This document shows positions 1-64,000 of a DNA stretch of 64,000 nucleotides, piece by piece. The notes beneath the pieces were generated by a model. The model was not told the DNA's origin. It saw only the letters and a program-made list of their open reading frames with translations, and searched no databases. Position numbers and translations under genes: made by a program. The first letter of the stretch is position 1. The number at the start of each line of letters is the position of its first letter. The stretch comes from Shigella phage SSP1. Where the stretch lies: the sequence record KY963424. One strand, written 5' to 3'.

Positions 1-933
1 CAGGATTGGTATAACATAACCCCTACTAAAGTTATTTGGTACGTTTTGAATTTAAGATACTCAAATGGTGGTATGAGTATCTCTGGTAATCCTTTTACTG
101 GTTCAGATATTCTTATATCTCCTTCTAATTTCATAATTAAAGGGGTTAGTCTTCCCAATACTGGATACAAGTTTATTAACCAAAACGCTTTCGGTAACTT
201 AGGTTATAGACCAGATATGGAATACATTGGAAATAACGCAGCATACACTGGGGCCTTTGGGGATACCACTGCAAGATGTGAACTTGTAGGTTCTAGTAAC
301 GGGAGTTTATGGTCTCCTGTAGACTATGGAGGGGCTAAGTCTCAAATTAGTATTTACAAATTCGGAGCTGGTAAGCAATGGTACGTAAACTCTAATGATA
401 ATACTATCGGTAATGAACACGGGGTTGTTTGGGGGCCTTCAGCAGTTCCACTACGACTTTTTAGCGGAAATGTTGGTAGTTCTTACATGGGGGATGATAT
501 TACTCCCAGCTATCCAGGAACTGGAGATAGATACGTTGGTTTATCAACTATTGGGCTAGGTATACCGGGTGGCAATGCTACAGTAATTCTTACCACTGAA
601 GTTATATCAGGTAATCTTAACTGTGCAGGTGTTCCTGCTAATACATGGAATAACGGTGTGTTTCAAGTGCAAGGAAGAAGAGCATATAGTTATAGTAATG
701 GAGACGCGATATTCCACCAGATTTTAACACTACCAGTAGGGTATTTAGTACCTTTTCATACTACATCTGCTTTTAGATACACACCTAACAATGCCCTAAG
801 TAGAAATAGTTTTATATACACTGCTAAAAATCTGGGGAACGGAAATGTAGAGTTAGGGGTAGTTATGCACGTAAGTTTAGGTAGTGCAGTTTTCCTACCT
901 AGATTAAGAGTAACAGTTCAACGCCTTACCTAA
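1..933 (+). CDS. Structural protein, C-terminal part (5' end lies outside the window); Gly/Asn/Ser/Thr/Tyr-rich, fibre/receptor-binding-like
   Basis: Frame 1 is open from base 1 to the stop at 931-933, so the six-frame start at 46 (TTG) is an artefact of the window edge. Composition is typical of beta-rich tail fibre/receptor-binding proteins. Lies directly upstream of the terminase genes. Identity (e.g. pb5-like receptor-binding protein) not established. Confidence 0.35.
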
Positions 934-943
934 AGGAGGAAAT

Positions 944-1426
944 ATGGCAAATGATGTATTAGTACCAGATCTTATGTCCCCTGAAGGGATGGATGTAATT
1001 GAAGCTTATTTACAGTGCGGTAGTGATGTGCCCTCTGCCGCACGTAGTCTCGGAATGTCAGAAATTGCTTTCCGAGATATTATGAATCGTAGTGAAGTTA
1101 AGAACTACTTAAATGATATTTTTATGGAGAGTGGATTCCGTAACAGAGATCGTTTATTTGGTGTTCTGGATGAAGTTATCAAGCGTAAACTAGAGGAGCT
1201 AGAAGAAACCGGCATGGGTTCTGATCAGGATATTATGGATATTCTCTGGAAAGCACATAAAATGAAAATGGAAGAAATGAAAATGATGGTAGAATTGGAG
1301 AAAGTGAAGGCAGCAGCCCGTACTCCAGCTAATCAGACTAATATCCAGAATAACATTATTGCTGGAGCTGGAGATCAAAACTACATGGATTTAATTACTT
1401 CCCTAGCTACTGGAGGTAAGAAGTAA
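944..1426 (+). CDS. Terminase small subunit (putative)
   Basis: 160 aa, immediately upstream of and overlapping (ATGA) the large terminase gene; AGGAGG Shine-Dalgarno 7 nt before ATG; N-terminal HTH-like region and charged C-terminus. Assignment is by position and composition. Confidence 0.5.
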
Positions 1427-2742
1427 TGGAAGTATCAAGACCCTATGTTAATACAGTAGATGTTATTGATTTCGGAATAGATAAGCGTTTCTTTCGTCTA
1501 CCTGTTTCGGGAATACTAGCGCAAGAAGGTATTACACCTAATGGCCCTCAAATAGCAATTATCAATGCCCTAGAAGACCCTAGACATCGTTTTGTAACGG
1601 CGTGTGTATCACGCCGTGTGGGTAAGTCCTTTATAGCATATACACTTGGGTTCCTAAAACTGCTGGAACCTAATGTGAAAGTACTAGTAGTTGCTCCTAA
1701 CTACTCACTGGCCAATATCGGATGGTCTCAGATTCGTGGTCTTATTAAAAAGTACGGCCTACAAACCGAACGTGAGAACGCTAAAGATAAAGAGATTGAG
1801 CTGGCAAACGGCTCACTGTTTAAACTAGCTTCCGCGGCGCAGGCTGACTCAGCAGTTGGACGTTCATATGATTTTATCATCTTTGATGAGGCGGCAATTT
1901 CTGATGTTGGTGGTGATGCCTTTAGAGTTCAGCTACGTCCTACCCTAGATAAACCTAATTCTAAGGCTCTATTTATCTCTACCCCTCGTGGAGGTAACTG
2001 GTTTAAGGAGTTTTATGCCTATGGATTTGATGATACATTACCTAACTGGGTATCTATTCATGGTACATATCGTGATAACCCACGTGCTGATCTGAATGAT
2101 ATCGAAGAAGCACGTCGTACAGTTAGTAAAAACTACTTCCGTCAGGAATATGAGGCTGACTTCTCTGTATTCGAAGGTCAGATCTTTGATACCTTTAATG
2201 CTATCGATCATGTTAAAGACCTCAAAGGTATGCGTCACTTCTTTAAAGATGATGAAGCATTCGAAACGTTGCTCGGTATTGACGTTGGTTATCGTGATCC
2301 TACAGCAGTTCTTACTATCAAGTATCACTATGATACGGATACTTACTATGTATTAGAAGAGTACCAGCAAGCGGAGAAAACCACAGCTCAGCATGCTGCT
2401 TACATTCAGCACTGTATAGATCGTTATAAAGTTGATCGTGTTTTTGTTGACTCTGCCGCAGCTCAGTTCCGTCAGGACTTAGCGTATGAACATGAGATTG
2501 CCTCTGCTCCTGCTAAGAAATCTGTCCTAGATGGCCTAGCATGTTTACAAGCACTATTCCAACAGGGTAAGATTATTGTAGATGCTTCATGTTCCTCATT
2601 AATTCATGCACTGCAGAACTATAAGTGGGATTTCCAAGAAGGTGAAGAAAAATTATCACGTGAAAAACCACGTCATGATGCTAACTCTCACCTTTGTGAT
2701 GCTCTGCGCTATGGAATTTACTCTATTTCCCGTGGTAAATAA
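1426..2742 (+). CDS. Terminase large subunit (ATPase + nuclease)
   Basis: 438 aa; Walker A-like SRRVGKS, Walker B-like FIIFDEAA, C-terminal RNase H-fold nuclease region (GIDVGYRDPTA ... VDSAAAQ). Size matches T5 terminase. Confidence 0.85.
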   Translation: MEVSRPYVNTVDVIDFGIDKRFFRLPVSGILAQEGITPNGPQIAIINALEDPRHRFVTACVSRRVGKSFIAYTLGFLKLLEPNVKVLVVAPNYSLANIGWSQIRGLIKKYGLQTERENAKDKEIELANGSLFKLASAAQADSAVGRSYDFIIFDEAAISDVGGDAFRVQLRPTLDKPNSKALFISTPRGGNWFKEFYAYGFDDTLPNWVSIHGTYRDNPRADLNDIEEARRTVSKNYFRQEYEADFSVFEGQIFDTFNAIDHVKDLKGMRHFFKDDEAFETLLGIDVGYRDPTAVLTIKYHYDTDTYYVLEEYQQAEKTTAQHAAYIQHCIDRYKVDRVFVDSAAAQFRQDLAYEHEIASAPAKKSVLDGLACLQALFQQGKIIVDASCSSLIHALQNYKWDFQEGEEKLSREKPRHDANSHLCDALRYGIYSISRGK

Positions 2743-2856
2743 ATAAGTATAGGATGGGATACTACTCAGTTGGTATCCCATCCCTGCATTTTAAAATCCC
2801 CTTTACAAATTCGATACGATTATGTATACTATATTCATACAGTTGAGGAGAACACT

Positions 2857-3294
2857 ATGGCAAGCAATGTAAAATATAAACGCGATGCTATATCCCTTAT
2901 GAGAGACGGAATAAAAAGTCAATATAAAAAAGACTCTCAATGTGCTATCTGCGGTTGTGCTGAAGAATTAGAGCTTCATCATTACCATACGGTGTCTCTA
3001 CTAGTTAAAAAATTTGCTAAAGAACTCCAATTGGATTTCACTGACGAAGAAATAGTCCTTTCAAATAGGACGGCATTCTATGATCGATATAGGCATGAGC
3101 TAGTAGAAGACACTGTTACCCTTTGTGTACACCATCACCAATTATTACATAAGGTTTACACAAAAGAACCTCCTTTATTTTCTGCTAATAAGCAAAAAGT
3201 GTGGGTTCAAAAGCAGAAAGACAAATTACAGAATCCTCAAGAAAAGACACAAGTCAAGACTGAAACAAAATCAGGATTCGCAAGGTTCTTATAA
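2857..3294 (+). CDS. HNH endonuclease-like protein (terminase-associated)
   Basis: Start moved to ATG 2857 (GAGGAG SD at 2845-2850); the six-frame start at 2770 falls inside the hairpin after terL. CxxC (CAICGC) ... LHHYH ... N ... CVHHHQLLH is consistent with a His-Me finger/HNH motif. Confidence 0.45.
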   Translation: MASNVKYKRDAISLMRDGIKSQYKKDSQCAICGCAEELELHHYHTVSLLVKKFAKELQLDFTDEEIVLSNRTAFYDRYRHELVEDTVTLCVHHHQLLHKVYTKEPPLFSANKQKVWVQKQKDKLQNPQEKTQVKTETKSGFARFL

Positions 3295-4511
3295 TGGGTT
3301 TTAAAAGCTGGATTACTGAAAAGCTAAATCCGGGTCAACGTATTATAAGAGACATGGAACCAGTTAGTCATCGCACTAACCGTAAGCCTTTTACCACTGG
3401 ACAAGCCTACAGTAAAATTGAGATTCTCAATAGAACTGCTAATATGGTTATAGATAGTGCGGCGGAGTGTTCTTATACTGTCGGAGATAAATATAATATT
3501 GTCACGTATGCCAATGGCATCAAGGCAAAGACTCTAGACACTCTCTTAAATGTACGACCTAATCCATTCATGGATATAAGCACATTCCGTAGACTTGTAG
3601 TCACTGACCTACTTTTTGAAGGTTGTGCATACATCTATTGGGATGGCACAGCACTTTATCATGTCCCTGCTGCACTTATGCAAGTAGAGGCAGATGCCAA
3701 TAAGTTTATCAAAAAATTTATATTTAATAATCAGATAGACTATCGCGTAGATGAGATTATCTTTATAAAGGATAACAGTTACGTGTGTGGCACAAATTCT
3801 CAAATTTCTGGACAATCTCGTGTTGCTACTGTTATTGATTCTCTTGAGAAGCGATCTAAGATGCTTAACTTTAAAGAGAAATTCCTCGATAACGGAACCG
3901 TGATTGGTCTTATTCTTGAGACGGATGAAATCCTGAACAAGAAATTGCGTGAGCGTAAACAAGAAGAATTACAACTAGATTATAATCCTAGTACTGGTCA
4001 GTCCTCTGTCCTGATTCTAGATGGTGGTATGAAAGCTAAACCGTACTCCCAAATATCCTCTTTTAAAGATCTAGACTTTAAGGAAGACATTGAAGGATTT
4101 AATAAATCCATCTGTCTAGCCTTTGGTGTTCCGCAAGTGTTACTTGATGGCGGTAATAATGCGAACATTCGACCAAATATCGAACTGTTCTATTACATGA
4201 CTATCATCCCTATGCTGAACAAACTGACTAGTTCTCTTACTTTCTTTTTTGGTTATAAGATTACTCCTAATACTAAGGAAGTAGCTGCGTTAACACCAGA
4301 CAAAGAAGCTGAGGCTAAACATTTAACCTCATTGGTTAATAATGGTATTATGACTGGTAATGAAGCTCGTTTAGAGCTGAACCTTGAACCTTTAGATGAT
4401 GAGCAGATGAATAAGATTCGTATTCCTGCTAACGTTGCTGGTTCTGCAACAGGCGTATCTGGTCAAGAAGGTGGTAGACCTCAAGGTTCCACCGAGGGAG
4501 ATAAAGAATGA
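3294..4511 (+). CDS. Portal protein
   Basis: 405 aa; position between terminase and protease/capsid; size matches T5 portal (pb7-like); start overlaps upstream stop (TAATG). Confidence 0.7.
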   Translation: MGFKSWITEKLNPGQRIIRDMEPVSHRTNRKPFTTGQAYSKIEILNRTANMVIDSAAECSYTVGDKYNIVTYANGIKAKTLDTLLNVRPNPFMDISTFRRLVVTDLLFEGCAYIYWDGTALYHVPAALMQVEADANKFIKKFIFNNQIDYRVDEIIFIKDNSYVCGTNSQISGQSRVATVIDSLEKRSKMLNFKEKFLDNGTVIGLILETDEILNKKLRERKQEELQLDYNPSTGQSSVLILDGGMKAKPYSQISSFKDLDFKEDIEGFNKSICLAFGVPQVLLDGGNNANIRPNIELFYYMTIIPMLNKLTSSLTFFFGYKITPNTKEVAALTPDKEAEAKHLTSLVNNGIMTGNEARLELNLEPLDDEQMNKIRIPANVAGSATGVSGQEGGRPQGSTEGDKE

Positions 4512-4990
4512 TTGATTATAATGGTCTAAAGACCATTTTTGGTGAAAAACTACCAGAATCTCATATCTTCTTTGCTACGGTTGCTGCGCATAAATATGTT
4601 CCTAGCTATGCTTTTCTACGTAGAGAACTAGGACTTTCATCTGCGCATACTAACCGTAAAGTATGGAAGAAATTTGTAGAGGCATATGGTAAAGCAGTTC
4701 CCCCTGCTCCACCATTAACTCTTTCTAAAGATTTAACTGCTAGTATGTCTATTACAGAAGGGGCAACATTAACACTTTCTGTTACTGCAACCGGTGGCAC
4801 CGGTCCTTATACTTACGCATGGACTAAAGATGGTTCTCCTATTCCAGGTGCTTCAGGAGCTACCTACACTAAGCCTGCAGCAGCTACTGATGATTCTGGA
4901 GTCTATAAAGCAACGGTTACAGATAGCAAGAAAGTTAGTAAACCTTCTACTGCATGTACAGTAACGGTTAATCCAGGTGTTGGAGGCTAA
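4508..4990 (+). CDS. Capsid decoration protein (pb10-like) with C-terminal Ig-like domain
   Basis: 160 aa; C-terminal ~90 aa (TLTLSVTATGGTGPYTYAWTKDGSPIPGASGATYTKPAAATDDSGVYKATVTD) looks like an Ig-like domain; T5 decoration protein has similar size and architecture. Confidence 0.55.
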   Translation: MIDYNGLKTIFGEKLPESHIFFATVAAHKYVPSYAFLRRELGLSSAHTNRKVWKKFVEAYGKAVPPAPPLTLSKDLTASMSITEGATLTLSVTATGGTGPYTYAWTKDGSPIPGASGATYTKPAAATDDSGVYKATVTDSKKVSKPSTACTVTVNPGVGG

Positions 4991-4993
4991 TAA

Positions 4994-5626
4994 ATGACAC
5001 AAGCTGCTATTGACTATAACAAGTTAAAATCAGCACCGGTTCATTTAGATGCTTATATTAAATCTATTGATAGCGAATCCAAAGAGGGTGTTGTAAAAAT
5101 CCGTGGATTCGCTAATACAATTAGTAAAGATCGCGCTGGTGATGTAATTCCTGCTTCGGCATGGAAAACATCTAATGCACTTGCTAACTACATGAAAAAC
5201 CCGATTATTCTTTTCGGACATGACCATCGTCGTCCAATCGGCAAGTGTATTGATCTTAACCCTACTGAAATGGGTCTCGAAATCGAATGCGAGATCTACG
5301 AAAGTTCTGATCCGGCTATCTTTTCACTAATTAAAAACGGTGTACTGAAAACTTTTAGTATCGGATTCCGCTGCCTAGATGCAGAGTGGGATGAAGCTAC
5401 TGATATATTTATTATTAAAGATTTAGAACTATACGAAGTCTCGGTAGTTTCTGTACCTTGTAATCAGGACTCAACATTCAACCTCGCTAAGAGCATGAAT
5501 GGTCATGATTATACTGAATGGCGTAAATCTTTTACTGCAATAAGTTCTAAAGCTGTCCCAGCTCAAGAACGTAATCTTTCTGAACTAGAAAAACTTGCGA
5601 TAGCTTTAGGCTACGTTAAAGAATAA
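4994..5626 (+). CDS. Prohead maturation protease
   Basis: 210 aa, immediately upstream of the major capsid gene; GGAGG SD; position and size match a prohead protease (T5 pb11-like). Confidence 0.6.
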   Translation: MTQAAIDYNKLKSAPVHLDAYIKSIDSESKEGVVKIRGFANTISKDRAGDVIPASAWKTSNALANYMKNPIILFGHDHRRPIGKCIDLNPTEMGLEIECEIYESSDPAIFSLIKNGVLKTFSIGFRCLDAEWDEATDIFIIKDLELYEVSVVSVPCNQDSTFNLAKSMNGHDYTEWRKSFTAISSKAVPAQERNLSELEKLAIALGYVKE

Positions 5627-5643
5627 CGGAGAATTATTTAAAA

Positions 5644-7020
5644 ATGACTATTGATATTAATAAGCTGAAAGAAGAACTTGGTCTGGGTGATCTGGCTAAA
5701 TCTCTGGAAGGTCTGACCGCTGCTCAGAAAGCTGCTGAAGCTGAACGTATGCGTAAAGAGCAGGAAGAAAAAGAACTGGCCCGTATGAATGACCTGGTTT
5801 CTAAAGCAGTTGGCGAAGATCGTCAGAAACTGGAAGAAGCTCTGACTCTGGTTAAGTCTCTGGACGAGAAATCCAAGAAGAGCGCAGAACTGTTTGCACA
5901 GACTGTAGAAAAACAGCAGGAAACTATTGTTGGTCTCCAGGATGAAATTAAATCTCTGCTGGCAGCTCGTGAAGGACGTTCCTTCGTCGGTGATAGCGTA
6001 GCTAAAGCACTGTACGGTACTCAGGAAAACTTTGAAGATGAAGTTGAAAAACTGGTTCTGTTATCTTATGTAATGGAAAAAGGCGTATTCGAGACCGAGC
6101 ACGGTCAGAGACACCTGAAAGCTGTAAACCAGTCCTCTTCAGTAGAAGTTTCTAGTGAAAGCTATGAAACTATTTTCTCCCAGCGTATTATTCGTGACCT
6201 GCAGAAAGAACTAGTAGTTGGTGCTCTGTTTGAAGAACTGCCAATGTCCAGCAAAATTCTTACTATGCTGGTTGAACCAGATGCTGGTAAAGCTACTTGG
6301 GTAGATGCTAATACATATGGTACTGATGCTACTACTGGTAACGAAGTTAAAGGTGCTCTGACTGAAATTCAGTTCAAAACCTATAAACTGGCTGCTAAGT
6401 CCTTCATTACTGATGAAACTGAAGAAGATGCAATCTTCTCCCTGCTACCATTGCTGCGTAAGCGTCTGATTGAAGCACACGCTGTTTCTATCGAAGAAGC
6501 GTTTATGACTGGTGACGGTACTGGTAAGCCTAAGGGTCTGCTGAAACTGGCTGAAGGCGATAGTGCTAAAGTTATTACTGAAGCTAAAGCTGATGGTTCT
6601 GTTCTAGTAACTGCTAAAACTATCTCTAAACTGCGTCGTAAACTGGGCCGTCATGGTCTGAAACTGAGCAAACTGGTACTTATCGTATCTATGGATGCTT
6701 ACTACGATCTGCTGGAAGATGAAGAATGGCAGGATGTTGCCCAGGTTGGTAATGATGCTGTTAAACTGCAAGGTCAGGTTGGTCGTATTTACGGTCTGCC
6801 GGTTGTAGTTTCTGAGTTCTTCCCGGCTAAAGCTAACTCTGCAGAGTTCGCAGTTATTGTTTATAAAGATAACTTCGTAATGCCGCGTCAGCGTGCTGTT
6901 ACTGTTGAACGTGAGCGCCAAGCTGGTAAACAGCGTGATGCGTACTACGTTACTCAGCGTGTTAACCTGCAACGTTACTTCGAAAACGGCGTTGTATCTG
7001 GTGCTTACGCTGCATCTTAA
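5644..7020 (+). CDS. Major capsid protein precursor (HK97 fold)
   Basis: 458 aa (same length as T5 pb8 precursor); coiled-coil N-terminal scaffolding-like region followed by capsid domain; strongly host-optimised codon usage (CTG, CGT, GGT, GCT, AAA, GAA), unlike neighbours; followed by a strong intrinsic terminator. Confidence 0.85.
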   Translation: MTIDINKLKEELGLGDLAKSLEGLTAAQKAAEAERMRKEQEEKELARMNDLVSKAVGEDRQKLEEALTLVKSLDEKSKKSAELFAQTVEKQQETIVGLQDEIKSLLAAREGRSFVGDSVAKALYGTQENFEDEVEKLVLLSYVMEKGVFETEHGQRHLKAVNQSSSVEVSSESYETIFSQRIIRDLQKELVVGALFEELPMSSKILTMLVEPDAGKATWVDANTYGTDATTGNEVKGALTEIQFKTYKLAAKSFITDETEEDAIFSLLPLLRKRLIEAHAVSIEEAFMTGDGTGKPKGLLKLAEGDSAKVITEAKADGSVLVTAKTISKLRRKLGRHGLKLSKLVLIVSMDAYYDLLEDEEWQDVAQVGNDAVKLQGQVGRIYGLPVVVSEFFPAKANSAEFAVIVYKDNFVMPRQRAVTVERERQAGKQRDAYYVTQRVNLQRYFENGVVSGAYAAS

Positions 7021-7040
7021 TACAGGCTTTTCAGCCGATA

Positions 7041-7065
7041 AGGAGAGCTTCGGCTCTCCTTTTTT
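7041..7065 (+). terminator. Rho-independent terminator after major capsid gene
   Basis: 8-bp GC-rich stem AGGAGAGC/GCTCTCCT with UUCG tetraloop followed by TTTTTT. Confidence 0.75.
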
Positions 7066-7079
7066 ATTGGGAAAAATAA

Positions 7080-7592
7080 ATGCAAATCATCACAGCCGAA
7101 GATTATAGATTATATGGTAGCTTAAAACGACCTGAATTAGAATCTGGTGTAGAAATGATGATTACTGCTGCCAATGCGCTGATCACGAGCCTTCTAGGCA
7201 TGGATGATGCTGATGCGGTAGACCAGTTAATCAATACAAAACCTACACGTAGGAAATATTTTCTGAGTTCACCATCTGCTACCTCCGTAACTAAAGTGAC
7301 GATTAATGATAATGAGATTGACCCAGAGCAGTATAAGCTATACTCTGACGGTATTATCCTTCTCAAATTTAATCCTCCAGAAGGTTATATGGATGTAGCA
7401 TATACACAAGGTGGATTTAATCCAGTGCCTGAAGATCTCAAACTTGCAGCGTGTATGCTAGTAGATCATTGGCATAAACAAGATTATCGCCAAGCTAAAA
7501 CAATTGGTGGTGAAACAGTAACCTTCAATAGCACTAAGTCTGGTATTCCAGAGCATATTCGTACTATTATTGAAGTATATAGGAGAGTATAA
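7080..7592 (+). CDS. Head completion / head-tail adaptor protein (p144-like)
   Basis: 170 aa, first gene after capsid terminator; position and size only. Confidence 0.4.
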   Translation: MQIITAEDYRLYGSLKRPELESGVEMMITAANALITSLLGMDDADAVDQLINTKPTRRKYFLSSPSATSVTKVTINDNEIDPEQYKLYSDGIILLKFNPPEGYMDVAYTQGGFNPVPEDLKLAACMLVDHWHKQDYRQAKTIGGETVTFNSTKSGIPEHIRTIIEVYRRV

Positions 7593-8359
7593 TGTCTCTT
7601 TCCGATCTAGCTAAACAAATTATTAAAGAGCAGCTAGATACTGCAGGACGATCTGAAAATAATAAGAATACTGTTGTGTACTCTGTTGAAACAGGGTTAA
7701 AAGATCCTACCAGAGATGGTACTATTGCTCAAGTATCTTTTAAGTTTTCAAAACCCGTATCACAAGATCTTCTTGATGTTAGAACAGCCTCCATACTAAA
7801 AGCTGTATCCTCTAGTTTAGATATTTCAGGAGATTTAGGTGCTCTAGAAAATTTAATACAAGCAACTGCTGGTAAAAAATCTGCTGTAGGTAAAAAACGT
7901 TCTACAGGCAGAGTACAGGTAAACTTTGGAGATCCTAAAGACGTAGAGGATGGATACTCAGGTGCAATAACAGGTGCTTCCGGACGTTTCGTGTCTAATA
8001 GCAATATGAAGGTTATATTAGAGATAGTTGCTAAAGAATACTTAATAAAGGATATGAAAAAGACAGGAGCGCCATTAAAATTTAGAACCGGTCGCTTTGC
8101 AAATTCTCTAAAAATTAAGGATGTTATGCTTAGAGACGCAGAGACTAGTAAAGGTTCTCCTGAATTGAACGTAACATATAATTATATGACTCGTCCATAT
8201 TCTGTGTTCAACCCCGCAGTATCTACATATAGAAGATTATCTCTACGACCTTATCCTGGCGCTAGAAACCCACAAAAACTTATTGGTGAGGCTATAGCAA
8301 AAGCTGCAAGAGACCTGATTCACTCCAGATATAAAATTAAGGTTAATCAAGGAACCTAA
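7592..8359 (+). CDS. Tail completion protein (p143-like, putative)
   Basis: 255 aa; position between adaptor and tail terminator; start overlaps upstream stop. Confidence 0.35.
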   Translation: MSLSDLAKQIIKEQLDTAGRSENNKNTVVYSVETGLKDPTRDGTIAQVSFKFSKPVSQDLLDVRTASILKAVSSSLDISGDLGALENLIQATAGKKSAVGKKRSTGRVQVNFGDPKDVEDGYSGAITGASGRFVSNSNMKVILEIVAKEYLIKDMKKTGAPLKFRTGRFANSLKIKDVMLRDAETSKGSPELNVTYNYMTRPYSVFNPAVSTYRRLSLRPYPGARNPQKLIGEAIAKAARDLIHSRYKIKVNQGT

Positions 8360-8362
8360 TAA

Positions 8363-8848
8363 ATGGACCATAGAACAAGTATTGCACAAGCTATGGTTGA
8401 CCGAATCTCTAAACAAATGGATGGTTCTCAACCTGACGAATATTTTAATAACCTATACGGAAACGTTTCTCGTCAAACTTATAAATTTGAGGAAATACGA
8501 GAGTTTCCTTATGTGGCAGTTCATATCGGAACTGAAACTGGGCAGTATCTTCCTTCAGGCCAACAGTGGATGTTTTTAGAACTTCCAATCCTGGTGTACG
8601 ATAAAGAGAAAACAGACATTCAAGAGCAACTTGAAAAACTCGTAGCGGATATAAAAACCGTTATTGACACAGGTGGAAATTTAGAATATACTGTTAGTAA
8701 ACCTAATGGATCGACCTTCCCATGTGAGGCAACTGATATGATCATTACATCAGTTAGTACAGATGAGGGTCTACTGGCCCCATATGGTTTAGCAGAAATA
8801 AATGTAACAGTGAGGTATCAGCCTCCACGTAGGTCACTTCGCAGATAA
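8363..8848 (+). CDS. Tail terminator protein (p142-like, putative)
   Basis: 161 aa immediately upstream of tail tube gene; position and size only. Confidence 0.35.
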   Translation: MDHRTSIAQAMVDRISKQMDGSQPDEYFNNLYGNVSRQTYKFEEIREFPYVAVHIGTETGQYLPSGQQWMFLELPILVYDKEKTDIQEQLEKLVADIKTVIDTGGNLEYTVSKPNGSTFPCEATDMIITSVSTDEGLLAPYGLAEINVTVRYQPPRRSLRR

Positions 8849-8874
8849 GTTACAGATTAGGAGAAAATAATTAA

Positions 8875-10281
8875 ATGTCTTTACAACTATTACGTAATAC
8901 TCGAATCTTCGTGTCTACGGTTAAGACCGGTCACAATAAGACCAACACGCAAGAGATTCTAGTTCAGGATGATATTTCTTGGGGTCAGGACAGTAACTCA
9001 ACAGATATTACTGTTAATGAAGCTGGTCCGCGTCCAACTCGTGGTTCTAAACGTTTTAATGACTCTTTAAACGCAGCTGAGTGGAGTTTCTCTACTTATA
9101 TCCTGCCATATAAAGATAAAACTACTAACAAACAGATTGTTCCTGACTATATGTTATGGCATGCACTTTCTAGTGGTAAAGCTCTTAACCTAGAAGGTGA
9201 TACAGGAGCACACAATAACGAAGCTAACTTTATGGTTAACTTCAAAGATAACTCTTATCACGAGTTAGCAATGTTACATATTTATATTCTGACCGATAAA
9301 GCATGGAGTTATATCGATTCCTGTCAGATTAATCAGGCAGAAGTTAACGTTGATATTGAAGATATTGGTCGTGTAACTTGGTCTGGTAATGGTAATCAGC
9401 TTATTCCTCTGGATGCTCAGCCATTTGATCCTGATACTGTAGGTATTGATGATGAAACTTATATGACTATTCAGAGTTCTTATATCAAGAACAAATTGAC
9501 TATCCTGAAAATTAAGGATATGGATTCTGATAAGGCATATGATATCCCTATTACTGGCGGTACTTTCACCATTAATAACAATATCACGTACCTAACCCCG
9601 AATATTATGTCCCGTGTAAATATTCCGATCGGTTCATTTACTGGTGCGTTTGAATTAACTGGTTCACTAACTGCCTATCTAAATGATAAATCTCTTGGTT
9701 CTATGGAGCTGTACAAAGATCTTATCAAGACTCTGAAGGTAGTTAACAAGTTTGAAATTGCACTTATCCTTGGTGGTGAGTATGATGATGAACGCCCGGC
9801 AGCTGTGTTAGTTGCTAAACAGGCGCATGTTAACATTCCTACTATTGAGACTGATGATGTACTTGGTACTTCAGTAGAGTTTAAAGCTATTCCTACAGAT
9901 CTGGATACTGGTGATGAAGGTTATCTTGGTTTCTCTAGCAAGTATACTAAAACCACTGTGGCTAATCTGATTGCTACAGGAGATGGCGCTAAAACTCCAC
10001 CAAAACTAGTTGAATCAATCACAGTTAAATCTGCTGGTAATGTCACTTCAGTAGCGAACAGTAATACTCTACAGATGTCTGTTGAAGTAACTCCGCCAGA
10101 TGCTACTAATAGTGCCGTAACCTGGTCTATTTCTAGTGGTGATGCAGCTACAATTGATCCAGAGTCTGGTCTATTAACTGCGGACACTACTAAGACAGGC
10201 TCTGTTACTGTCAAAGCTGTAGCTAAAGACGGTTCTGGTGTAGAAGGTACTAAGAGCATTACAGTTACTGCTGGTGGCTAA
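8875..10281 (+). CDS. Major tail tube protein (pb6-like) with C-terminal Ig-like (Big_2) domain
   Basis: 468 aa (T5 pb6 is about 464 aa); AGGAG SD; C-terminal ~100 aa (ITVKSAGNVTSVANSNTLQMSVEVTPPDATNSAVTWSISSGDAATIDPESGLLTADTTKTGSVTVKAVAKDGSG) is a clear bacterial Ig-like domain. Confidence 0.75.
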   Translation: MSLQLLRNTRIFVSTVKTGHNKTNTQEILVQDDISWGQDSNSTDITVNEAGPRPTRGSKRFNDSLNAAEWSFSTYILPYKDKTTNKQIVPDYMLWHALSSGKALNLEGDTGAHNNEANFMVNFKDNSYHELAMLHIYILTDKAWSYIDSCQINQAEVNVDIEDIGRVTWSGNGNQLIPLDAQPFDPDTVGIDDETYMTIQSSYIKNKLTILKIKDMDSDKAYDIPITGGTFTINNNITYLTPNIMSRVNIPIGSFTGAFELTGSLTAYLNDKSLGSMELYKDLIKTLKVVNKFEIALILGGEYDDERPAAVLVAKQAHVNIPTIETDDVLGTSVEFKAIPTDLDTGDEGYLGFSSKYTKTTVANLIATGDGAKTPPKLVESITVKSAGNVTSVANSNTLQMSVEVTPPDATNSAVTWSISSGDAATIDPESGLLTADTTKTGSVTVKAVAKDGSGVEGTKSITVTAGG

Positions 10282-10285
10282 TTAA

Positions 10286-11185
10286 ATGTACTACTCTCTA
10301 ATGAGAGAGTCAAAAGTTATAGTTGAGTATGATGGTAGGGCATTTCATTTTGATGCCCTATCAAACTATGATATACAGACTTCCTACGAGGAATTCAAGA
10401 CTCTTCGTAGGACTGTTCATCGTAGAACTAACTATGCAGACTCTATTATAAATGCTCAAACTCCCTCTTCTATCTCTCTAGCAGTAAATTTCAGTAATAC
10501 TCTTACTGAGGCTAACTTCTTTGAATGGTTAGGTTTTGATAGAAAAGGTAATACTTTCTTACTCCCACTATATAGTAGTAATATTGAACCTATTATGTTC
10601 AATATCTATATAGTAAATAAAGATAATAACTGTGTATATTTTGAAAACTGTTATGTATCTACGGTAGATTTTTCTTTAGATAAGAACATACCAATTCTTA
10701 ATGTTGGTATTGAGTCTGGGAAATTCTCAGAGGTATCTACCTATAGAGAAGCAGCTTCTATTATACAGGGTGAAGTAATGTCTTACAGCCCAGTAATAGC
10801 TTCTACTAATGGCAGCATCTTACCCGGTCTTATTTCTGCCTCTTTATCTTTCCAACAGCAGTGCTCCTGGAGAGAGGATAAGAGTGTTTTTGATATAAAT
10901 AAAATTTATAATAATAAAAGAGCCTATGTAACTGAAATGAATGCTTCGGCAACCATCTCTCTATACTACTTAAAACGTTTTGCAGGAGATATGGTTTATA
11001 ATATAGAACCGGAGATAGATATACCTTTAACGATAAGAAATAATAATATTTCTATAGATTTTCCTTCAGCACGTATTACAAAACGCCTAGAGTTCTCAGA
11101 TGTGTATAGAGTTGAGTGGGATATTATACCTACTGCTTCTTCAGACCCAGTGAGAATAGATTTCTTTGGAGAAATTAAAAAATGA
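10286..11185 (+). CDS. Tail structural protein (p140-like, putative)
   Basis: 299 aa; position after tail tube gene; assignment by synteny only. Confidence 0.35.
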   Translation: MYYSLMRESKVIVEYDGRAFHFDALSNYDIQTSYEEFKTLRRTVHRRTNYADSIINAQTPSSISLAVNFSNTLTEANFFEWLGFDRKGNTFLLPLYSSNIEPIMFNIYIVNKDNNCVYFENCYVSTVDFSLDKNIPILNVGIESGKFSEVSTYREAASIIQGEVMSYSPVIASTNGSILPGLISASLSFQQQCSWREDKSVFDINKIYNNKRAYVTEMNASATISLYYLKRFAGDMVYNIEPEIDIPLTIRNNNISIDFPSARITKRLEFSDVYRVEWDIIPTASSDPVRIDFFGEIKK

Positions 11186-11586
11186 TTAATTTAAAAGATA
11201 TTACTCTTGATACTCGTACTATTACTCTTTCCTACCCAGGTATGCCGAACTTTAAACTAGAACTTAACTATATGTCTCGTGCTACCTCTAAACGTGTTAT
11301 TTCTTCTGCTAAACGCGATGAATGGGTTAACGGTACTTTGATTCAGGTGCAGGATGATGATAAGTTCATTGAAGCCTTTGTTGACGCAGCTATTAAAGGC
11401 TGGACTGGCTTAACTGTTGGTGACGTTGAAAAACTGATGCTGATTGAAACAGACGCTGATCCTACTACTGAAGTTCCTTTTAGCCGCGATAATGCTGTAA
11501 TGCTCATGCAGAACTCTGCTGCGTTTGATTCTTGGATCAACCAGACAGTGTTCCACTTAGACACTTTTCGTAGCCCAAAAGCGTAA
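11182..11586 (+). CDS. Tail assembly chaperone (G-like, putative)
   Basis: 134 aa; position between tube and tape measure genes; 3' end overlaps an ORF open in the +1 frame. Confidence 0.4.
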   Translation: MINLKDITLDTRTITLSYPGMPNFKLELNYMSRATSKRVISSAKRDEWVNGTLIQVQDDDKFIEAFVDAAIKGWTGLTVGDVEKLMLIETDADPTTEVPFSRDNAVMLMQNSAAFDSWINQTVFHLDTFRSPKA

Positions 11587-11647
11587 AGAACTCCTAGATG
11601 CTGTTGCTGATTTTGCAGATAAATGTATTAAAAGCTCAGCATCTAAA

Positions 11648-12016
11648 ATGACCAAACAACAATATTTGATACTTTGTGAGTCAATGGGTATAGAACCTGA
11701 TCCTAAGGCTATGCCCGTTGAACTCGAAGATTTTCCACCTATTGTATCTATTAGTATGAATATTTATAACAGTCTGATTGACTGTTTCATACCTGGTGAC
11801 TTTCCTATTTTTATAGGTAAGGATAAGGCTGCATTAGGTGTTTTATTTGATATTTATGGGATTACTGATCCTATAGAAAAAGAATTTGTTCTACACATTA
11901 TCAATATATTTGATGCTAAAGCTGTAGATGCTGCACGTAAGCGTGCTGAGAAGCATAAACCGCAAAACGGAAGGATTCCTAACGTTAAGCCACATGCTAG
12001 ATCTCGTGCACGGTAA
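11648..12016 (+). CDS. Tail assembly chaperone second ORF (T-like); +1 frame is open from 11561
   Basis: 122 aa from ATG 11648 with no recognisable SD; same frame is open back to 11561, overlapping the last 26 nt of the upstream ORF. Confidence 0.35.
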   Translation: MTKQQYLILCESMGIEPDPKAMPVELEDFPPIVSISMNIYNSLIDCFIPGDFPIFIGKDKAALGVLFDIYGITDPIEKEFVLHIINIFDAKAVDAARKRAEKHKPQNGRIPNVKPHARSRAR

Positions 12017-12051
12017 AAGTTTCCTCCAATGGGCGTTCCACGATGAGGCTT

Positions 12052-12082
12052 GGCTCTGGGTGATTTGCCCAGAGCCTTTTTT
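12052..12082 (+). terminator. Rho-independent terminator upstream of tape measure gene
   Basis: 9-bp stem GGCTCTGGG/CCCAGAGCC, 7-nt loop, followed by TTTTTT. Confidence 0.75.
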
Positions 12083-12099
12083 ATTGGGAAAAATAAAAC

Positions 12100-15000
12100 A
12101 TGACTGATAAGCTAATACGAGAATTACTAATAGACGTTAAACAGAAGGGGGCAACTCGTACTGCAAAGTCTATTGAAAACGTATCTGATGCGTTGGAAAA
12201 TGCTGCTGCTGCTTCCGAACTGACAAATGAGCAGTTAGGTAAAATGCCCAAAACCCTTTACTCCATTGAGAGGGCAGCAGATAGAGCAGCGAAAAGTCTT
12301 ACTAAAATGCAAGCTAGTAGGGGTATGGCTGGTATCACTAAATCTATTAATGATATTGGTGATAAACTAGACTACCTAGCTATCCAACTTATTGAAGTAA
12401 CAGATAAACTAGAAATTGGATTCGATGGAGTTTCTAGATCTGTTAAAGCAATGGGTAATGATGTTGCAGCTGCAACAGAGAAAGTTCAAGATAGATTGTA
12501 TGATACTAATAGAGCATTAGGTGGCACAGCTAGAGGTTTTAATGACACTGCTGGTGCCGCTGGTAGAGCTTCTAGAGCTATTGGTAATACTTCTGGTTCA
12601 GCGCGTGGTGCAACTCGTGATTTTGCGGCAATGGCTAAGATCGGTGGTAGTCTACCTATTATGTACGCAGCTCTTGCTTCCAACATCTTCGTTTTGCAAT
12701 CAGCATTTGAACAACTTAAACTAGGTGATCAGCTAAATCGTCTAGAAAAATTTGGTGTTATAGTAGGTACTCAGACAGGTACTCCTGTTCAGACCCTTGC
12801 TAGATCACTACAAGAAGCTGCTGGATATGCTATTTCTTTTGAGGAAGCGATGAGACAGGCGTCTTCAGCATCTGCTTATGGATTTGATGCCGAACAACTT
12901 AATAAATTTGGTTTAGTAGCTCGTCGTGCTGCTGCTGTTCTTGGCGTTGATATGACTGATGCACTTAACCGTGTAATTAAGGGTGTATCTAAACAAGAAA
13001 TCGAACTTCTGGATGAACTTGGTGTCACCATCCGTCTTAATGATGCATACGCTGATTATGTTAAACAGTTAAATGCTGCAAACACAGGTATAACATATAA
13101 TGTTAATAATCTTACCACTTTCCAGAAGCAACAAGCATACGCTAACGCGGTAATTGCTGAATCTACTAAGCGTTTTGGCTACCTAGATGAAGTACTACGT
13201 GCAACTCCGTGGGAGCAATTTGCTGCTAATGCAGATGCTGCACTAAGAAAAATACAACAAGCTGCTGCTAAGTATTTAGGGCCAGTAATTGATGCTATCA
13301 ACACAGTATTTTATACATCTCAGGCTTCTATATCTGCTGAAGCAGCTAGAGCTCAAGAAAAAACTAATAGACAGATAGACCCTACCAACGTTGGTGCTGT
13401 TGCTTTAAGTTTAGCTGCTTCTGAAGAAGGCTATAATAAAGCTCTAGATATGTATAAGGAATCTCTTGATAAGCGTAATAAGCTAAAATCTGAGTTCGAT
13501 AAACGAATGGAACAAGCAGATTTCTATACAAAACTAGCTATACGTCAGGTTGGAGAAGGTATTCCTGTTGGTATTGCAGCAGCAGGTGCCTCGGAGGCCA
13601 ATAAGCAATTTGTAGCAGAAACTGCAGCTATGGGTCTACAAGTAACTAGACTTGGTAAGGAAGTAGAGGATTCTACAGAGAATCTCAATGCTTGGAAATC
13701 AGCGTATCAAGCTGCTGGGGCTGCTGCTGCAAAAGCTAATCCAGAGTTTCAGAAGCAAATTAATCTACAGAGAGATACTACTGATCCTGATGCTGTATAC
13801 GATTTTAACTCTACTGTATTAAAAGGACTAACTGAGCAGCAGAAAGCGTACAATCAGACTAAGAAAACTGCTAGTGACTTAGCTAATGATATACAGAACG
13901 TTGCTCAGAATACAGATACTGCTGCTAAAACTAGTGCTACTTTAGCAGATGCTATAAAAAACATAGAATCTCTATCTCTAGGTACTGGTAAGAGTGCTGA
14001 TGAATATGTTAAAAATCTTAACCTAGGCTACAATACTCTGTCTGAAATGAAAACTGCGTCTCAGGCCTTATCTGAGTATGTTAAACTAACTGGTAATGAA
14101 ACTAAAAATCAGTTAGCAGTTCAACAGAAGATAGCTGATGTATATAACCAAACTAAGGATAAAGAAAAAGCACAGGAAGCTGGTAGGCGTTTAGAACTCC
14201 AACAGTTAGAAGAGCAAGAAGCTGCTTTACGCCGTGTTCTTCAAACAAACCAGGGAAATAAAGCTGTTGAGAAAGAAATTGAAAAAATTCAGCTGGAGAA
14301 ACTTAAGCTTACCAATCAGGGCATGGAAGCTCAGAAGAAAGTTAAGGATTATACAGATAAAATTCTGGGTGTAGATCGTGAGATAGCTCTTCTGAATGAC
14401 CGTACTATGACTAGCACTCAGTATAGATTAGCACAGTTAAAGTTAGAACTAACCATAGAGGAGGAAAAATACGAGTGGTATTTAAAACAAGCGGATAAAC
14501 AAAAAGAGGCAGAACAGTCTAGACGTGCTCAAGCACAGATAAGTAGAGAGTTATGGGAAGCAGAGAAACAAGCTACTGCTACTCATGTATCCGCCCTTAT
14601 GGATGCCTTAGAGGTTAGCCAAACGCAGAGAAATGTCACTGGTCAGTCCCAGATTCTCACTGAAAGGTTATCTATTCTGCAGCAGCAGCTGGAGCTGTCT
14701 AAAGGTAATACTGAAGAAGAAATTAAATATCGTAATGAGATTTATAAAACTTCAGCAGCCTTAGAACAGCTTAGGAAACAGAGGGATAGCCAGATGCAGC
14801 AACAGGTAGGGTCTTCTGTAGGTGCTGTATATACTCCTACAACTGGACTATCTGGAGAAGATAAAGATTTTGCTGATATGCAAAATAGAATGGCTTCTTA
14901 TGACCAGGCAATCTCTAAATTATCTGAGCTAAACTCTGAAGCAACCGCTGTGGCTCAAAGTATGGGTAATCTAACTAATGCCATGATCCAGTTCTCCCAG

Positions 15001-15780
15001 GGATCTTTAGATACTACTTCCCTGATTGCTTCTGGTATGCAGACTGTGGCCTCTATGATTCAATATAGTACTAGTCAACAGGTTAGTGCAATTGATCAGG
15101 CTATTGCAGCAGAGCAAAAACGCGATGGTAAATCAGAAGCATCTAAAGCTAAGTTGAAGAAGCTGGAAGCTGAAAAGCTGAAGATTCAACAAGACGCAGC
15201 TAAGAAGCAGATTATCATCCAAACTGCAGTAGCTGTAATGCAGGCGGCAACAGCTGTTCCATACCCGTTCTCTATCCCTCTGATGGTAGCGGCAGGTTTA
15301 GCGGGTGCTCTGGCCCTCGCCCAAGCATCTTCTGCATCGAGTATGTCGAGTATTGCTGATTCGGGAGCTGATACAACTAGTTACTTAGCCTTAGGAGAGC
15401 GCCAAAAGAATATAGATGTGTCCATGTCTGCTAATGCAGGTGAACTATCTTATATCCGTGGCGATAAAGGCATAGGCGGTGCTAATTCTTTCGTTCCTCG
15501 TGCTGAGGGTGGTAACATGTACCCAGGGGTTAGCTATCAAATGGGTGAGCATGGTACAGAAGTAGTTACACCTATGGTTCCTATGAAAGCTACACCTAAT
15601 GATGAGCTAAAAACCTCATCTAACTCAACTTCAGGAAGACCCATCATCCTGAATATTAGTGCTATGGATGCTGCAAGTTTTAGAGAGTTTGCTTCTAGTA
15701 ATAGTAGTGCTCTAAGAGACGCAGTAGAATTAGCTCTGAATGAGAACGGTGCTAGTCTGAAAACATTAGGAAATTCTTAA
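12100..15780 (+). CDS. Tail tape measure protein (pb2-like)
   Basis: 1226 aa (T5 pb2 about 1219 aa); long Ala/Gln/Lys-rich coiled-coil, hydrophobic segment near C-terminus (VPYPFSIPLMVAAGLAGALALAQA). Confidence 0.85.
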   Translation: MTDKLIRELLIDVKQKGATRTAKSIENVSDALENAAAASELTNEQLGKMPKTLYSIERAADRAAKSLTKMQASRGMAGITKSINDIGDKLDYLAIQLIEVTDKLEIGFDGVSRSVKAMGNDVAAATEKVQDRLYDTNRALGGTARGFNDTAGAAGRASRAIGNTSGSARGATRDFAAMAKIGGSLPIMYAALASNIFVLQSAFEQLKLGDQLNRLEKFGVIVGTQTGTPVQTLARSLQEAAGYAISFEEAMRQASSASAYGFDAEQLNKFGLVARRAAAVLGVDMTDALNRVIKGVSKQEIELLDELGVTIRLNDAYADYVKQLNAANTGITYNVNNLTTFQKQQAYANAVIAESTKRFGYLDEVLRATPWEQFAANADAALRKIQQAAAKYLGPVIDAINTVFYTSQASISAEAARAQEKTNRQIDPTNVGAVALSLAASEEGYNKALDMYKESLDKRNKLKSEFDKRMEQADFYTKLAIRQVGEGIPVGIAAAGASEANKQFVAETAAMGLQVTRLGKEVEDSTENLNAWKSAYQAAGAAAAKANPEFQKQINLQRDTTDPDAVYDFNSTVLKGLTEQQKAYNQTKKTASDLANDIQNVAQNTDTAAKTSATLADAIKNIESLSLGTGKSADEYVKNLNLGYNTLSEMKTASQALSEYVKLTGNETKNQLAVQQKIADVYNQTKDKEKAQEAGRRLELQQLEEQEAALRRVLQTNQGNKAVEKEIEKIQLEKLKLTNQGMEAQKKVKDYTDKILGVDREIALLNDRTMTSTQYRLAQLKLELTIEEEKYEWYLKQADKQKEAEQSRRAQAQISRELWEAEKQATATHVSALMDALEVSQTQRNVTGQSQILTERLSILQQQLELSKGNTEEEIKYRNEIYKTSAALEQLRKQRDSQMQQQVGSSVGAVYTPTTGLSGEDKDFADMQNRMASYDQAISKLSELNSEATAVAQSMGNLTNAMIQFSQGSLDTTSLIASGMQTVASMIQYSTSQQVSAIDQAIAAEQKRDGKSEASKAKLKKLEAEKLKIQQDAAKKQIIIQTAVAVMQAATAVPYPFSIPLMVAAGLAGALALAQASSASSMSSIADSGADTTSYLALGERQKNIDVSMSANAGELSYIRGDKGIGGANSFVPRAEGGNMYPGVSYQMGEHGTEVVTPMVPMKATPNDELKTSSNSTSGRPIILNISAMDAASFREFASSNSSALRDAVELALNENGASLKTLGNS

Positions 15781-15787
15781 AACTGGA

Positions 15788-15814
15788 GGAGGACTTTGAG
15801 TCCTCCTTTTCTTT
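15788..15814 (+). terminator. Rho-independent terminator after tape measure gene
   Basis: 7-bp stem GGAGGAC/GTCCTCC, loop TTTGA, followed by TTTTCTTT. Confidence 0.65.
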
Positions 15815-15833
15815 ATGGAAAAATAAAAATTTC

Positions 15834-15862
15834 TTGATAAAATTTTCTAATACTATTATAAT
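15834..15862 (+). promoter_or_regulatory. sigma70-type promoter upstream of distal tail protein gene
   Basis: TTGATA - 17 bp - TATAAT; followed by AGAGGAG SD and ATG at 15890. Confidence 0.5.
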
Positions 15863-15889
15863 ATTGTTATTAAAGAGGAGAAATTAACT

Positions 15890-16504
15890 ATGAGATTACC
15901 AGACCCATACACGAATCCGGAACTTTCAGGCTTAGGATTCGAAAGTGTTAACCTGATTGATAATGACCCAGTAATTCGTGATGAGTTACCAAATGGTAAA
16001 GTTAACGAAGTTAAGGTATCCGCTCAATACTGGGGTATAAATATTTCTTACCCAGAATTATTTCCAGATGAATATAGTGTTCTAGATGCTTTTATTCTAG
16101 AATACAAAAGGACTGGTGGTTATATAGATGTTATATTACCACAATACGAAGCTTTTAGAGTTAGAGGTAATACTAGTCTAGTAAATATACCTGCTGGACA
16201 GAAGGGTTCTAATATAACTATGGATACAAAAGGACTTCTTACAGGTACTCCAAAACCGGGGGATCTATTTAAGCTGTCTAACCACCCAAAAGTATATAAA
16301 ATAACATCATTTAACAAATCAGGTAATACATGGTCCATAAACCTATACCCTGATTTATTTATAACTACTACTGGAGCGGAGAAGCCAGTATTTAATGGAA
16401 TACTATTTAGAACAAAACTCATGAATGGTGATGCTTTTGGATCTACACTAAATAATAACGGAACATACTCCAACATCTCATTAAATTTACGGGAAAGTCT
16501 ATGA
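15890..16504 (+). CDS. Distal tail protein (pb9-like)
   Basis: 204 aa, identical in length to T5 pb9; first gene after tape measure. Confidence 0.6.
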   Translation: MRLPDPYTNPELSGLGFESVNLIDNDPVIRDELPNGKVNEVKVSAQYWGINISYPELFPDEYSVLDAFILEYKRTGGYIDVILPQYEAFRVRGNTSLVNIPAGQKGSNITMDTKGLLTGTPKPGDLFKLSNHPKVYKITSFNKSGNTWSINLYPDLFITTTGAEKPVFNGILFRTKLMNGDAFGSTLNNNGTYSNISLNLRESL

Positions 16505-19350
16505 AAAAAATATTAGATAGTGCTAGAAACTACTTAAAAAATAATAGCAGAATAAAAACTGCTAGTCTAATTTCTCTAGAGTTGCCTAGCTCTACTGGTA
16601 CTAGTACTGCTTTTATTTATTTAACTGATTATTTTAGAGATGTACTATATAATGGTATTTTGTATCAGGCTGGTAAAGTTAAATCTATTAGCGCACATAA
16701 ACAAAACAGAGATTTATCTATTGGCAGTCTATCTTTTACTATTACGGGTACAGCGCAGGATGAAGTACTGAAATTAGTGCAGAATGGTGTGTCCTTTTTA
16801 GATAGAACAGTATCAATCCACCAAGCAATTATTACAGAGGATGGTTCTATTTTACCTGTAGACCCAGACACAAACGGGCCTTTATTATACTTTAGAGGTA
16901 GAATTACTGGTGGAGGTATTAAGGATAATATTAGTACTTCGGGAGTTGGAACCTCCACAATTACTTGGAATTGTTCTAACCAATTCTATGATTTTGATAG
17001 GGTTAATGGTAGATTTACTGATGATGCTTCTCATAGAGGGCTTGAAGTTGTAGCAGGGCAATTACTTCCATCTAACGGGGCTAAAAGACTTGAGTACCAA
17101 GAAGACTACGGTTTCTTTCACGCCAATAAAAGTATCTCTATTCTAGCAAAGTATCAGGTACAGGAGGAAAGATACAAGCTAAAGTCTAAGAAAAAGCTAT
17201 TTGGACTATCCAGAAGTTATAGTCTTAAAAAGTATTATGAGACTGTTACTAAAGAAGTAGATATAGATTTTAACCTTGCTGCTAAATATATACCAGTAGT
17301 TTATGGTGTGCAGAAAATACCTGGAATACCTATTTTTGCGGATACGGAATTACATAATCCTAATATAGTTTACGTAGTATATGCTTTTGCTGAAGGAGAG
17401 ATAGACGGTTTTCTTGACTTTTCCTTTGGTGATAATCCTATGATTTGTATGGACTCTAATGATAGCTCTGCTAGAACCTGCTTCGGTGTTAAAAAAGTAG
17501 CAGGAGACACCATGCAAAGAATAGCATCAGGAATATCTTCTAGTAGTCCTTCTGTGCATGGCCAGGAATATAAATATAACGATGGTAATGGTGATATAAG
17601 GATTTGGACTTATCATGGAAAAGCCGATCAAACTGCTTCTGAAGTATTAGTAAATATAGCGAAGGAGCGTGGGTTCTATCTCCAAAGTATGAACGGTAAT
17701 GGACCTGAGTACTGGGATGCTAGATATAAACTATTAGATACTGCATACGCGGTAGTACGCTTTACTATTAATGAAAATAGAACTGAGATCCCAGAAGTTA
17801 GTGCTGAGATTCAGGGTAAGAAGATAAAAATCTACCATTCTGATGGTAGAGTAACTGCTAATAGTACTAGTTTAAATGGTATTTGGCAAACACTTGACTA
17901 CTTAACTTCAGATAGGTATGGTGCAAACATTGCTATTGATCAGTTCCCTCTCCAACAATTGGTACAAGAAGCTGCTATCTTAGATATTATAGATGAATCT
18001 TACCAGGTATCTTGGCAGCCATACTGGAGATATGTTGGGTGGACTGATCCATTAGCAGAAAATAGGCAAATAGTACAAATGAATACTATTCTAGATACAT
18101 CTGAATCAGTATTTAAAAACGTGCAAGGTTTGCTAGAGTCCTACGGTGGGGCTATTAACAACTTATCTGGTCAATATAGGATTACTGTAGAAAAATATTC
18201 TAATACTCCATTAGAGATTAATTTTCTGGATACTTATGGTGATTTAGAGCTATCAGATACTACTGGTAGAAATAAATTCAACTCAGTTCAAGCATCCATC
18301 GTAGACCCAGCTCTTAGCTGGAAAACTAACTCTATTACCTTTTACAACTCTAAATATAAAGAGCAAGATAAAAATTTAGACAAAAAATTACAATTATCTT
18401 TTGCAAATATAACTAACTACTATACTGCTAGAAGTTTTGCAGACAGAGAGCTTAAAAAATCTAGGTATTCTAGAACCCTCTCATTTTCTTTACCATACCA
18501 ATTCATTGGTATTGAGCCTAACGATGCTATTGCATTTACATACGACCGTTATGGATGGGATAAGAAATACTTTTTAGTAGATGAAGTCGAAAACTCTAGA
18601 GAAGGAAAGATAAATGTTACTCTACAAGAGTATGGGGAAGATGTATTTATCAACTCTGATCAAGTAGATAATAGTGGTAATGATATACCAGATATTAGTA
18701 ACAATGTTCTTCCTCCTAGAGATTTTAAATATACCCCTACACCCGGTGGTTTAGTTGGTTCTATAGGAAAAAATGGTGAGCTATCTTGGCTTCCAAGTTT
18801 AACTAATAACGTAGTTTATTACTCTATCATGCATTCAGGTCATGCTGAACCCTATATCGTACAGCAACTAGAAACAAATCCCAATGAACGCATGATCCAA
18901 GAGATAATTGGAGAGCCTGCAGGTTTAGCAATATTTGAAATAAGGGCCGTGGATATAAACGGTAGAAGAAGTTCTCCAGTAACATTATCTATAGAACTTA
19001 ACTCTGCTAAAAACCTAAGTGTAGTATCTAATTTTAGGGTAACTAATACGGCTTCTGGGGATGTAACTGAGTTTGTAGGCCCAGATGTAAAACTAGCTTG
19101 GGATAGGATACCAGAAGAAGATATAATAGAAAGTATATTCTATACTCTGGAGATCTATGATTCTCAGAATAGAATGCTAAGAAGTGTACGTATTGAAAAT
19201 CAGTATACTTATGACTATTTATTAATGTATAATAAGGCAGATTTTGCTCTTCATAACAGCGATGCTCTAGGAATCAATAGAAAACTATATTTTCGTATTA
19301 GAGCAGAAGGAGATGATGGAGAACAGTCTGTGGAGTGGGCATCCATTTAA
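16501..19350 (+). CDS. Baseplate hub protein (pb3-like)
   Basis: 949 aa, identical in length to T5 pb3; position after distal tail protein gene; ATGA start overlap. Confidence 0.65.
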   Translation: MKKILDSARNYLKNNSRIKTASLISLELPSSTGTSTAFIYLTDYFRDVLYNGILYQAGKVKSISAHKQNRDLSIGSLSFTITGTAQDEVLKLVQNGVSFLDRTVSIHQAIITEDGSILPVDPDTNGPLLYFRGRITGGGIKDNISTSGVGTSTITWNCSNQFYDFDRVNGRFTDDASHRGLEVVAGQLLPSNGAKRLEYQEDYGFFHANKSISILAKYQVQEERYKLKSKKKLFGLSRSYSLKKYYETVTKEVDIDFNLAAKYIPVVYGVQKIPGIPIFADTELHNPNIVYVVYAFAEGEIDGFLDFSFGDNPMICMDSNDSSARTCFGVKKVAGDTMQRIASGISSSSPSVHGQEYKYNDGNGDIRIWTYHGKADQTASEVLVNIAKERGFYLQSMNGNGPEYWDARYKLLDTAYAVVRFTINENRTEIPEVSAEIQGKKIKIYHSDGRVTANSTSLNGIWQTLDYLTSDRYGANIAIDQFPLQQLVQEAAILDIIDESYQVSWQPYWRYVGWTDPLAENRQIVQMNTILDTSESVFKNVQGLLESYGGAINNLSGQYRITVEKYSNTPLEINFLDTYGDLELSDTTGRNKFNSVQASIVDPALSWKTNSITFYNSKYKEQDKNLDKKLQLSFANITNYYTARSFADRELKKSRYSRTLSFSLPYQFIGIEPNDAIAFTYDRYGWDKKYFLVDEVENSREGKINVTLQEYGEDVFINSDQVDNSGNDIPDISNNVLPPRDFKYTPTPGGLVGSIGKNGELSWLPSLTNNVVYYSIMHSGHAEPYIVQQLETNPNERMIQEIIGEPAGLAIFEIRAVDINGRRSSPVTLSIELNSAKNLSVVSNFRVTNTASGDVTEFVGPDVKLAWDRIPEEDIIESIFYTLEIYDSQNRMLRSVRIENQYTYDYLLMYNKADFALHNSDALGINRKLYFRIRAEGDDGEQSVEWASI

Positions 19351-21407
19351 TGATTTCGAATAATGCACCAGCCAAAATGGTCTTAAATAGTATAATGACT
19401 GGATATACAATGGCATATGTCCAGCACTCTATATATACTGACTATGACGTTATTGGCAGATCTTTTTGGTTAAAGACAGGAGAAAGTGTAGATAGACGTG
19501 ATTATACTGGTATAGATACTTTCTTCGTAATGATTAATAATCTGACCCCTTCAACCTCTTATGAGATTCAAGGGGCTTTCTACGACTCTATTATTGATTC
19601 TGAACTGTTAGAGGCTAAGATTGGTATCAATCTCTCTAATGAGACTAACTTTAGGACAAAAGAGAAGCCAACAATTGTTGCAGCAAGATCTGAATCAGAA
19701 CCTGTGGATGTTGGGGTAGGTGCACCGATAGTTATCGTAGAAACAACTGGTGAAGCAAGCTACTGTACTATTGAGTTAAAAAGTACAGCTACTGAAGACA
19801 GTCCTTGGACTAAGTATTACATTGGTGCTTTAGGTTCTACTATTAAATTTGGTGGAGTTCCTATCGGAGATTACAAGATCAGAATATCTGGTCAAGTAAC
19901 TATGCCTGATGGTGTTACAGTTGATTCTTCTGGGTATTATGAATTCCCTAATATTTTAACTGTAGCGTATAATTTTGTTCCTCCTACTGCACCTATCAAT
20001 ATTGTTTTTAAAGCTGCACGAATTGCTGATGGTAAAGAACGCTATGATGTTAGAATTGAGTGGGATTGGGAACGCGGTGGCGGTGCTAATGTTCGTGAGT
20101 TCTTGGTTACTTATATAAACTCTGAAGAATACGGTAAGACTGGCTGGGCTAAAGCCCAAAAGATAAACGTTGGTGCTGCTAGAGCTGCAACAATTATATC
20201 CTTTCCATGGAAAGTTGAGCATACTTTTAAGGTATCATCAATTGCCTGGGGACCAAATAAGCAGGATATAACAGAATCAGCTCCTGTAACATTTATATTG
20301 AATGAAGATACTCCTCTAGACAACAGCTTTGTCAATGAGACGGGTATTGATGTTAACTATGCCTTTATTAAAGGCAGCATGAAAGATGGAGAAATCTGGA
20401 GACAGACATTCTTAATCGATGCAGCTACTGGTGCTATTAACATCGGTCTGCTAGATGAAGAGGGAAAAGCACCTATTTCTTTTGATCCTATAAACCGTGT
20501 TGTTAACGTTGATGGTAAAGTAATTACTAGAGATATTAATGCTGCGAATTTTATCATGACTAACTTATCCGGTAAGGATAATCCAGCAATTTATACTCAA
20601 GGTAAATCTTGGGGAGATAATAACTCCGGTATTTGGATGGGCATGGATAATACCTCTGCCAAAGCTAAGTTAGACATTGGTAATGCCACACAGTGGATTC
20701 GTTATGATGGTGATGTGCTACGTATCTCTAGTGGTGTAGTAATTGGGACACCAAATGGCGATGTAGATATTGGTACTGGGATGCAGGGTAAACAAACAGT
20801 ATTTGTTTATAAGTTAGCAACATCTCTACCCGCTAAACCACTAGAACAAGATTACCCGCCTCCTGGTTGGTCAAAAACTCCACCTAACCGTACAGATATG
20901 ACACAAAATATCTATGCAACTACGGGTACACTTGATCCGGTTACTAACAAACTTCTTGAAGGTACTAGCTGGTCTGATGTAGTTCAGTGGAGTGGTACTG
21001 AAGGTACTATTGGTGCAGATGGTCAAAGGGGGCCTGGCATGTATTCCTTAGGTATTCCAGGTCTTGGAGGCTGGGATGATGGACAAGCTAATGCCTTCTT
21101 CCAGAATAACTTTGGTAGTCCACCAGTTAGATATGATGTATTGACTGAGTTTAATAGTAATGCTCCGCAATCTGCATTTACTCGTCAATGGAATGGTTCC
21201 GGTTGGATTAACCCTGCAATGGTTCTTCATGGCAACATGATTGTTAATGGAACTGTGACTGCTGATAAGATTGTGGCAGGAAATGCCTTCTTATCACAAA
21301 TCGGTGTTAATATAATCTATGATAGAAATGCTGCGTTATCAGGGAACCCTGAAGCATACTATAAGATGAAGATAGACCTAAATAGTGGGTATATCCATAT
21401 AAGGTAA
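19350..21407 (+). CDS. Central/straight fibre protein (pb4-like)
   Basis: About 685 aa from ATG 19350 (overlaps pb3 stop as TAATG; six-frame track starts at GTG 19335). T5 pb4 is about 688 aa. Confidence 0.6.
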
Positions 21408-21411
21408 AATA

Positions 21412-21834
21412 ATGAGTACAGAAAATAGAGTAATTGATATTGTTGTTGATGAGAAAGTACCTTATGGTCTTGTCATGCAGTTTATGGATGTTGATGATAG
21501 TGTCTACCCTCCCTCTGAAATACCTGTTAACCTAACAGGTTACTCACTTCGTGGAACTATTAAAGCAAGTCTTGATGAAGATGCAGAAACTTTAGCTACT
21601 TTTAAAACTCGTATAATCGATGCGGCTCAAGGAGCTGCTGCTATTAGCCTTAGTGTTGGAGATGTTAATAATATTGGTATTAAGGCATCCAAAGAGCGTG
21701 ATAAATATAACCCAAGACAACGTTTTGCAGGCTATTACGATATTCTAATGACCCGCGATGTTATTGGTTCAGAAGTCAGTTCTTTCCGTATTATGGAAGG
21801 AAAGGTTTATGTGAGTGATGGGGTAACTCAATAA
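21412..21834 (+). CDS. Tail collar protein (p132-like)
   Basis: 140 aa, same length as T5 p132; lies between pb4-like and fibre genes. Confidence 0.5.
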
Positions 21835-24800
21835 TGGCACTTAAAACTAAAATTATTGTACAGCAGATTCTGAACATAGATGACACTACAACTACTGCTA
21901 GTAAGTACCCTAAATATACAGTAGTTTTAGGAAATTCTATTAGCTCTATTACTGCTGGTGAATTAACTTCTGCTGTAGAAGCCTCCGCTGCTTCTGCGGC
22001 AGCAGCAAAAGGTTCTGAAATTGCTGCTAAAGATTCTGAGAATAAAGCAAAAGACTCCGAAATTATGGCGGGTATCTATGCAGATTCTTCCCAAACATCA
22101 GCTACTCAATCCGCAGCTTCAGCAGCAGAATCTGAGAAACAAGCTAGATTATCTCAGAAGAGTGCAGATGCTTCTGCTACATCAGCGGAAGAGTCTAAAG
22201 GATTTAGAGATTCTGCTGAACTAGCTGCTCAGAATGCTGAGAACAGTCGTAGACTTGCTGAACAAGCTAAGTCTGCTGCGCAAGCTGCTCAAACAGCGGC
22301 TGAAACTGCTAAGACTGGTGCTGAAACAGCAAAAGCTGGAGCAGATGCTGCTGCTACAACTGCTGGAGAACACGCTGCTGCTGCGAAACAATCAGAATTA
22401 AATGCTAAAACTTCTGAGACTAATGCTGCTAGCTCTGCTACAGAAGCGGGGGACAAAGCTATTGATGCTACTACTGAAGCAGATCGTGCTAAAGCTGAAG
22501 CAGATCGTGCAACTCAGATTGTTGATAGTAAACTTGATAAGGTAGATATTTCTGGTTTCATCAAAGTTTATAAGACTAAAGCAGAAGCCGATGCGGATGT
22601 TGGAAGTCGTGTACTAGGGGAGAAGATCCTAGTATGGAATCAAACTGATTCAAAATATGGGTGGTATAAGGTCACTGGTACTGCCGAAGCTCCTGTTCTA
22701 GAATTAGCAGAAATAGAGCAAAAGCTAGTTTCTATTAATAACGTTCGTGCAGATGACGCGGGTAACGTACAGATTACTCTTCCTGGTGGTAACCCCTCTT
22801 TATGGCTAGGTGAAGTTACTTGGTTCCCTTATGATAAAGATTCAGGTGTTGGCTATCCCGGTGTTCTGCCTGCCGATGGCCGTGAAGTCCTTCGTGTAGA
22901 CTACCCAGACACTTGGGAAGCCATCGAAGCTGGTCTAATTCCTTCTGTATCAGAAGCTGAATGGCAGGCTGGTGCAATACTCTACTTCTCCACTGGTGAT
23001 GGTTCTACAACCTTCCGTTTACCAGATATGATGCAAGGGCAGGCTTTCCGTGCACCAACTAAAGGTGAAGAAAATGCTGGTGCTATCAAAGAACAAATTC
23101 CTTATATCACCACTGTGAATGGAATTAGTCCTGCTGACGATACTGGAGCTATTAAGCTCCCTTACGTGGCGATGGTTAATGGAACTATTATACCAGATGA
23201 GAATGGAAACCTAGCACTAGGTAACGTTGTTACTAAGAATGTTTGGAATGGTACTGATGGAGAAGTTCTACTTCGTGGTGCTTTTGGTTTAGGTGGTGCT
23301 GGTATTGCGTTAAATGAACCTGATATAGTATCATTTTTTAAGGCTATGAGAGCTTTTGGCTCTGGGTATTATCGCAATGATACGGGATTTGATGGCTTGC
23401 CTGCATACGCTGCAGGTTTCTACTCCAGGGTAGCAGATACTAACTCGTTTATCTGCCCATCGTATGGTAGTGCTTCAGTATTTGTAGCTGCAATCAATGA
23501 TGCTGGTTTAGATAGTGAAAACCCTATTGTTCATACTAATATTCTTTATGGTACTGTTAATAAGCCAGATCTAAATGGTGATACTAATGGAGTTCTTAGT
23601 GTTGGTAAAGGCGGTACTGGAGCTACCACAGTTAGTGCTGCTAAGAAAGCTTTAGAAGTTGGTGGAGTTTTCTGTAATGATAGCCCAGCTGATGCTGCTT
23701 TCAACTCTCTCCAGAGCCCTGCTGGTATTCATGAGTTTAGACTAACTAATGAGGGGTTATGGGGTGTATGGAAGAAGGGGGAAGAAACGGTAGCTGCGTT
23801 GCCTATAGGCTCTGGTGGTACAGGAGCTACTGATAAAGTTGCTGCACGTGATAACTTTGAATTGGGGTATCATAATACTCCTAGATTTACTGGGGTAGAT
23901 CTATCTAATCCCGAAAGCATACCCTATAGTGGTATCCTTAATCTAAACAGGCTAAAGGAATCTGATCAAAATGTTATTACTCAGGGTAGAATCTATCATG
24001 AGATGCAATCAGATTTGGCTAAAATTACCCTTCATATTAACAATACTTTAAATGGTGCAAACCGTTATATACAGTTTGTAGAAAATGGTGATTTAACTGG
24101 GCTACAGAATGTACATGCAGTTAACTACCTTGCAAGTGGTTATGTTACAGCCCAGGGATGGATCAAAGGCGGGGAAAAAATCTATATACAGCAAACAGGT
24201 GGGGGCAACAGGGAAATTAGTATGGCTGTACCTACTCCTAATAATGACCCTGGTGCTGGTTCTTGGGTTAACTTACTACAGGGTAACTGGTATAACGGTT
24301 ACTGGCAAGTAGGTGGTATCCGTGGTAGTGGACCGGACTTAGACTGCCTCCGTATTGGAGTTAACAACTCTGGTACAGATTGGAAGGAATTCAATTTCTA
24401 CAACTCCTATGGTGGCCATATAACTGCTCCAAAAGGTTTTCGTGGTCAGTGTACTCAAGGATATTGGGGCTTAGAGTGGGATTACATGGGCGCCCCATTT
24501 CATGCAGAGTCTGTAGCAAATAATGATGGTGGTTGGTCTCCTATAGTATCGGGAGGTTCTTTATCCGCTGGTGGATATCATTTAAGAATAGGCCTTGGCT
24601 GTATCTCTAATGGTAACGCTGCATGGCCTGACGCTGCTCTTAAGTTAAATGGGGATGGCCAGTTCCACCGTTCATTCAACTTTAGAACAAACGGTAGCGT
24701 GTATACTTGGGGTAATGATCCTTGGGGAGGTAACTATGACTTTGCTATGAACCCTTCTTCAGATAGAGATATCAAAAGAGATATTAATTATGATGATGGG

Positions 24801-25184
24801 TTAGCCTCCTATGAGAATATAAAGCAATTTAAACCTACCACATTTATCTATAAACTAGATAAGTATAATCGTGTACGCCGTGGTGTTATTGCTCAAGATC
24901 TTTATAAAATTGACCCTGAGTACGTAAAACTGGTTCCTGGTTCCCCTATCATAGAAACTCCAGAACATCATTGCTGTGACGAAAAAACTGAGAACGTAGA
25001 AAGTAAGATCATTGACTATGAGGATGATACTTTAGCTCTGGATATTAACCCGATCGCTATTGATACGGCATTAGCAGTTCGTTACTTGTCTCTAAAGTTC
25101 GAAGAGTCCCAGGAAGAACTGAAGTCCGTTAAGGCAGAACTGGCAGAGTTAAAAGCTCTAGTAGCCACTCTGGTAAATAAGTAA
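21834..25184 (+). CDS. L-shaped (lateral) tail fibre protein A with C-terminal S74 intramolecular chaperone domain
   Basis: 1116 aa; N-terminal Ala/Ser/Glu-rich coiled-coil; two GGTGAT...A(A/K)K.LEV-type fibre repeats; C-terminal ~150 aa (SSDRDIKRDINYDDGLASYENIKQFKPTTFIYK ... AELKALVATL) has the hallmarks of the self-cleaving S74 chaperone domain. Confidence 0.8.
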   Translation: MALKTKIIVQQILNIDDTTTTASKYPKYTVVLGNSISSITAGELTSAVEASAASAAAAKGSEIAAKDSENKAKDSEIMAGIYADSSQTSATQSAASAAESEKQARLSQKSADASATSAEESKGFRDSAELAAQNAENSRRLAEQAKSAAQAAQTAAETAKTGAETAKAGADAAATTAGEHAAAAKQSELNAKTSETNAASSATEAGDKAIDATTEADRAKAEADRATQIVDSKLDKVDISGFIKVYKTKAEADADVGSRVLGEKILVWNQTDSKYGWYKVTGTAEAPVLELAEIEQKLVSINNVRADDAGNVQITLPGGNPSLWLGEVTWFPYDKDSGVGYPGVLPADGREVLRVDYPDTWEAIEAGLIPSVSEAEWQAGAILYFSTGDGSTTFRLPDMMQGQAFRAPTKGEENAGAIKEQIPYITTVNGISPADDTGAIKLPYVAMVNGTIIPDENGNLALGNVVTKNVWNGTDGEVLLRGAFGLGGAGIALNEPDIVSFFKAMRAFGSGYYRNDTGFDGLPAYAAGFYSRVADTNSFICPSYGSASVFVAAINDAGLDSENPIVHTNILYGTVNKPDLNGDTNGVLSVGKGGTGATTVSAAKKALEVGGVFCNDSPADAAFNSLQSPAGIHEFRLTNEGLWGVWKKGEETVAALPIGSGGTGATDKVAARDNFELGYHNTPRFTGVDLSNPESIPYSGILNLNRLKESDQNVITQGRIYHEMQSDLAKITLHINNTLNGANRYIQFVENGDLTGLQNVHAVNYLASGYVTAQGWIKGGEKIYIQQTGGGNREISMAVPTPNNDPGAGSWVNLLQGNWYNGYWQVGGIRGSGPDLDCLRIGVNNSGTDWKEFNFYNSYGGHITAPKGFRGQCTQGYWGLEWDYMGAPFHAESVANNDGGWSPIVSGGSLSAGGYHLRIGLGCISNGNAAWPDAALKLNGDGQFHRSFNFRTNGSVYTWGNDPWGGNYDFAMNPSSDRDIKRDINYDDGLASYENIKQFKPTTFIYKLDKYNRVRRGVIAQDLYKIDPEYVKLVPGSPIIETPEHHCCDEKTENVESKIIDYEDDTLALDINPIAIDTALAVRYLSLKFEESQEELKSVKAELAELKALVATLVNK

Positions 25185-25189
25185 GAGTA

Positions 25190-25214
25190 TAGGGGAGTAA
25201 TTCTCCCCTATTTA
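25190..25214 (+). terminator. Hairpin between the two fibre genes (possible attenuator)
   Basis: 8-bp stem TAGGGGAG/CTCCCCTA, loop TAATT, followed by a weak TTTA tract. Confidence 0.3.
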
Positions 25215-25227
25215 CTAAGGAAATACT

Positions 25228-27315
25228 ATGTCACGTAATTTAATGCCTAAATCTGGCGCAATGGCGCCTTACGTAGTAGTTAACAGAGACGCTGCAGTTG
25301 CTGGTGTTTTCTCTGTCGATGGAGAGGCTGGTGCTGTTGTACTAACTTCCAAATATCTACAAATTACAAAATATACTACTGATAAAGCTGCTACTGATGC
25401 ATCTATTAATAGTATTAATGAATCAATTGGTAATATTAATACTGCATTAGGTGGTATTAATACTACTTTAGGTACTAAAGCTGCTAAAGGTGCTAATAAC
25501 GATATTACAGAATTAAATGCACTGACTAAAGCTATTACTATTGCTCAGGGTGGTACTGGTGCTACTACGTTAGAGGGTGCTAAGAAGGCCTTACAAGTTG
25601 AGCGCCTTCGCCAACAGAGTAATGGAACTTTTATTGTATCTCCTAATGAGAAATATTCTTTATTTATATATGATAGTGGAGATTTTGGTCTACTTGATAA
25701 TTCTACCGCAGCAGTACAAGCATTAAAAGTTGCATTTGGTGGTACTGGAGGAACTACTCCAAAAGCAGCAAGAAAAAATCTTAATGTTCCGGTTGGCGCC
25801 TCGGCTGAAAAAATTGCTGATGGGGAAGATGTTCTAAACTATATTGCGGTTGCAGGTCAAAGTGGATACTATTCATCTGGTGAATTAATAGTTAATGGGC
25901 CTCCTAAGCAAGAAGGTTGGTGGGCCTATAACTTCCACTGTCATGGTGTGGATATTAACGGAGCTGCTCAGTATGGTACACTAAAAGCTACAGGAGCACT
26001 TGGAAGTACTTGGATCAATATTCTAGATGGTACAGACAACTGGAGAGGATGGAAAGAGCAATTTAATACCCAGTCTATCATACAGTTTTCAAATGGGGGT
26101 ACTGGTGCTACTTCTAAAGATGGTGCAAGAACTAACCTGGATATTGACAGATTCAAACAAAGTGCTACTGAGACTATGGTATATGCTCCCGGAAGTGGAT
26201 TTAGAATCACTGCTAGGCCTAATGGGGAATGGGGTACATGGAGAGATGATACCGGTACTTGGGTTCCTTTGGCTATTACAGCCGGGGGTACAGGAGCTAA
26301 TTCTGCCGACCAAGCTAGAAAAAATCTAGAGTTAACAGAGTGGAACCTCTTATCCTCTATGGATGGTAAATACCCTAATGGGTTTAATTTTGACACTCTT
26401 GCTGTAAATAGTAAGTTTACTGTTCCACCTACTGGAGGAAATATTGTTGGTACCCGACCATACCAACAAATAAACGGGTTGGAAGACGCTTGGTTTTTCC
26501 TAGAGACTCTAGTACACCCAGATCCTAACTATAGAATGCAAAGAGCCACCACGTTTACAGGAACTTGGAAAGGTTCAGTAAGCGTACGTATTATGGAGAA
26601 TGGTACTTGGGGTGTATGGCAACAAGCTCATGGGGCTTTGGGGCAATTAGTTAATGCAATCTCTAACCGAGGTGCCATTAGAGTACAGGGGGCTGCAAGT
26701 GGGGAATCTGGGTCACTAATAAGTGGTGCTATTACTGGTGGTTCATTTACTGATTGGAGATCAAGACCTACAGGAGTACTAGTAGAACATACTGGATTGG
26801 ATTCTGCATCTTCTGTATTTAAAAGCGTAATGTGGGGTGTAGACTGGTTAGCCGGTATGGATGTAGTAGGCTGGAGTGCCGGCGGTGCACAGTTAAACAT
26901 GTATTGCAGGGGGGCTGAGTTTCGTTTTGATAGCGCTGGTAATGCTGTTGGTGGTAACTGGGTAAGCAGTTCTGATATTCGCATGAAAGCCAATCTTAAG
27001 GAAATTGAGAATGCTCGTGATAAGGTTAAGTCTCTAGTAGGCTATACATACTACAAGAGAAATACTCTAGCAGAAGAAAGAGATACCGTGTACAGTACTG
27101 AGGCTGGTGTTATCGCTCAAGATGTGCAATCTGTTCTCCCAGAAGCAGTGTACAAGATTGAGCCACAAAAAGAAGACAGTATGCTTGGTGTCTCCCATGC
27201 AGGTGTCAATGCTCTTCTAGTTAATGCTTTTAATGAACTTAACGAAGTTGTTGAAAAGCAGCAACAAGAGATTGATGAGCTTAAGAAACTGGTAAAACAG
27301 TTACTTGATAAATAA
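25228..27315 (+). CDS. L-shaped (lateral) tail fibre protein B with C-terminal S74 intramolecular chaperone domain
   Basis: 695 aa; six copies of the GGTGA(T/N)...AR.NL.(L/V) fibre repeat; C-terminus (SSSDIRMKANLKEIENARDKVKSLVGYTYYKR ... IDELKKLVKQLLDK) is an S74 chaperone domain. Confidence 0.8.
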   Translation: MSRNLMPKSGAMAPYVVVNRDAAVAGVFSVDGEAGAVVLTSKYLQITKYTTDKAATDASINSINESIGNINTALGGINTTLGTKAAKGANNDITELNALTKAITIAQGGTGATTLEGAKKALQVERLRQQSNGTFIVSPNEKYSLFIYDSGDFGLLDNSTAAVQALKVAFGGTGGTTPKAARKNLNVPVGASAEKIADGEDVLNYIAVAGQSGYYSSGELIVNGPPKQEGWWAYNFHCHGVDINGAAQYGTLKATGALGSTWINILDGTDNWRGWKEQFNTQSIIQFSNGGTGATSKDGARTNLDIDRFKQSATETMVYAPGSGFRITARPNGEWGTWRDDTGTWVPLAITAGGTGANSADQARKNLELTEWNLLSSMDGKYPNGFNFDTLAVNSKFTVPPTGGNIVGTRPYQQINGLEDAWFFLETLVHPDPNYRMQRATTFTGTWKGSVSVRIMENGTWGVWQQAHGALGQLVNAISNRGAIRVQGAASGESGSLISGAITGGSFTDWRSRPTGVLVEHTGLDSASSVFKSVMWGVDWLAGMDVVGWSAGGAQLNMYCRGAEFRFDSAGNAVGGNWVSSSDIRMKANLKEIENARDKVKSLVGYTYYKRNTLAEERDTVYSTEAGVIAQDVQSVLPEAVYKIEPQKEDSMLGVSHAGVNALLVNAFNELNEVVEKQQQEIDELKKLVKQLLDK

Positions 27316-27321
27316 AAGAAA

Positions 27322-27346
27322 ACCCCAGTGGATTGCCCACTGGGGT
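27322..27346. terminator. Bidirectional rho-independent terminator between convergent late and early modules
   Basis: 10-bp stem ACCCCAGTGG/CCACTGGGGT with 5-nt loop, flanked by AAAAGAAA upstream and TTATTATT downstream, so it is U-tract-competent on both strands. Confidence 0.75.
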
Positions 27347-27352
27347 TTATTA

Positions 27353-27619
27353 TTACCTGCTACCAGCAATAATACCTAAATTAAACACTGCTAACATAGC
27401 TCGAAGAGTAGGATCTTCTGAATTACTACATAGTTCGATAAAAGCCTCCTCATCCCAATGGATTACATTGCCTTCACGATCTACTTTGAGAACTACGTTA
27501 TTCATGTCTGGTTCTGCTACCATAACATGATGATATGTAGCGGGATGTTCAAATGATCCTACCATATTAGGATCAACAAAATTATTTACTTCCTGAACTT
27601 CCAAATCCACCTTCTCCAC
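27353..27619 (-). CDS. Hypothetical protein
   Basis: 88-aa ORF, last gene of the leftward operon; real start may be an internal Met, which would remove the overlap with dut. Confidence 0.35.
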   Translation of the reverse strand: MEKVDLEVQEVNNFVDPNMVGSFEHPATYHHVMVAEPDMNNVVLKVDREGNVIHWDEEAFIELCSNSEDPTLRAMLAVFNLGIIAGSR

Positions 27620-28028
27620 GATTAGTCTCCTCTAGTTCGTCAACGATTTTAAAATTATGGGTTGAGTAGTGTGGTACTATCACCAACTGACAAAGTCTTT
27701 CGAAATTTTCTAATGTTTGTATTTCAGAACCGTAGTTAAATAGATTCATCTTAATAGTTCCACGATAGTCTGAGTCAATCACTCCTGCGGTGTTTGCGAT
27801 CATCAGATGACGCTTACCTAAAGAGCTGCGAGGAACTACCAAACCGAACCAACCTCGCGGAATTTCCACCGCGACACCGGTGTCAATCATTAAGGATTTG
27901 CCTGGTGCAATAGCACGTAAATCTGCGGCAGGGTTAGTACCAAAGAACGCTCGTAAATCCATACCTGCGGCATCTTCGGAACCAATCTTAGGCATACAAT
28001 CTGGATGAGTTAATTTAATTTTAATCAT
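27582..28028 (-). CDS. dut: dUTP diphosphatase (dUTPase)
   Basis: 148 aa with all five trimeric dUTPase motifs: AAGMDL, PRSSL, GVIDSDYRG, RLCQLVI, RGEGGFGSSG. Confidence 0.95.
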   Translation of the reverse strand: MIKIKLTHPDCMPKIGSEDAAGMDLRAFFGTNPAADLRAIAPGKSLMIDTGVAVEIPRGWFGLVVPRSSLGKRHLMIANTAGVIDSDYRGTIKMNLFNYGSEIQTLENFERLCQLVIVPHYSTHNFKIVDELEETNRGEGGFGSSGSK

Positions 28029-28900
28029 TGTTCTGCAATCTCCAAAATATCTTTTGTAAACTTATCTAATACATCTTGACCTACAGCAGCAATAGCATCT
28101 ACACAGTAGGTAGGTAAATCAACCAGAATTAAGTTTCGGTAAAGCAATTCTTCCGAAGCATTTAAATTCTGTATATATTTCTGTTTTCCAGGTAGTGGAA
28201 GCTGATCAATAATATCCAGAACGTTACCAAATTCACGAATAATATTATACCCGCGTTTTGCCCCAATACCTTCAACACCACGGATATTATCCCCTAAATC
28301 ACCCATAATTGCTTTCAGAGAGATAAACTGCTCTACATCGTCAACATTATGATGCTCATACATATCACGAAGATGGTATTCGCGACGTGTTGTAAAAGAG
28401 AAGCGAGAAACTTTATCAGTTAATAAAGTATCCCAGTCACCATCAGTAGAAATCAACCAAACGTGATCATACAGATGTCCAATGAGTTTAACGATATAAG
28501 CCGCCATATCATCTGCTTCTACACCACGAATAGTGAATGTTGGGAATGTAGTTTCACATAGTTCGAAAGCATCTTTCAAATACTCGAAGAACTGCTCATC
28601 TAACGCTTTCTCCTCTTCCGTACGCTGCGAGTATTTCTCATCTCGATTCCCTTTATACTCAGGGAGATGCTCTAAGCGGAATGCAGACTTCCCTTTATCT
28701 CCTAAAACTATTGTAGTTCTAGCGGAATAAGATTTTGCTAGAGACTGAATAGTGGAAACATAACTTGAGGCAAATGGTTTTTTACTGTTATTATGCTTGA
28801 AGCGAAAGCCTAAGTTAGTTCCATCAACAATCATTAGGTTACGACGGGAAGCCATTTCAGCTTCCTCTTCTTCAATAAATTTTCCCCAGGATTTACTCAT
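28025..28900 (-). CDS. 5'-3' exonuclease / flap endonuclease (T5 D15-like)
   Basis: 291 aa (same as T5 D15); N-terminal acidic metal-binding residues and helix-3-turn-helix region typical of FEN/5'-nuclease family. Confidence 0.85.
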   Translation of the reverse strand: MSKSWGKFIEEEEAEMASRRNLMIVDGTNLGFRFKHNNSKKPFASSYVSTIQSLAKSYSARTTIVLGDKGKSAFRLEHLPEYKGNRDEKYSQRTEEEKALDEQFFEYLKDAFELCETTFPTFTIRGVEADDMAAYIVKLIGHLYDHVWLISTDGDWDTLLTDKVSRFSFTTRREYHLRDMYEHHNVDDVEQFISLKAIMGDLGDNIRGVEGIGAKRGYNIIREFGNVLDIIDQLPLPGKQKYIQNLNASEELLYRNLILVDLPTYCVDAIAAVGQDVLDKFTKDILEIAEQ

Positions 28901-29382
28901 TATTTAATTAAGTCCTCAACAGATGCATGATGTAGCCACGGCTCAAATAAACCAATTACGATTTCCATGTCTTTCTTATTTAACACCATATGGGTACGAC
29001 TCATTAAGTTGTCAACCATCGGGTCTGAGCTATCCAAAGCTATTAACCACTGTCCTCTGTCTTTCTTGAATATTAATGCAGGTTTGGAGTTCATCTGCTC
29101 ACCTTCACGTGAGCACTGCTGCCACCACTTCTCTAGAGTGGATTCACCAACATTAAATAAATTACTTGATATATTATCATCTTTATACCACTTAACTTCG
29201 AAGCAGTATTTACTAATGTGTCCGCTTTGTGGTGGAAGGTAGATGTCACCCTTCAATCCGTGGCTCTGGCCAAAAGCACCAGAACCAGGAACACGTTCCC
29301 ACTCAAGACCTGTACGTTCACGTAAAATATCTCTTACCTGATATTCACCACGTTTACCCTTCTCTCTACTATCTACAGCCAT
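28900..29382 (-). CDS. Putative PD-(D/E)xK nuclease, Hjc-like resolvase fold (T5 D14 position)
   Basis: 160 aa; GEYQVRDIL ... GSG ... GDIYLP ... FEVK pattern resembles archaeal Holliday junction resolvase-type PD-(D/E)xK nucleases. Confidence 0.4.
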   Translation of the reverse strand: MAVDSREKGKRGEYQVRDILRERTGLEWERVPGSGAFGQSHGLKGDIYLPPQSGHISKYCFEVKWYKDDNISSNLFNVGESTLEKWWQQCSREGEQMNSKPALIFKKDRGQWLIALDSSDPMVDNLMSRTHMVLNKKDMEIVIGLFEPWLHHASVEDLIK

Positions 29383-29385
29383 GTT

Positions 29386-31224
29386 TTATTCTAAGTAGGA
29401 AAATCCTTCTGCATCTTTTTTGACAGTAATCTTATGGGCCAATGGATGCGTATGCCCATGAGAAACAATGATAGAATTTAGACTTTCTTCCTCATTTAAT
29501 AATTCAACAAGGGTGTCAAGTCCTTTAGTATCAATAAAGCTAATTACTTCATCAAGGAATAGAAGATTAATATTAACTTTACTAATAGATGTTAGTAGCA
29601 TTCGAATAGCTAACAGAGTTGCTAGGTTGATTCTACTTTGCTGACCAGTAGAGCAGTTCTCCATACTGGTACGGTTTCCATCATTGAAGATTACTACTTG
29701 TAATTTCGTTTCATCAAGCTCAAATCCAAGTGCGAACTTACCGCCAGTCATAATAGAAAGGTATTTATTGATAAGCTCTTCAAATACTTTCACACTATGC
29801 TCTAGTTTATACCCTACCAGATTTTTCAATGCGGCGATCAGAATATCGAGATCAGCAACAGCTTCTGATACTCCATCTAGTTTGGAAGTAATCTCAGACA
29901 TTTCTGCCTCAGCTTTCTCAATCTGTTCTAGTTTCGCTCTATATTTTGCATTGGCTAATTCAACATTTGCATTATGCTCTTTGGCAATTGCAACCTTAGA
30001 ACGTCCGTCAGCGATTTCCTGTTCTAGTTGTCGGATTTGCACCTGTAGGTTTTGCACATTGAGTTCTTCAAAAGAGGCATCACTCATTGAATTTTTGAAC
30101 TCGTCTCTAGCTGCTACTGCTTTATCCAAAGCATCCTTTGCTCTGATATACGTAGTGTACTCAAGTTGTTCTTTCTTCAGCTGTTCTAGCTTGGTTTCAA
30201 GAGATTGCTTCTCTTTGAACAGAGGATCATATTCTGTTCTAGCCATATCCATTGCTTTTTGAGCAGCAGTTATATCCAGATGAGTACCACAAGTAGGACA
30301 TTCAGTATTTGAAGCCTCTTGCTTGAACTTCTGATAACGTTTCTTGACTTCGCCCGCACGTGAGGTCACAATTGTTAGGTCACGCGTAACACTCGAGATC
30401 TCTTCATTTTGGTCGGTGGGCGCAGGTAAATTTTTGAAAGGCTCGAAAGATTGTTCGGCAACTTGTACAGCTTTGTCCAAATTACGCAATTTAGTAATAT
30501 TAGCCTCTTGAGACTTGGCTAATGCCGCCTTAATTTTCGATTCAGTAAGTTCTTGTGCTAAGGGTTCTTCGTCAAACTCAGGCACTTCGACTGGTTCCTG
30601 CAAAGTTCCCAGATTATTCTTTCCATTAAGGATTTTCGTAATTACAGCCATTTGGCCCTGCAAATTATTCAAGGTATTTGCTATTTCTTTACGGTCGGCC
30701 TTAATAGTTTCTGACATTTCTTTGTACTGTTCTTGATTGAACAAGTTAACAAGAAAAGCCTTACGTGTTGCATCTGTTGCTTTTAGAAAATCTAGGTTGG
30801 AACCCACTGATTGATAAATTAGTTTGGTGAATGTTTGGAAGTCACCACCCATAATCTCTTCAATCATCTTGTATGTTTGAGTTGCCGTGTGGCCACTAAT
30901 ATCTTCTCCATTCTTAATAAGAGTTACTTTAGCAGTTGATTTAACTACTTTATGCAATTCATACTCATCTTCATCTTTTGAGAAGTAAGCGTGCATATCA
31001 TACTCTTTTTTCGGAGAAGACCAGGAGAACAGAGCATCCTTCTTAATACCACGTGAGTTCTTATTATAAAATAGTTCTTCAATAACAGTAGCAATAGTGG
31101 ATTTTCCTAACCCATTGCCACCAATTAGTTGGGTAACTGGATTCTTATCGAAATGAATTACGATGTCCTTACCGTAAGACATAACGTTACTAAATTTTAG
31201 TGTCTTAATTGTAATCTTTGACAT
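29386..31224 (-). CDS. SbcC/Rad50-like recombination ATPase (T5 D13 position)
   Basis: Walker A GGNGLGKST, long coiled-coil with CPTCG zinc hook, ABC signature STGQQSR, Walker B LLFLDEV. Start set at ATG 31222-31224 (MSKITIK...); the longer six-frame ORF to 31305 overlaps the upstream gene by 100 nt. Confidence 0.85.
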   Translation of the reverse strand: MSKITIKTLKFSNVMSYGKDIVIHFDKNPVTQLIGGNGLGKSTIATVIEELFYNKNSRGIKKDALFSWSSPKKEYDMHAYFSKDEDEYELHKVVKSTAKVTLIKNGEDISGHTATQTYKMIEEIMGGDFQTFTKLIYQSVGSNLDFLKATDATRKAFLVNLFNQEQYKEMSETIKADRKEIANTLNNLQGQMAVITKILNGKNNLGTLQEPVEVPEFDEEPLAQELTESKIKAALAKSQEANITKLRNLDKAVQVAEQSFEPFKNLPAPTDQNEEISSVTRDLTIVTSRAGEVKKRYQKFKQEASNTECPTCGTHLDITAAQKAMDMARTEYDPLFKEKQSLETKLEQLKKEQLEYTTYIRAKDALDKAVAARDEFKNSMSDASFEELNVQNLQVQIRQLEQEIADGRSKVAIAKEHNANVELANAKYRAKLEQIEKAEAEMSEITSKLDGVSEAVADLDILIAALKNLVGYKLEHSVKVFEELINKYLSIMTGGKFALGFELDETKLQVVIFNDGNRTSMENCSTGQQSRINLATLLAIRMLLTSISKVNINLLFLDEVISFIDTKGLDTLVELLNEEESLNSIIVSHGHTHPLAHKITVKKDAEGFSYLE

Positions 31225-32182
31225 ATTTCGCAGCTCTAGCCAAGATTCTATCAATGTCACCTTGAGATAGCTTCTCAACTTCACGGAAGTAAAGTTCAAG
31301 TTCACCTAACATATCAAGATCAACAAGATTTAACTTAGCGTCTTTAGTAACTCGATGATTAATCTTCTTATCTAATAAATCAGAGTCTTTGATAGACTTT
31401 AATTGAACAACGTCACCAGTAACTTCATAGACTACACGATCATAATCACTAGGTTCCATCTCTTCACCAGCTCCGATTGTTTTACGAATCAGTTGTGGTA
31501 AATCACCGAGTTCAATCCATTCTACTTTTAATGTATCGGTATCAATGATAAAGCAACCATTTGTACCTTTTGTGCGTTCTCTATGGAACGATGTAGTTAA
31601 TGGAGACCCTGGGTAGAGGAGTCTAGTAGATCCGATAGTCTGGCTATTAGTATAAGAATGTAAATCGCCAGCAATTACAGTATCATAACAGTTGTACTTA
31701 GTTAGATCAATTTCTGGTTTTACATGTGGAGGGATTTCACCACGAACATGCGTGAAACATAGTTTTGATTCAGATGGTTTCCACTTAGACTTATGGATCT
31801 CATCATACGGAACAATATCAAATTCAGGGGAACGATATGGTTTGGTAATTACTTCCCACTTCCCACTCGTTACTTTATTAATAACTCCCGCATAATGATA
31901 TAGGCATGAAATAGTTTTAGTTAACATTTCATGATTTCCAGTAAAGATTTTGCCCGGATGGTCAAGTCTTGACATGAACTGTTCAAGCAGTTCTATTTCT
32001 TCTGACGACGGGTCGGCAACATCAAGTATATCACCACCAGCAATATGAAGATCACAGTTATGATTATGGAATATATCATTTAACCGTTCTCCTAGCATCA
32101 GGAAGCGACGCTTCTGCCATTCCTTTGGAACTTTATCTTGTCCTAGTTTGATATGATGATCAGCACTAAATAATATTCTCAT
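31205..32182 (-). CDS. SbcD/Mre11-like nuclease (T5 D12 position)
   Basis: 325 aa; calcineurin-like phosphoesterase motifs: SADHH, GGDILD, GNHE, GDLH. Confidence 0.85.
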   Translation of the reverse strand: MRILFSADHHIKLGQDKVPKEWQKRRFLMLGERLNDIFHNHNCDLHIAGGDILDVADPSSEEIELLEQFMSRLDHPGKIFTGNHEMLTKTISCLYHYAGVINKVTSGKWEVITKPYRSPEFDIVPYDEIHKSKWKPSESKLCFTHVRGEIPPHVKPEIDLTKYNCYDTVIAGDLHSYTNSQTIGSTRLLYPGSPLTTSFHRERTKGTNGCFIIDTDTLKVEWIELGDLPQLIRKTIGAGEEMEPSDYDRVVYEVTGDVVQLKSIKDSDLLDKKINHRVTKDAKLNLVDLDMLGELELYFREVEKLSQGDIDRILARAAKYVKDYN

Positions 32183-32184
32183 TG

Positions 32185-32211
32185 GTTAAAAAGAAAGGGG
32201 CCGAAGCCCCT
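32185..32211 (-). terminator. Intra-operon hairpin/terminator between the D11-like and SbcD-like genes
   Basis: On the - strand: 6-bp GC stem (AGGGGC/GCCCCT) with 4-nt loop followed by TTCTTTTT; the SbcD-like start 3 nt downstream has no SD. Confidence 0.45.
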
Positions 32212-32218
32212 CTATTTA

Positions 32219-32992
32219 TTAGTCGTCCAGATCGCTTGCAGCTTCTGTGTCAATACCTTTCTGGGAGCCTGCATTGCTATTACCAGATTTGGCATCATCA
32301 TCTTTATTCTCACGACCCTCCATGAAGGCTTGAATTGCTTCTTTCTGCTCTTCATAGGTAGGAACCGGATAGGTTTGTTCCAGAGAAGGAACTTTTTCGA
32401 ACTTAATGATGTCGCCATCTTCATCACACATAGCTTCACCGATCAGATCTACGTCTGCAGCATATTGCTTAGATTCTGCACTGTTAGGATCTTGCAGCTT
32501 AATCTGGAACTGCATAGCAGCAATCTGCTGTACATCATACTCAGTATCGAAACCTTTACCTTTTTTCTCGATAGAAATATCAATATCAAACGGAGTTGCC
32601 AGATTCAACTGCTTCATGATAGACTGGATGCCTTTCAGAATCGTAGCCTTGACTTCCATTACTTTCAGTTTGTTATCAGAACGGTCGATAACAAAAGCGA
32701 TATAGTTTTTCTTCGGTTTCAGCGGAACACGATTACCATCTTTATCCAGCTCTTTCTCGAAGAAGCCCATCTCATGAACCGGATCAGCTTTACCACGAAC
32801 AAAGCTCTCTTTGTCACGGTTAAAACGGAGGCATTCGAAAGGAGCTACGTTACCCTCTTTATTAGTCAGCCAATAGACATAACGTGGAAGAACACCAGAA
32901 ACGATACGAACACGAGTGATACCGTTGTTGAACTTCAGGAATTCGATTTTATCGTTAGAACCGCCAGTAGTTTCGCCCCAAGACTTAGCCAT
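32219..32992 (-). CDS. Hypothetical protein (T5 D11 position); possible ssDNA-binding protein with acidic C-terminus
   Basis: 257 aa; acidic C-terminal tail (...EAASDLDD) as in phage SSBs. Function is inferred only. Confidence 0.3.
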   Translation of the reverse strand: MAKSWGETTGGSNDKIEFLKFNNGITRVRIVSGVLPRYVYWLTNKEGNVAPFECLRFNRDKESFVRGKADPVHEMGFFEKELDKDGNRVPLKPKKNYIAFVIDRSDNKLKVMEVKATILKGIQSIMKQLNLATPFDIDISIEKKGKGFDTEYDVQQIAAMQFQIKLQDPNSAESKQYAADVDLIGEAMCDEDGDIIKFEKVPSLEQTYPVPTYEEQKEAIQAFMEGRENKDDDAKSGNSNAGSQKGIDTEAASDLDD

Positions 32993-33269
32993 ATTTTATT
33001 TCCTCTTTAAAGATTAATTTCGATTTGTTAATTGCGATTAGTGGGTTAGTGTCGATTACTAAACGTGGTATCCATACTGGAACATATTGTATGTCCAAAC
33101 TAGGATCGTTTGTAAACTTGTATTCGGCATAATTTCGTAGACTTAAAATCCCTAGATATTCTGCCAGTTGTCTATTAGACAATTTATTTGGATTATCAAC
33201 TATTGTTGATTCATTCAAAATGAATGAGGAACCGACCAATAATTGGTGAGCATCAGGCTCTGTAAGCAT
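32985..33269 (-). CDS. Hypothetical protein
   Basis: 94-aa ORF downstream of tandem promoters; no motif recognised. Confidence 0.35.
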   Translation of the reverse strand: MLTEPDAHQLLVGSSFILNESTIVDNPNKLSNRQLAEYLGILSLRNYAEYKFTNDPSLDIQYVPVWIPRLVIDTNPLIAINKSKLIFKEEIKYG

Positions 33270-33376
33270 TCTTTTGAATAGCTTAATAATTAGGTCGGAA
33301 TTTCCTCTAGCTAGTAAGTATAGCTTTTCATAATCGAAGAATTTAATTTTTGTTTTCTCCTCGAATTTATGTATAT

Positions 33377-33406
33377 ATTATACTAGATTTCGAGAGAATT
33401 TAGCAA
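33377..33406 (-). promoter_or_regulatory. sigma70 early promoter (downstream copy of tandem pair)
   Basis: - strand: TTGCTA - 18 bp - TATAAT with AT-rich upstream (AAAATTTTAG). Confidence 0.6.
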
Positions 33407-33477
33407 CTAAAATTTTTATTTTTCTGCTTCGGACTTTCTTATCAAACCGAAACTTTCTCTCTCAAATTTATGTATAT

Positions 33478-33506
33478 ATTATACATCATTTATGAGCTAT
33501 TGCCAA
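33478..33506 (-). promoter_or_regulatory. sigma70 early promoter (upstream copy of tandem pair; overlaps 3' end of helicase gene)
   Basis: - strand: TTGGCA - 17 bp - TATAAT; the -10 and following 14 nt are identical to the copy 101 bp downstream. Confidence 0.6.
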
Positions 33507-34842
33507 ATGCAATTTTAGCTAATTGAACTGCTTTCTCCGGAGTCATAGTAATAGTTTTCCACCCGTTATTACGATATACTGCCATACGTCCAGAAGCCTG
33601 TCTTAGTCCAGTACCACCTTTCATAATTAGATCTACAACAATAGGATCGAGTTTACCCTTGACAATACGTTGAACACGGCCTGCAAGCTGTTCAATGAGA
33701 GATTCATTATTAATAAGACTTCCCATTATTAAACAAGACAGCTCATTAAGGGAAATACCTTCAGAGAAGATACTTTGAGCGGCTGCGAGTACACAAGGTC
33801 CACCTTTTGCTATATCTTCCTGAATTTTTAATCGATCATCTAAGTGGGTTGCCCCTATAATTTCATATGTTGTAACACCACGCTGTGCAAGAGCTTCTAG
33901 TACTGTTTGGATTAACTCTGTTCTGTCACTTACAATGAGTACTTTATGCCCCATATTCACATATAAATGTGCTAGATTTATAATAGTCTCTCGATATTCA
34001 GGATGGTTGTACACATCATTAGCACGTAATGCCCATGGCACATTCTGATTTCCTGATAACTCAACAGGCACGGAGTACCTATGGATTGTAGGTGCAATAG
34101 TATTATTAACCGGCGGGCTAAAGATCTTATATCCAAAGAAATCTTTGAACATAACTTGTAGACCATCTTTTCTTTTTAATGTTCCAGATAGCCCGATTTT
34201 ATAGCGAGCACATGATATTTCTAGGAAGTTAGTGAAAGTTGTAGCCACACAATGGTGAACTTCATCAACTATAACAGTACCGAATACTTTAGAAAGATTA
34301 TTCGCATGTTTATTCACTGTTTGAATATTACTGACCACAATTGGTGGGTCAATATTGTATTTCCCGGAACCTATGATGCCTGGTTCAAACCCAAACCATT
34401 TACGAACTTCTGCCGCCCACATTTCACGAATAGATGTGTTGGTACAAATTACCAAAGTTTTCTGGCCAAATTTATACGCAAGCGCAAGGGCTAGGATAGT
34501 TTTACCAAATCCAGGCTTACCATTAATAATACAGGTATCATCGCATTCTTCGTATATTGGAAGCTGGTCTTCTTCACGCAGCTTGAACTTAGGTTTTGGT
34601 ATATCTACCGGAGCTAATGTGCGTTTATCAACTAATTCGTATTTTACTCCTTTAGCATCTAGTAAGTCTAGACGTGTAATAGGAATCCACTTAATCTCTT
34701 TGGCAACAACACCACTATTCTTATACATAATAGGGTATTTACTAGTCATTGTCTCAATGTGATAAGTGGTTTGCTTACTACAATAATCCCAAAGTTCATC
34801 ATCGGGCTTGAAATAGGCTTTATTAGATATAACAACCTTCAT
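33490..34842 (-). CDS. SF2 DNA helicase (DEAH-type; T5 D10 position)
   Basis: 450 aa; Walker A GKPGFGKT, Walker B VIVDEVHH, motif III SGT, C-terminal helicase domain with QLAGRVQR arginine-finger motif. Confidence 0.8.
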   Translation of the reverse strand: MKVVISNKAYFKPDDELWDYCSKQTTYHIETMTSKYPIMYKNSGVVAKEIKWIPITRLDLLDAKGVKYELVDKRTLAPVDIPKPKFKLREEDQLPIYEECDDTCIINGKPGFGKTILALALAYKFGQKTLVICTNTSIREMWAAEVRKWFGFEPGIIGSGKYNIDPPIVVSNIQTVNKHANNLSKVFGTVIVDEVHHCVATTFTNFLEISCARYKIGLSGTLKRKDGLQVMFKDFFGYKIFSPPVNNTIAPTIHRYSVPVELSGNQNVPWALRANDVYNHPEYRETIINLAHLYVNMGHKVLIVSDRTELIQTVLEALAQRGVTTYEIIGATHLDDRLKIQEDIAKGGPCVLAAAQSIFSEGISLNELSCLIMGSLINNESLIEQLAGRVQRIVKGKLDPIVVDLIMKGGTGLRQASGRMAVYRNNGWKTITMTPEKAVQLAKIAFGNSS

Positions 34843-35336
34843 AATTTTATTCTAAGTCTAGGAATTTCAGGCTCCTCTTGATGGACTTGATAAATAACAG
34901 GGCTATTATTTACCAGAATATAGCTTATATAAGCTGGAACATAGGATAATACAAATGGATATGGAACCTTAGCTACATAGCATTGGTATTTTCCGTTATA
35001 AATTCTAGCTGAATGCAAAACTTTAGAGGTGACAACATCATAGAACGTAGTTTTCTTCCAGTTAATAAGATTTCCATCAGAATCTATAAATTGGCTACGC
35101 TTTGACCCAACTAATTGAGACAACATTGATATTCTACCTCTAATAGGGTAGAGCTTGTATGGTAATTCTTTCCGTTTCTCAAATAGAATAAGCCTACGTT
35201 GAGAAAACGTGCCAGGCAACTTCCTGTTATCTAGCACATATTTATTATATCTTGTTGTAATTACGGAATAATCACCTTCTTGCTCAATTGATACAAATGC
35301 CCGTAAAGCATATACGGGCAATTTGAAATCAAGCAC
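34839..35336 (-). CDS. Hypothetical protein
   Basis: 165-aa ORF between DNA polymerase and SF2 helicase genes; overlaps both by a few nt. Confidence 0.4.
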   Translation of the reverse strand: MLDFKLPVYALRAFVSIEQEGDYSVITTRYNKYVLDNRKLPGTFSQRRLILFEKRKELPYKLYPIRGRISMLSQLVGSKRSQFIDSDGNLINWKKTTFYDVVTSKVLHSARIYNGKYQCYVAKVPYPFVLSYVPAYISYILVNNSPVIYQVHQEEPEIPRLRIKL

Positions 35337-37896
35337 CGAGAATCCTTCTCACGTTATCCAAATCTTTACATACAGCAATAAACTTATCATCCTTGTATTT
35401 GCTATGATCTGGATGCTCTTTATCCATTGCAGCTAGTTTCTTATACTCGAACTCTGCATCAAGTAATACACCCTTAACATAACGAGTATATTCATCATCA
35501 TCAATACAAGCGATTGATGGGTGCTGTTTCTTCATCTTACCACAAGAATAGTCACGAGAACCTCCAGCTTCAGAATCTGAATCAATACCAATCGGACAGC
35601 CAGGAATACTGATACCACGGTCTTTTTGAATATTACGAATCAGGATTTCATTGTATTGGTCGATCAAATCCTCACGAACAATAGCAACTACGGAGTCGTG
35701 AACCAGCATAACAATCTTCATCTCTTGTTCTAGGCCAAGAGAGATGATCTCATTATCTGCATCTACAGCCCCTAAAAGGAGACTATCAGAAGAAGCAGAC
35801 TGAATGATTGCGTTAAATCCAGAACGGATTTCTTCACCCTGAACACCACGGTCTTCGGAGTGGATATTATGCAGACGACGTTTACGACCAAAGTGACTAT
35901 AGATAAATCCATGATTCTTGATCTGATCGTGGCACTTATCAATCCAACGCTTAAGCTGTGGGAACTGACCGAAGTAAGTTTCAATGTACTCTTTAGCATC
36001 TGCAACAGTACACTCTACAAACGGTTCACCTGTCTTAGCAGCCTGTTCCAGAAGAGCTTCGTTAACAGAATGAGCTACTTTAGCTGGGCCAGAACCATAC
36101 AGAATACCAAAGGTGATTGCTTTAGCTGCTTGACGCAGAGCTGGGAATAGCTTTTTAACATCACGAGGCTCGCATTGGAGTTTAAATACCATGTGTGCGA
36201 TGTTAGAGTGGAAGTCAGGGTATTTATCTGGTTCATTTCTCATGTTGATAAATACTTGTTGCATATTTCTATCGCCAGATAGAACAGCAGCATAATAAAC
36301 TTCCGCAGTTGTTAAGTCCCATGCAATTACACGGTATCCTACAGGGGCTACTACACAACCCTTGATAATGGATTCATCACGTGGTAACTGTTGCAGGTTC
36401 AGTTTACCAGAAGAACTCAGACGACCAGAAGTAGTCATATGTTCATGGAAGCCAGTACGAATGCAACCATCAGCATCAATACTCAGAAGAATTTTCTCAA
36501 CGTAAGTAGAGATCAGCTTAGTCAGCTTACGAATCTCTAGTAGAGTCTTAGCAATTGGATGCTGCGTAGACAATTCGTTCAGAGCTTCTGCATCTGTAGA
36601 GTCTGCTCCAGTATCCGTCAATTTACCTGTTGGAGTTAACCCAACATAATCAAACAGAAGAACACGGAGTTGTTTAACAGAGTTTGGGTTAAACGCTTCG
36701 TTCTGATCTTTCTCTAGCTGAACGACTTCTGGGTAAGTATACAGCTTCTCACGGGCTTTATTCAGATTATGAGTTAACTGATACTGAGCTTCTTTCAAGC
36801 GATCAATAGAAATTGGTACACCACGATCCTCAACACGCTGGAGAAATACACAACCAGGCATTAGGACATCATAATACAGGCTGCAAAGTTTTTCATTCTT
36901 CTCAATTTTTGGTAAGAAGAAGTTGTGCAAACGTAGTGTGGCATCAGTATCTTTTGCAGCGTAAGGCCACATAATATCAAACGGAATTAAATCATAGGTG
37001 AAATCTTCTTTCTTGATTTTATGTGCTTTGCAGTAATCCTCCTTGAACTTATCTAGTTCAAAGTCATAGTCACCCATATCGGTATACTTCATTGCTAGAG
37101 ATTTCAAGCCATGAGTACCACGACGCTCATCTAGAACATAATGCTGCAACATTGTATCATGGAGCCTGCGTTCTTTATGTGCTTTATCAAAAGTAAGTCC
37201 CAGATGGTACTTATAAAAGTGCATATCAAACTTCAAGTTGTGAAAAACAATAGTGTGGTTTTCACTATCTAGAATTTTCTGGAGATAATATACTGCAACC
37301 TCTGTGAGACAATCAGAATCGATATACACACCCTGATACTCTTGGTGAGACATAGAAACACCAAGCAGATAACCATCTCGACAGTATAGTGCTGAGGTTT
37401 CGGAGTCGAATGCGACAGGTCCGATAACCATATTATACACCATCTTGATATATTCTTCCGCCTCGTCAGGGTCAGTAATAGGACGGTAATCACCAGCTTT
37501 TGCAATCTTCTCACGACCATTGATAATATCGTGGATATTTTCTACTGTTGCATCGAAAACTGGTTTCATTTCAGGCTTAAAGTGTAACTGGGCTGGGCTG
37601 ATACTCGCAATCCAGTTAGCATATCCATTATACTCTACACGTTTACCAGTATAGTCACCAATGCCTTTCTTACCTGCGAAATACAGGAAAGGTTCAGCAC
37701 CTACTAGTATAACAAAATCGTAATCATTCGGATCAAATGGGTTTTCTGGTGTTCCAATAGTAATGTGCTTTTTAAGCAAACGACCGGATAACTTTTCGTT
37801 ACACATATGGAATACATCAACTTTCTCGCCGTATAGCTGGAAATGTTTATCGTAACGAGTGTTATTTAGAGCTTTATCAACTACTGCTATTTTCAA
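35329..37896 (-). CDS. DNA polymerase, family A, with 3'-5' exonuclease domain (T5 DNA polymerase-like)
   Basis: 855 aa (same length as T5 DNA polymerase); exo motif FDSETS; pol motif A-like DLTTAEVY, motif B RQAAKAITFGILYG, motif C MLVHDS. Starts with TTG at 37894-37896, 7 nt after GAGGAG. Confidence 0.95.
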   Translation of the reverse strand: MKIAVVDKALNNTRYDKHFQLYGEKVDVFHMCNEKLSGRLLKKHITIGTPENPFDPNDYDFVILVGAEPFLYFAGKKGIGDYTGKRVEYNGYANWIASISPAQLHFKPEMKPVFDATVENIHDIINGREKIAKAGDYRPITDPDEAEEYIKMVYNMVIGPVAFDSETSALYCRDGYLLGVSMSHQEYQGVYIDSDCLTEVAVYYLQKILDSENHTIVFHNLKFDMHFYKYHLGLTFDKAHKERRLHDTMLQHYVLDERRGTHGLKSLAMKYTDMGDYDFELDKFKEDYCKAHKIKKEDFTYDLIPFDIMWPYAAKDTDATLRLHNFFLPKIEKNEKLCSLYYDVLMPGCVFLQRVEDRGVPISIDRLKEAQYQLTHNLNKAREKLYTYPEVVQLEKDQNEAFNPNSVKQLRVLLFDYVGLTPTGKLTDTGADSTDAEALNELSTQHPIAKTLLEIRKLTKLISTYVEKILLSIDADGCIRTGFHEHMTTSGRLSSSGKLNLQQLPRDESIIKGCVVAPVGYRVIAWDLTTAEVYYAAVLSGDRNMQQVFINMRNEPDKYPDFHSNIAHMVFKLQCEPRDVKKLFPALRQAAKAITFGILYGSGPAKVAHSVNEALLEQAAKTGEPFVECTVADAKEYIETYFGQFPQLKRWIDKCHDQIKNHGFIYSHFGRKRRLHNIHSEDRGVQGEEIRSGFNAIIQSASSDSLLLGAVDADNEIISLGLEQEMKIVMLVHDSVVAIVREDLIDQYNEILIRNIQKDRGISIPGCPIGIDSDSEAGGSRDYSCGKMKKQHPSIACIDDDEYTRYVKGVLLDAEFEYKKLAAMDKEHPDHSKYKDDKFIAVCKDLDNVRRILGA

Positions 37897-37957
37897 ATTT
37901 AATCTCCTCTTGGTAAGTAAGTATAACTTCAGTGTTTCTTCTCTAACTTACCAATAT

Positions 37958-37987
37958 ATTATACCAAATCTTTAAGCGATTCAGCAA
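37958..37987 (-). promoter_or_regulatory. sigma70 early promoter for DNA polymerase gene (overlaps primase stop)
   Basis: - strand: TTGCTG - 18 bp - TATAAT, AT-rich upstream; transcript leader contains a 9-bp inverted repeat (TTGGTAAGT/ACTTACCAA) just upstream of the SD. Confidence 0.55.
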
Positions 37988-38849
37988 CTAAAATTTCAAT
38001 ACGTTTTGCTAACATATCAATTTCATCTTTGTTTAAGTCACCTGGATCTTTGCCTTCTGGTAGAAGAAAGTTAGCAACTACAGGTGTTAAACGCGTTTTT
38101 GTACGAATTAATTTGGCCAATGCTTGTGCAGCTTTATTACCAGAAGCATCATTATCTAGTAAGATAACAACAACTTTAACACCAGCAATAATATAAGGAC
38201 TGAACTTATCTGCAATGTTATCTGGAGTGAACTGATGTGTACCAAAGCAGCAAGAAGCATAGTCTATACCATTATCCTCTAGGTTCAGCATATCAAAGAT
38301 ACCTTCAACTAGGATAAGAACTGGAGTATTATATCGTACAGGGAAAATCGGTGGTGAAACTTGTTTTGGTTTTACTAAGTATTTAGGAGGGGCAGAACTG
38401 TTTATAGAACGACCCAAAAATAGGATATTGCGTCCAACAGCATCTGTGATTGGGAATACAATTCTGCCTTCCCAGTCTGCTTGGTGTTGGAAAGCAAAAT
38501 ATTTCTTCAAGGTCTTAGAACTTATACCTCGGAAATCACCTTCGAAAAGGTAAGCAGATTCAGGAATTGCAAGATTCGTAGATCCATTCCTAATCTCTGA
38601 AATCTTTTTACGTACCTGCGATAGTCTTGGGGACTGTCGGTACTGAGTCTCATTAAAATAATGGTAAATGCTCGGTATACCTTTACCGAAGCCACAACTC
38701 AAGCAGTGCATAATACCTGTTTCAGGATCAATACGCAAACTTGGGTGTTTATCGTCATGATCTGGATTGAGACAACAGATGAGGATGTCCCCACCTGTGT
38801 CTTTATATTCAATGCCTTTCAGATCAAGTAGTTCTGTTATTCTACTCAT
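37959..38849 (-). CDS. DNA primase (DnaG-like: zinc-binding + TOPRIM)
   Basis: 296 aa; CHC2 zinc finger (CCLNPDHDDKHPSLRI ... CLSCGFGKG); TOPRIM acidic residues (LVEGIFDMLNLEDNGID, ILLDNDASG). Confidence 0.8.
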   Translation of the reverse strand: MSRITELLDLKGIEYKDTGGDILICCLNPDHDDKHPSLRIDPETGIMHCLSCGFGKGIPSIYHYFNETQYRQSPRLSQVRKKISEIRNGSTNLAIPESAYLFEGDFRGISSKTLKKYFAFQHQADWEGRIVFPITDAVGRNILFLGRSINSSAPPKYLVKPKQVSPPIFPVRYNTPVLILVEGIFDMLNLEDNGIDYASCCFGTHQFTPDNIADKFSPYIIAGVKVVVILLDNDASGNKAAQALAKLIRTKTRLTPVVANFLLPEGKDPGDLNKDEIDMLAKRIEILVAESLKDLV

Positions 38850-40369
38850 ATATCGCTGGCCTGTTCACCTGTTGAATTTTCAGCTTTGTCTTTCTTAGCA
38901 CGTTTAGGTTGAGCCGGCTTATCCTTCTCAATAGGGATAACGAACTCAGCTTCCATTTGAGATATATCTTCCATTGCTAGGTTGGTAGTGTTATCCATTC
39001 GCAGAGTTTCCCAGTTCATTTTAGGCATAAACTTCACGCTATCAGAAGAACGAGTCTTAACGAAGTCAAACATAATAGCACCTTGACCATTATCAGCTTT
39101 TGCAGCATTAAGATTAGCAGCCATGTCTGCGGAATCAAGAATCCCCTTTGACATACGTGTTCTACCATCTTGATCGATCTGGTAAGGAGCTACACCAGCC
39201 ACGTTATGTTTCTGGCAGATAGATTTGAAAGACGAGCTGACAACCATCTGTTCTTTCCAGTCATACATATCAATGGTTTTAGAGTCTGGAAGTCGGGTTT
39301 GGTTAATATAGTCCAGTAAAGCTACTGTAACTTTATCACCATATCTAGCAACTAATTTATTTAGTTCTACGTCAACTGTTGTAATGGACAGTTCAGGATC
39401 ATAAACAATAATCATAGGAGTATGTAGCTCATACCCTTCTATTAGTTTACTCTCCATATCGTAGAAATCACTCATCTTAGCCATTGTGTACTGTTTAACG
39501 AAGCTATCGAAAAGCTCTTCACCACCATTAAACATTCTAGCTCTAGTTCTGGCTAATCTCAACAGAGCTGCACCTTCTAGAGTATTATTACGCATTGCTA
39601 GTGCTGATACACCTGCTAACATGGCTAAATTACGCCTAAATACTTCATGTTCTTTCATCTCAATTGAGAAGTATGGAGCAATATCCCCATTCAAATATTG
39701 CTGAACCTGTATGTTTGAACAGATAATGGATTTACCAGTACCACGCCAACCACCAAGCAGTAACGTTTCTGTGCGAGCTAAACCAATTTGAGCGTCGAAC
39801 TCATTACAAATACCAAGAGCGATTAAGTTCAGTTTGGTATCTTCTTCTCTCTGGAAAATACGCATGTTATCTGCGTTGAATACTTTTCCAGTATTCGTTA
39901 CTTTCTCTTCTAATTTTAAGTGAAGGGAGGCAACTCGGTTGAGAATTTCTCCCTGATCCAGCATTGTTAAATCTTGAAGCACGTCTGTTTCTAGAAGCTT
40001 CAGGAATAAATCCTGTGTATATTCGGCTTCTAGGACTTCAAGTGCCTGTTCCATGCTCACTTCTGGAATTTGAGTGTTAGCTAAGACGACTAGAGCTTGA
40101 GAAAGGCGGGCGTTCCTATTAGCTTCAAGCATAAGTGCGTCAATGGACGGCATTGTGTTATATTTTTTATAATAATTCTGGACGGCTTGGTAAATTGAGG
40201 AGAAAGCGTCATTAAAATGATCTTTATGCAGTTTTGAGAATGTTTCCAATGCTATTTGCTTCTGTTCGGAAGCTAGAAGCATCTTCAACACTACAGCTTG
40301 CACGTTAAACAAGGTCATTCTCCTTTGCACGCTTTCGTGCCTTCTAAATGCAAAAAGGGGAAGGAGCAT
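38846..40369 (-). CDS. Replicative DNA helicase (DnaB-like)
   Basis: Walker A GGWRGTGKS, H1a FSIEM, Walker B VALLDYINQ, H4-like APYQIDQDGR. Start ambiguous: ATG 40367-40369 (inside a hairpin loop, preceded by GGGGAGG) or ATG 40316-40318. Confidence 0.7.
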   Translation of the reverse strand: MLLPLFAFRRHESVQRRMTLFNVQAVVLKMLLASEQKQIALETFSKLHKDHFNDAFSSIYQAVQNYYKKYNTMPSIDALMLEANRNARLSQALVVLANTQIPEVSMEQALEVLEAEYTQDLFLKLLETDVLQDLTMLDQGEILNRVASLHLKLEEKVTNTGKVFNADNMRIFQREEDTKLNLIALGICNEFDAQIGLARTETLLLGGWRGTGKSIICSNIQVQQYLNGDIAPYFSIEMKEHEVFRRNLAMLAGVSALAMRNNTLEGAALLRLARTRARMFNGGEELFDSFVKQYTMAKMSDFYDMESKLIEGYELHTPMIIVYDPELSITTVDVELNKLVARYGDKVTVALLDYINQTRLPDSKTIDMYDWKEQMVVSSSFKSICQKHNVAGVAPYQIDQDGRTRMSKGILDSADMAANLNAAKADNGQGAIMFDFVKTRSSDSVKFMPKMNWETLRMDNTTNLAMEDISQMEAEFVIPIEKDKPAQPKRAKKDKAENSTGEQASDI

Positions 40370-40383
40370 AGCCCCCTCCCCTT
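40346..40383 (-). terminator. Hairpin/terminator after the 4xHTH protein gene, overlapping the helicase translation start
   Basis: - strand: 12-bp stem (AAGGGGAGGGGG / CTCCTTCCCCTT, two G-U pairs) with loop CTATG containing an ATG, followed by TTTTGCATTT. Confidence 0.5.
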
Positions 40384-40400
40384 AGGTTTAATTTACCAGA

Positions 40401-41168
40401 TTATTCAGCAGCCGCAGCTTTTGCATCCAGTTTAGCACGCTTAGCGGCACCATCATAGTCCTTAGCAACCAGACCACGACGAGACAGCATAGATTTAACA
40501 CCACGCTCAGACTTACCAGTTTTCTCAGCGATCTCAGCAACAGTCATGTTAACCAGATCCAGACCTTCTAACAGATCTTCACGAGTTTTAGCACTTGAAG
40601 TTTCCTGTACCGGCATAGCAGCGATACGACCTTCACGAAGCAGGCTCAGAGCTTTACCACGGATCTGCTTAATATTGCGGCCGAAGTGAGCAGCGATAGC
40701 TTCAATAGTAGCACCAGCAACAACCTGATTAACAAAATCAGTTTCTTCATCCGGAGTGAAGGAACGAACAGCAGCAGCTTTTTCAGTTGGCTTAACAGAA
40801 GCGGTCATTTCCAGGCTCAGAATCTTACCCTGTACCTGCTTAGCACCGAACTGACCACCAGCTACAGCAGCAGCGATTTCAGCATAGGTATACTGACCAG
40901 CATGAGCGTTCAGGAAATCAACCAGTTCAGCTTCCTGCTCAGGAGTCCACGGGGATTTCTGTACTTCGTTAGCTTTCTGTACTTCAAAACCTTCTTTACG
41001 CAGTTTAGAGCCAACAGAGCGAGCAGTAACGTCTTTGCCAGTTTCAGCAGCCAGTTCAGTAGCGATAGCAGCTACTTGTTCTTGAGAGATTACAGCAACA
41101 CCCAGAGCAGTGGCTTTTGCTTTCAGAGACTCGGTTACACCTTCTACGTTCCAGTTCAGTTTAGACAT
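40401..41168 (-). CDS. DNA-binding protein with four tandem HTH-like repeats (T5 D5-like position, putative)
   Basis: 255 aa; four repeats resembling sigma70 region-4-type HTH (e.g. TIEAIAAHFGRNIKQIRGKALSLLREG; MTVAEIAEKTGKSERGVKSMLSRRGL); host-optimised codon usage. Confidence 0.45.
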   Translation of the reverse strand: MSKLNWNVEGVTESLKAKATALGVAVISQEQVAAIATELAAETGKDVTARSVGSKLRKEGFEVQKANEVQKSPWTPEQEAELVDFLNAHAGQYTYAEIAAAVAGGQFGAKQVQGKILSLEMTASVKPTEKAAAVRSFTPDEETDFVNQVVAGATIEAIAAHFGRNIKQIRGKALSLLREGRIAAMPVQETSSAKTREDLLEGLDLVNMTVAEIAEKTGKSERGVKSMLSRRGLVAKDYDGAAKRAKLDAKAAAAE

Positions 41169-41940
41169 TATTATTTTTCTCCAATAGTTCTTTAATCGAC
41201 AGGATTTCTATCCCATTCGTTTCGGCTTTCTTATAAGATGAGGAAGAACGTTTTGATTCATCCTCACAGATTAGGTATTTGACGTCTTTAGTAACGGATT
41301 TCTTAACCGTATACCCTAGACTTTCTAAATAGTTTGTTGCATCCGTTCTATTTGCAAAATCTTGCAAAGATCCGGTAATACATACCGCGATTCCGTTTGG
41401 CTGGGCAACTAATTCATCTGTAATTATGATATTAGCTTTTGCACCTCTGATACCAGTTGAGAATTTCCACGGTAGTTCGATAACATCCTTGCCTTGTGGG
41501 GAATTTAGCCAGGCTCTATAGTTTTCTCCAGCCTTGCCGTCAGCCTTCACATCGTGGAAGCTAGTGCAATTTTGGGATAATTTCTTTGCTGCAACCTCTC
41601 CAATTAGAGGGATTCCTAAAGAACCGAGAACTGAATCAAAGTCAATGTCTCCGCGAACTTTAGTATTTAATTCGCTAATTAACTTAGCGGCAACCTTGCT
41701 ACCCACGGCTCTAACCAAATCTTCTTCGGTTAGGTAAAACAGTTCTGAAATCTTCGTCAGCTCCAGCTTCTCAATAGTTTTTGGGCCAAAGCCCTTTAAC
41801 TTCATTTTTGTACAGAAGTTCTCAATTAACTTACTTGATTGCGCTGGACAGTTGGACTTATTCCGACAGAATAATTGTCCGTTGACAAGATCTAGCTTAG
41901 AACCACAAGAGGGACATTGTGTTGGAATTTCGATTTTCAT
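41161..41940 (-). CDS. lig: NAD-dependent DNA ligase, C-terminal part (Zn finger, HhH, BRCT) - separate ORF
   Basis: About 259 aa from ATG 41938-41940 (AAGGAAG SD); C4 zinc finger CPSCGSKLDLVNGQLFCRNKSNCPAQ, HhH region, BRCT-like C-terminus. Confidence 0.75.
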   Translation of the reverse strand: MKIEIPTQCPSCGSKLDLVNGQLFCRNKSNCPAQSSKLIENFCTKMKLKGFGPKTIEKLELTKISELFYLTEEDLVRAVGSKVAAKLISELNTKVRGDIDFDSVLGSLGIPLIGEVAAKKLSQNCTSFHDVKADGKAGENYRAWLNSPQGKDVIELPWKFSTGIRGAKANIIITDELVAQPNGIAVCITGSLQDFANRTDATNYLESLGYTVKKSVTKDVKYLICEDESKRSSSSYKKAETNGIEILSIKELLEKNNNV

Positions 41941-41970
41941 CAAATTTCTTCCTTATCAATTTATATAAAT

Positions 41971-41999
41971 ATTATAGCAAGTATTTAAGCATTTAGCAA
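41971..41999 (-). promoter_or_regulatory. sigma70 early promoter inside the gap between the two ligase ORFs
   Basis: - strand: TTGCTA - 17 bp - TATAAT with AT-rich upstream. Confidence 0.6.
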
Positions 42000-42142
42000 C
42001 TACAATTTTAACTAACTTTGCTTACCCTCGCCATAACTTTCTATCCCTCAACTGAATGATAATAGTATATACCTAAGCGGCGAAAATGTCAATAACCACT
42101 TTATAATTCCGATATGGTAGATGGGTAGCAAAGGGTTATGTA

Positions 42143-43114
42143 TTAATCGTATACTCGCTCTACTATGCACGGGATTACACCACCAGCACGAATTACTCGA
42201 ATCTGGCAACCGATCTCTAGATCAAGAGAGTTAATATAATCAACGTTATTAAGAGTCGCTTTAACAATTGTAGCATCATCAATAATTACCGGTTCGAAAT
42301 AACCAACTGGAGTTACTTTACCAGAAGCCCCTACCTGCCACTCAACTTTAGTAAGAGTTGTAATCTCGCCTTCTTCATCCTCTTTAATAGCGAATGCTCC
42401 ACGAGGGAATTTATTAGTCCAGCCTTCTCGGAAGAATTTGTTGTTGTCATTAATACGAACAACTTTACCGTCCGTCGGAATCCATTTAAAGAAGGAACGC
42501 ACATTAACAACTGTTAAGAAATCTTCATTCTCTAGCCAGAGCATATCTTTTAAATATGATTCTGTAATACCTACAGATTCAGCAGAACACTGGATACCAT
42601 ATGCAACGAAGATTAAACCACCTTCCCCGATACGTTGTACGAAATCATCGCTATCTTTGAGGTTAATAGCGCCAGAGGCAAAGTTACGTTTATTTTCTAC
42701 TTCTTTTGTAATTAGAACTTCACCAGTGATTTGAGTAGGTACTTTTTGGGAAATCTTTTGAGGGATATTTAGCAATCTTACGTTGCTTGTGACATCATTC
42801 CCTAGAATACCATTACCACGAGTTAGTGCTTGAACAAAATCTCCATTAATATATAACAGAGAAATCGCACAACCATCTAACTTATCAGTTTCTACCTGAC
42901 CTAATGGATTAAATGGAGGTTTATCTCCACGATTATAATAAACTTTCTGTAAAGAATACATACGATACAGATGTGGAATATCACCTTTAGGCCCGATCTC
43001 TTCTTCTAACGGAAATCTTTTAATCAGACGATCATATTCTTCGTCAGAGATTAAAGACATTCCCTGGTAATATGCTTCTTGACAACGTTTAATAAAGTCT
43101 TTTACATTAGTCAT
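42143..43114 (-). CDS. lig: NAD-dependent DNA ligase, N-terminal part (adenylation + OB domains) - separate ORF
   Basis: 323 aa; adenylation KxDG motif (KLDGCAISLLY) and following nucleotidyltransferase/OB-fold region typical of LigA; ends at a stop codon 199 bp upstream of the C-terminal ORF. Confidence 0.75.
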   Translation of the reverse strand: MTNVKDFIKRCQEAYYQGMSLISDEEYDRLIKRFPLEEEIGPKGDIPHLYRMYSLQKVYYNRGDKPPFNPLGQVETDKLDGCAISLLYINGDFVQALTRGNGILGNDVTSNVRLLNIPQKISQKVPTQITGEVLITKEVENKRNFASGAINLKDSDDFVQRIGEGGLIFVAYGIQCSAESVGITESYLKDMLWLENEDFLTVVNVRSFFKWIPTDGKVVRINDNNKFFREGWTNKFPRGAFAIKEDEEGEITTLTKVEWQVGASGKVTPVGYFEPVIIDDATIVKATLNNVDYINSLDLEIGCQIRVIRAGGVIPCIVERVYD

Positions 43115-43295
43115 TCATTTCTACCTGTAGTTCTTTATTATACTGAGTAGTGAGATCGGCTAACTCTTGCGCTTCTTTCAACCACGCATCTTTGTACGCT
43201 TTATCGTTGATTCCACCAAAGTTATCTAGATAGTTATTTCTAGCAGTTGATACTAGGTTTAACTTTGCTTGAATTTTTGGAAGTGTTATGTTCAT
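43107..43295 (-). CDS. Hypothetical small protein
   Basis: About 62 aa from ATG 43293-43295 (GAGAGGA SD); overlaps ligase start by 8 nt. Confidence 0.35.
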   Translation of the reverse strand: MNITLPKIQAKLNLVSTARNNYLDNFGGINDKAYKDAWLKEAQELADLTTQYNKELQVEMND

Positions 43296-43324
43296 AATTG
43301 ATCCTCTCATCAATTTATATAAAT

Positions 43325-43353
43325 ATTATATAACAAAACTGAGTTGAAAGCAA
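43325..43353 (-). promoter_or_regulatory. sigma70 early promoter
   Basis: - strand: TTGCTT - 17 bp - TATAAT; ATTTGCTTTCA -35 context; followed by GAGAGGA SD. Confidence 0.65.
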
Positions 43354-43360
43354 ATACATT

Positions 43361-43397
43361 TATAAAGAAAAAGCCAAGAACTAGGCATTCTTGGCTT
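43361..43397 (-). terminator. Rho-independent terminator after PC4-like gene
   Basis: - strand: 10-bp stem AAGCCAAGAA/TTCTTGGCTT, 7-nt loop, followed by TTTCTTTATA. Confidence 0.6.
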
Positions 43398-43689
43398 TTA
43401 GTTCTTCAGCTCGTTTCTGTACTTCATGTAAAACCTCAGATTCGCTAAGAATCTGTGTAAACGCATAGAAAAGCTGTGATGTTGTTTCTAGGGTGTAAGG
43501 AAAAGAGAAGCCAGATTTCGTTGGAAACCATTCATCATTAATATCAAGAAGCCAGTAACGAATACCCATGTATAGATTCCCACGAAATTCAGATACTGTT
43601 AATCTTACTTGTTCTCCCTCCTTCTCCCAAAGTATGATGGACTGGTCATCAACGTGTCCTTCATAGTTTTGATTTACCTGTTCGCTCAT
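43381..43689 (-). CDS. PC4-like ssDNA-binding protein (putative)
   Basis: 102 aa; pattern IILWEKEGEQVRLTVSEFRGNLYMGIRYW matches the PC4/YdbC-type fold signature; a PC4-like protein is known in T5. Confidence 0.5.
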   Translation of the reverse strand: MSEQVNQNYEGHVDDQSIILWEKEGEQVRLTVSEFRGNLYMGIRYWLLDINDEWFPTKSGFSFPYTLETTSQLFYAFTQILSESEVLHEVQKRAEELKAKNA

Positions 43690-43705
43690 TTACATATCCC
43701 AAATA

Positions 43706-43729
43706 CACAAAAAGCCCCATATAGGGGCT
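43706..43729 (-). terminator. Hairpin/terminator after hypothetical gene 43740-44036
   Basis: - strand: 6-bp GC stem (AGCCCC/GGGGCT) with 5-nt loop followed by TTTTGTG. Confidence 0.4.
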
Positions 43730-43739
43730 AATTGGTTTC

Positions 43740-44036
43740 TTATCGGCCTACTGGAGAAGCACGATCTAACTCTGATTGGAGGCTAGTCACACGACGGACT
43801 TTCTCGACAGGAATAAAACGGAAGCTATCATTAGTACGAGAGAAGACAAGGATCTCATCATCTTTCGCTTTACGAATACGTTCACGTTTAATACGCTCAG
43901 CCAGATATTTATCTTGGGCTGGATCAAATTCCATCGTACCCTGAAGGTACGTGGTTCCTTTCTGACGAAGTTTCTCGTAATGAAGATAAAACTCACCAAA
44001 TTTTTCACATTGTGCGATAATTTCAGCTTTGGTCAT
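43740..44036 (-). CDS. Hypothetical protein
   Basis: 98-aa ORF with AAGGAAT SD. Confidence 0.45.
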   Translation of the reverse strand: MTKAEIIAQCEKFGEFYLHYEKLRQKGTTYLQGTMEFDPAQDKYLAERIKRERIRKAKDDEILVFSRTNDSFRFIPVEKVRRVTSLQSELDRASPVGR

Positions 44037-44072
44037 AACTGTATTCCTTTTGTTGGTGGATTTATCTAAAAA

Positions 44073-44483
44073 TTACTTAGTGATAGCTCGGATTGCTTCT
44101 GCCAGATGAGCAGCTGCTTTACCGGTCAGTTTGTCGATAATTGCATCATCCAGAAAATCTGGTGCTAGGCCAGCATCAGAGAATGCTGAACGAAGATCGG
44201 CATGAGCTTGGGCTTTGGAAGTACGAGAACCACCAGAGGCTTTTTCTCCAGTAGATGCGCTAGATTTAGAAGCAGAGCCAGCAGCTTTCTTGATATACAA
44301 ACCTGCTTTAGTCAGCTTCATACGAAAACCGTTCGGAGTTACACCATTTTCCTGGGCAATTTCGCTAACAATTTCCATGCTAACACCGGGACGTTCATCC
44401 TCTGGGAATTGCTCCATACGAGCAACGTATTCGGAAGACATTTTTTCGAACAGTTCATCAGTCCACTGAGTTGGAGTAGTCAT
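44073..44483 (-). CDS. Putative DNA-binding protein (HTH-like repeats), highly expressed
   Basis: 136 aa; two HTH-like segments similar to the repeats in the 40401-41168 protein; host-optimised codon usage; AAGGAAAT SD. Confidence 0.4.
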   Translation of the reverse strand: MTTPTQWTDELFEKMSSEYVARMEQFPEDERPGVSMEIVSEIAQENGVTPNGFRMKLTKAGLYIKKAAGSASKSSASTGEKASGGSRTSKAQAHADLRSAFSDAGLAPDFLDDAIIDKLTGKAAAHLAEAIRAITK

Positions 44484-44540
44484 ATTTTATATTTCCTTAA
44501 TTAAGAATTAAACAGAATAGTTCTTTCAAACTATGAGAAT

Positions 44541-44569
44541 ATTATATCAAGAATTATAGAATTAAGCAA
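44541..44569 (-). promoter_or_regulatory. sigma70 early promoter
   Basis: - strand: TTGCTT - 17 bp - TATAAT with AT-rich upstream (AAAATTTCAG). Confidence 0.6.
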
Positions 44570-44589
44570 CTGAAATTTTTCGGTAATTG

Positions 44590-44844
44590 CTACACATCTA
44601 GTTCAACAATCTCCCAATCATCAGCCAGAGCCTCGTCTAGGGTAAGGTTTACTTGACGGATAAGCGGGGATTCCATACCGTTCTCCCACACATGTTCAGT
44701 CACTGTACCCTGCTCTACGTTAAATTCTAAAACCACTGTAAAGTGTTTATTGTTTTCCCAGCAATCTCGCTGGAGATATTTTACGTCCCCAGCTTTCAGC
44801 AAATCTGTTAGCTTACTCACGGCGTTTTCCTTTTTCTTTATCAA
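44590..44844 (-). CDS. Hypothetical protein
   Basis: 84-aa ORF. Confidence 0.35.
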   Translation of the reverse strand: MIKKKENAVSKLTDLLKAGDVKYLQRDCWENNKHFTVVLEFNVEQGTVTEHVWENGMESPLIRQVNLTLDEALADDWEIVELDV

Positions 44845-45517
44845 GTTTCAGGGCAGCCTTAACAGCTTCGTTAATCAACGTAATAATTTCTTCACGAGTC
44901 CATTTATATCCCAGAGATTTTACGTCAACCCCTAGCTTTTCCAGGTGTTTAACAGAAGCCAGCTCGTAATTCATATAATGGACGTTCTGTTGTTTGCCTT
45001 CTGATAGAAGCCATACACGGTAGCAACCAACAGGATTATCCATTGCTTTTTTGATTTCACCGATACACTGGTATCCAGGAACCCAAACAAGCTCACCAAC
45101 TGCAAATTCTTCTGCTACAGCATCATCAGGAATAATTGGAGGATTCAATGGATCTACAATATCGTTCAAACGAAGTAAAGCACCATAGCGTTCCAAAACT
45201 GATTTGACCATTGCTACAGAGCGATAATTACGATCAGCAATTTCTTCAAAAGAATCACCAGATAAATACTGCTCAATAACGTTAGCTAACTCAATGCCTT
45301 CAATGAGTGTGCCACGTTTCTTTTTCTTCATTTCGGCAACTTGGATCTGGCGGTCTTGCCATTCTTCAATCATCCTTTCCATAGTTGGATTGGATGATAC
45401 GCCGAGCATTTCACATGCTGCTTTCTTAGTACCACCGTTCTCCAGATGCTCTATAACTTTTTTAAAGACTTCATCCGGGATTTCATGGATATGTTTCTTT
45501 CTACGAGAACCAGCCAT
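44813..45517 (-). CDS. Putative HTH DNA-binding/regulatory protein
   Basis: 234 aa; N-terminal HTH-like segment (GGTKKAACEMLGVSSNPTMERMIEEW); GAGAGGAG SD. Confidence 0.4.
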   Translation of the reverse strand: MAGSRRKKHIHEIPDEVFKKVIEHLENGGTKKAACEMLGVSSNPTMERMIEEWQDRQIQVAEMKKKKRGTLIEGIELANVIEQYLSGDSFEEIADRNYRSVAMVKSVLERYGALLRLNDIVDPLNPPIIPDDAVAEEFAVGELVWVPGYQCIGEIKKAMDNPVGCYRVWLLSEGKQQNVHYMNYELASVKHLEKLGVDVKSLGYKWTREEIITLINEAVKAALKLDKEKGKRRE

Positions 45518-45548
45518 ATTTAAACTCCTCTCTCAAATTTATGAATCT

Positions 45549-45577
45549 ATTATACAGAAAAATTTTCCTGAAAGCAA
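45549..45577 (-). promoter_or_regulatory. Strong sigma70 early promoter (closely resembles classical T5 promoters)
   Basis: - strand reads AAAAATTTATTTGCTTTCAGGAAAATTTTTCTGTATAATAGATTCATAAATTTGAGAGAGGAG: TTGCTT - 17 bp - TATAAT, A/T-rich UP element, strong SD. Confidence 0.75.
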
Positions 45578-45585
45578 ATAAATTT

Positions 45586-45828
45586 TTACGATTCCTTGAG
45601 CAAAGAAGCAAGTTCAGCATAGACTTTATCTAACTCAAAGCCGATGCGAAGAGACACGTTTGTTTTCCGTTGTTTAAGTAACCACTCGGATATGTTAGGG
45701 ATGCCAGCTAATCTATGCGGTACCACCCTACATAGCTTTTCCGAAGTGTCGTAAACAGGAACTTTACGTTCTTTTACTGGGAACTTCCTTGTTTCCCATT
45801 TTTTATTCTTCACTGTCATTTCTAGCAC
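45586..45828 (-). CDS. Hypothetical protein
   Basis: 80-aa ORF overlapping the 3' end of the large helicase gene. Confidence 0.35.
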   Translation of the reverse strand: MLEMTVKNKKWETRKFPVKERKVPVYDTSEKLCRVVPHRLAGIPNISEWLLKQRKTNVSLRIGFELDKVYAELASLLKES

Positions 45829-48592
45829 CTAGCTCTGCCATTGCTTCATCATGCATATGTTTCTCCTCGTCAGTCATAAACTTATATGGGATTGGCATAC
45901 ACTCGATTTTACAATAAGTTCTGTACCAGTCTACAATATTCTCCGTATTCATATCCTTACCAATACCCATCATACCAAGATACATTCTCGCATATTTTGG
46001 GTTAGCACTCTGACCTGTTTTAAGGAAGAAATCTTTCTTTTTACCTTTCAGAGCTTCTATGAATGGTTTGATAGTGACATTTGAACACTTCTTAATATCT
46101 TCCCAGAACATCTCGTGCATTTTATGGAAAAATGCCGCTCGATCATTCGGTTTATCCTTGATATATTGTTCAACATGCTCAACTGTTACATCTTTAATAG
46201 ACTCAAGATGATAGTAGCGAACAAGAAGTAGTTTAGCTTCATACGCATCTGCATGGCGTGGAGCACAATAATCAGGAGTTGAATACAAAATAGCTTTGAT
46301 TCGCTCTTCCGTATATTCCTTCCCAGCACCTTCGATAGTTCCCCAGCTTTCACTGAAAATATCAATAGTTGCACCCTGATCAAGCAAGTAATAACGTAAA
46401 GTACTAGTATAGTTCCTAGATTCCAGCTCCCTACGACGTGCGTATAATTGCTGTGCTAACTCCAGCCAACCTTCATCAATGTTATATTGCTCAGAACCTG
46501 CGGAGAATCCACTCGTAGATTTATCAATAAAATAATAAATGTTCTGAGCGCCACGGTCGCGCCTGATTGCTTGAAAACGCATGTTTGGCGCTTGGTTGCT
46601 GGTTCTAGTAATAACGAATACGTTATCAAAATAGTTGAAGTCAACACCACTAGTTACTGATGGACTACATAATAAGCAATCAATTTGTTGGTCAATTAGC
46701 TCATTAGTTGTGTAATCCAGAATACGTCTAATATCTACATCAGACGTAGAGTTTGAGTGGATTTCCTTAACTAACGCACCCGTATTACGACGCAACGCCA
46801 TGCCCTTCTCATTCAGTTCATCTGGACCACAGTCAGATACTAGGATAGATTTCTCACCCATCTCTAGAGAAGTCTGAAGTGCAACCCAAATACTGGATTC
46901 ATCAGGGAACTCATAAGCATGAGCTTTTGACAGCATTTTACGGTGGTGATTATAAAATGCAACCGGTTTATCAAAATCAATTAGAGAACCGTAGGCTTCA
47001 ATAGTCTCAGCACTAATATCACCATCGGATAAGATTACAGTTTTAGCTGTCATGAGGATGTCACGTAGAACTTGAATACACTCGCGACGTTGTTTAACAA
47101 CTGGGGCGAATAATAGATCATTCATTACAGCGTCACATTCATCAATAAAGATGGTGTCTATTTGACCAATAAAACTTTTGAACTTATGCAAAGAGTGAAT
47201 AGTTGTGGACATACGATCAATAGCTCCACGTTTAAAGTTGAGCATATCTACAGACTTATCATATTGTCCTGCGCTAAATTTCTTAGCGTTTGAAGATACC
47301 AGCGCTCTAGTATTTGTAACTGCTAAAAAGTTGCCAGGAAGAACCCCTGCGTCCAGCCATTTAGTTACTGCCGTAGTTTTACCAGTACCAAGACTTGCCT
47401 TAACAAATGTTATATGGCCCTTTGGGGGCACAATGTTAATCTTCAGGTATGGAACTTCTGGTGGAGAATCCACTTCTAATTTCTTGAGTGGAACACCCTT
47501 CAGATTTAATGGAATCTCACGTTTAGAATTATTAACAAACGCTTTGAGAGCCTGCTTACGACCGTTATTAAAGTAATCTTGAATATTACGACTGTTATCT
47601 TTAGTTGCAATATATTCAGATAAAGCGGGTTTAATCTCACGTTCTAGCCATGCGAAATCAACACCATCCTCTAATGCTCTATGGTATAGTTTGGGGATAA
47701 TACGCAAGTACACCCCATCATCAGCTTCTTCCAATTCGCTGATGGTTTCTTCTACTTTATCAGAAGCAATCTTTTTGCCTTTAATTTGATCAAGTAAAGA
47801 ATAAAACTCTTCCTTAAACTCCCCTCTAGTTGTTTCATAGTCAACCAGATTATTAGGCAAATTTACCTTCGAACCTTTAACATACACCAGACGTGGCTTA
47901 CTCTCCGCTTTAAACGGATCAACAATACCATCGCTAAATAAAGGGTCGGCAAAATAGTGAAGCTGGACAGATGAATAATAAGCTAAGTCGGCAATATCAA
48001 AACCGAATTTTTGCTTACTACTATCATTGATAGACGTAAATAGGAACTTTAACTGACCTTGAGTTACCTTGACGTTAGATTCTAGCATTAAGTGCATTCG
48101 GATACCTGGTTTTAGGCCAGCCGAAGACGATGCATGAGCAATAAACCCTGCATCAAGAGGAAACATGTCCTCACTAATACTATTCAACATCTTAATAATG
48201 TGGCGGGCCATACCTACAAGATTAAACTTGTCGTACCCACCGGTATCTATGATACCATCCACGTCCATAGCAATAATATTGCTAGGGTTGGATACATTAA
48301 AGTTACCTTTCTTACGTCGCACATTATTTTTAGGTGCAAGACATCGACCTCGTACCGCAACGATATGAGGGTCAGACGTTAAACGTCTCATAAGTGGTAA
48401 CATTTCGGCAAGGCTTTGCGGGTCATGCTCTTCTATTACATCAAATTTGAAGGGCATAGAAGCTGGTTTACCTTCTGGATGCTCTTTCGAGAATCGTTTG
48501 GCAAAGGTATAATCTTCCGCTTTGATTTCTCGCCAAATACCTGTTGCTAAATCACGAGAAAATCCGGCGTGACCTTGGAGGATAGAAAACAC
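45803..48592 (-). CDS. Large replication protein: N-terminal primase-polymerase-like region fused to an SF2 helicase-type ATPase (origin-binding-protein-like)
   Basis: 929 aa; GTG start 48590-48592 after CAGGAG SD; acidic MDVDGIIDTGG segment; Walker A ASLGTGKTT, Walker B IFIDECD, further helicase motifs (SDGD, TSGVD, QAIRRDRG). Confidence 0.55.
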   Translation of the reverse strand: MFSILQGHAGFSRDLATGIWREIKAEDYTFAKRFSKEHPEGKPASMPFKFDVIEEHDPQSLAEMLPLMRRLTSDPHIVAVRGRCLAPKNNVRRKKGNFNVSNPSNIIAMDVDGIIDTGGYDKFNLVGMARHIIKMLNSISEDMFPLDAGFIAHASSSAGLKPGIRMHLMLESNVKVTQGQLKFLFTSINDSSKQKFGFDIADLAYYSSVQLHYFADPLFSDGIVDPFKAESKPRLVYVKGSKVNLPNNLVDYETTRGEFKEEFYSLLDQIKGKKIASDKVEETISELEEADDGVYLRIIPKLYHRALEDGVDFAWLEREIKPALSEYIATKDNSRNIQDYFNNGRKQALKAFVNNSKREIPLNLKGVPLKKLEVDSPPEVPYLKINIVPPKGHITFVKASLGTGKTTAVTKWLDAGVLPGNFLAVTNTRALVSSNAKKFSAGQYDKSVDMLNFKRGAIDRMSTTIHSLHKFKSFIGQIDTIFIDECDAVMNDLLFAPVVKQRRECIQVLRDILMTAKTVILSDGDISAETIEAYGSLIDFDKPVAFYNHHRKMLSKAHAYEFPDESSIWVALQTSLEMGEKSILVSDCGPDELNEKGMALRRNTGALVKEIHSNSTSDVDIRRILDYTTNELIDQQIDCLLCSPSVTSGVDFNYFDNVFVITRTSNQAPNMRFQAIRRDRGAQNIYYFIDKSTSGFSAGSEQYNIDEGWLELAQQLYARRRELESRNYTSTLRYYLLDQGATIDIFSESWGTIEGAGKEYTEERIKAILYSTPDYCAPRHADAYEAKLLLVRYYHLESIKDVTVEHVEQYIKDKPNDRAAFFHKMHEMFWEDIKKCSNVTIKPFIEALKGKKKDFFLKTGQSANPKYARMYLGMMGIGKDMNTENIVDWYRTYCKIECMPIPYKFMTDEEKHMHDEAMAELGARNDSEE

Positions 48593-49089
48593 AACAATAC
48601 TCCTGTATTGATTAATCGAAATCTTTTCTTTAGGACTATTCAGAAAGAATAGAACAACTATTACTACTATTTACGTAAACATCAATTATCATCAAACAAT
48701 ATGAATAAGTTATCATATCTCAGTGCTGTGCTCTCTTCGCTCATATACAGAATAGAACCTAGGTCATTGGCCGCTAAGCCGATTCTATTTGTCCTCACTA
48801 TCCTATTGGTAGGTGACTACTGTACGTGCCGCCATTCGCTGCTCTTTTCGTTCGCACCCCCATATAAAGCTCTGCCTATATAACGAGCTAAATATGCACG
48901 GTTTGGATTTACCTTTCCGAATTCAGGGTACACAGATCACTTAATTGAAGATTAACTAATGCAATATAAACACTAGTAATAGTTAAAACAACCCTTAATG
49001 GGGCAGCCTAACTGTTCCGTATCGCGGATTGTAAACAAGAAAAATTAGCAAAATCAATTTTTACTAATGTCTCTCAATTCAATATAAAT

Positions 49090-49118
49090 ATTATATCAAG
49101 ATTTTGGGCATCCTGCAA
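49090..49118 (-). promoter_or_regulatory. sigma70 promoter about 500 nt upstream of the large replication protein gene
   Basis: - strand: TTGCAG - 17 bp - TATAAT followed by ATTTATATTGAATTGAGAGA, like other early promoter leaders. Confidence 0.5.
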
Positions 49119-49212
49119 GTAAAATTTTCCGGATGGTGCTATCATTGGTCTTGAGTACGGGTAAAACCGAGCCAAAATGACTCGGTAATCAGAGTTCAGC
49201 CAATAAAAATCA

Positions 49213-49602
49213 TTAGTCATTTAATCCCGGAACATAGATCCCAACACGGTTTAATTGTTCTTTAGCTTCTTTGAGAATATCTGGAGTGTACTCCCAAATA
49301 TCATCTTCCACCTGTAAAAGATGGGGCGAACAACCGTCATCCGGCACACGGCATATGGCCAAACCACGTGGGTGGAACAAAGAGAAATTTAGGGCAACAA
49401 TTAAACCCATAGCAGACAATTCATTCCAATCCAATTCCCATTCCCCCGCGTAGCCGGATAGGAAAACACCAACACAGGGATCATCTATTTGCTGCTCCGG
49501 AAAAGTGAAGGAGGCTTGTCTTACCCCCAACCAACGTTGTAGCAGCTTCTCCGCACGTTTCACCAAACTAGGATCAATCTGACGCCAATATACTTGTTCC
49601 AT
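49213..49602 (-). CDS. Hypothetical protein, paralog 1 of tandem pair
   Basis: 129 aa; shares collinear motifs with the adjacent 142-aa ORF (IDD.PC.G ... W.EL..MGL..ALN..LF.P ... Y.P ... G...PGL). Confidence 0.5.
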   Translation of the reverse strand: MEQVYWRQIDPSLVKRAEKLLQRWLGVRQASFTFPEQQIDDPCVGVFLSGYAGEWELDWNELSAMGLIVALNFSLFHPRGLAICRVPDDGCSPHLLQVEDDIWEYTPDILKEAKEQLNRVGIYVPGLND

Positions 49603-49611
49603 TGTGCCCCC

Positions 49612-50040
49612 TTAGGCAGTTAAACCTGGGATCATATACCCGAAACGTCGAAGTTTCTGAATCCCCTCATTTACTTCTTCCGGTGAGTAAGACCAACCAT
49701 AACGTTCATTAACCTGAAAACCAGGAGATTCACTAGTTTTATAGTTAACAACGAGGCGATGCTTAGCAGGCATAAACAGCTTATAGTTTAACGCAAAAAC
49801 TAAGCCCATTTCATCTAACTCTTTCCAGCCGACAATCTCTTCAAGACCCTCCTCTACCTGAACAATTAAACCAATACAGGGAGCCTCATCAATATCATCT
49901 TTAAAAGCAAAGGAGATTTCGTTATTCTCACACCATATTTTCAAAGAGTTAATAGCCTCATTATACAGGCTAGCTGGGAGAGTACGCCAAAAGTTAACCA
50001 AAATTGGATTAGCTTCTTTAGAGAATACATTATTGAACAT
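49612..50040 (-). CDS. Hypothetical protein, paralog 2 of tandem pair
   Basis: 142 aa; see paralog 1. Confidence 0.5.
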   Translation of the reverse strand: MFNNVFSKEANPILVNFWRTLPASLYNEAINSLKIWCENNEISFAFKDDIDEAPCIGLIVQVEEGLEEIVGWKELDEMGLVFALNYKLFMPAKHRLVVNYKTSESPGFQVNERYGWSYSPEEVNEGIQKLRRFGYMIPGLTA

Positions 50041-50042
50041 AT

Positions 50043-50555
50043 TTACACCTTAAATTGTTGTAGGGCTTTACACATTTCAAGATCTGGACTAAATTCTAAC
50101 ATATAGCTAACAGCTCTTAAATCTTGAAGATTTATCCCAGTTCTACCATTGACTATAACTGTTGGATACTGATACATCATAGCACCGGCATCATCCAGCA
50201 CACACCAATGTTTGAGCCTATGCTTTTCAACGAAGCGAAGAACAGAATTACCCCTAGATAATCCACCCCCAGTAAAATCCGTTGTACCAAGAAAACGATC
50301 GATAAGGCCTAATCCGGTCATAATCTGAACGTTCTCCATCTCATTTCTGACAGAGAACCAAGATGATACTCCAACAATCATTATCGGAGAAGGACGAATA
50401 AAGTCCTGAAAAGCCTTGAGAAGCGGTTTGAAAACCCAGTCACTTCCAAAGAAAATCTTTTCATCATCAGGTGCATGATGGTGGGAGATGCTCGAATTGA
50501 GCACCCCATCAATGTCTAGAAAAATAATTGGAATATTACTTATTTCCTGACACAT
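50043..50555 (-). CDS. HAD-superfamily phosphatase (nucleotidase-like)
   Basis: 170 aa; HAD motif I FLDIDGVLN, motif II-like VGVSSW, motif III/IV K ... VLDDAG. Confidence 0.6.
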   Translation of the reverse strand: MCQEISNIPIIFLDIDGVLNSSISHHHAPDDEKIFFGSDWVFKPLLKAFQDFIRPSPIMIVGVSSWFSVRNEMENVQIMTGLGLIDRFLGTTDFTGGGLSRGNSVLRFVEKHRLKHWCVLDDAGAMMYQYPTVIVNGRTGINLQDLRAVSYMLEFSPDLEMCKALQQFKV

Positions 50556-51351
50556 AAGGTCTACCCCCTAAATGAGCTTCTACACGAGCAATAAAATCAG
50601 TATCACTGAAAGCATCTACCGCACCTTTACTCCAGTAAGGGATACCGCGTTCTTCCAGCTGGTACATCTCACTACGAGTCATACCTTGATAGCTCGGTTC
50701 CGCCGCTAGTACACTATCATAGTAGTTAACAACCATAAGTTTCGCAGCAGTCAAATTAAGAACAGGAAATAATTCCCAATAGAAGTTAATTACTTGGTTA
50801 GAGCAACCAACCACAATGATCATATCTTGACTAGTAATACCATCAAAAACATTATACATTTCTGCATACGCTGGAGCATGCTCCCCAAAGAAGACTACAT
50901 TAGGTTTAACCCATTTATAATCATCTGGGTCAATAGAATTGTATCCTACATCAATAATCCGTTTATTGCTACTATTGTAGCTATCAGCTACAACAACCTC
51001 TTTTAAATATCCGTGAATGTGCAGAATGTCACTATGTGGAACGCCAGCACGCTCAATAAGGTCATCAACGTTGGTAGTCAAGTTTACTACTTGACCTGGG
51101 TATTGTTTATACCATTCACCAATACGCAAATGCGCAAGATTGGGTTCAACAGTTTTTAGCTCTTCACGACGCTTGTTGTAAAACATATGGGTTTTATGGT
51201 AAAAATTACCACGAAAGGCATGAATATTACACACTTCTTCTAGATCATAATCATCCCACAATGCTTTACCACTAGCAGTATCAGTACGAAAAGCTCGTAC
51301 ACCACTTTCAACACTCAAACCTGCACCGCTAATAATAATTAACCTACGCAC
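50536..51351 (-). CDS. SIR2-family (sirtuin-like) NAD-binding protein lacking the zinc ribbon
   Basis: 271 aa; ISGAGLSVESGVRAFR (sirtuin GAGIS.ESGIP.FR), TTNVDDLIERAG ... HIHG (TQNID.L ... HG), NVVFFGE, IIVVGCSNQV (VVGTS-like); no CxxC pairs. Confidence 0.7.
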   Translation of the reverse strand: MRRLIIISGAGLSVESGVRAFRTDTASGKALWDDYDLEEVCNIHAFRGNFYHKTHMFYNKRREELKTVEPNLAHLRIGEWYKQYPGQVVNLTTNVDDLIERAGVPHSDILHIHGYLKEVVVADSYNSSNKRIIDVGYNSIDPDDYKWVKPNVVFFGEHAPAYAEMYNVFDGITSQDMIIVVGCSNQVINFYWELFPVLNLTAAKLMVVNYYDSVLAAEPSYQGMTRSEMYQLEERGIPYWSKGAVDAFSDTDFIARVEAHLGGRPYVSGNK

Positions 51352-51545
51352 TATACGATTCCTCGCTTAAATCCTTCGATAATATTTCGGAGTAAAATTG
51401 CTTCCTCCGGGCGTACCTTTTCTTGCTTAATAAGCATATCCAATCCAGCAATACAACTAGCTACACCAGCATTATAACCAGAGTTCCATTGCTCAATAAG
51501 CATGTTTTCTAGATTACTTTTTAGACTCTGATTCAAGAAGTCCAT
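51351..51545 (-). CDS. Hypothetical small protein
   Basis: 64-aa ORF. Confidence 0.3.
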   Translation of the reverse strand: MDFLNQSLKSNLENMLIEQWNSGYNAGVASCIAGLDMLIKQEKVRPEEAILLRNIIEGFKRGIV

Positions 51546-51717
51546 AAAGTTTCTCCTCTAGTTCCATAACACGATTTTCATAAGAAGCACGCAACTTTTC
51601 AATTGCCAGCGCACGCACTGTAACCTCATTAGAATTAATAGCTAACTGGGCCAGGTCTTCTGTTTCCATACGTCCGTTGTAAATTAAGCGATATTTAAGA
51701 TGTTTTACGTTTTTCAT
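51514..51717 (-). CDS. Hypothetical small protein
   Basis: 67-aa ORF. Confidence 0.3.
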   Translation of the reverse strand: MKNVKHLKYRLIYNGRMETEDLAQLAINSNEVTVRALAIEKLRASYENRVMELEEKLYGLLESESKK

Positions 51718-51726
51718 TCTTGTTCC

Positions 51727-52008
51727 TTAGTTCTGTACTGTAAACTCATTCTTATCACAGTGAGCATAATAATACCCATACATACGATAAATTTTCACAG
51801 CCTTAGTAGACCCCTTCGATTCTTCATAATCAATCCAGAGCCACTTGTCTTTACCTACATAATGTACCCGAAACTTCTTAACTTTCTTATCATTCCATGT
51901 TGCAACAACACGACGATAATCAAATCCACCCAACCAATCTAGAGCCTTACGTTCTTCACTAGGCTCTCCAAGATGGGAGACATCTACTTTAGGAAGCAAC
52001 TCGCTCAT
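51727..52008 (-). CDS. Hypothetical protein
   Basis: 93-aa ORF with GAGGAG SD, directly downstream of an early promoter. Confidence 0.45.
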   Translation of the reverse strand: MSELLPKVDVSHLGEPSEERKALDWLGGFDYRRVVATWNDKKVKKFRVHYVGKDKWLWIDYEESKGSTKAVKIYRMYGYYYAHCDKNEFTVQN

Positions 52009-52036
52009 AGCTTTCTCCTCTCAAATTTATAAATCA

Positions 52037-52065
52037 ATTATACATAAATTTTTGGCTGAAAGCAA
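52037..52065 (-). promoter_or_regulatory. sigma70 early promoter
   Basis: - strand: TTATTTGCTTTCAGCC ... TTGCTT - 17 bp - TATAAT, then GAGAGGAG SD. Confidence 0.65.
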
Positions 52066-52066
52066 A

Positions 52067-52100
52067 TAAAATAAAAGCCAGGTCGACTAGCAACCCGGCT
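52067..52100 (-). terminator. Rho-independent terminator after nrdD
   Basis: - strand: 8-bp stem (AGCCGGGT/ACCTGGCT, one G-U pair) with 9-nt loop followed by TTTTATTTT. Confidence 0.55.
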
Positions 52101-52107
52101 GATTAGC

Positions 52108-53982
52108 TTATTTAGCTCGAATATCCTGATGTTTCACTCTGCCCATAACCTCGTGCTGTTTGCCGGGGTTAAATGGACGAGCACCCGGATTTCCAAGATA
52201 CCCACAAACTCGACGAGTTACCTCAAGAGTTTCGGGGTCATGATTACCACAGATAGGGCACTTAAATCCATCTTCGGATGCTATTGTTTCACCTAAGAAT
52301 CCACATTTACCGCAAGAATCCACTGGAGTATTAATACCGAAGTAATGAACTTTACTAGCAGCATAATTAATAACCCATTCCAGTGCATCTGGGAATCGTT
52401 TCATATCTGGTAGTTCTACATAGGAAATGCACCCACCAGAAGCAATCGGAGTGAAATTAGATTCATAATCAAATTTCACGTTAGGAGCAACTTTACGTTC
52501 TACATCAAGGTGGTGAGAGTTAGTGTAGTATCCTTTGGACAGAATATCTTCATGCTCCGGGAAATATTCGCGGTCTAGACGACAAAAACGGTCACATAGG
52601 GATTCTGATGGTGTAGCATACAGGCTATAACCTAATTTAGTTTCTTCCTTCTTCTGATCGACTCTATCCCGCATGTACTGCAATACACGCTGAACAAACT
52701 TGATGCAGGTCTCGGACATTGTGTCTACATCTTTGCCAAACATAAACTGTAGCATTTCATGGCAACCAATATACCCTAGAGATACAGAAGCACGGTTATA
52801 GAAATGATCGAATACATACTCATCCGGCTCCAAGCGTAACCCAAAGGCTCCTGACATATAGAGGATGGGTGCAGCTTTAGCTTGAATGTATTTTAAGCGA
52901 TCAACTCTCCACTCCAATGCTTTTAACGCTGTATCCACACGTAGCTCAAGCAAATCAAAGAATAGATCAATATTTCCTTCAGCTTCGATAGCAATTCTAG
53001 GCAAGTTTACAGAAACAACACCTAAGTTATTACGACCGGCAGTTTCACCATCTTCTGTAGCAGCTAGGAATGAACGGCAGCCCATAGAAACTTTATAGTC
53101 ACCAGTAACTTCCACAACCTTATCATAGCTGATATAATCTGGATACATACGTTCAGCAGTACATTTCATAGCTAACTTCTTGATGTCATAATTAACATCT
53201 CCTGGTTTCATATTTACGCCATCACGAAGTACAAATACCAGTTTCGGGAAGATAGCTGTACGTTTATTGATACCTAAACCATCCATGCGTACTTTCAGTA
53301 TTGCTTTCTGTACTAGACGTGCTTCCCAAGAAGTTCCTAGACCAAAACCAAAGGTAATAAATGGACTCTGCCCATTAGAGTTGAACATGGTATTGATTTC
53401 ATATTCTAAACCCTGACAAGCGTCATAGACTTCTTTTTCAGTCATCTCCGTAGCCATTACGGATGCTTTGGCTTCATCCTTAGTCCAACGTTTTGCAAAC
53501 GCATGATTTTTGTCATAGGATTTACGAACATAAGGGGCTAATACTTCATCAAGGCGATCTACAGAAGTACCACCATACTGATGGGAGCTAACCTGAGTGA
53601 TAATCTGAGCAGTAATAGCCGCCGCAGTAGTGATAGAGTTTGGAGTGCTAATTTCAGCATTACCAACCTTCATGCCATTCTTCAACATATCTTCCAGGGC
53701 CACCAGACAACAGTTAGTCATGCCTAATGCAGCATAATCAGCATCATGGAAATGAATATCCCCAATCATATGAGCATTTCGAATCTGAATTGGCATTTCT
53801 TCTAGAATTAGATACTTACTCAACTCACCTGCAAGCATATCCCTTTGTGTAGGGAAACGTTCTGAGGGTTTATTGGCATTATTAAATAGCAGTTCTTCAT
53901 CTGCTGACCCTTCGATAATCTCTTTGCAGTTTCTAATTAACGCCTGCATTTCTTTATACTTTAGTTCTTCATTACGATTCAT
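52108..53982 (-). CDS. nrdD: Anaerobic ribonucleoside-triphosphate reductase (class III RNR)
   Basis: 624 aa; C-terminal glycyl-radical motif RVCGYLG, zinc-ribbon cysteines (CGKCGF ... CPICG); GAAGGAGGG SD. Confidence 0.9.
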   Translation of the reverse strand: MNRNEELKYKEMQALIRNCKEIIEGSADEELLFNNANKPSERFPTQRDMLAGELSKYLILEEMPIQIRNAHMIGDIHFHDADYAALGMTNCCLVALEDMLKNGMKVGNAEISTPNSITTAAAITAQIITQVSSHQYGGTSVDRLDEVLAPYVRKSYDKNHAFAKRWTKDEAKASVMATEMTEKEVYDACQGLEYEINTMFNSNGQSPFITFGFGLGTSWEARLVQKAILKVRMDGLGINKRTAIFPKLVFVLRDGVNMKPGDVNYDIKKLAMKCTAERMYPDYISYDKVVEVTGDYKVSMGCRSFLAATEDGETAGRNNLGVVSVNLPRIAIEAEGNIDLFFDLLELRVDTALKALEWRVDRLKYIQAKAAPILYMSGAFGLRLEPDEYVFDHFYNRASVSLGYIGCHEMLQFMFGKDVDTMSETCIKFVQRVLQYMRDRVDQKKEETKLGYSLYATPSESLCDRFCRLDREYFPEHEDILSKGYYTNSHHLDVERKVAPNVKFDYESNFTPIASGGCISYVELPDMKRFPDALEWVINYAASKVHYFGINTPVDSCGKCGFLGETIASEDGFKCPICGNHDPETLEVTRRVCGYLGNPGARPFNPGKQHEVMGRVKHQDIRAK

Positions 53983-54011
53983 TACACCCTCCTTCTCTAA
54001 CTAAGACTACT

Positions 54012-54040
54012 ATTATAACTCATTCGAGGGCGGATGTCAA
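54012..54040 (-). promoter_or_regulatory. Consensus sigma70 promoter for nrdD
   Basis: - strand: TTGACA - 17 bp - TATAAT (perfect consensus hexamers). Confidence 0.65.
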
Positions 54041-54109
54041 TATAATTTTTCTCTTAGATATCGTATTTTGATCTGTGCTAAGAAACTTGATCAGAGTGTC
54101 AAAATTTTA

Positions 54110-54138
54110 TTGACACCACCGTAACTTTTGTATAAGAT
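54110..54138 (+). promoter_or_regulatory. Putative divergent promoter for HNH endonuclease gene
   Basis: TTGACA at 54110-54115 with TATAAG/TAAGAT 15-17 bp downstream; weaker -10. Confidence 0.35.
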
Positions 54139-54175
54139 ATACACATAATTTAAGAAATTTGACAAGGAAATAAAA

Positions 54176-54667
54176 ATGAACACTGAAATAACACAAGACC
54201 TACTAAGAACTTACTTTGACTATAAAGATGGAGAATTGTTTTACAAACCAACTTATAAAACCCCTGCAGGAAGAATATCCAAAAAAGCAGGTAAATCCGC
54301 CAGACTAACTCCGAGTAACGGGTACTATCGTATAAATGTACCAAGAATAGGTGTACAGAAAGAACATAGGATGATTTTCCTATATCATGAAGGATACCTA
54401 CCAGAAGTAGTAGATCATATTGATAGGGATAAGGAAAATAATAGGATAGAGAACCTTAGGGCATCTAATCTTCAGGACAACGCTATTAATCGCTCCATAA
54501 GTAAGAGTAACACCTCTGGCATTGTGGGTGTCCATTATGATGAATCGTATGGTAAGTGGGTTGTAACGTATAGGGGTAAGTACTTTGGAAGATTTGATAC
54601 CAAAGAAGAAGCTGCCGAAGTTAATGCTAATGTTCGTGCCCTTGATCAAACCCGTATAAATAGTTGA
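54176..54667 (+). CDS. HNH homing endonuclease with AP2-type DNA-binding domain
   Basis: 163 aa; HNH_3-type motif (YLPEVVDHIDRDKENNRIENLRASNLQDN) followed by AP2-like segment (GIVGVHYDESYGKWVVTYRGKYFGRFDTKEEAA). Confidence 0.7.
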   Translation: MNTEITQDLLRTYFDYKDGELFYKPTYKTPAGRISKKAGKSARLTPSNGYYRINVPRIGVQKEHRMIFLYHEGYLPEVVDHIDRDKENNRIENLRASNLQDNAINRSISKSNTSGIVGVHYDESYGKWVVTYRGKYFGRFDTKEEAAEVNANVRALDQTRINS

Positions 54668-54750
54668 TTATCTAGTATCACACATCTCCCGTTAAAAGCA
54701 AGCAAATTTTTTATTTAAATGCAATATCATAGGCTTATTTAAAATTGTAG

Positions 54751-54779
54751 TTGCTTTTTACTGTATATATTGGTATAAT
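54751..54779 (+). promoter_or_regulatory. sigma70 early promoter for phoH
   Basis: AAAATTGTAGTTGCTT: TTGCTT - 17 bp - TATAAT. Confidence 0.65.
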
Positions 54780-54852
54780 ATATTTGTAAGTTGATAAACA
54801 AGATCTTTTTGTTGATCCTCTGTTAGCGAAGTACACTATAGGAGTGTTATTT

Positions 54853-55605
54853 ATGGGAAAAGCACGTCAAAAAAGAGAGAACCGCAATGGTTCAAGAAAG
54901 CGTGGCAACAAATATGAGAACAACGTAATTCAGGCTGATTTTTCTAATGATTACGCTAATCCAGTTGCTAAATCCCTAGTAGGTAAAAACCGCGAGCAAA
55001 AATCATATATCAATATGATCAAGAACAACACAGTGACTGTGGGTATCGGTGAGCCAGGTACTGGTAAAACCTTTATTCCGTCCGTTCTTGCAGCTCAGGA
55101 ACTCGTAGACATTCACTCAGATATTGAGCAAGTGATCCTCGTACGTCCTAATGAACCTCTAGGTAAGTCTCTTGGTATGCTTCCTGGTGATCTAGCGGAA
55201 AAGCTAGAGCCTTGGTTAGAGCCAATAGCTGATGGTATGAAATGGGCCATCGGCGATCATGCGTATAAAGGATATGTCGAACGTCAGAAAATTAAATTTT
55301 TGGCTGTCGAACATGCTCGTGGCAGAACTTTCAACAACTCCTATGTAATTGTCGATGAAGCTCAGAATATTTCCGTTGAGGCAATGATTTGTCTCCTAAC
55401 TCGTGTAGGACAAGACTGCCGTTTAATTATCTGCGGAGATATAGCTCAGAAAGACATTAAAGGTGACTCAGGTCTAGCACTCCTTATGGAAGTCTATGAA
55501 AAATACGAAAATGCCCCATTCTCAATGATCGAATTGATTGATAACGTTCGTTCTGTTGAGTCTAAAGCATTCTATGATATTTTTAAAGACATGGGGAAGG
55601 TGTAA
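54853..55605 (+). CDS. phoH: PhoH-like ATPase
   Basis: About 250 aa from ATG 54853 (TAGGAG SD); Walker A GEPGTGKTF, Walker B YVIVDEAQN. Confidence 0.8.
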   Translation: MGKARQKRENRNGSRKRGNKYENNVIQADFSNDYANPVAKSLVGKNREQKSYINMIKNNTVTVGIGEPGTGKTFIPSVLAAQELVDIHSDIEQVILVRPNEPLGKSLGMLPGDLAEKLEPWLEPIADGMKWAIGDHAYKGYVERQKIKFLAVEHARGRTFNNSYVIVDEAQNISVEAMICLLTRVGQDCRLIICGDIAQKDIKGDSGLALLMEVYEKYENAPFSMIELIDNVRSVESKAFYDIFKDMGKV

Positions 55606-55606
55606 T

Positions 55607-55849
55607 ATGGGAAACGTCGTTCATCTGAGCCGTAAAACTAAAATACATCGTACTTCACTGAGTGCTGCTAATATGATTACACGTAAGGAAGGGGAAGAAA
55701 GTCCTAAGACAACCCTAGCGTGGAAAATTGTAACCTCAAATCCAAATAAACCATTCAATTATAACGAGTTGAGCACCTCCATAGATATTCTATTAAAAGA
55801 GGCAGCTAGAGCTAAAGTAATTGAACAAGCTAAAAAGCTAGACTGGTAA
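55607..55849 (+). CDS. Hypothetical protein
   Basis: 80 aa from ATG 55607 (overlaps phoH stop); the longer six-frame ORF from 55538 lies inside phoH. Confidence 0.4.
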   Translation: MGNVVHLSRKTKIHRTSLSAANMITRKEGEESPKTTLAWKIVTSNPNKPFNYNELSTSIDILLKEAARAKVIEQAKKLDW

Positions 55850-55854
55850 TATAC

Positions 55855-55888
55855 AGGGCCTGGGTATGAAAATACTCGGGCCTTTTCT
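55855..55888 (+). terminator. Rho-independent terminator upstream of nrdA
   Basis: About 13-bp stem (with G-U pairs) closed by a GAAA tetraloop, followed by TTTTCT. Confidence 0.5.
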
Positions 55889-55903
55889 ATCAGAAAATTT
55901 TAT

Positions 55904-55932
55904 TTGCCTAATGACCGATAATAAAGTAGAAT
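55904..55932 (+). promoter_or_regulatory. Putative sigma70 promoter for nrdA
   Basis: TTGCCT - 17 bp - TAGAAT with AT-rich upstream (AAAATTTTAT). Confidence 0.45.
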
Positions 55933-55970
55933 ATTCCTTAAATCCTGATAACTATAAAAAGGAAAGCCAA

Positions 55971-58301
55971 ATGAGTCATCGCATTGAAAAAGTAATTAAA
56001 CGTGACGGTACTGTAGAAGACTTTGCTCCTGAAAAAATCAATGGTTGGGCAGAGTATGGTTGCAAAACAGTTGATGTAAGTTGGTCAGCCATTACTATGG
56101 CTGCTCAAAAAACTCTGCCTAAAGGGGTTGTAGATTCCGACACTCTGATGGATGCATTAATTAAAGCTGCTGAAAGTCTTATTAAAGATAATCCAGCATA
56201 TGATGTGCCAGCAAAGGAATTACGTCTTGCGCAAATGCGTAAACGCCTTTATGATTCTTTCGAACCACCTTCTCTACGCTTCTTCCATGATCACATGGTT
56301 AGCGTAGGTGCATGGGAAGACATGAGTGCATGGATTACCGATGAGCAATTTGAAGCTCTGAATCAGGTTATCGACCATGATCGTGACCGTCTTTTTACTA
56401 GTGGTGGGCTGAAGCAGTTCTTTGATAAGTATTCCCGTCGTAACATAGCCACTGGTGAAATCTATGAAACTCCGCAGTTTGCCTACATGGGTATGGCAAT
56501 GGCGATGTTATCTCAACCTAACTGGACAATTCTAGATGCAATCGACCTCTACAACGCAATGTCACTCCACAAAATCAACGTTCCTACGCCGCCACTGGTT
56601 GGTCTGCGCTCTAGTGACCGTGGATTTGCTAGTTGCTGCCTCGTGGATTCCACTGACACGTTGGATTCAATCGACACCGCCGAGCACATCGTCTTCAAAA
56701 TGGTCGCAGCCAGAGCGGGAATCGGGTATCATCTTGAAAGCCGATCAATTGCTGATCCGGTGCGAAATGGGGCATTCCCGCATTCCGGAAAACTGCCATA
56801 TTATCGACACATTGACCGCTCAGTAAAGGCCAATACTCAGCAAACTCGTGGTGGTTCTGCTACAGTGTCTTATCCGTACTTCGACCCTGAAATCATTCAA
56901 TTGATGCAGGTTAAGCAGCAACGTGCTACAGATGAGAATAAAATCGATAAGATGGATTATTCTCTGAGCTTTAACAATCTTTTGTTAAAACGTTATCTTA
57001 AAAACGAAGATATTACGCTAATGTCATACTTCTATGCTCCAGAAGTTCATGAAGCGTTTTATAGTGATGACGAGGCTAAATTTGAAGAAATCTACGTGGC
57101 AGCGGAGAAACGTGTGGCATCTCTTACAAAGATCGACCACGAAGGAAAAACAGTTCCAGCAGCTCCTAAAGTCTCTGCAAAAGAAATCCTAGATACTTGG
57201 CTACGTATCCGAATGGAAACAGGACGTATGTATGCTCATCACATCGGGGAATCTAATCGTCACGGTAACTTCCTTGATCCGATCCGTATGACAAACCTTT
57301 GTGTTGAAATTACTCAGCCTACACGCCCATTCCATCATATCACGGAACTGTATAAAACAAAAGAACAACTTGATCAAATGAAGCCGGAGGATATTGGTGA
57401 AGTATCTCTGTGTAACTTAGGTGGTGTTGTACTTGGACGCATGGAATCTCTGGCCGAGTGGGAAAAAACTTGCTACATCCTCCTGAAATTCGTTGATACA
57501 ATTATTGAAATTCAGGATTATCCGTTCCCAACTATGGAATATACGGCTAAGAAACGTCGTAATGTTGGTATTGGCCTGATGAACGCAGCAGGTGCAATGG
57601 CAGCAGAAGGTCTGGCTTATGAAGGTATTGAAGCCCGTAACTGGATTCACCGTGAGGCTGAAAAACTGTCTTACTTCCTGCATAAAGCCTCTGTACGCCT
57701 AGCTAAAGAACAGGGCGCATGTGAGTGGTTTGATCGTACTAAACCATCTAAAGGAATTCTGGTAATCGACACGTACAAGAAAACTGTTGATGAACTGGTA
57801 TCCGTAGGTCTAGAAATGGATTGGGAGTCTCTACGTGCAGATATTCTGAAATATGGTATGCGTAACTCTGTTCTGACTGCTCAGATGCCGGGAGAAAGTT
57901 CTTCTGTTCTGTTAGGTGTTACTAACTCTATCGAACCACCTCGTAAGATTGTATCTATCAAGGGTAGTGCAGTTAATAAAGTAATTGCAATTGCTCCAGG
58001 TGCAACCGATTGGGAAACGTTAATGAGCTATAAACTGGCTTATGATGTAGATCGTATCGAGTGGATCAAGTGGGTAGCAACTATGCAGAAATTCTTCAGT
58101 CAGTCTATCAGTACGAATATGTACTATGACTACACCAAGTTTGAGAATGAAATCATTCCTGGCCCAGTAGTAGTTCGTGATTTCATGACTGCTGTTAAGT
58201 ATGGGTGGAAAACTTGGTATTATGCTAACTTCAATACCGCAAATGGTGGAGGTGCTGGAGAAGAAGCAGCCGGTTGTGCATCCGGCGGTTGTACTATTTA
58301 A
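55971..58301 (+). CDS. nrdA: Ribonucleoside-diphosphate reductase alpha subunit (class Ia)
   Basis: About 776 aa from ATG 55971 (AAGGAAAG SD); N-terminal ATP-cone (HRIEKVIKRDGTVEDF), catalytic core and C-terminal redox cysteine pair (CASGGC). Confidence 0.9.
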   Translation: MSHRIEKVIKRDGTVEDFAPEKINGWAEYGCKTVDVSWSAITMAAQKTLPKGVVDSDTLMDALIKAAESLIKDNPAYDVPAKELRLAQMRKRLYDSFEPPSLRFFHDHMVSVGAWEDMSAWITDEQFEALNQVIDHDRDRLFTSGGLKQFFDKYSRRNIATGEIYETPQFAYMGMAMAMLSQPNWTILDAIDLYNAMSLHKINVPTPPLVGLRSSDRGFASCCLVDSTDTLDSIDTAEHIVFKMVAARAGIGYHLESRSIADPVRNGAFPHSGKLPYYRHIDRSVKANTQQTRGGSATVSYPYFDPEIIQLMQVKQQRATDENKIDKMDYSLSFNNLLLKRYLKNEDITLMSYFYAPEVHEAFYSDDEAKFEEIYVAAEKRVASLTKIDHEGKTVPAAPKVSAKEILDTWLRIRMETGRMYAHHIGESNRHGNFLDPIRMTNLCVEITQPTRPFHHITELYKTKEQLDQMKPEDIGEVSLCNLGGVVLGRMESLAEWEKTCYILLKFVDTIIEIQDYPFPTMEYTAKKRRNVGIGLMNAAGAMAAEGLAYEGIEARNWIHREAEKLSYFLHKASVRLAKEQGACEWFDRTKPSKGILVIDTYKKTVDELVSVGLEMDWESLRADILKYGMRNSVLTAQMPGESSSVLLGVTNSIEPPRKIVSIKGSAVNKVIAIAPGATDWETLMSYKLAYDVDRIEWIKWVATMQKFFSQSISTNMYYDYTKFENEIIPGPVVVRDFMTAVKYGWKTWYYANFNTANGGGAGEEAAGCASGGCTI

Positions 58302-58309
58302 TAAAAACA

Positions 58310-58334
58310 AGGAGATCTTCGGGTCTCCTTTTTC
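58310..58334 (+). terminator. Rho-independent terminator after nrdA
   Basis: 8-bp stem AGGAGATC/GGTCTCCT (one G-U) with UUCG tetraloop, followed by TTTTC. Confidence 0.7.
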
Positions 58335-58347
58335 TTTGAAATTTTAC

Positions 58348-58376
58348 TTGCTAATCGCTACCAGATTTGCTATAAT
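58348..58376 (+). promoter_or_regulatory. sigma70 early promoter for nrdB-frd-thyA operon
   Basis: GAAATTTTACTTGCTA: TTGCTA - 17 bp - TATAAT. Confidence 0.65.
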
Positions 58377-58407
58377 ATTCCTGAAATAGTGAGAAAGAGG
58401 AAAATCA

Positions 58408-59553
58408 ATGACTACTTTACTAAACCTGAACTGGGATCATACTAACGCTGACCTTTTCCTGGGAGATTCTCTCGGTATCGCAGATTATGTACGTGTAGCA
58501 CATCCAGAACTAGAACGTCTGGCACTTCTGCAACGCTCTCAATTTTGGACTGAAACTGAAATCAGTCTGGAAGCAGATAAGAAACAATGGCCTAATCTCC
58601 CGCGTGAAATTCAGGAAATTACACTCCTGAACTTAGCATGGCAGACTCAAACAGATTCCTTTATCAGTCGTGCTCCTGAAGCAGCTATTATGCCGCTTGT
58701 AAGTCGTCCAGAATTGGAAGGTATGCTCAAGCAGTGGAGCTACTTCGAAGATCTACATAGTCGTGCTTATAGCAATATTATTCGTAATGTGCTAACTGAT
58801 CCAGCAGAATTTATTGATTCTGTAACCAAAAACCAAGAAGCATTCGCACGCATCGCTGATTCTGTTGAACTATTCGATGAACTGTACCAGTTAGGTCAGT
58901 ATTTCATCGCAGTACGCGATCATCGTGGCGACAATACATATCCAGAAACTGAGTTCCCTGAAGTTAAACGTGAAACTCAGGCTAAACTATTAGACGCTTA
59001 CTTTGCGATCTATGGTCTGGAAGCAATGCAGTTTTACGCATCCTTTGCATGTACCTTTGCATTAGCAGAGAACGATATTCTGCAAGGTATTGCTAAAAAT
59101 CTGCAATTAATCGCTAAAGATGAAGCTCTGCACACTCAGATGTCCAAAGCAATCATCCAGATTATGTTCCAGCAGTTTGACAAAGACCTGGTGGATGAAG
59201 CAGTGGCTAAAGCACCAGCACAGCTCCTGAAAACTCTGAAAACTGAAATTGAATGGGGTCACTTCATTTTCAAAGGTCGTAGTCTGATTGGCTTGAATGC
59301 AGAACTTCTAGAAGAATATCTGTACTTTGTGGGGCGTAATGCATTTATGCACATCGGTGTAGAATGGCCAAGTAACCTGCCGGTAATCACCAAGAACCCT
59401 ATTCCATGGATCATGAACTGGTTGGATACCACTTCTTTACAGCCTGCTCCACAAGAAATCCAGATTGGTGCAGCATATCGTGTAGGTCAGGTAACTGAGA
59501 CCTCTACTGATACTCTGAAAGATCTGGGCAATGAATTTGGAGATTTCTTATGA
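58408..59553 (+). CDS. nrdB: Ribonucleoside-diphosphate reductase beta subunit (class Ia)
   Basis: 381 aa; ferritin-like fold with di-iron ligand pattern (E ... H) and radical tyrosine region; immediately followed by frd with 4-nt overlap. Confidence 0.9.
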   Translation: MTTLLNLNWDHTNADLFLGDSLGIADYVRVAHPELERLALLQRSQFWTETEISLEADKKQWPNLPREIQEITLLNLAWQTQTDSFISRAPEAAIMPLVSRPELEGMLKQWSYFEDLHSRAYSNIIRNVLTDPAEFIDSVTKNQEAFARIADSVELFDELYQLGQYFIAVRDHRGDNTYPETEFPEVKRETQAKLLDAYFAIYGLEAMQFYASFACTFALAENDILQGIAKNLQLIAKDEALHTQMSKAIIQIMFQQFDKDLVDEAVAKAPAQLLKTLKTEIEWGHFIFKGRSLIGLNAELLEEYLYFVGRNAFMHIGVEWPSNLPVITKNPIPWIMNWLDTTSLQPAPQEIQIGAAYRVGQVTETSTDTLKDLGNEFGDFL

Positions 59554-60083
59554 TAACGGCATTATATGCAGTTGGGCCGAATGGGGAGTTCGGCCTCCGA
59601 GGTAAACTCCCCTGGGGTTCCTTCAAAGAAGAACTAGATGCTTTCTACTCTCAACTGGACGTGTTGAACCCAGATAACATCATCATTGGTGCGGGCACTT
59701 ATTTAGCACTTCCAGAAGTTGTTCGGCAACGTATGATTGGAGAATCTGACCTCTTTATTCGTGCGGATCGTCCTCTGCCTGATGATATTAAACATGGTAT
59801 TTACACTCCAATTTCTAAGATTGGGGATACATTACCTACGTTCTTAAAAGATCAACAGACAGTGGTTTTAGGTGGTGCAACATTACTGTACGAAATGTAT
59901 ATTCATGGACATATTGAAAGTGCTTTTGTATCAACAATCTTTAGTAATCAAAAACTAGAGGCAGATGTACATCTGGATAATATGATTCTAGATTACAACT
60001 ATGAATCTACTCGTTTAGTTTACGCAACTGGCGCAAACAGTGATAACAGCCTGCGATTTGTACAGGAATTGGTTACTTATTAA
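59550..60083 (+). CDS. frd: Dihydrofolate reductase
   Basis: 177 aa; N-terminal MITALYAVGPNGEFG ... LPW pattern typical of DHFR; sits between nrdB and thyA. Confidence 0.8.
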   Translation: MITALYAVGPNGEFGLRGKLPWGSFKEELDAFYSQLDVLNPDNIIIGAGTYLALPEVVRQRMIGESDLFIRADRPLPDDIKHGIYTPISKIGDTLPTFLKDQQTVVLGGATLLYEMYIHGHIESAFVSTIFSNQKLEADVHLDNMILDYNYESTRLVYATGANSDNSLRFVQELVTY

Positions 60084-60922
60084 TGCAACAATATTTAAAA
60101 ATTCTAACAGATGTAATTCTACTAGGTGAACCACGTAACGATCGTACAGGAACAGGCACAGTTTCAATTTTTGATTCCTATGCTAAGTTCGACCTACGTG
60201 AAGGATTCCCTGCCGTAACCACTAAACGTCTAGCTTGGAAATCGGTAGTTGGAGAACTCTTATGGTTTTTATCTGGATCTACAAATCTCCATGATCTGCG
60301 AGTATTCACATTTGGGCGTGACGAAGGACAGTGGACTATCTGGACTCCAAATTATGAAGACCAAGCCATAAGCATGGGTTATGACAGGGGTAATCTGGGG
60401 CCAGTATATGGTAAACAATGGCGCAACTTTGGTGGACGAGATCAGATCCTAGAACTCATTGAGGGTCTTAAGAATAATCCACATGGTCGTAGACACCTAG
60501 TATCTGCATGGAACGTTGCCGAACTAGATAAGATGGCACTACCACCATGTCACTATGGTTTCCAGTGTTACGTAAGTAATGATGGATACTTAGATCTTAA
60601 ATGGACACAACGTTCTGTAGACTGTTTTCTAGGTCTGCCTTTTAATATTGCTAGCTATGCTTTATTAACACATATCCTGGCAAAACTGACTGGATTAAAA
60701 CCTCGTTATCTCATCTTTAGTGGTGGAGATACACATATTTACAGTGATCATATAGAGCAAGTAGAGGAGCAAATGAAACGTAAACCACGTCCTTTGCCAA
60801 CTCTAGTAATGCCAGAGTTTGTAGATCTCTATGATTTATTAGAGAATAATACTGCGGCTTGGTCCTTCCAACTTGAAGGATATGATCCACATCCCGCTCT
60901 TAAAGCTAAAATGTCCTCTTAA
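60083..60922 (+). CDS. thyA: Thymidylate synthase
   Basis: 279 aa; catalytic LPPCHYGFQCYV motif and folate-binding residues. Confidence 0.9.
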   Translation: MQQYLKILTDVILLGEPRNDRTGTGTVSIFDSYAKFDLREGFPAVTTKRLAWKSVVGELLWFLSGSTNLHDLRVFTFGRDEGQWTIWTPNYEDQAISMGYDRGNLGPVYGKQWRNFGGRDQILELIEGLKNNPHGRRHLVSAWNVAELDKMALPPCHYGFQCYVSNDGYLDLKWTQRSVDCFLGLPFNIASYALLTHILAKLTGLKPRYLIFSGGDTHIYSDHIEQVEEQMKRKPRPLPTLVMPEFVDLYDLLENNTAAWSFQLEGYDPHPALKAKMSS

Positions 60923-60929
60923 CTTAAGT

Positions 60930-60944
60930 AGCCCTTCGGGGCTA
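60930..60944 (+). terminator. Short GC hairpin after thyA (weak terminator)
   Basis: AGCCC-TTCG-GGGCT hairpin followed by A/T-rich sequence without a clean U-tract. Confidence 0.3.
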
Positions 60945-60962
60945 TTATATTTGAAATTGTAC

Positions 60963-60992
60963 TTGCTTATTAAGTACAATTTCAAATATAAT
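60963..60992 (+). promoter_or_regulatory. sigma70 early promoter embedded in a 22-bp perfect inverted repeat
   Basis: TTGCTT - 18 bp - TATAAT; arms of the inverted repeat at 60943-60964 and 60972-60993. Confidence 0.6.
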
Positions 60993-61021
60993 ATACTCAA
61001 TAAGTACAAAAGGATAATAAA

Positions 61022-61405
61022 ATGAGTAAAGAAATTGAATTAGAACAAGCCCTTCTGAATTACTCCAATTACTTGCAGGGTGATAAAGAAACTATTACTA
61101 AGGAACAGGTATTATTAATACTAGACTCTATCACTTCTAAATTCAGGACTTTAGAAGACTACTACTCTGTAGGCAATGGAGATGAGAAGGTAGAGTTATG
61201 TCTAAATCTCCTAGAAGATATGGGTTGGGATGAGGAAGATCAAGTAGGGTATTTAGGTATATCTACAGAAATTCTAGAAAATACAGAGCATGAAAATATA
61301 CTTGAAGTAAAGAGCAGAAGTGCTATTCGATATAATACTTATGGTACAGGTATTACAGGAATAAAAGCATTACTTAGTATAGACATAGGATGGTTAGATG
61401 AGTAA
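61022..61405 (+). CDS. Hypothetical acidic protein
   Basis: 127-aa ORF downstream of the palindromic promoter. Confidence 0.45.
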   Translation: MSKEIELEQALLNYSNYLQGDKETITKEQVLLILDSITSKFRTLEDYYSVGNGDEKVELCLNLLEDMGWDEEDQVGYLGISTEILENTEHENILEVKSRSAIRYNTYGTGITGIKALLSIDIGWLDE

Positions 61406-61946
61406 AAAGTTACCTAGCCAAGAAAGATTAAAAGAAATACTAATCTATGATCCAGATACTGGTATATTTACTAATAAGGTAAGTCGTGGTAGGGGAGGAA
61501 AAGCAGGTTCGCCAGCTGGATACCTAAGAAAAGATGGCTATATAACTATTAAGATAGATAAAATAGATTATTTAGCGCATAGGTTAGCCTTTCTATACAT
61601 GACAGGATCAATACCTGATTTAATAGACCACAAAAATAGAATTAGGTCAGATAATAGGTGGATAAATCTAAGAGAAGCTACAAGCCAGTCTAATAACAGA
61701 AATTGTACCGCATCGAGTAAATCTGGATATCTAGGTGTACACTGGAACAAACAACTACAGAAATGGCAAGTACAGGTGATTGATAATAATGGTAAAAATA
61801 TTTACGGGGGTGTTTTTGATTACTTAGACCTAGAAAGTGCGGTCATAAAGGCTAATGAACTAAGAAAAACACTTCATGGTAGCGAAGCAGTTATAGAAGA
61901 TTTCTATACCAACTATTACCCACCAATAGAGGAACTTAATAAGTGA
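61398..61946 (+). CDS. HNH homing endonuclease with AP2-type DNA-binding domain
   Basis: 182 aa; HNH_3-type motif (HRLAFLYMTGSIPDLIDHKNRIRSDNRWINLREATSQSNNRN) followed by AP2-like segment (GYLGVHWNKQLQKWQVQVIDNNGKNIYGGVFDYLDLESA). Confidence 0.7.
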   Translation: MSKKLPSQERLKEILIYDPDTGIFTNKVSRGRGGKAGSPAGYLRKDGYITIKIDKIDYLAHRLAFLYMTGSIPDLIDHKNRIRSDNRWINLREATSQSNNRNCTASSKSGYLGVHWNKQLQKWQVQVIDNNGKNIYGGVFDYLDLESAVIKANELRKTLHGSEAVIEDFYTNYYPPIEELNK

Positions 61947-62419
61947 GCGTTTTCCACATTTACACAGATGGTGCTTGTAAGTCTAACCCAGGTCCAGGTG
62001 CTTGGGGTTTTATTGTTTATGATGATAACGACGATCGTTTAGGTTCTAAATCTGGTTATAATCCTAAAACTACAAATAATGAGATGGAACTCACAGCTAT
62101 TGTAGAAGCTTTACGTTGGTCTGTTAAAAAAGATAATAGACCAATTGCTATCTATACTGACTCTGCTTATTGCAAAAATGGCATGGAAAGTTGGATGTTT
62201 TCTTGGCAAAGGAAAGGCTGGAAGAAAGCAGATGGTGAAGTTCCTCTTAATCTAGAACTTTGGCAGGAAGCATTTAAATTAACACAGCAGTATATCAACT
62301 TTCATAATACTAATCCTACCTTTATTAAGGTTAAAGGACATTCTGGTATTAGTGGTAATGAAGCTGTAGATGCATTGTGTAATACTGTTATTACTGAAGC
62401 TGAAATGGCTGAGATGTAA
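61943..62419 (+). CDS. rnh: Ribonuclease H
   Basis: 158 aa; RNase HI pattern (IYTDGACKSNPGPGAWG ... NNEMELTA ... IYTDS ... KGHSG ... NE.VD.L). Confidence 0.85.
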   Translation: MSVFHIYTDGACKSNPGPGAWGFIVYDDNDDRLGSKSGYNPKTTNNEMELTAIVEALRWSVKKDNRPIAIYTDSAYCKNGMESWMFSWQRKGWKKADGEVPLNLELWQEAFKLTQQYINFHNTNPTFIKVKGHSGISGNEAVDALCNTVITEAEMAEM

Positions 62420-62439
62420 TAAATAAATTAAAAATTCAC

Positions 62440-62468
62440 TTGCTTAAAGCCCTCTAATTTAGTATAAT
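62440..62468 (+). promoter_or_regulatory. sigma70 early promoter
   Basis: AAATTAAAAATTCACTTGCTT: TTGCTT - 17 bp - TATAAT, then GAGGAGGG SD. Confidence 0.65.
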
Positions 62469-62495
62469 ATTCGTATTGAAAGTGAGGAGGGCTTT

Positions 62496-62780
62496 ATGCG
62501 GATTTATAACTCAAATTCATTAGGATTTAAGCCATTGAGAAAACGTGCACAATCACCTCGTCAAATAAGAAAGGCTAATATTGGTGAGCCAGAAACACGT
62601 CTTCCACCTCCTCCAGAGCAACGTTTAGTTTATCTGGACGAAGAGTTAGCTGAACGCGAAAGAAAAGCTCAAGAAGAGATTGAGCGTAAGAAAATGTGTA
62701 CTGCTCCAGCCTACTCCAAAGGGGCTTATCAGTATATCTATACAGCCGAGGAGGCTAAAGATGCGGGGCGTAAAAAATGA
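62496..62780 (+). CDS. Hypothetical protein
   Basis: 94-aa ORF with strong SD. Confidence 0.45.
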   Translation: MRIYNSNSLGFKPLRKRAQSPRQIRKANIGEPETRLPPPPEQRLVYLDEELAERERKAQEEIERKKMCTAPAYSKGAYQYIYTAEEAKDAGRKK

Positions 62781-63226
62781 AGATTACCGAATTTAAAGGT
62801 ACTTATAGTTTCTTATCTAACTTTTATTTATCACCAATTACTTTCGAATACCTAAACGAGATATGGCATGCTGATACTGTAGAACATGCTTTTCAGGCTA
62901 TGAAATCCGACCAAAAAGATGATGTAGCTCATGTACTGCGCTCCCTAAATGCAGGTGTTGCCAAACGTAGAGGACGTAAATTAACTCTGCGCTCTGACTG
63001 GGATAAGGTAAAAGATGATGTAATGCTAGAGCTTTTACGGTTAAAGTTTGCAATCCCTGATTTGAGAGACAAACTGTTAGCAACAAAAAATGCAACTTTG
63101 ATCGAAGGAAATACCTGGGGAGATACATATTGGGGTGTTTGCCGAGGAATCGGGGATAATACTTTAGGAGTTCTTTTGATGCAGGTAAGGTCTGAAATTA
63201 AAAGAAGCTTACAGTTAATAAATTAA
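62777..63226 (+). CDS. NADAR-domain (YbiA-like, DUF1768) protein
   Basis: 149 aa; YSFLSNFY ... VEHAFQAMK ... W ... NTWGDTYWG ... GDNTLGVLLMQVR matches the NADAR signature well. Confidence 0.7.
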   Translation: MKITEFKGTYSFLSNFYLSPITFEYLNEIWHADTVEHAFQAMKSDQKDDVAHVLRSLNAGVAKRRGRKLTLRSDWDKVKDDVMLELLRLKFAIPDLRDKLLATKNATLIEGNTWGDTYWGVCRGIGDNTLGVLLMQVRSEIKRSLQLIN

Positions 63227-63234
63227 AAATTCAT

Positions 63235-63263
63235 TTGCTAAACGCTTCAAATTCTCGTATAAT
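63235..63263 (+). promoter_or_regulatory. sigma70 early promoter
   Basis: AAATTAAAAATTCATTTGCTA: TTGCTA - 17 bp - TATAAT. Confidence 0.65.
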
Positions 63264-63301
63264 ATACTTCATAAATTGATAAACAAAAAGGAAAACAAAT
63301 A

Positions 63302-63817
63302 ATGGCTAAGCAGAAAAACGCAAAAACTCAAGCAGCTCCGGCAGTTAAAACTTTCCCGAAGACTGAGGCTAATCGCAAAGCTCGTCTGGAACGTCACCTG
63401 CGTAAGCATCCTACCGATGCTCAGGCTGCGCAAGCACTGAATAATCCGGCTCCGATTCGTCAGAAGCCTAAAGCTAAAAATGCCACCCGTAAATCCTACA
63501 AAATGGTTATGTATGTAGAAAATTACGGCCACAAATCTGTCCCAGTTTCCCTGAGCTTCAACGCCGGGGCTGAATTGTTCTCTCGTAATGGCATGGCTAT
63601 GAAAGACTATGAGAAAGCAGTTAACCAAAAACGTAAACCAACGGCAGACGTACTACGTGATGCTCGTGGACAGTTTGGTTCTGTTAAGCCAAATATCTTT
63701 GGCGTAGAGTATAGTAAAGATAACGTTCGCGCTCTGTGTTACGGCGTAGGTATTAAGTTCACGGGTGATTCTGCTCGTAAATCTGCTAAACCAGCTCGTA
63801 AGCGTAAAGCGAAGTAA
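63302..63817 (+). CDS. Hypothetical basic (Lys/Arg-rich) protein, probably highly expressed
   Basis: 171 aa; strong promoter; host-optimised codons (CTG, CGT, GGT, AAA); pI clearly basic. Confidence 0.5.
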   Translation: MAKQKNAKTQAAPAVKTFPKTEANRKARLERHLRKHPTDAQAAQALNNPAPIRQKPKAKNATRKSYKMVMYVENYGHKSVPVSLSFNAGAELFSRNGMAMKDYEKAVNQKRKPTADVLRDARGQFGSVKPNIFGVEYSKDNVRALCYGVGIKFTGDSARKSAKPARKRKAK

Positions 63818-63881
63818 TAGATAAATAGGGGCTTCTGCCCCTACAATCTACTAATTCTCTAACTAATCAAGGATATTTTTT

Positions 63882-64000
63882 ATGTTCTCTAAGAAACCAC
63901 GTTCCGTTACTGAAATCGTTGCTTCCTTTACCACTATCACTGATGAGCTTCAAGCCCGTATTGAAGCTGATCAAAAAATTGCTGCGGATATTCAGAAACA
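63882..64000 (+). CDS. Hypothetical protein, N-terminal part (3' end lies outside the window)
   Basis: ATG at 63882 after AAGGA; frame open to window end (MFSKKPRSVTEIVASFTTITDELQARIEADQKIAADIQK). Confidence 0.35.
   Translation, partial: MFSKKPRSVTEIVASFTTITDELQARIEADQKIAADIQK

Follow-up and report, generated by a model that had tools for sequence, protein, structure and literature searches.

The 64,000-nucleotide stretch of Shigella phage SSP1 DNA (sequence record KY963424) that we analysed, here called the window, carries an open reading frame (ORF) at 61398-61946 that runs into the start of rnh, the gene for RNase H. This locus raises the question of what the ORF encodes and how it came to lie there. 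An initial annotation, made from the sequence alone, had read it as an HNH-AP2 homing endonuclease gene inserted upstream of rnh. The analysis described here establishes that the ORF is real and supports that reading. Our preferred explanation, to which we assign a probability of roughly three in four, is that the ORF is a free-standing homing endonuclease gene (HEG) with an active product, in which a nuclease of the HNH_3/I-HmuI type is followed by an AP2 domain at the C terminus, and that it resides in an operon running from a promoter through orf127 and the HEG to rnh.

Gene model and genomic setting

Searches with the 182-amino-acid product retrieved 1541 database homologues at E ≤ 1e-10, which places the ORF far above chance. 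Its start lies within the last codons of orf127, with which it shares 8 nt (ATGAGTAA), and its TGA stop shares 4 nt (GTGA) with the GTG start of rnh at 61943, in agreement with the small overlaps with both neighbours that had been described for this gene. The sequence AGGA at 61387-61390 reads as a plausible Shine-Dalgarno element for the nuclease gene. Coordinates of this and the surrounding features are collected in Table 1.

The local order of elements is nrdB, frd, thy, a terminator and promoter, orf127, the nuclease gene, rnh, an ORF of 94 amino acids and a NADAR gene. Across the 4 kb around the nuclease gene, the window shares 96.7% identity with Escherichia phage Lindwurm, and 444 phage records match these 4 kb, almost all of them T5-like (Demerecviridae, Tequintavirus). 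The window is a Tequintavirus, that is, a T5-like phage. The NADAR-domain gene at the end of this series (62777-63226, forward strand; Pfam E = 6e-22), which is called ybiA or N-glycosidase in relatives, is itself patchily distributed, being absent from fp01, Bf23, NR01 and T5 and present in Lindwurm and slur09, and no nuclease gene adjoins it.

Table 1 Features of the thy-rnh region of the window
Feature	Coordinates	Strand	Description	Basis
Rho-independent terminator after thy	60930..60952	+	Stem AGCCC/GGGCT, loop TTCG, T-rich tail	Read from sequence
Early promoter of the rnh operon (predicted)	60963..60992	+	-35 TTGCTT 60963-60968, 18-nt spacer, -10 TATAAT 60987-60992	
Variable segment of the slot	60997..61948	+	5′ leader, orf127, nuclease gene and rnh codons 1-2	Alignments
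orf127	61022..61405	+	Acidic ORFan (pI 4.2), 127 aa; PHROG_26840, function not assigned	
HNH_3-AP2 endonuclease gene	61398..61946	+	ATG start, TGA stop, 182 aa	Sequence, domain searches, model
HNH_3 (His-Me finger) catalytic core	61569..61700	+	Residues 58-101	Pfam, family alignment, PDB profile search
AP2-type DNA-binding domain	61719..61886	+	Residues ~108-163; three antiparallel strands and a long helix	
3′ end of nuclease gene (GAGGAACTTAATAAGTGA)	61929..61946	+	Holds GAGGA 61929-61933 and the overlapping rnh GTG start	
rnh (RNase H)	61943..62419	+	Codons 1-2 GTG AGC; gene downstream of the nuclease gene	

An HNH_3 catalytic core joined to an AP2 domain

The HNH domain proposed in the initial annotation is recognized above the curated Pfam cut-off. 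HNH_3 (PF13392) matches residues 58-101 over its full length (profile positions 1-46), scoring 51.4 bits where 24.8 would suffice (E = 8.3e-14), and the protein matches PHROG_99, ‘HNH endonuclease’, at E = 3.5e-64. In an alignment of 45 homologues, residues D77, H78, N86, N90, N99 and N102 are invariant, the last of these lying just beyond the HNH_3 range. A profile made from these 45 sequences and searched against the PDB matches, over positions 32-105, the N-terminal half of I-HmuI (1u3e) at E = 3e-7, and in this match the six invariant residues align with D74, H75, N83, N87, N96 and N99 of I-HmuI, which have catalytic and structural roles there. The catalytic residues D77, H78 and N99 are therefore intact, and the Asp-His pair and metal-binding Asn that characterize I-HmuI-like His-Me fingers are present. 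The roles of these I-HmuI residues are reportedly those given by Shen and colleagues in 2004.

An AlphaFold model of the nuclease, built from the same 45-sequence alignment, has a pLDDT of 92.8. In its HNH region, strands at residues 76-78 and 91-93 are followed by a helix at 96-101, in keeping with a beta-beta-alpha fold. Because I-HmuI is not among the top Foldseek matches for the whole model, the link between the HNH region and 1u3e rests on the sequence profile.

The AP2 domain is confirmed by homologue annotations, the family profile and the structure model, despite a sub-threshold Pfam score. When the protein is scanned alone, AP2 (PF00847) matches residues 110-158 with 15.1 bits, short of the required 33.3 (E = 0.03), and a single-sequence search of the PDB with the nuclease returns AP2 matches that are only marginal, the best being a Plasmodium AP2 domain at E = 0.26. 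A family profile is thus required for AP2 detection in this protein. Many homologues of equal length bear both PF00847 and PF13392 in precomputed annotations, and the 45-sequence profile matches the AP2 domain of Arabidopsis WRI1 (7wq5) over positions 108-161 at E = 2.2e-8 and that of TEM1 (7et4) at E = 0.0018. In the AlphaFold model, strands at residues 114-117, 122-128 and 134-140 precede a helix at 142-163, and Foldseek aligns this model to the AtERF1 AP2 domain (1gcc) with a TM score of 0.74 on the target and a probability of 1.0. Further AP2 matches from Foldseek are TEM1 (7et5) and ERF96 (5wx9). The profile match to WRI1 and the model match to AtERF1 together uphold the AP2 assignment made at the outset.

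A variable slot between thy and rnh

Comparison of synteny among relatives agrees with an insertion upstream of rnh. In T5, the interval between thy and rnh measures 133 bp and holds the promoter and a 5′ leader only, and other relatives carry unrelated cassettes at this place. In alignments to genomes that lack the HEG, similarity ends 3-4 nt past the -10 box (~60996) and restarts at codon 3 of rnh (61949). The segment between these borders measures ~950 bp in the window, ~60 bp in T5 and ~300 bp in slur09. The window therefore does hold extra DNA relative to the empty site, as had been proposed, although the inserted unit is larger than the nuclease gene that was originally named: it spans ~950 bp and contains two genes, orf127 and the nuclease gene.

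The left homology arm of the slot includes the thy terminator, which is kept in all relatives, is invariant in the window, T5 and slur09, and is marked as a terminator at this position in the Lindwurm and Bf23 records as well. The T5 and Bf23 records also annotate a promoter at the position equivalent to that listed in Table 1. The TTGCTT/TATAAT pair at 60963-60992 went undetected in a consensus promoter scan, so the assignment of the rnh-operon promoter rests on these annotations and on our reading of the sequence.

At least five forms of the slot were counted among relatives, which are given here as states rather than as frequencies. The slot is empty in T5, DT571/2 and Kenya-K20; it holds an unrelated ORF of 93 amino acids (orf93) in slur09 and ~115 other T5-like records, two small ORFs in mar004NP2 and beppo, an HslV-like gene with a small ORF in Seafire, and orf127 with the nuclease gene in 35 records, including the window, Bf23 and Lindwurm. 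A megablast search with a 251-nt empty-site query gave 18 full-length matches, which is probably an undercount. Presence or absence at the locus is thus polymorphic among close relatives and has precise borders (one just beyond the -10 box, the other at codon 2 of rnh), as is characteristic of HEGs. Since the slot also houses cassettes that contain no nuclease, this pattern suggests insertion by homing but does not prove it.

The empty T5 interval ends with TTGGAGCAAATA-ATG, as does the 3′ end of an ORF of ~89 amino acids located in front of rnh in mar004NP2, Seafire and beppo. This common end raises the possibility that the empty slot of T5 is not ancestral, and it may instead have arisen from the two-ORF state by deletion.

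Exchange of divergent variants and spread to other loci

The presence of the HEG does not track relatedness. The flanks of the HEG-less phages slur09 and HK6 are 97.5% and 97.2% identical to those of the window, which makes them nearer to it than several phages that bear the HEG, such as phiLLS (94.2%), T5_ev219 (93.7%) and NG_A1 (92.8%). Furthermore, three HEG variants (97-100%, ~81% and ~60% identical) occupy one position beside an orf127 that is kept at 96-99% identity. When the window is compared with Bf23 and NR01, nucleotide identity is 0.97-1.00 across orf127 and then drops, exactly at 61403, to 0.77 (Bf23) or 0.62 (NR01). In Bf23 it recovers ~55 nt into rnh, in NR01 not until past the end of that gene. 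Between the nuclease genes of the window and Bf23, synonymous sites are saturated and the proteins are ~81-82% identical, yet the flanks are nearly identical; old, divergent variants of the gene have therefore been swapped at this junction.

The downstream edge of the Bf23 element is also mosaic. The first ~55 nt of Bf23 rnh are 93% identical to NR01 (the Epseptimavirus/NR01 type) and 70% identical to the window, whereas the remainder is Tequintavirus-like (93-95%). This two-part structure indicates a recombination junction ~55 nt inside rnh, beside the HEG. The identity breaks at the HEG border and ~55 nt into Bf23 rnh fit co-conversion; however, the diverged patch occurs also in Epseptimaviruses that lack the HEG, and the patch therefore shows recombination only. 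The idea that the patch (rnh nt ~37-55) confers HEG-specific immunity of the target site in Bf23 and NR01 was ruled out because HEG-less Seafire and beppo share it. Judged by these comparisons, the patch is a lineage allele that was moved by recombination.

Related copies of the gene also reside elsewhere. In L6jm, a paralogue that is 61-63% identical lies at another locus, and the similarity spans start codon to stop codon only. Paralogues of ~60% identity are likewise found at unrelated loci in slur09, BB1, oldekolle and others. Related copies at different sites, with similarity confined to the element as in L6jm, are a hallmark of HEGs.

Such evidence bears on the strongest rival to homing, in which the slot is a cassette hot spot whose content is exchanged by homologous recombination between the promoter and rnh, with the nuclease gene carried as passive cargo and its enzyme uninvolved. 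At least four nuclease-free cassette states fill the slot with the same borders, and the neighbouring NADAR gene comes and goes with no nuclease beside it; indeed, the cassettes without a nuclease (orf93, the two small ORFs and the HslV-like gene) imply that ordinary promoter-rnh recombination can also swap the content of the slot. Nevertheless, passive exchange leaves unexplained the 60-63% identical paralogues that sit elsewhere and resemble the gene within the ORF only, the mutual replacement of three divergent HEG variants beside a near-invariant orf127, and the strong purifying selection on the protein that is described below. We consider this explanation unlikely.

Purifying selection on the nuclease

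The dN/dS of the nuclease gene is ~0.05 in comparisons with Lindwurm and fp01. The gene is under strong purifying selection, and the protein is maintained. This observation could also be accommodated if the nuclease had been domesticated, such that it has lost homing and serves the phage, for instance by excluding relatives that co-infect the cell or by regulating early genes as an AP2-type DNA-binding protein. The tight translational coupling of the gene into an operon with an essential gene is in keeping with domestication as well, and bioinformatics cannot distinguish homing nucleases from domesticated HEG-like ones (PMC10448857). However, the gene is missing from most T5-like phages, T5 included, and hence is dispensable. 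Its distribution is also patchy relative to the relatedness of the flanks, and a nuclease that excludes competitors could home as well. A domesticated nuclease that no longer homes therefore seems distinctly improbable to us.

That the gene is a decaying relic encoding no active enzyme is scarcely credible: HEGs are expected to decay after fixation and the neighbouring orf127 is frameshifted in Lindwurm, but the nuclease ORF is full length, keeps all invariant residues of the family including the catalytic D-H...N, has the low dN/dS given above and yields a confident structure model.

The rnh junction and the conserved 3′ end of the nuclease gene

The insertion alters the beginning of rnh. Codons 1-2 are GTG AGC in the window and ATG TCR in all five HEG-less genomes compared. 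From codon 3 onward, rnh of the window lineage is identical to the HEG-less allele. The sole Shine-Dalgarno element available to rnh in the window is GAGGA at 61929-61933, within the last codons of the nuclease gene. Even the L6jm paralogue retains the last 18 nt of this gene (GAGGAAyTwAATArrTGA), at 3032-3049 of the compared locus, and the 3′ end of T5 hegH (AGGAGAACTAATG) resembles those of other T5-like HNH-AP2 genes (GAGGAA..AATArrTGA). As far as can be read from these sequences, the conserved 3′ end of HNH-AP2 genes provides any downstream gene with a Shine-Dalgarno element and an overlapping start codon. Placement of such an end before rnh accounts for its GTG start and for AGC, rather than TCR, at codon 2.

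The change of codon 2 from TCR to AGY, both of which encode serine, was also considered as a protection against self-cleavage. A simpler explanation is the xTGA overlap of stop and start codons, because of which codon 2 must begin with A.

The junction GGAGCAAATA-ATG-TCR-GTT-TTC-CA is common to five of five HEG-less genomes, which represent four slot states and two genera, and it is replaced in each of the five HEG-bearing genomes examined. This junction, guessed from the comparison, is a likely candidate for the target of the enzyme. A target situated wholly inside rnh would leave the phage open to its own enzyme, given the identity of the two alleles from codon 3 onward.

Proposed mechanism of spread

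That the 182-amino-acid enzyme would cleave DNA and promote homing is what we infer from its domains and distribution; our literature search found no cleavage or homing experiment on this protein or a close relative. In the homing model, the setting would be co-infection with a relative that lacks the nuclease gene. A monomeric enzyme would bind a long asymmetric site through its AP2 domain and N-terminal sheet, and its His-Me finger would introduce a nick or a break into the HEG-less allele close to where rnh begins. Cleavage near the point of insertion is proposed by analogy with I-HmuI (PMC3017599) and with the free-standing HEGs of T4 (PMC2330249). Repair of the break from the HEG-bearing genome would copy the HEG and, along with it, orf127, because the left-hand homology arm stops at the promoter and the right-hand arm does not begin until rnh codon 3. 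The cost of the HEG would be kept low by its last 18 nt, which carry the Shine-Dalgarno element and the overlapping start for the downstream gene.

The companion gene orf127

In all 35 phage records that contain it, orf127 lies directly upstream of an HNH-AP2 nuclease gene at the thy-rnh locus. The nuclease gene that follows is 97-100% identical to that of the window in 24 of these records, ~81% identical in six and ~60% identical in five. A search among 5.8 billion proteins yielded only close homologues of orf127, which are confined to T5-like phages. The protein matches no Pfam family, and its AlphaFold model is of low confidence (pLDDT 57.8). In Lindwurm, the frameshift in orf127 results from a 1-nt insertion.

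That orf127 accompanies a nuclease gene in every one of the 35 records, although the three HEG variants involved share just 60-82% identity, perhaps reflects more than hitch-hiking. It is conceivable, but in our estimation doubtful, that orf127 is a functional partner of the HEG, for instance one that restrains self-cleavage by inhibition or DNA mimicry, or cargo beneficial enough to maintain the cassette in the population, and that the conserved HEG 3′ end is, in parallel, a portable adaptor made of a Shine-Dalgarno element and a start codon. If such an adaptor exists, it would let the element land before any gene without silencing that gene.

Relation to known homing endonucleases

The combination of HNH and AP2 domains was described as a homing endonuclease family of phages, cyanobacteria and ciliates by Magnani, Sjolander & Hake (2004), as cited in PMC5714182 and PMC10448857, and the family is placed with I-HmuI in group 2 of the His-Me finger nucleases (Jablonska et al. 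2017, PMC5714182). In Tequintavirus genomes, too, variation in HNH homing endonuclease genes is on record (PMC12639943). The window nuclease shares with the HNH-AP2 enzymes, including the ‘IPA-HNH’ relatives in ICP1 (PMC10448857), an N-terminal His-Me finger of the HNH_3 type, one C-terminal AP2 domain and a length of ~160-180 amino acids, and like them it is free-standing in a phage genome beside genes of replication and nucleotide metabolism. There is no substantive difference from this family, although the AP2 domain of the window protein is diverged and falls below the Pfam threshold when scanned alone.

Several relatives carry the same gene at the same locus. The ‘HNH endonuclease’ proteins of EH1 and vB STyj5-1 are 100% identical to the window nuclease, and fp01, Lindwurm, phiLLS and others encode a near-identical ‘HNH (homing) endonuclease’; within this 97-100% group there is no difference from the window gene to report. 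Bf23 hegE (WLW40698.1) lies in the same orf127-HEG-rnh arrangement with ~81% protein identity and, with its saturated synonymous sites, is an old variant. The nuclease gene is thus already known: GenBank contains annotated proteins identical to its product, the architecture has been in the literature since 2004, and nothing about the gene departs from the known HNH-AP2 kind.

More distant systems differ in domain composition or in location. For I-HmuI and I-BasI (intron-encoded nicking enzymes of the Bacillus phages SPO1 and Bastille; PDB 1u3e), the family profile covers I-HmuI residues 24-103, which comprise the N-terminal sheet and the HNH core, but I-HmuI is an intron-encoded nicking enzyme whose C-terminal half consists of helices and a helix-turn-helix rather than AP2. 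T5 hegH (putative H-N-H endonuclease P-TflVIII) belongs to the same family, with 36% identity to the window nuclease; it is also wedged between nucleotide-metabolism genes, its stop overlaps the downstream start and a Shine-Dalgarno element lies inside its 3′ end. Its locus is different, however: hegH sits between nrdA and nrdB, an interval that is gene-free in the window, whereas the thy-rnh interval is gene-free in T5. The mode of spread proposed here is that of the Seg and Mob HEGs of T4 (‘intronless homing’), in which the HEG-less relative is cleaved near the insertion and flanking markers are co-converted (SegB, PMC2330249). Unlike the window enzyme, Seg proteins are of the GIY-YIG type and Mob proteins combine HNH with a zinc finger rather than AP2, and the T4 mechanism was tested by experiment, whereas ours is derived from comparison.

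The locus adds one more HEG that marks the mosaic boundaries of T5-like genomes, here within a cluster of nucleotide-metabolism and replication genes, which matches published observations of HEGs at mosaic boundaries in other phages (PMC10448857, PMC12639943). The value of the finding is mainly a correct annotation, namely that of an HNH_3-AP2 (I-HmuI-like) homing endonuclease. In addition, T5-like phages could be engineered at the thy-rnh slot, where insertions occur naturally and are tolerated, and the nuclease, if characterized, could offer a new rare-cutting or nicking specificity.

Other nuclease genes in the window

The initial annotation had counted three HNH-type nucleases in the window, two of them with a common architecture and diverged sequences. 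The latter pair stands: the ORF at 54176-54667 matches HNH_3 at E = 2.7e-13 and AP2 at E = 3.4e-4, and its product is 35% identical to that of 61398-61946 (E = 1e-20). When every ORF in the six frames of the window is searched with a family HMM, these two are the only members recovered.

The third gene, at 2857-3294 on the forward strand, adjoins that of the terminase large subunit (1426-2742) and is of another kind. Its product has no Pfam match and a weak PHROG HNH match (E = 5.8e-6), and it contains CxxC...HH...CxxHH motifs. Over its full length it matches PDB entries 9qgv and 9qgx, named ‘Nicking endonuclease’, at E = 7e-81, which makes it a different kind of His-Me nuclease and not a homing enzyme. 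Single-strand nicks are typical of T5 DNA. Going by the name of the PDB deposit, the product of 2857-3294 is probably the maker of these nicks; our literature search found no paper on the T5 nicking endonuclease behind 9qgv and 9qgx.

HEG content also varies between the window and T5 at other slots of the gene cluster that contains rnh. Between nrdD and phoH, the window carries the HNH-AP2 gene at 54176-54667 where T5 has promoters only, and between nrdA and nrdB, T5 carries hegH where the window has a bare 106-bp gap (58301-58408).

Follow-up and report, generated by a model that had tools for sequence, protein, structure and literature searches.

Results

A NADAR gene among the early genes of a T5-like phage

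The window analysed here is a stretch of 64,000 nucleotides from Shigella phage SSP1 (sequence record KY963424). Hundreds of T5-like Escherichia and Salmonella phages are 95-98% identical to its last 2 kb and to its last 24.5 kb, an affinity that places the window in a T5-like phage (Demerecviridae, Markadamsvirinae). An ATG-started ORF at 62777-63226 on the plus strand encodes a NADAR-domain protein of 149 amino acids, and the features at and around it are the following:

62440..62468 (+), putative T5-type early promoter, TTGCTT-17-TATAAT with an A-rich upstream block (sequence and annotated counterpart in T5)
62496..62780 (+), 94-aa ORF (ORF94), T5.090 homologue, phrog_4593, a core gene of T5-like phages
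62777..63226 (+), NADAR ADP-ribosyl-guanine glycohydrolase, orthologue of AdfN^Bas32 / bas33_0070 (PF08719, structural model and sequence identity)
62882-62884, 62903-62905 and 63104-63106 (+), predicted catalytic codons E36, K43 and E110 of the NADAR gene, respectively (alignment to known NADARs)
63235..63263 (+), putative strong early promoter, TTGCTA-17-TATAAT, counterpart of T5 P-H207 (promoter scan), downstream of the NADAR stop codon
63302-63817 (+), DUF7022 gene, T5.089 homologue (DUF7022 domain match)

Upstream and on the same strand lie nrdA, nrdB, an ORF at the DHFR position, thyA, a 127-aa ORF, an HNH endonuclease gene and the RNase H gene, with nrdD further upstream on the opposite strand. 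This is the order of the T5 early genes T5.096 to T5.091, except that T5 has neither the 127-aa ORF nor the endonuclease, and the original prediction was thus right to place the NADAR gene in an early nucleotide-metabolism block. Within that block, the ORF at the T5 frd position (59550-60083, plus strand) had no Pfam match at E <= 1e-5 and may encode a divergent DHFR. The 127-aa ORF, without a domain match, and the endonuclease, a 182-aa HNH_3 protein, occupy 61022-61946 (plus strand) between thymidylate synthase and RNase H, where T5 has only a promoter, and together they look like a homing-endonuclease insertion. A separate minus-strand block at 49213-51351 contains a Sir2-family ORF (50536-51351), an ORF with the 'Swiss Army Knife RNA repair' HAD domain HAD_SAK_2 (50043-50555) and two DUF7415 ORFs (49213-50040). 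The T5 genes that correspond to this block, by position and annotation only, include T5.102 and T5.105, both annotated as Sir2. With this block, the phage that has the NADAR gene also carries a member of an NAD-dependent enzyme family.

The NADAR gene probably shares an early transcript with ORF94

The suggestion that the gene has a strong promoter of its own did not hold. The start codon (ATG, 62777) and the stop codon of ORF94 (TGA, 62778-62780) overlap as ATGA at 62777-62780, and there is consequently zero intergenic space in front of the gene; neither the sequence directly upstream of 62777 nor a consensus promoter scan, in which the interval from 62309 to 63061 was free of sigma-70-like sites, provided a candidate. 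The element that prompted the suggestion was probably the promoter at 63235-63263. From sequence comparison, this promoter is that of the downstream DUF7022 gene, and the NADAR insertion has its right edge here, the window being 100% identical from 63225 to 63315 to the T5 stretch that contains the annotated P-H207 and the start of T5.089.

A better candidate lies in front of ORF94, where the segment with the promoter at 62440-62468 is nearly identical to the rnh-T5.090 segment of T5, for which the T5 record annotates a promoter. The scan missed this site because its -35 hexamer matches at only 3/6 positions. ORF94, which has no match in Pfam or NCBIfam searches, is preceded by a strong Shine-Dalgarno sequence (GAGGAGG, 62484-62490), and the interval 62496-63226 has no predicted plus-strand terminator. 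The promoter at 62440-62468 probably drives a two-gene unit of ORF94 and NADAR, and a two-gene early transcript on which NADAR is translationally coupled to ORF94 is the most likely arrangement.

Family, fold and active site

The 149-aa product had been predicted to match the NADAR/YbiA signature, and a profile search bore this out: Pfam PF08719 (NADAR / DUF1768) matched with 79 bits (E 6.3e-22) against a gathering cut-off of 35.1 bits, over residues 9-142 of the protein and positions 9-163 of the 163 profile positions, a match far beyond chance. The protein also matched phrog_1017 (PHROG 1017, E 8e-45), which is labelled as of unknown function. By sequence, the closest solved structures are those of E. 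coli YbiA (2b3w, E 2.8e-15) and of a NADAR from Phytophthora nicotianae in complex with ADP-ribose (8bau, E 6.8e-7). An AlphaFold2 model, built with an alignment of 39 homologues of 48-59% identity drawn from a search of 5.8 billion proteins, reached a pLDDT of 97.4 and a pTM of 0.91. Compared by Foldseek, the model matched 2b3w with a TM score of 0.82 and 37% identity and 8bau with a TM score of 0.78, at a probability of 1.00 in both cases.

In the P. nicotianae NADAR the key residues are E43, K50 and E125, equivalent to E88, K95 and D171 of the E. coli C7 NADAR (Schuller et al., PMC11543638). HMMER alignments, against which the TVEHAFQAMK motif was put in register by hand, align these with E36, K43 and E110 of the phage protein, and all three are invariant across the 40-sequence homologue alignment (48-59% identity). 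Residue 110 is thus the Glu of YbiA-type proteins, neither the Asp of DarT1-linked NADARs nor the His that T4-type phage NADARs are reported to carry at this position (PMC11543638, PMC11257639). With residue roles transferred from the homologues (PMC11543638), Glu36 and Glu110 would be expected to act at the distal ribose and Lys43 at the diphosphate. By profile, by its YbiA-like alpha-helical core fold and by its catalytic residues, the 149-aa protein belongs to the NADAR superfamily.

Identity with a protein of reported activity

The SSP1 protein is 100% identical over its 149 amino acids to bas33_0070 (QXV80081.1) of Escherichia phage HildyBeyeler (Bas33, MZ501074), and bas32_0066 (QXV80247.1) of phage IrisVonRoten (Bas32, MZ501075) is identical at 147 of 149 positions (98.7%), the differences being T9A and K104E. 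Johannesman, Carlson and LeRoux (Nat Commun 2025, PMC11825919; preprint PMC11257639) named the NADAR of Bas32 and Bas33 AdfN^Bas32. That paper calls the two proteins identical, whereas their GenBank entries differ at these two residues, and the SSP1 allele is that of Bas33.

The original prediction had proposed that the gene reverses DarT-type guanine modification as a counter-defence against DarTG, and had suggested co-expression with DarT1 as a check. For AdfN^Bas32, which differs from the SSP1 protein by at most two residues, a rescue of this kind has already been published. AdfN^Bas32 is reported to neutralise DarT1 toxicity in uninfected E. coli with no need for another phage factor and, when expressed ectopically, to bring RB69, T5 and Bas25 back to full titre on DarTG1 hosts (PMC11825919). 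Both the DarT1 rescue and the restored plaquing support the proposal. On hosts with the thymidine-modifying DarTG2, T5 plaquing was reportedly unaffected by AdfN^Bas32 (PMC11825919). As described there, the protein was tested by ectopic expression only, and the accessible text of PMC11825919 mentions neither a native phage with the gene deleted nor an in vitro assay or a catalytic mutant of AdfN^Bas32. Besides this 2024/2025 paper, our literature search returned a HIDEN-SEQ preprint on T4 adfN and no later work on T5-like AdfN. The function of the SSP1 gene is therefore already in the 2025 literature, since a protein with at most two differences was tested there, and the idea of an anti-DarTG1 role is not new.

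The NADAR gene is an accessory insertion

Of 50,697 phage records searched by tblastn, 94 had a NADAR copy at 95% identity or more, with the next-best matches below 60%; about one fifth of T5-like records carry the gene, and T5 itself does not. In T5 the order is rnh, promoter, T5.090, P-H207 and T5.089, and P-H207 follows directly on T5.090. Compared with this layout, the SSP1 window has the last ~45 nt of its T5.090 homologue replaced and the NADAR gene added, with the right-hand junction exactly at the NADAR stop codon. The NADAR gene is thus an accessory insertion in T5-like phages. Base composition gave no signal of foreign origin, the GC content of the gene being ~0.40-0.42 and that of its neighbours 0.31-0.48.

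ORF94 itself was found by tblastn in 539 phage records, with an identity of at least 80% in 437. There are 95 alleles of ORF94 with at least 95% identity, matching the number of NADAR carriers (94). We rejected a functional link between the two genes: most of the 539 records are free of NADAR, so that ORF94 does not depend on it, and ORF94 has no domain match.

The promoters within 62420-62475 and 63215-63270 share the upstream block AATAAATTAAAAATTCAyTTGCT and flank the ORF94-NADAR unit. The second copy of this block contains the end of the NADAR coding sequence, and the A-rich promoter-upstream element may therefore be the recombination junction of the insertion. In Salmonella phage vB_SenS_UTK0009 (NC_111487), a 60%-identical NADAR lies between RNase H and the T5.090 homologue (2489-2938 of the segment compared), one gene upstream of the SSP1 insertion site. 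This suggests a second, independent acquisition in the same early-gene neighbourhood, and the rnh / T5.090 / P-H207 interval may be a recurrent landing site for NADAR-type genes in T5-like phages. Escherichia phage EP_H11 (OP688485) has a NADAR 42-43% identical to that of SSP1 in a different neighbourhood (2974-3630 of the segment compared), with an extra acidic C-terminal tail of ~60 amino acids.

Discussion

We consider it highly probable that the SSP1 gene encodes a stand-alone NADAR ADP-ribosylglycohydrolase of the AdfN class, an orphan, antitoxin-like enzyme directed against DarTG1. DarT1 joins ADP-ribose to guanine N2 in DNA and blocks phage DNA replication (Schuller et al., PMC11543638). 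When SSP1 infects a DarTG1 host, DarT1 would be released and would place ADP-ribose on the N2 amino group of guanines in the phage DNA, with replication blocked as the result. The phage NADAR would probably be made early, as its T5.090-type promoter and translational coupling to ORF94 suggest, and, by analogy with its homologues, would cleave the ribose-guanine N-glycosidic bond, returning the DNA to its unmodified state and allowing replication to proceed. That T5, which lacks the gene, is reportedly DarTG1-sensitive and is rescued by AdfN^Bas32 in trans (PMC11825919) fits the NADAR gene as a resistance determinant. The two neighbouring genes, the T5.090 homologue and the DUF7022 gene, were searched for a DarT and neither matched; the SSP1 NADAR is a phage-encoded orphan antitoxin with no cognate DarT alongside.

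The anti-DarTG1 enzyme may have a wider range. Under this reading, which extends the explanation above rather than replacing it and which we regard as possible though rather unlikely, the protein would be a broader-spectrum de-ADP-ribosylase that also acts on guanosine-ADPr in RNA or on cytidine-ADPr, and would counter other, partly undiscovered ADP-ribosylating defences or toxins. NADARs, including those of the YbiA type, reverse guanosine ADP-ribosylation on RNA (PMC11833690), and certain NADARs and YbiA-type proteins are reported to reverse cytidine ADP-ribosylation (PMC12945103). The SSP1 protein is YbiA-like in sequence and fold, yet the T5-like AdfN, unlike YbiA, is fully protective in vivo, and AdfN^Bas32 is described as not confined to the DNA of one phage, unlike AdfN^T4 (PMC11825919). 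On the other hand, we found no literature on RNA or cytidine substrates for a protein of the AdfN^Bas32 type, and the reported inactivity of AdfN^Bas32 against the thymidine modification made by DarT2 (PMC11825919) sets a limit to its range. If true, a broad-spectrum AdfN would protect against ADP-ribosylating defences or toxins besides DarTG1.

The resemblance to YbiA also raises the question of whether the gene is a housekeeping N-glycosidase that destroys reactive intermediates of the riboflavin pathway, with its anti-DarT1 activity incidental. YbiA is the best match among solved structures, position 110 has the YbiA-type Glu where T4-type phage NADARs have His, and in many GenBank records the gene appears as YbiA or 'GTP cyclohydrolase II'. 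We nonetheless judge this very improbable. The YbiA equivalog model TIGR02464, 'riboflavin biosynthesis intermediates N-glycosidase', matched with 66.8 bits (E 2.6e-18), under its curated cut-off of 73.7, and membership was rejected; no riboflavin genes lie nearby, and for an accessory gene that about one fifth of T5-like records carry, an arms-race role is a better fit than a metabolic one. Johannesman et al. group AdfN^Bas32 with archaeal-type, non-YbiA NADARs (PMC11825919). In vivo, E. coli YbiA fails to protect against DarT1 toxicity (PMC11125620), whereas AdfN^Bas32 is reported to do so (PMC11825919). As a protein with 37% identity fails in this respect, the function cannot be read from homology alone, and its assignment rests on the published AdfN^Bas32 experiment.

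It is equally hard to credit that the protein is a non-enzymatic antitoxin mimic, binding and blocking DarT1 without DNA repair, given the invariance of E36, K43 and E110 in the 40 homologues and the lack of the N-terminal extension typical of DarT1-associated NADARs. The non-enzymatic phage NADAR cited by Johannesman et al. is probably the antitoxin mimic of a Vibrio phage described in PMC11481870. The precedent of that other phage NADAR, reported to work without enzymatic activity (PMC11257639), and the absence of a catalytic mutant of AdfN^Bas32 from the accessible text of PMC11825919 leave some room for such a mechanism; against it, the 2025 paper credits the rescue to glycohydrolase activity (PMC11825919).

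The gene is an example of an antitoxin-type repair enzyme taken over by lytic phages to reverse the DNA ADP-ribosylation that a toxin-antitoxin defence inflicts. The presence or absence of NADAR probably predicts whether a T5-like phage grows on E. coli or Salmonella carrying DarTG1, and such predictions would be relevant to the choice of therapeutic phages. Because both the principle and the activity of the protein were published in 2025, our finding mainly improves annotation: most GenBank records label the gene 'swarming motility protein YbiA', 'GTP cyclohydrolase II', 'DUF1768' or 'hypothetical'.

Among known systems, the closest are AdfN^Bas32 and its Bas33 counterpart, which come from the same phage group (Markadamsvirinae) and have the same flanks as the SSP1 gene, a T5.090 homologue upstream and a DUF7022 / T5.089 homologue downstream. 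The thyA-rnh interval holds the 127-aa ORF and the HNH endonuclease in SSP1 and one small ORF in HildyBeyeler; otherwise there is no difference of substance. AdfN^T4 (T4 gp30.3), the founding anti-DarTG1 NADAR of phages, belongs to the same superfamily, has the same role in removing DarT1-made guanine ADP-ribose and conserves the motif Glu and Lys (E36 and K43 in SSP1). The two proteins nevertheless have no significant pairwise similarity (BLASTP E 1.2; ~22% identity in a multiple alignment), and this value, together with Glu110 in place of His, led us to reject membership of the T4 gp30.3-like clade. AdfN^Bas32 is likewise placed in a different NADAR clade from that of T4, and AdfN^T4 is reported to work in the T-even context only and not to rescue uninfected cells from DarT1, whereas AdfN^Bas32 does (PMC11825919).

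DarG1, represented by the E. coli C7 NADAR and by the Geobacter lovleyi NADAR (PDB 8bat), catalyses the same reaction and neutralises the same toxin. It differs in having an Asp171-type residue, where SSP1 has the YbiA-type Glu, and in its N-terminal beta-beta-alpha extension and adjacent DarT gene, both of which SSP1 lacks. The SSP1 protein starts at the core, its residue 9 corresponding to residue 25 of YbiA, and it is not one of the DarG1-type antitoxins; the DarT1-associated 8bat gave a weak fold match to the SSP1 model by Foldseek (TM 0.50, E 0.27). E. coli YbiA (2b3w), the riboflavin-intermediate N-glycosidase, is of similar length and has the same Glu/Lys/Glu catalytic arrangement, but the SSP1 protein is phage-borne and accessory. 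On the defence side, the SSP1 NADAR scored 45 bits with NCBIfam NF053876, 'DS32_2 NADAR family anti-phage protein' (cut-off 240), and matched the PADLOC candidate PDC-M42C weakly (E 6e-7); we read both as matches to a shared domain and not as membership of these families. NADAR domains are evidently used by both phage and host in their conflict.
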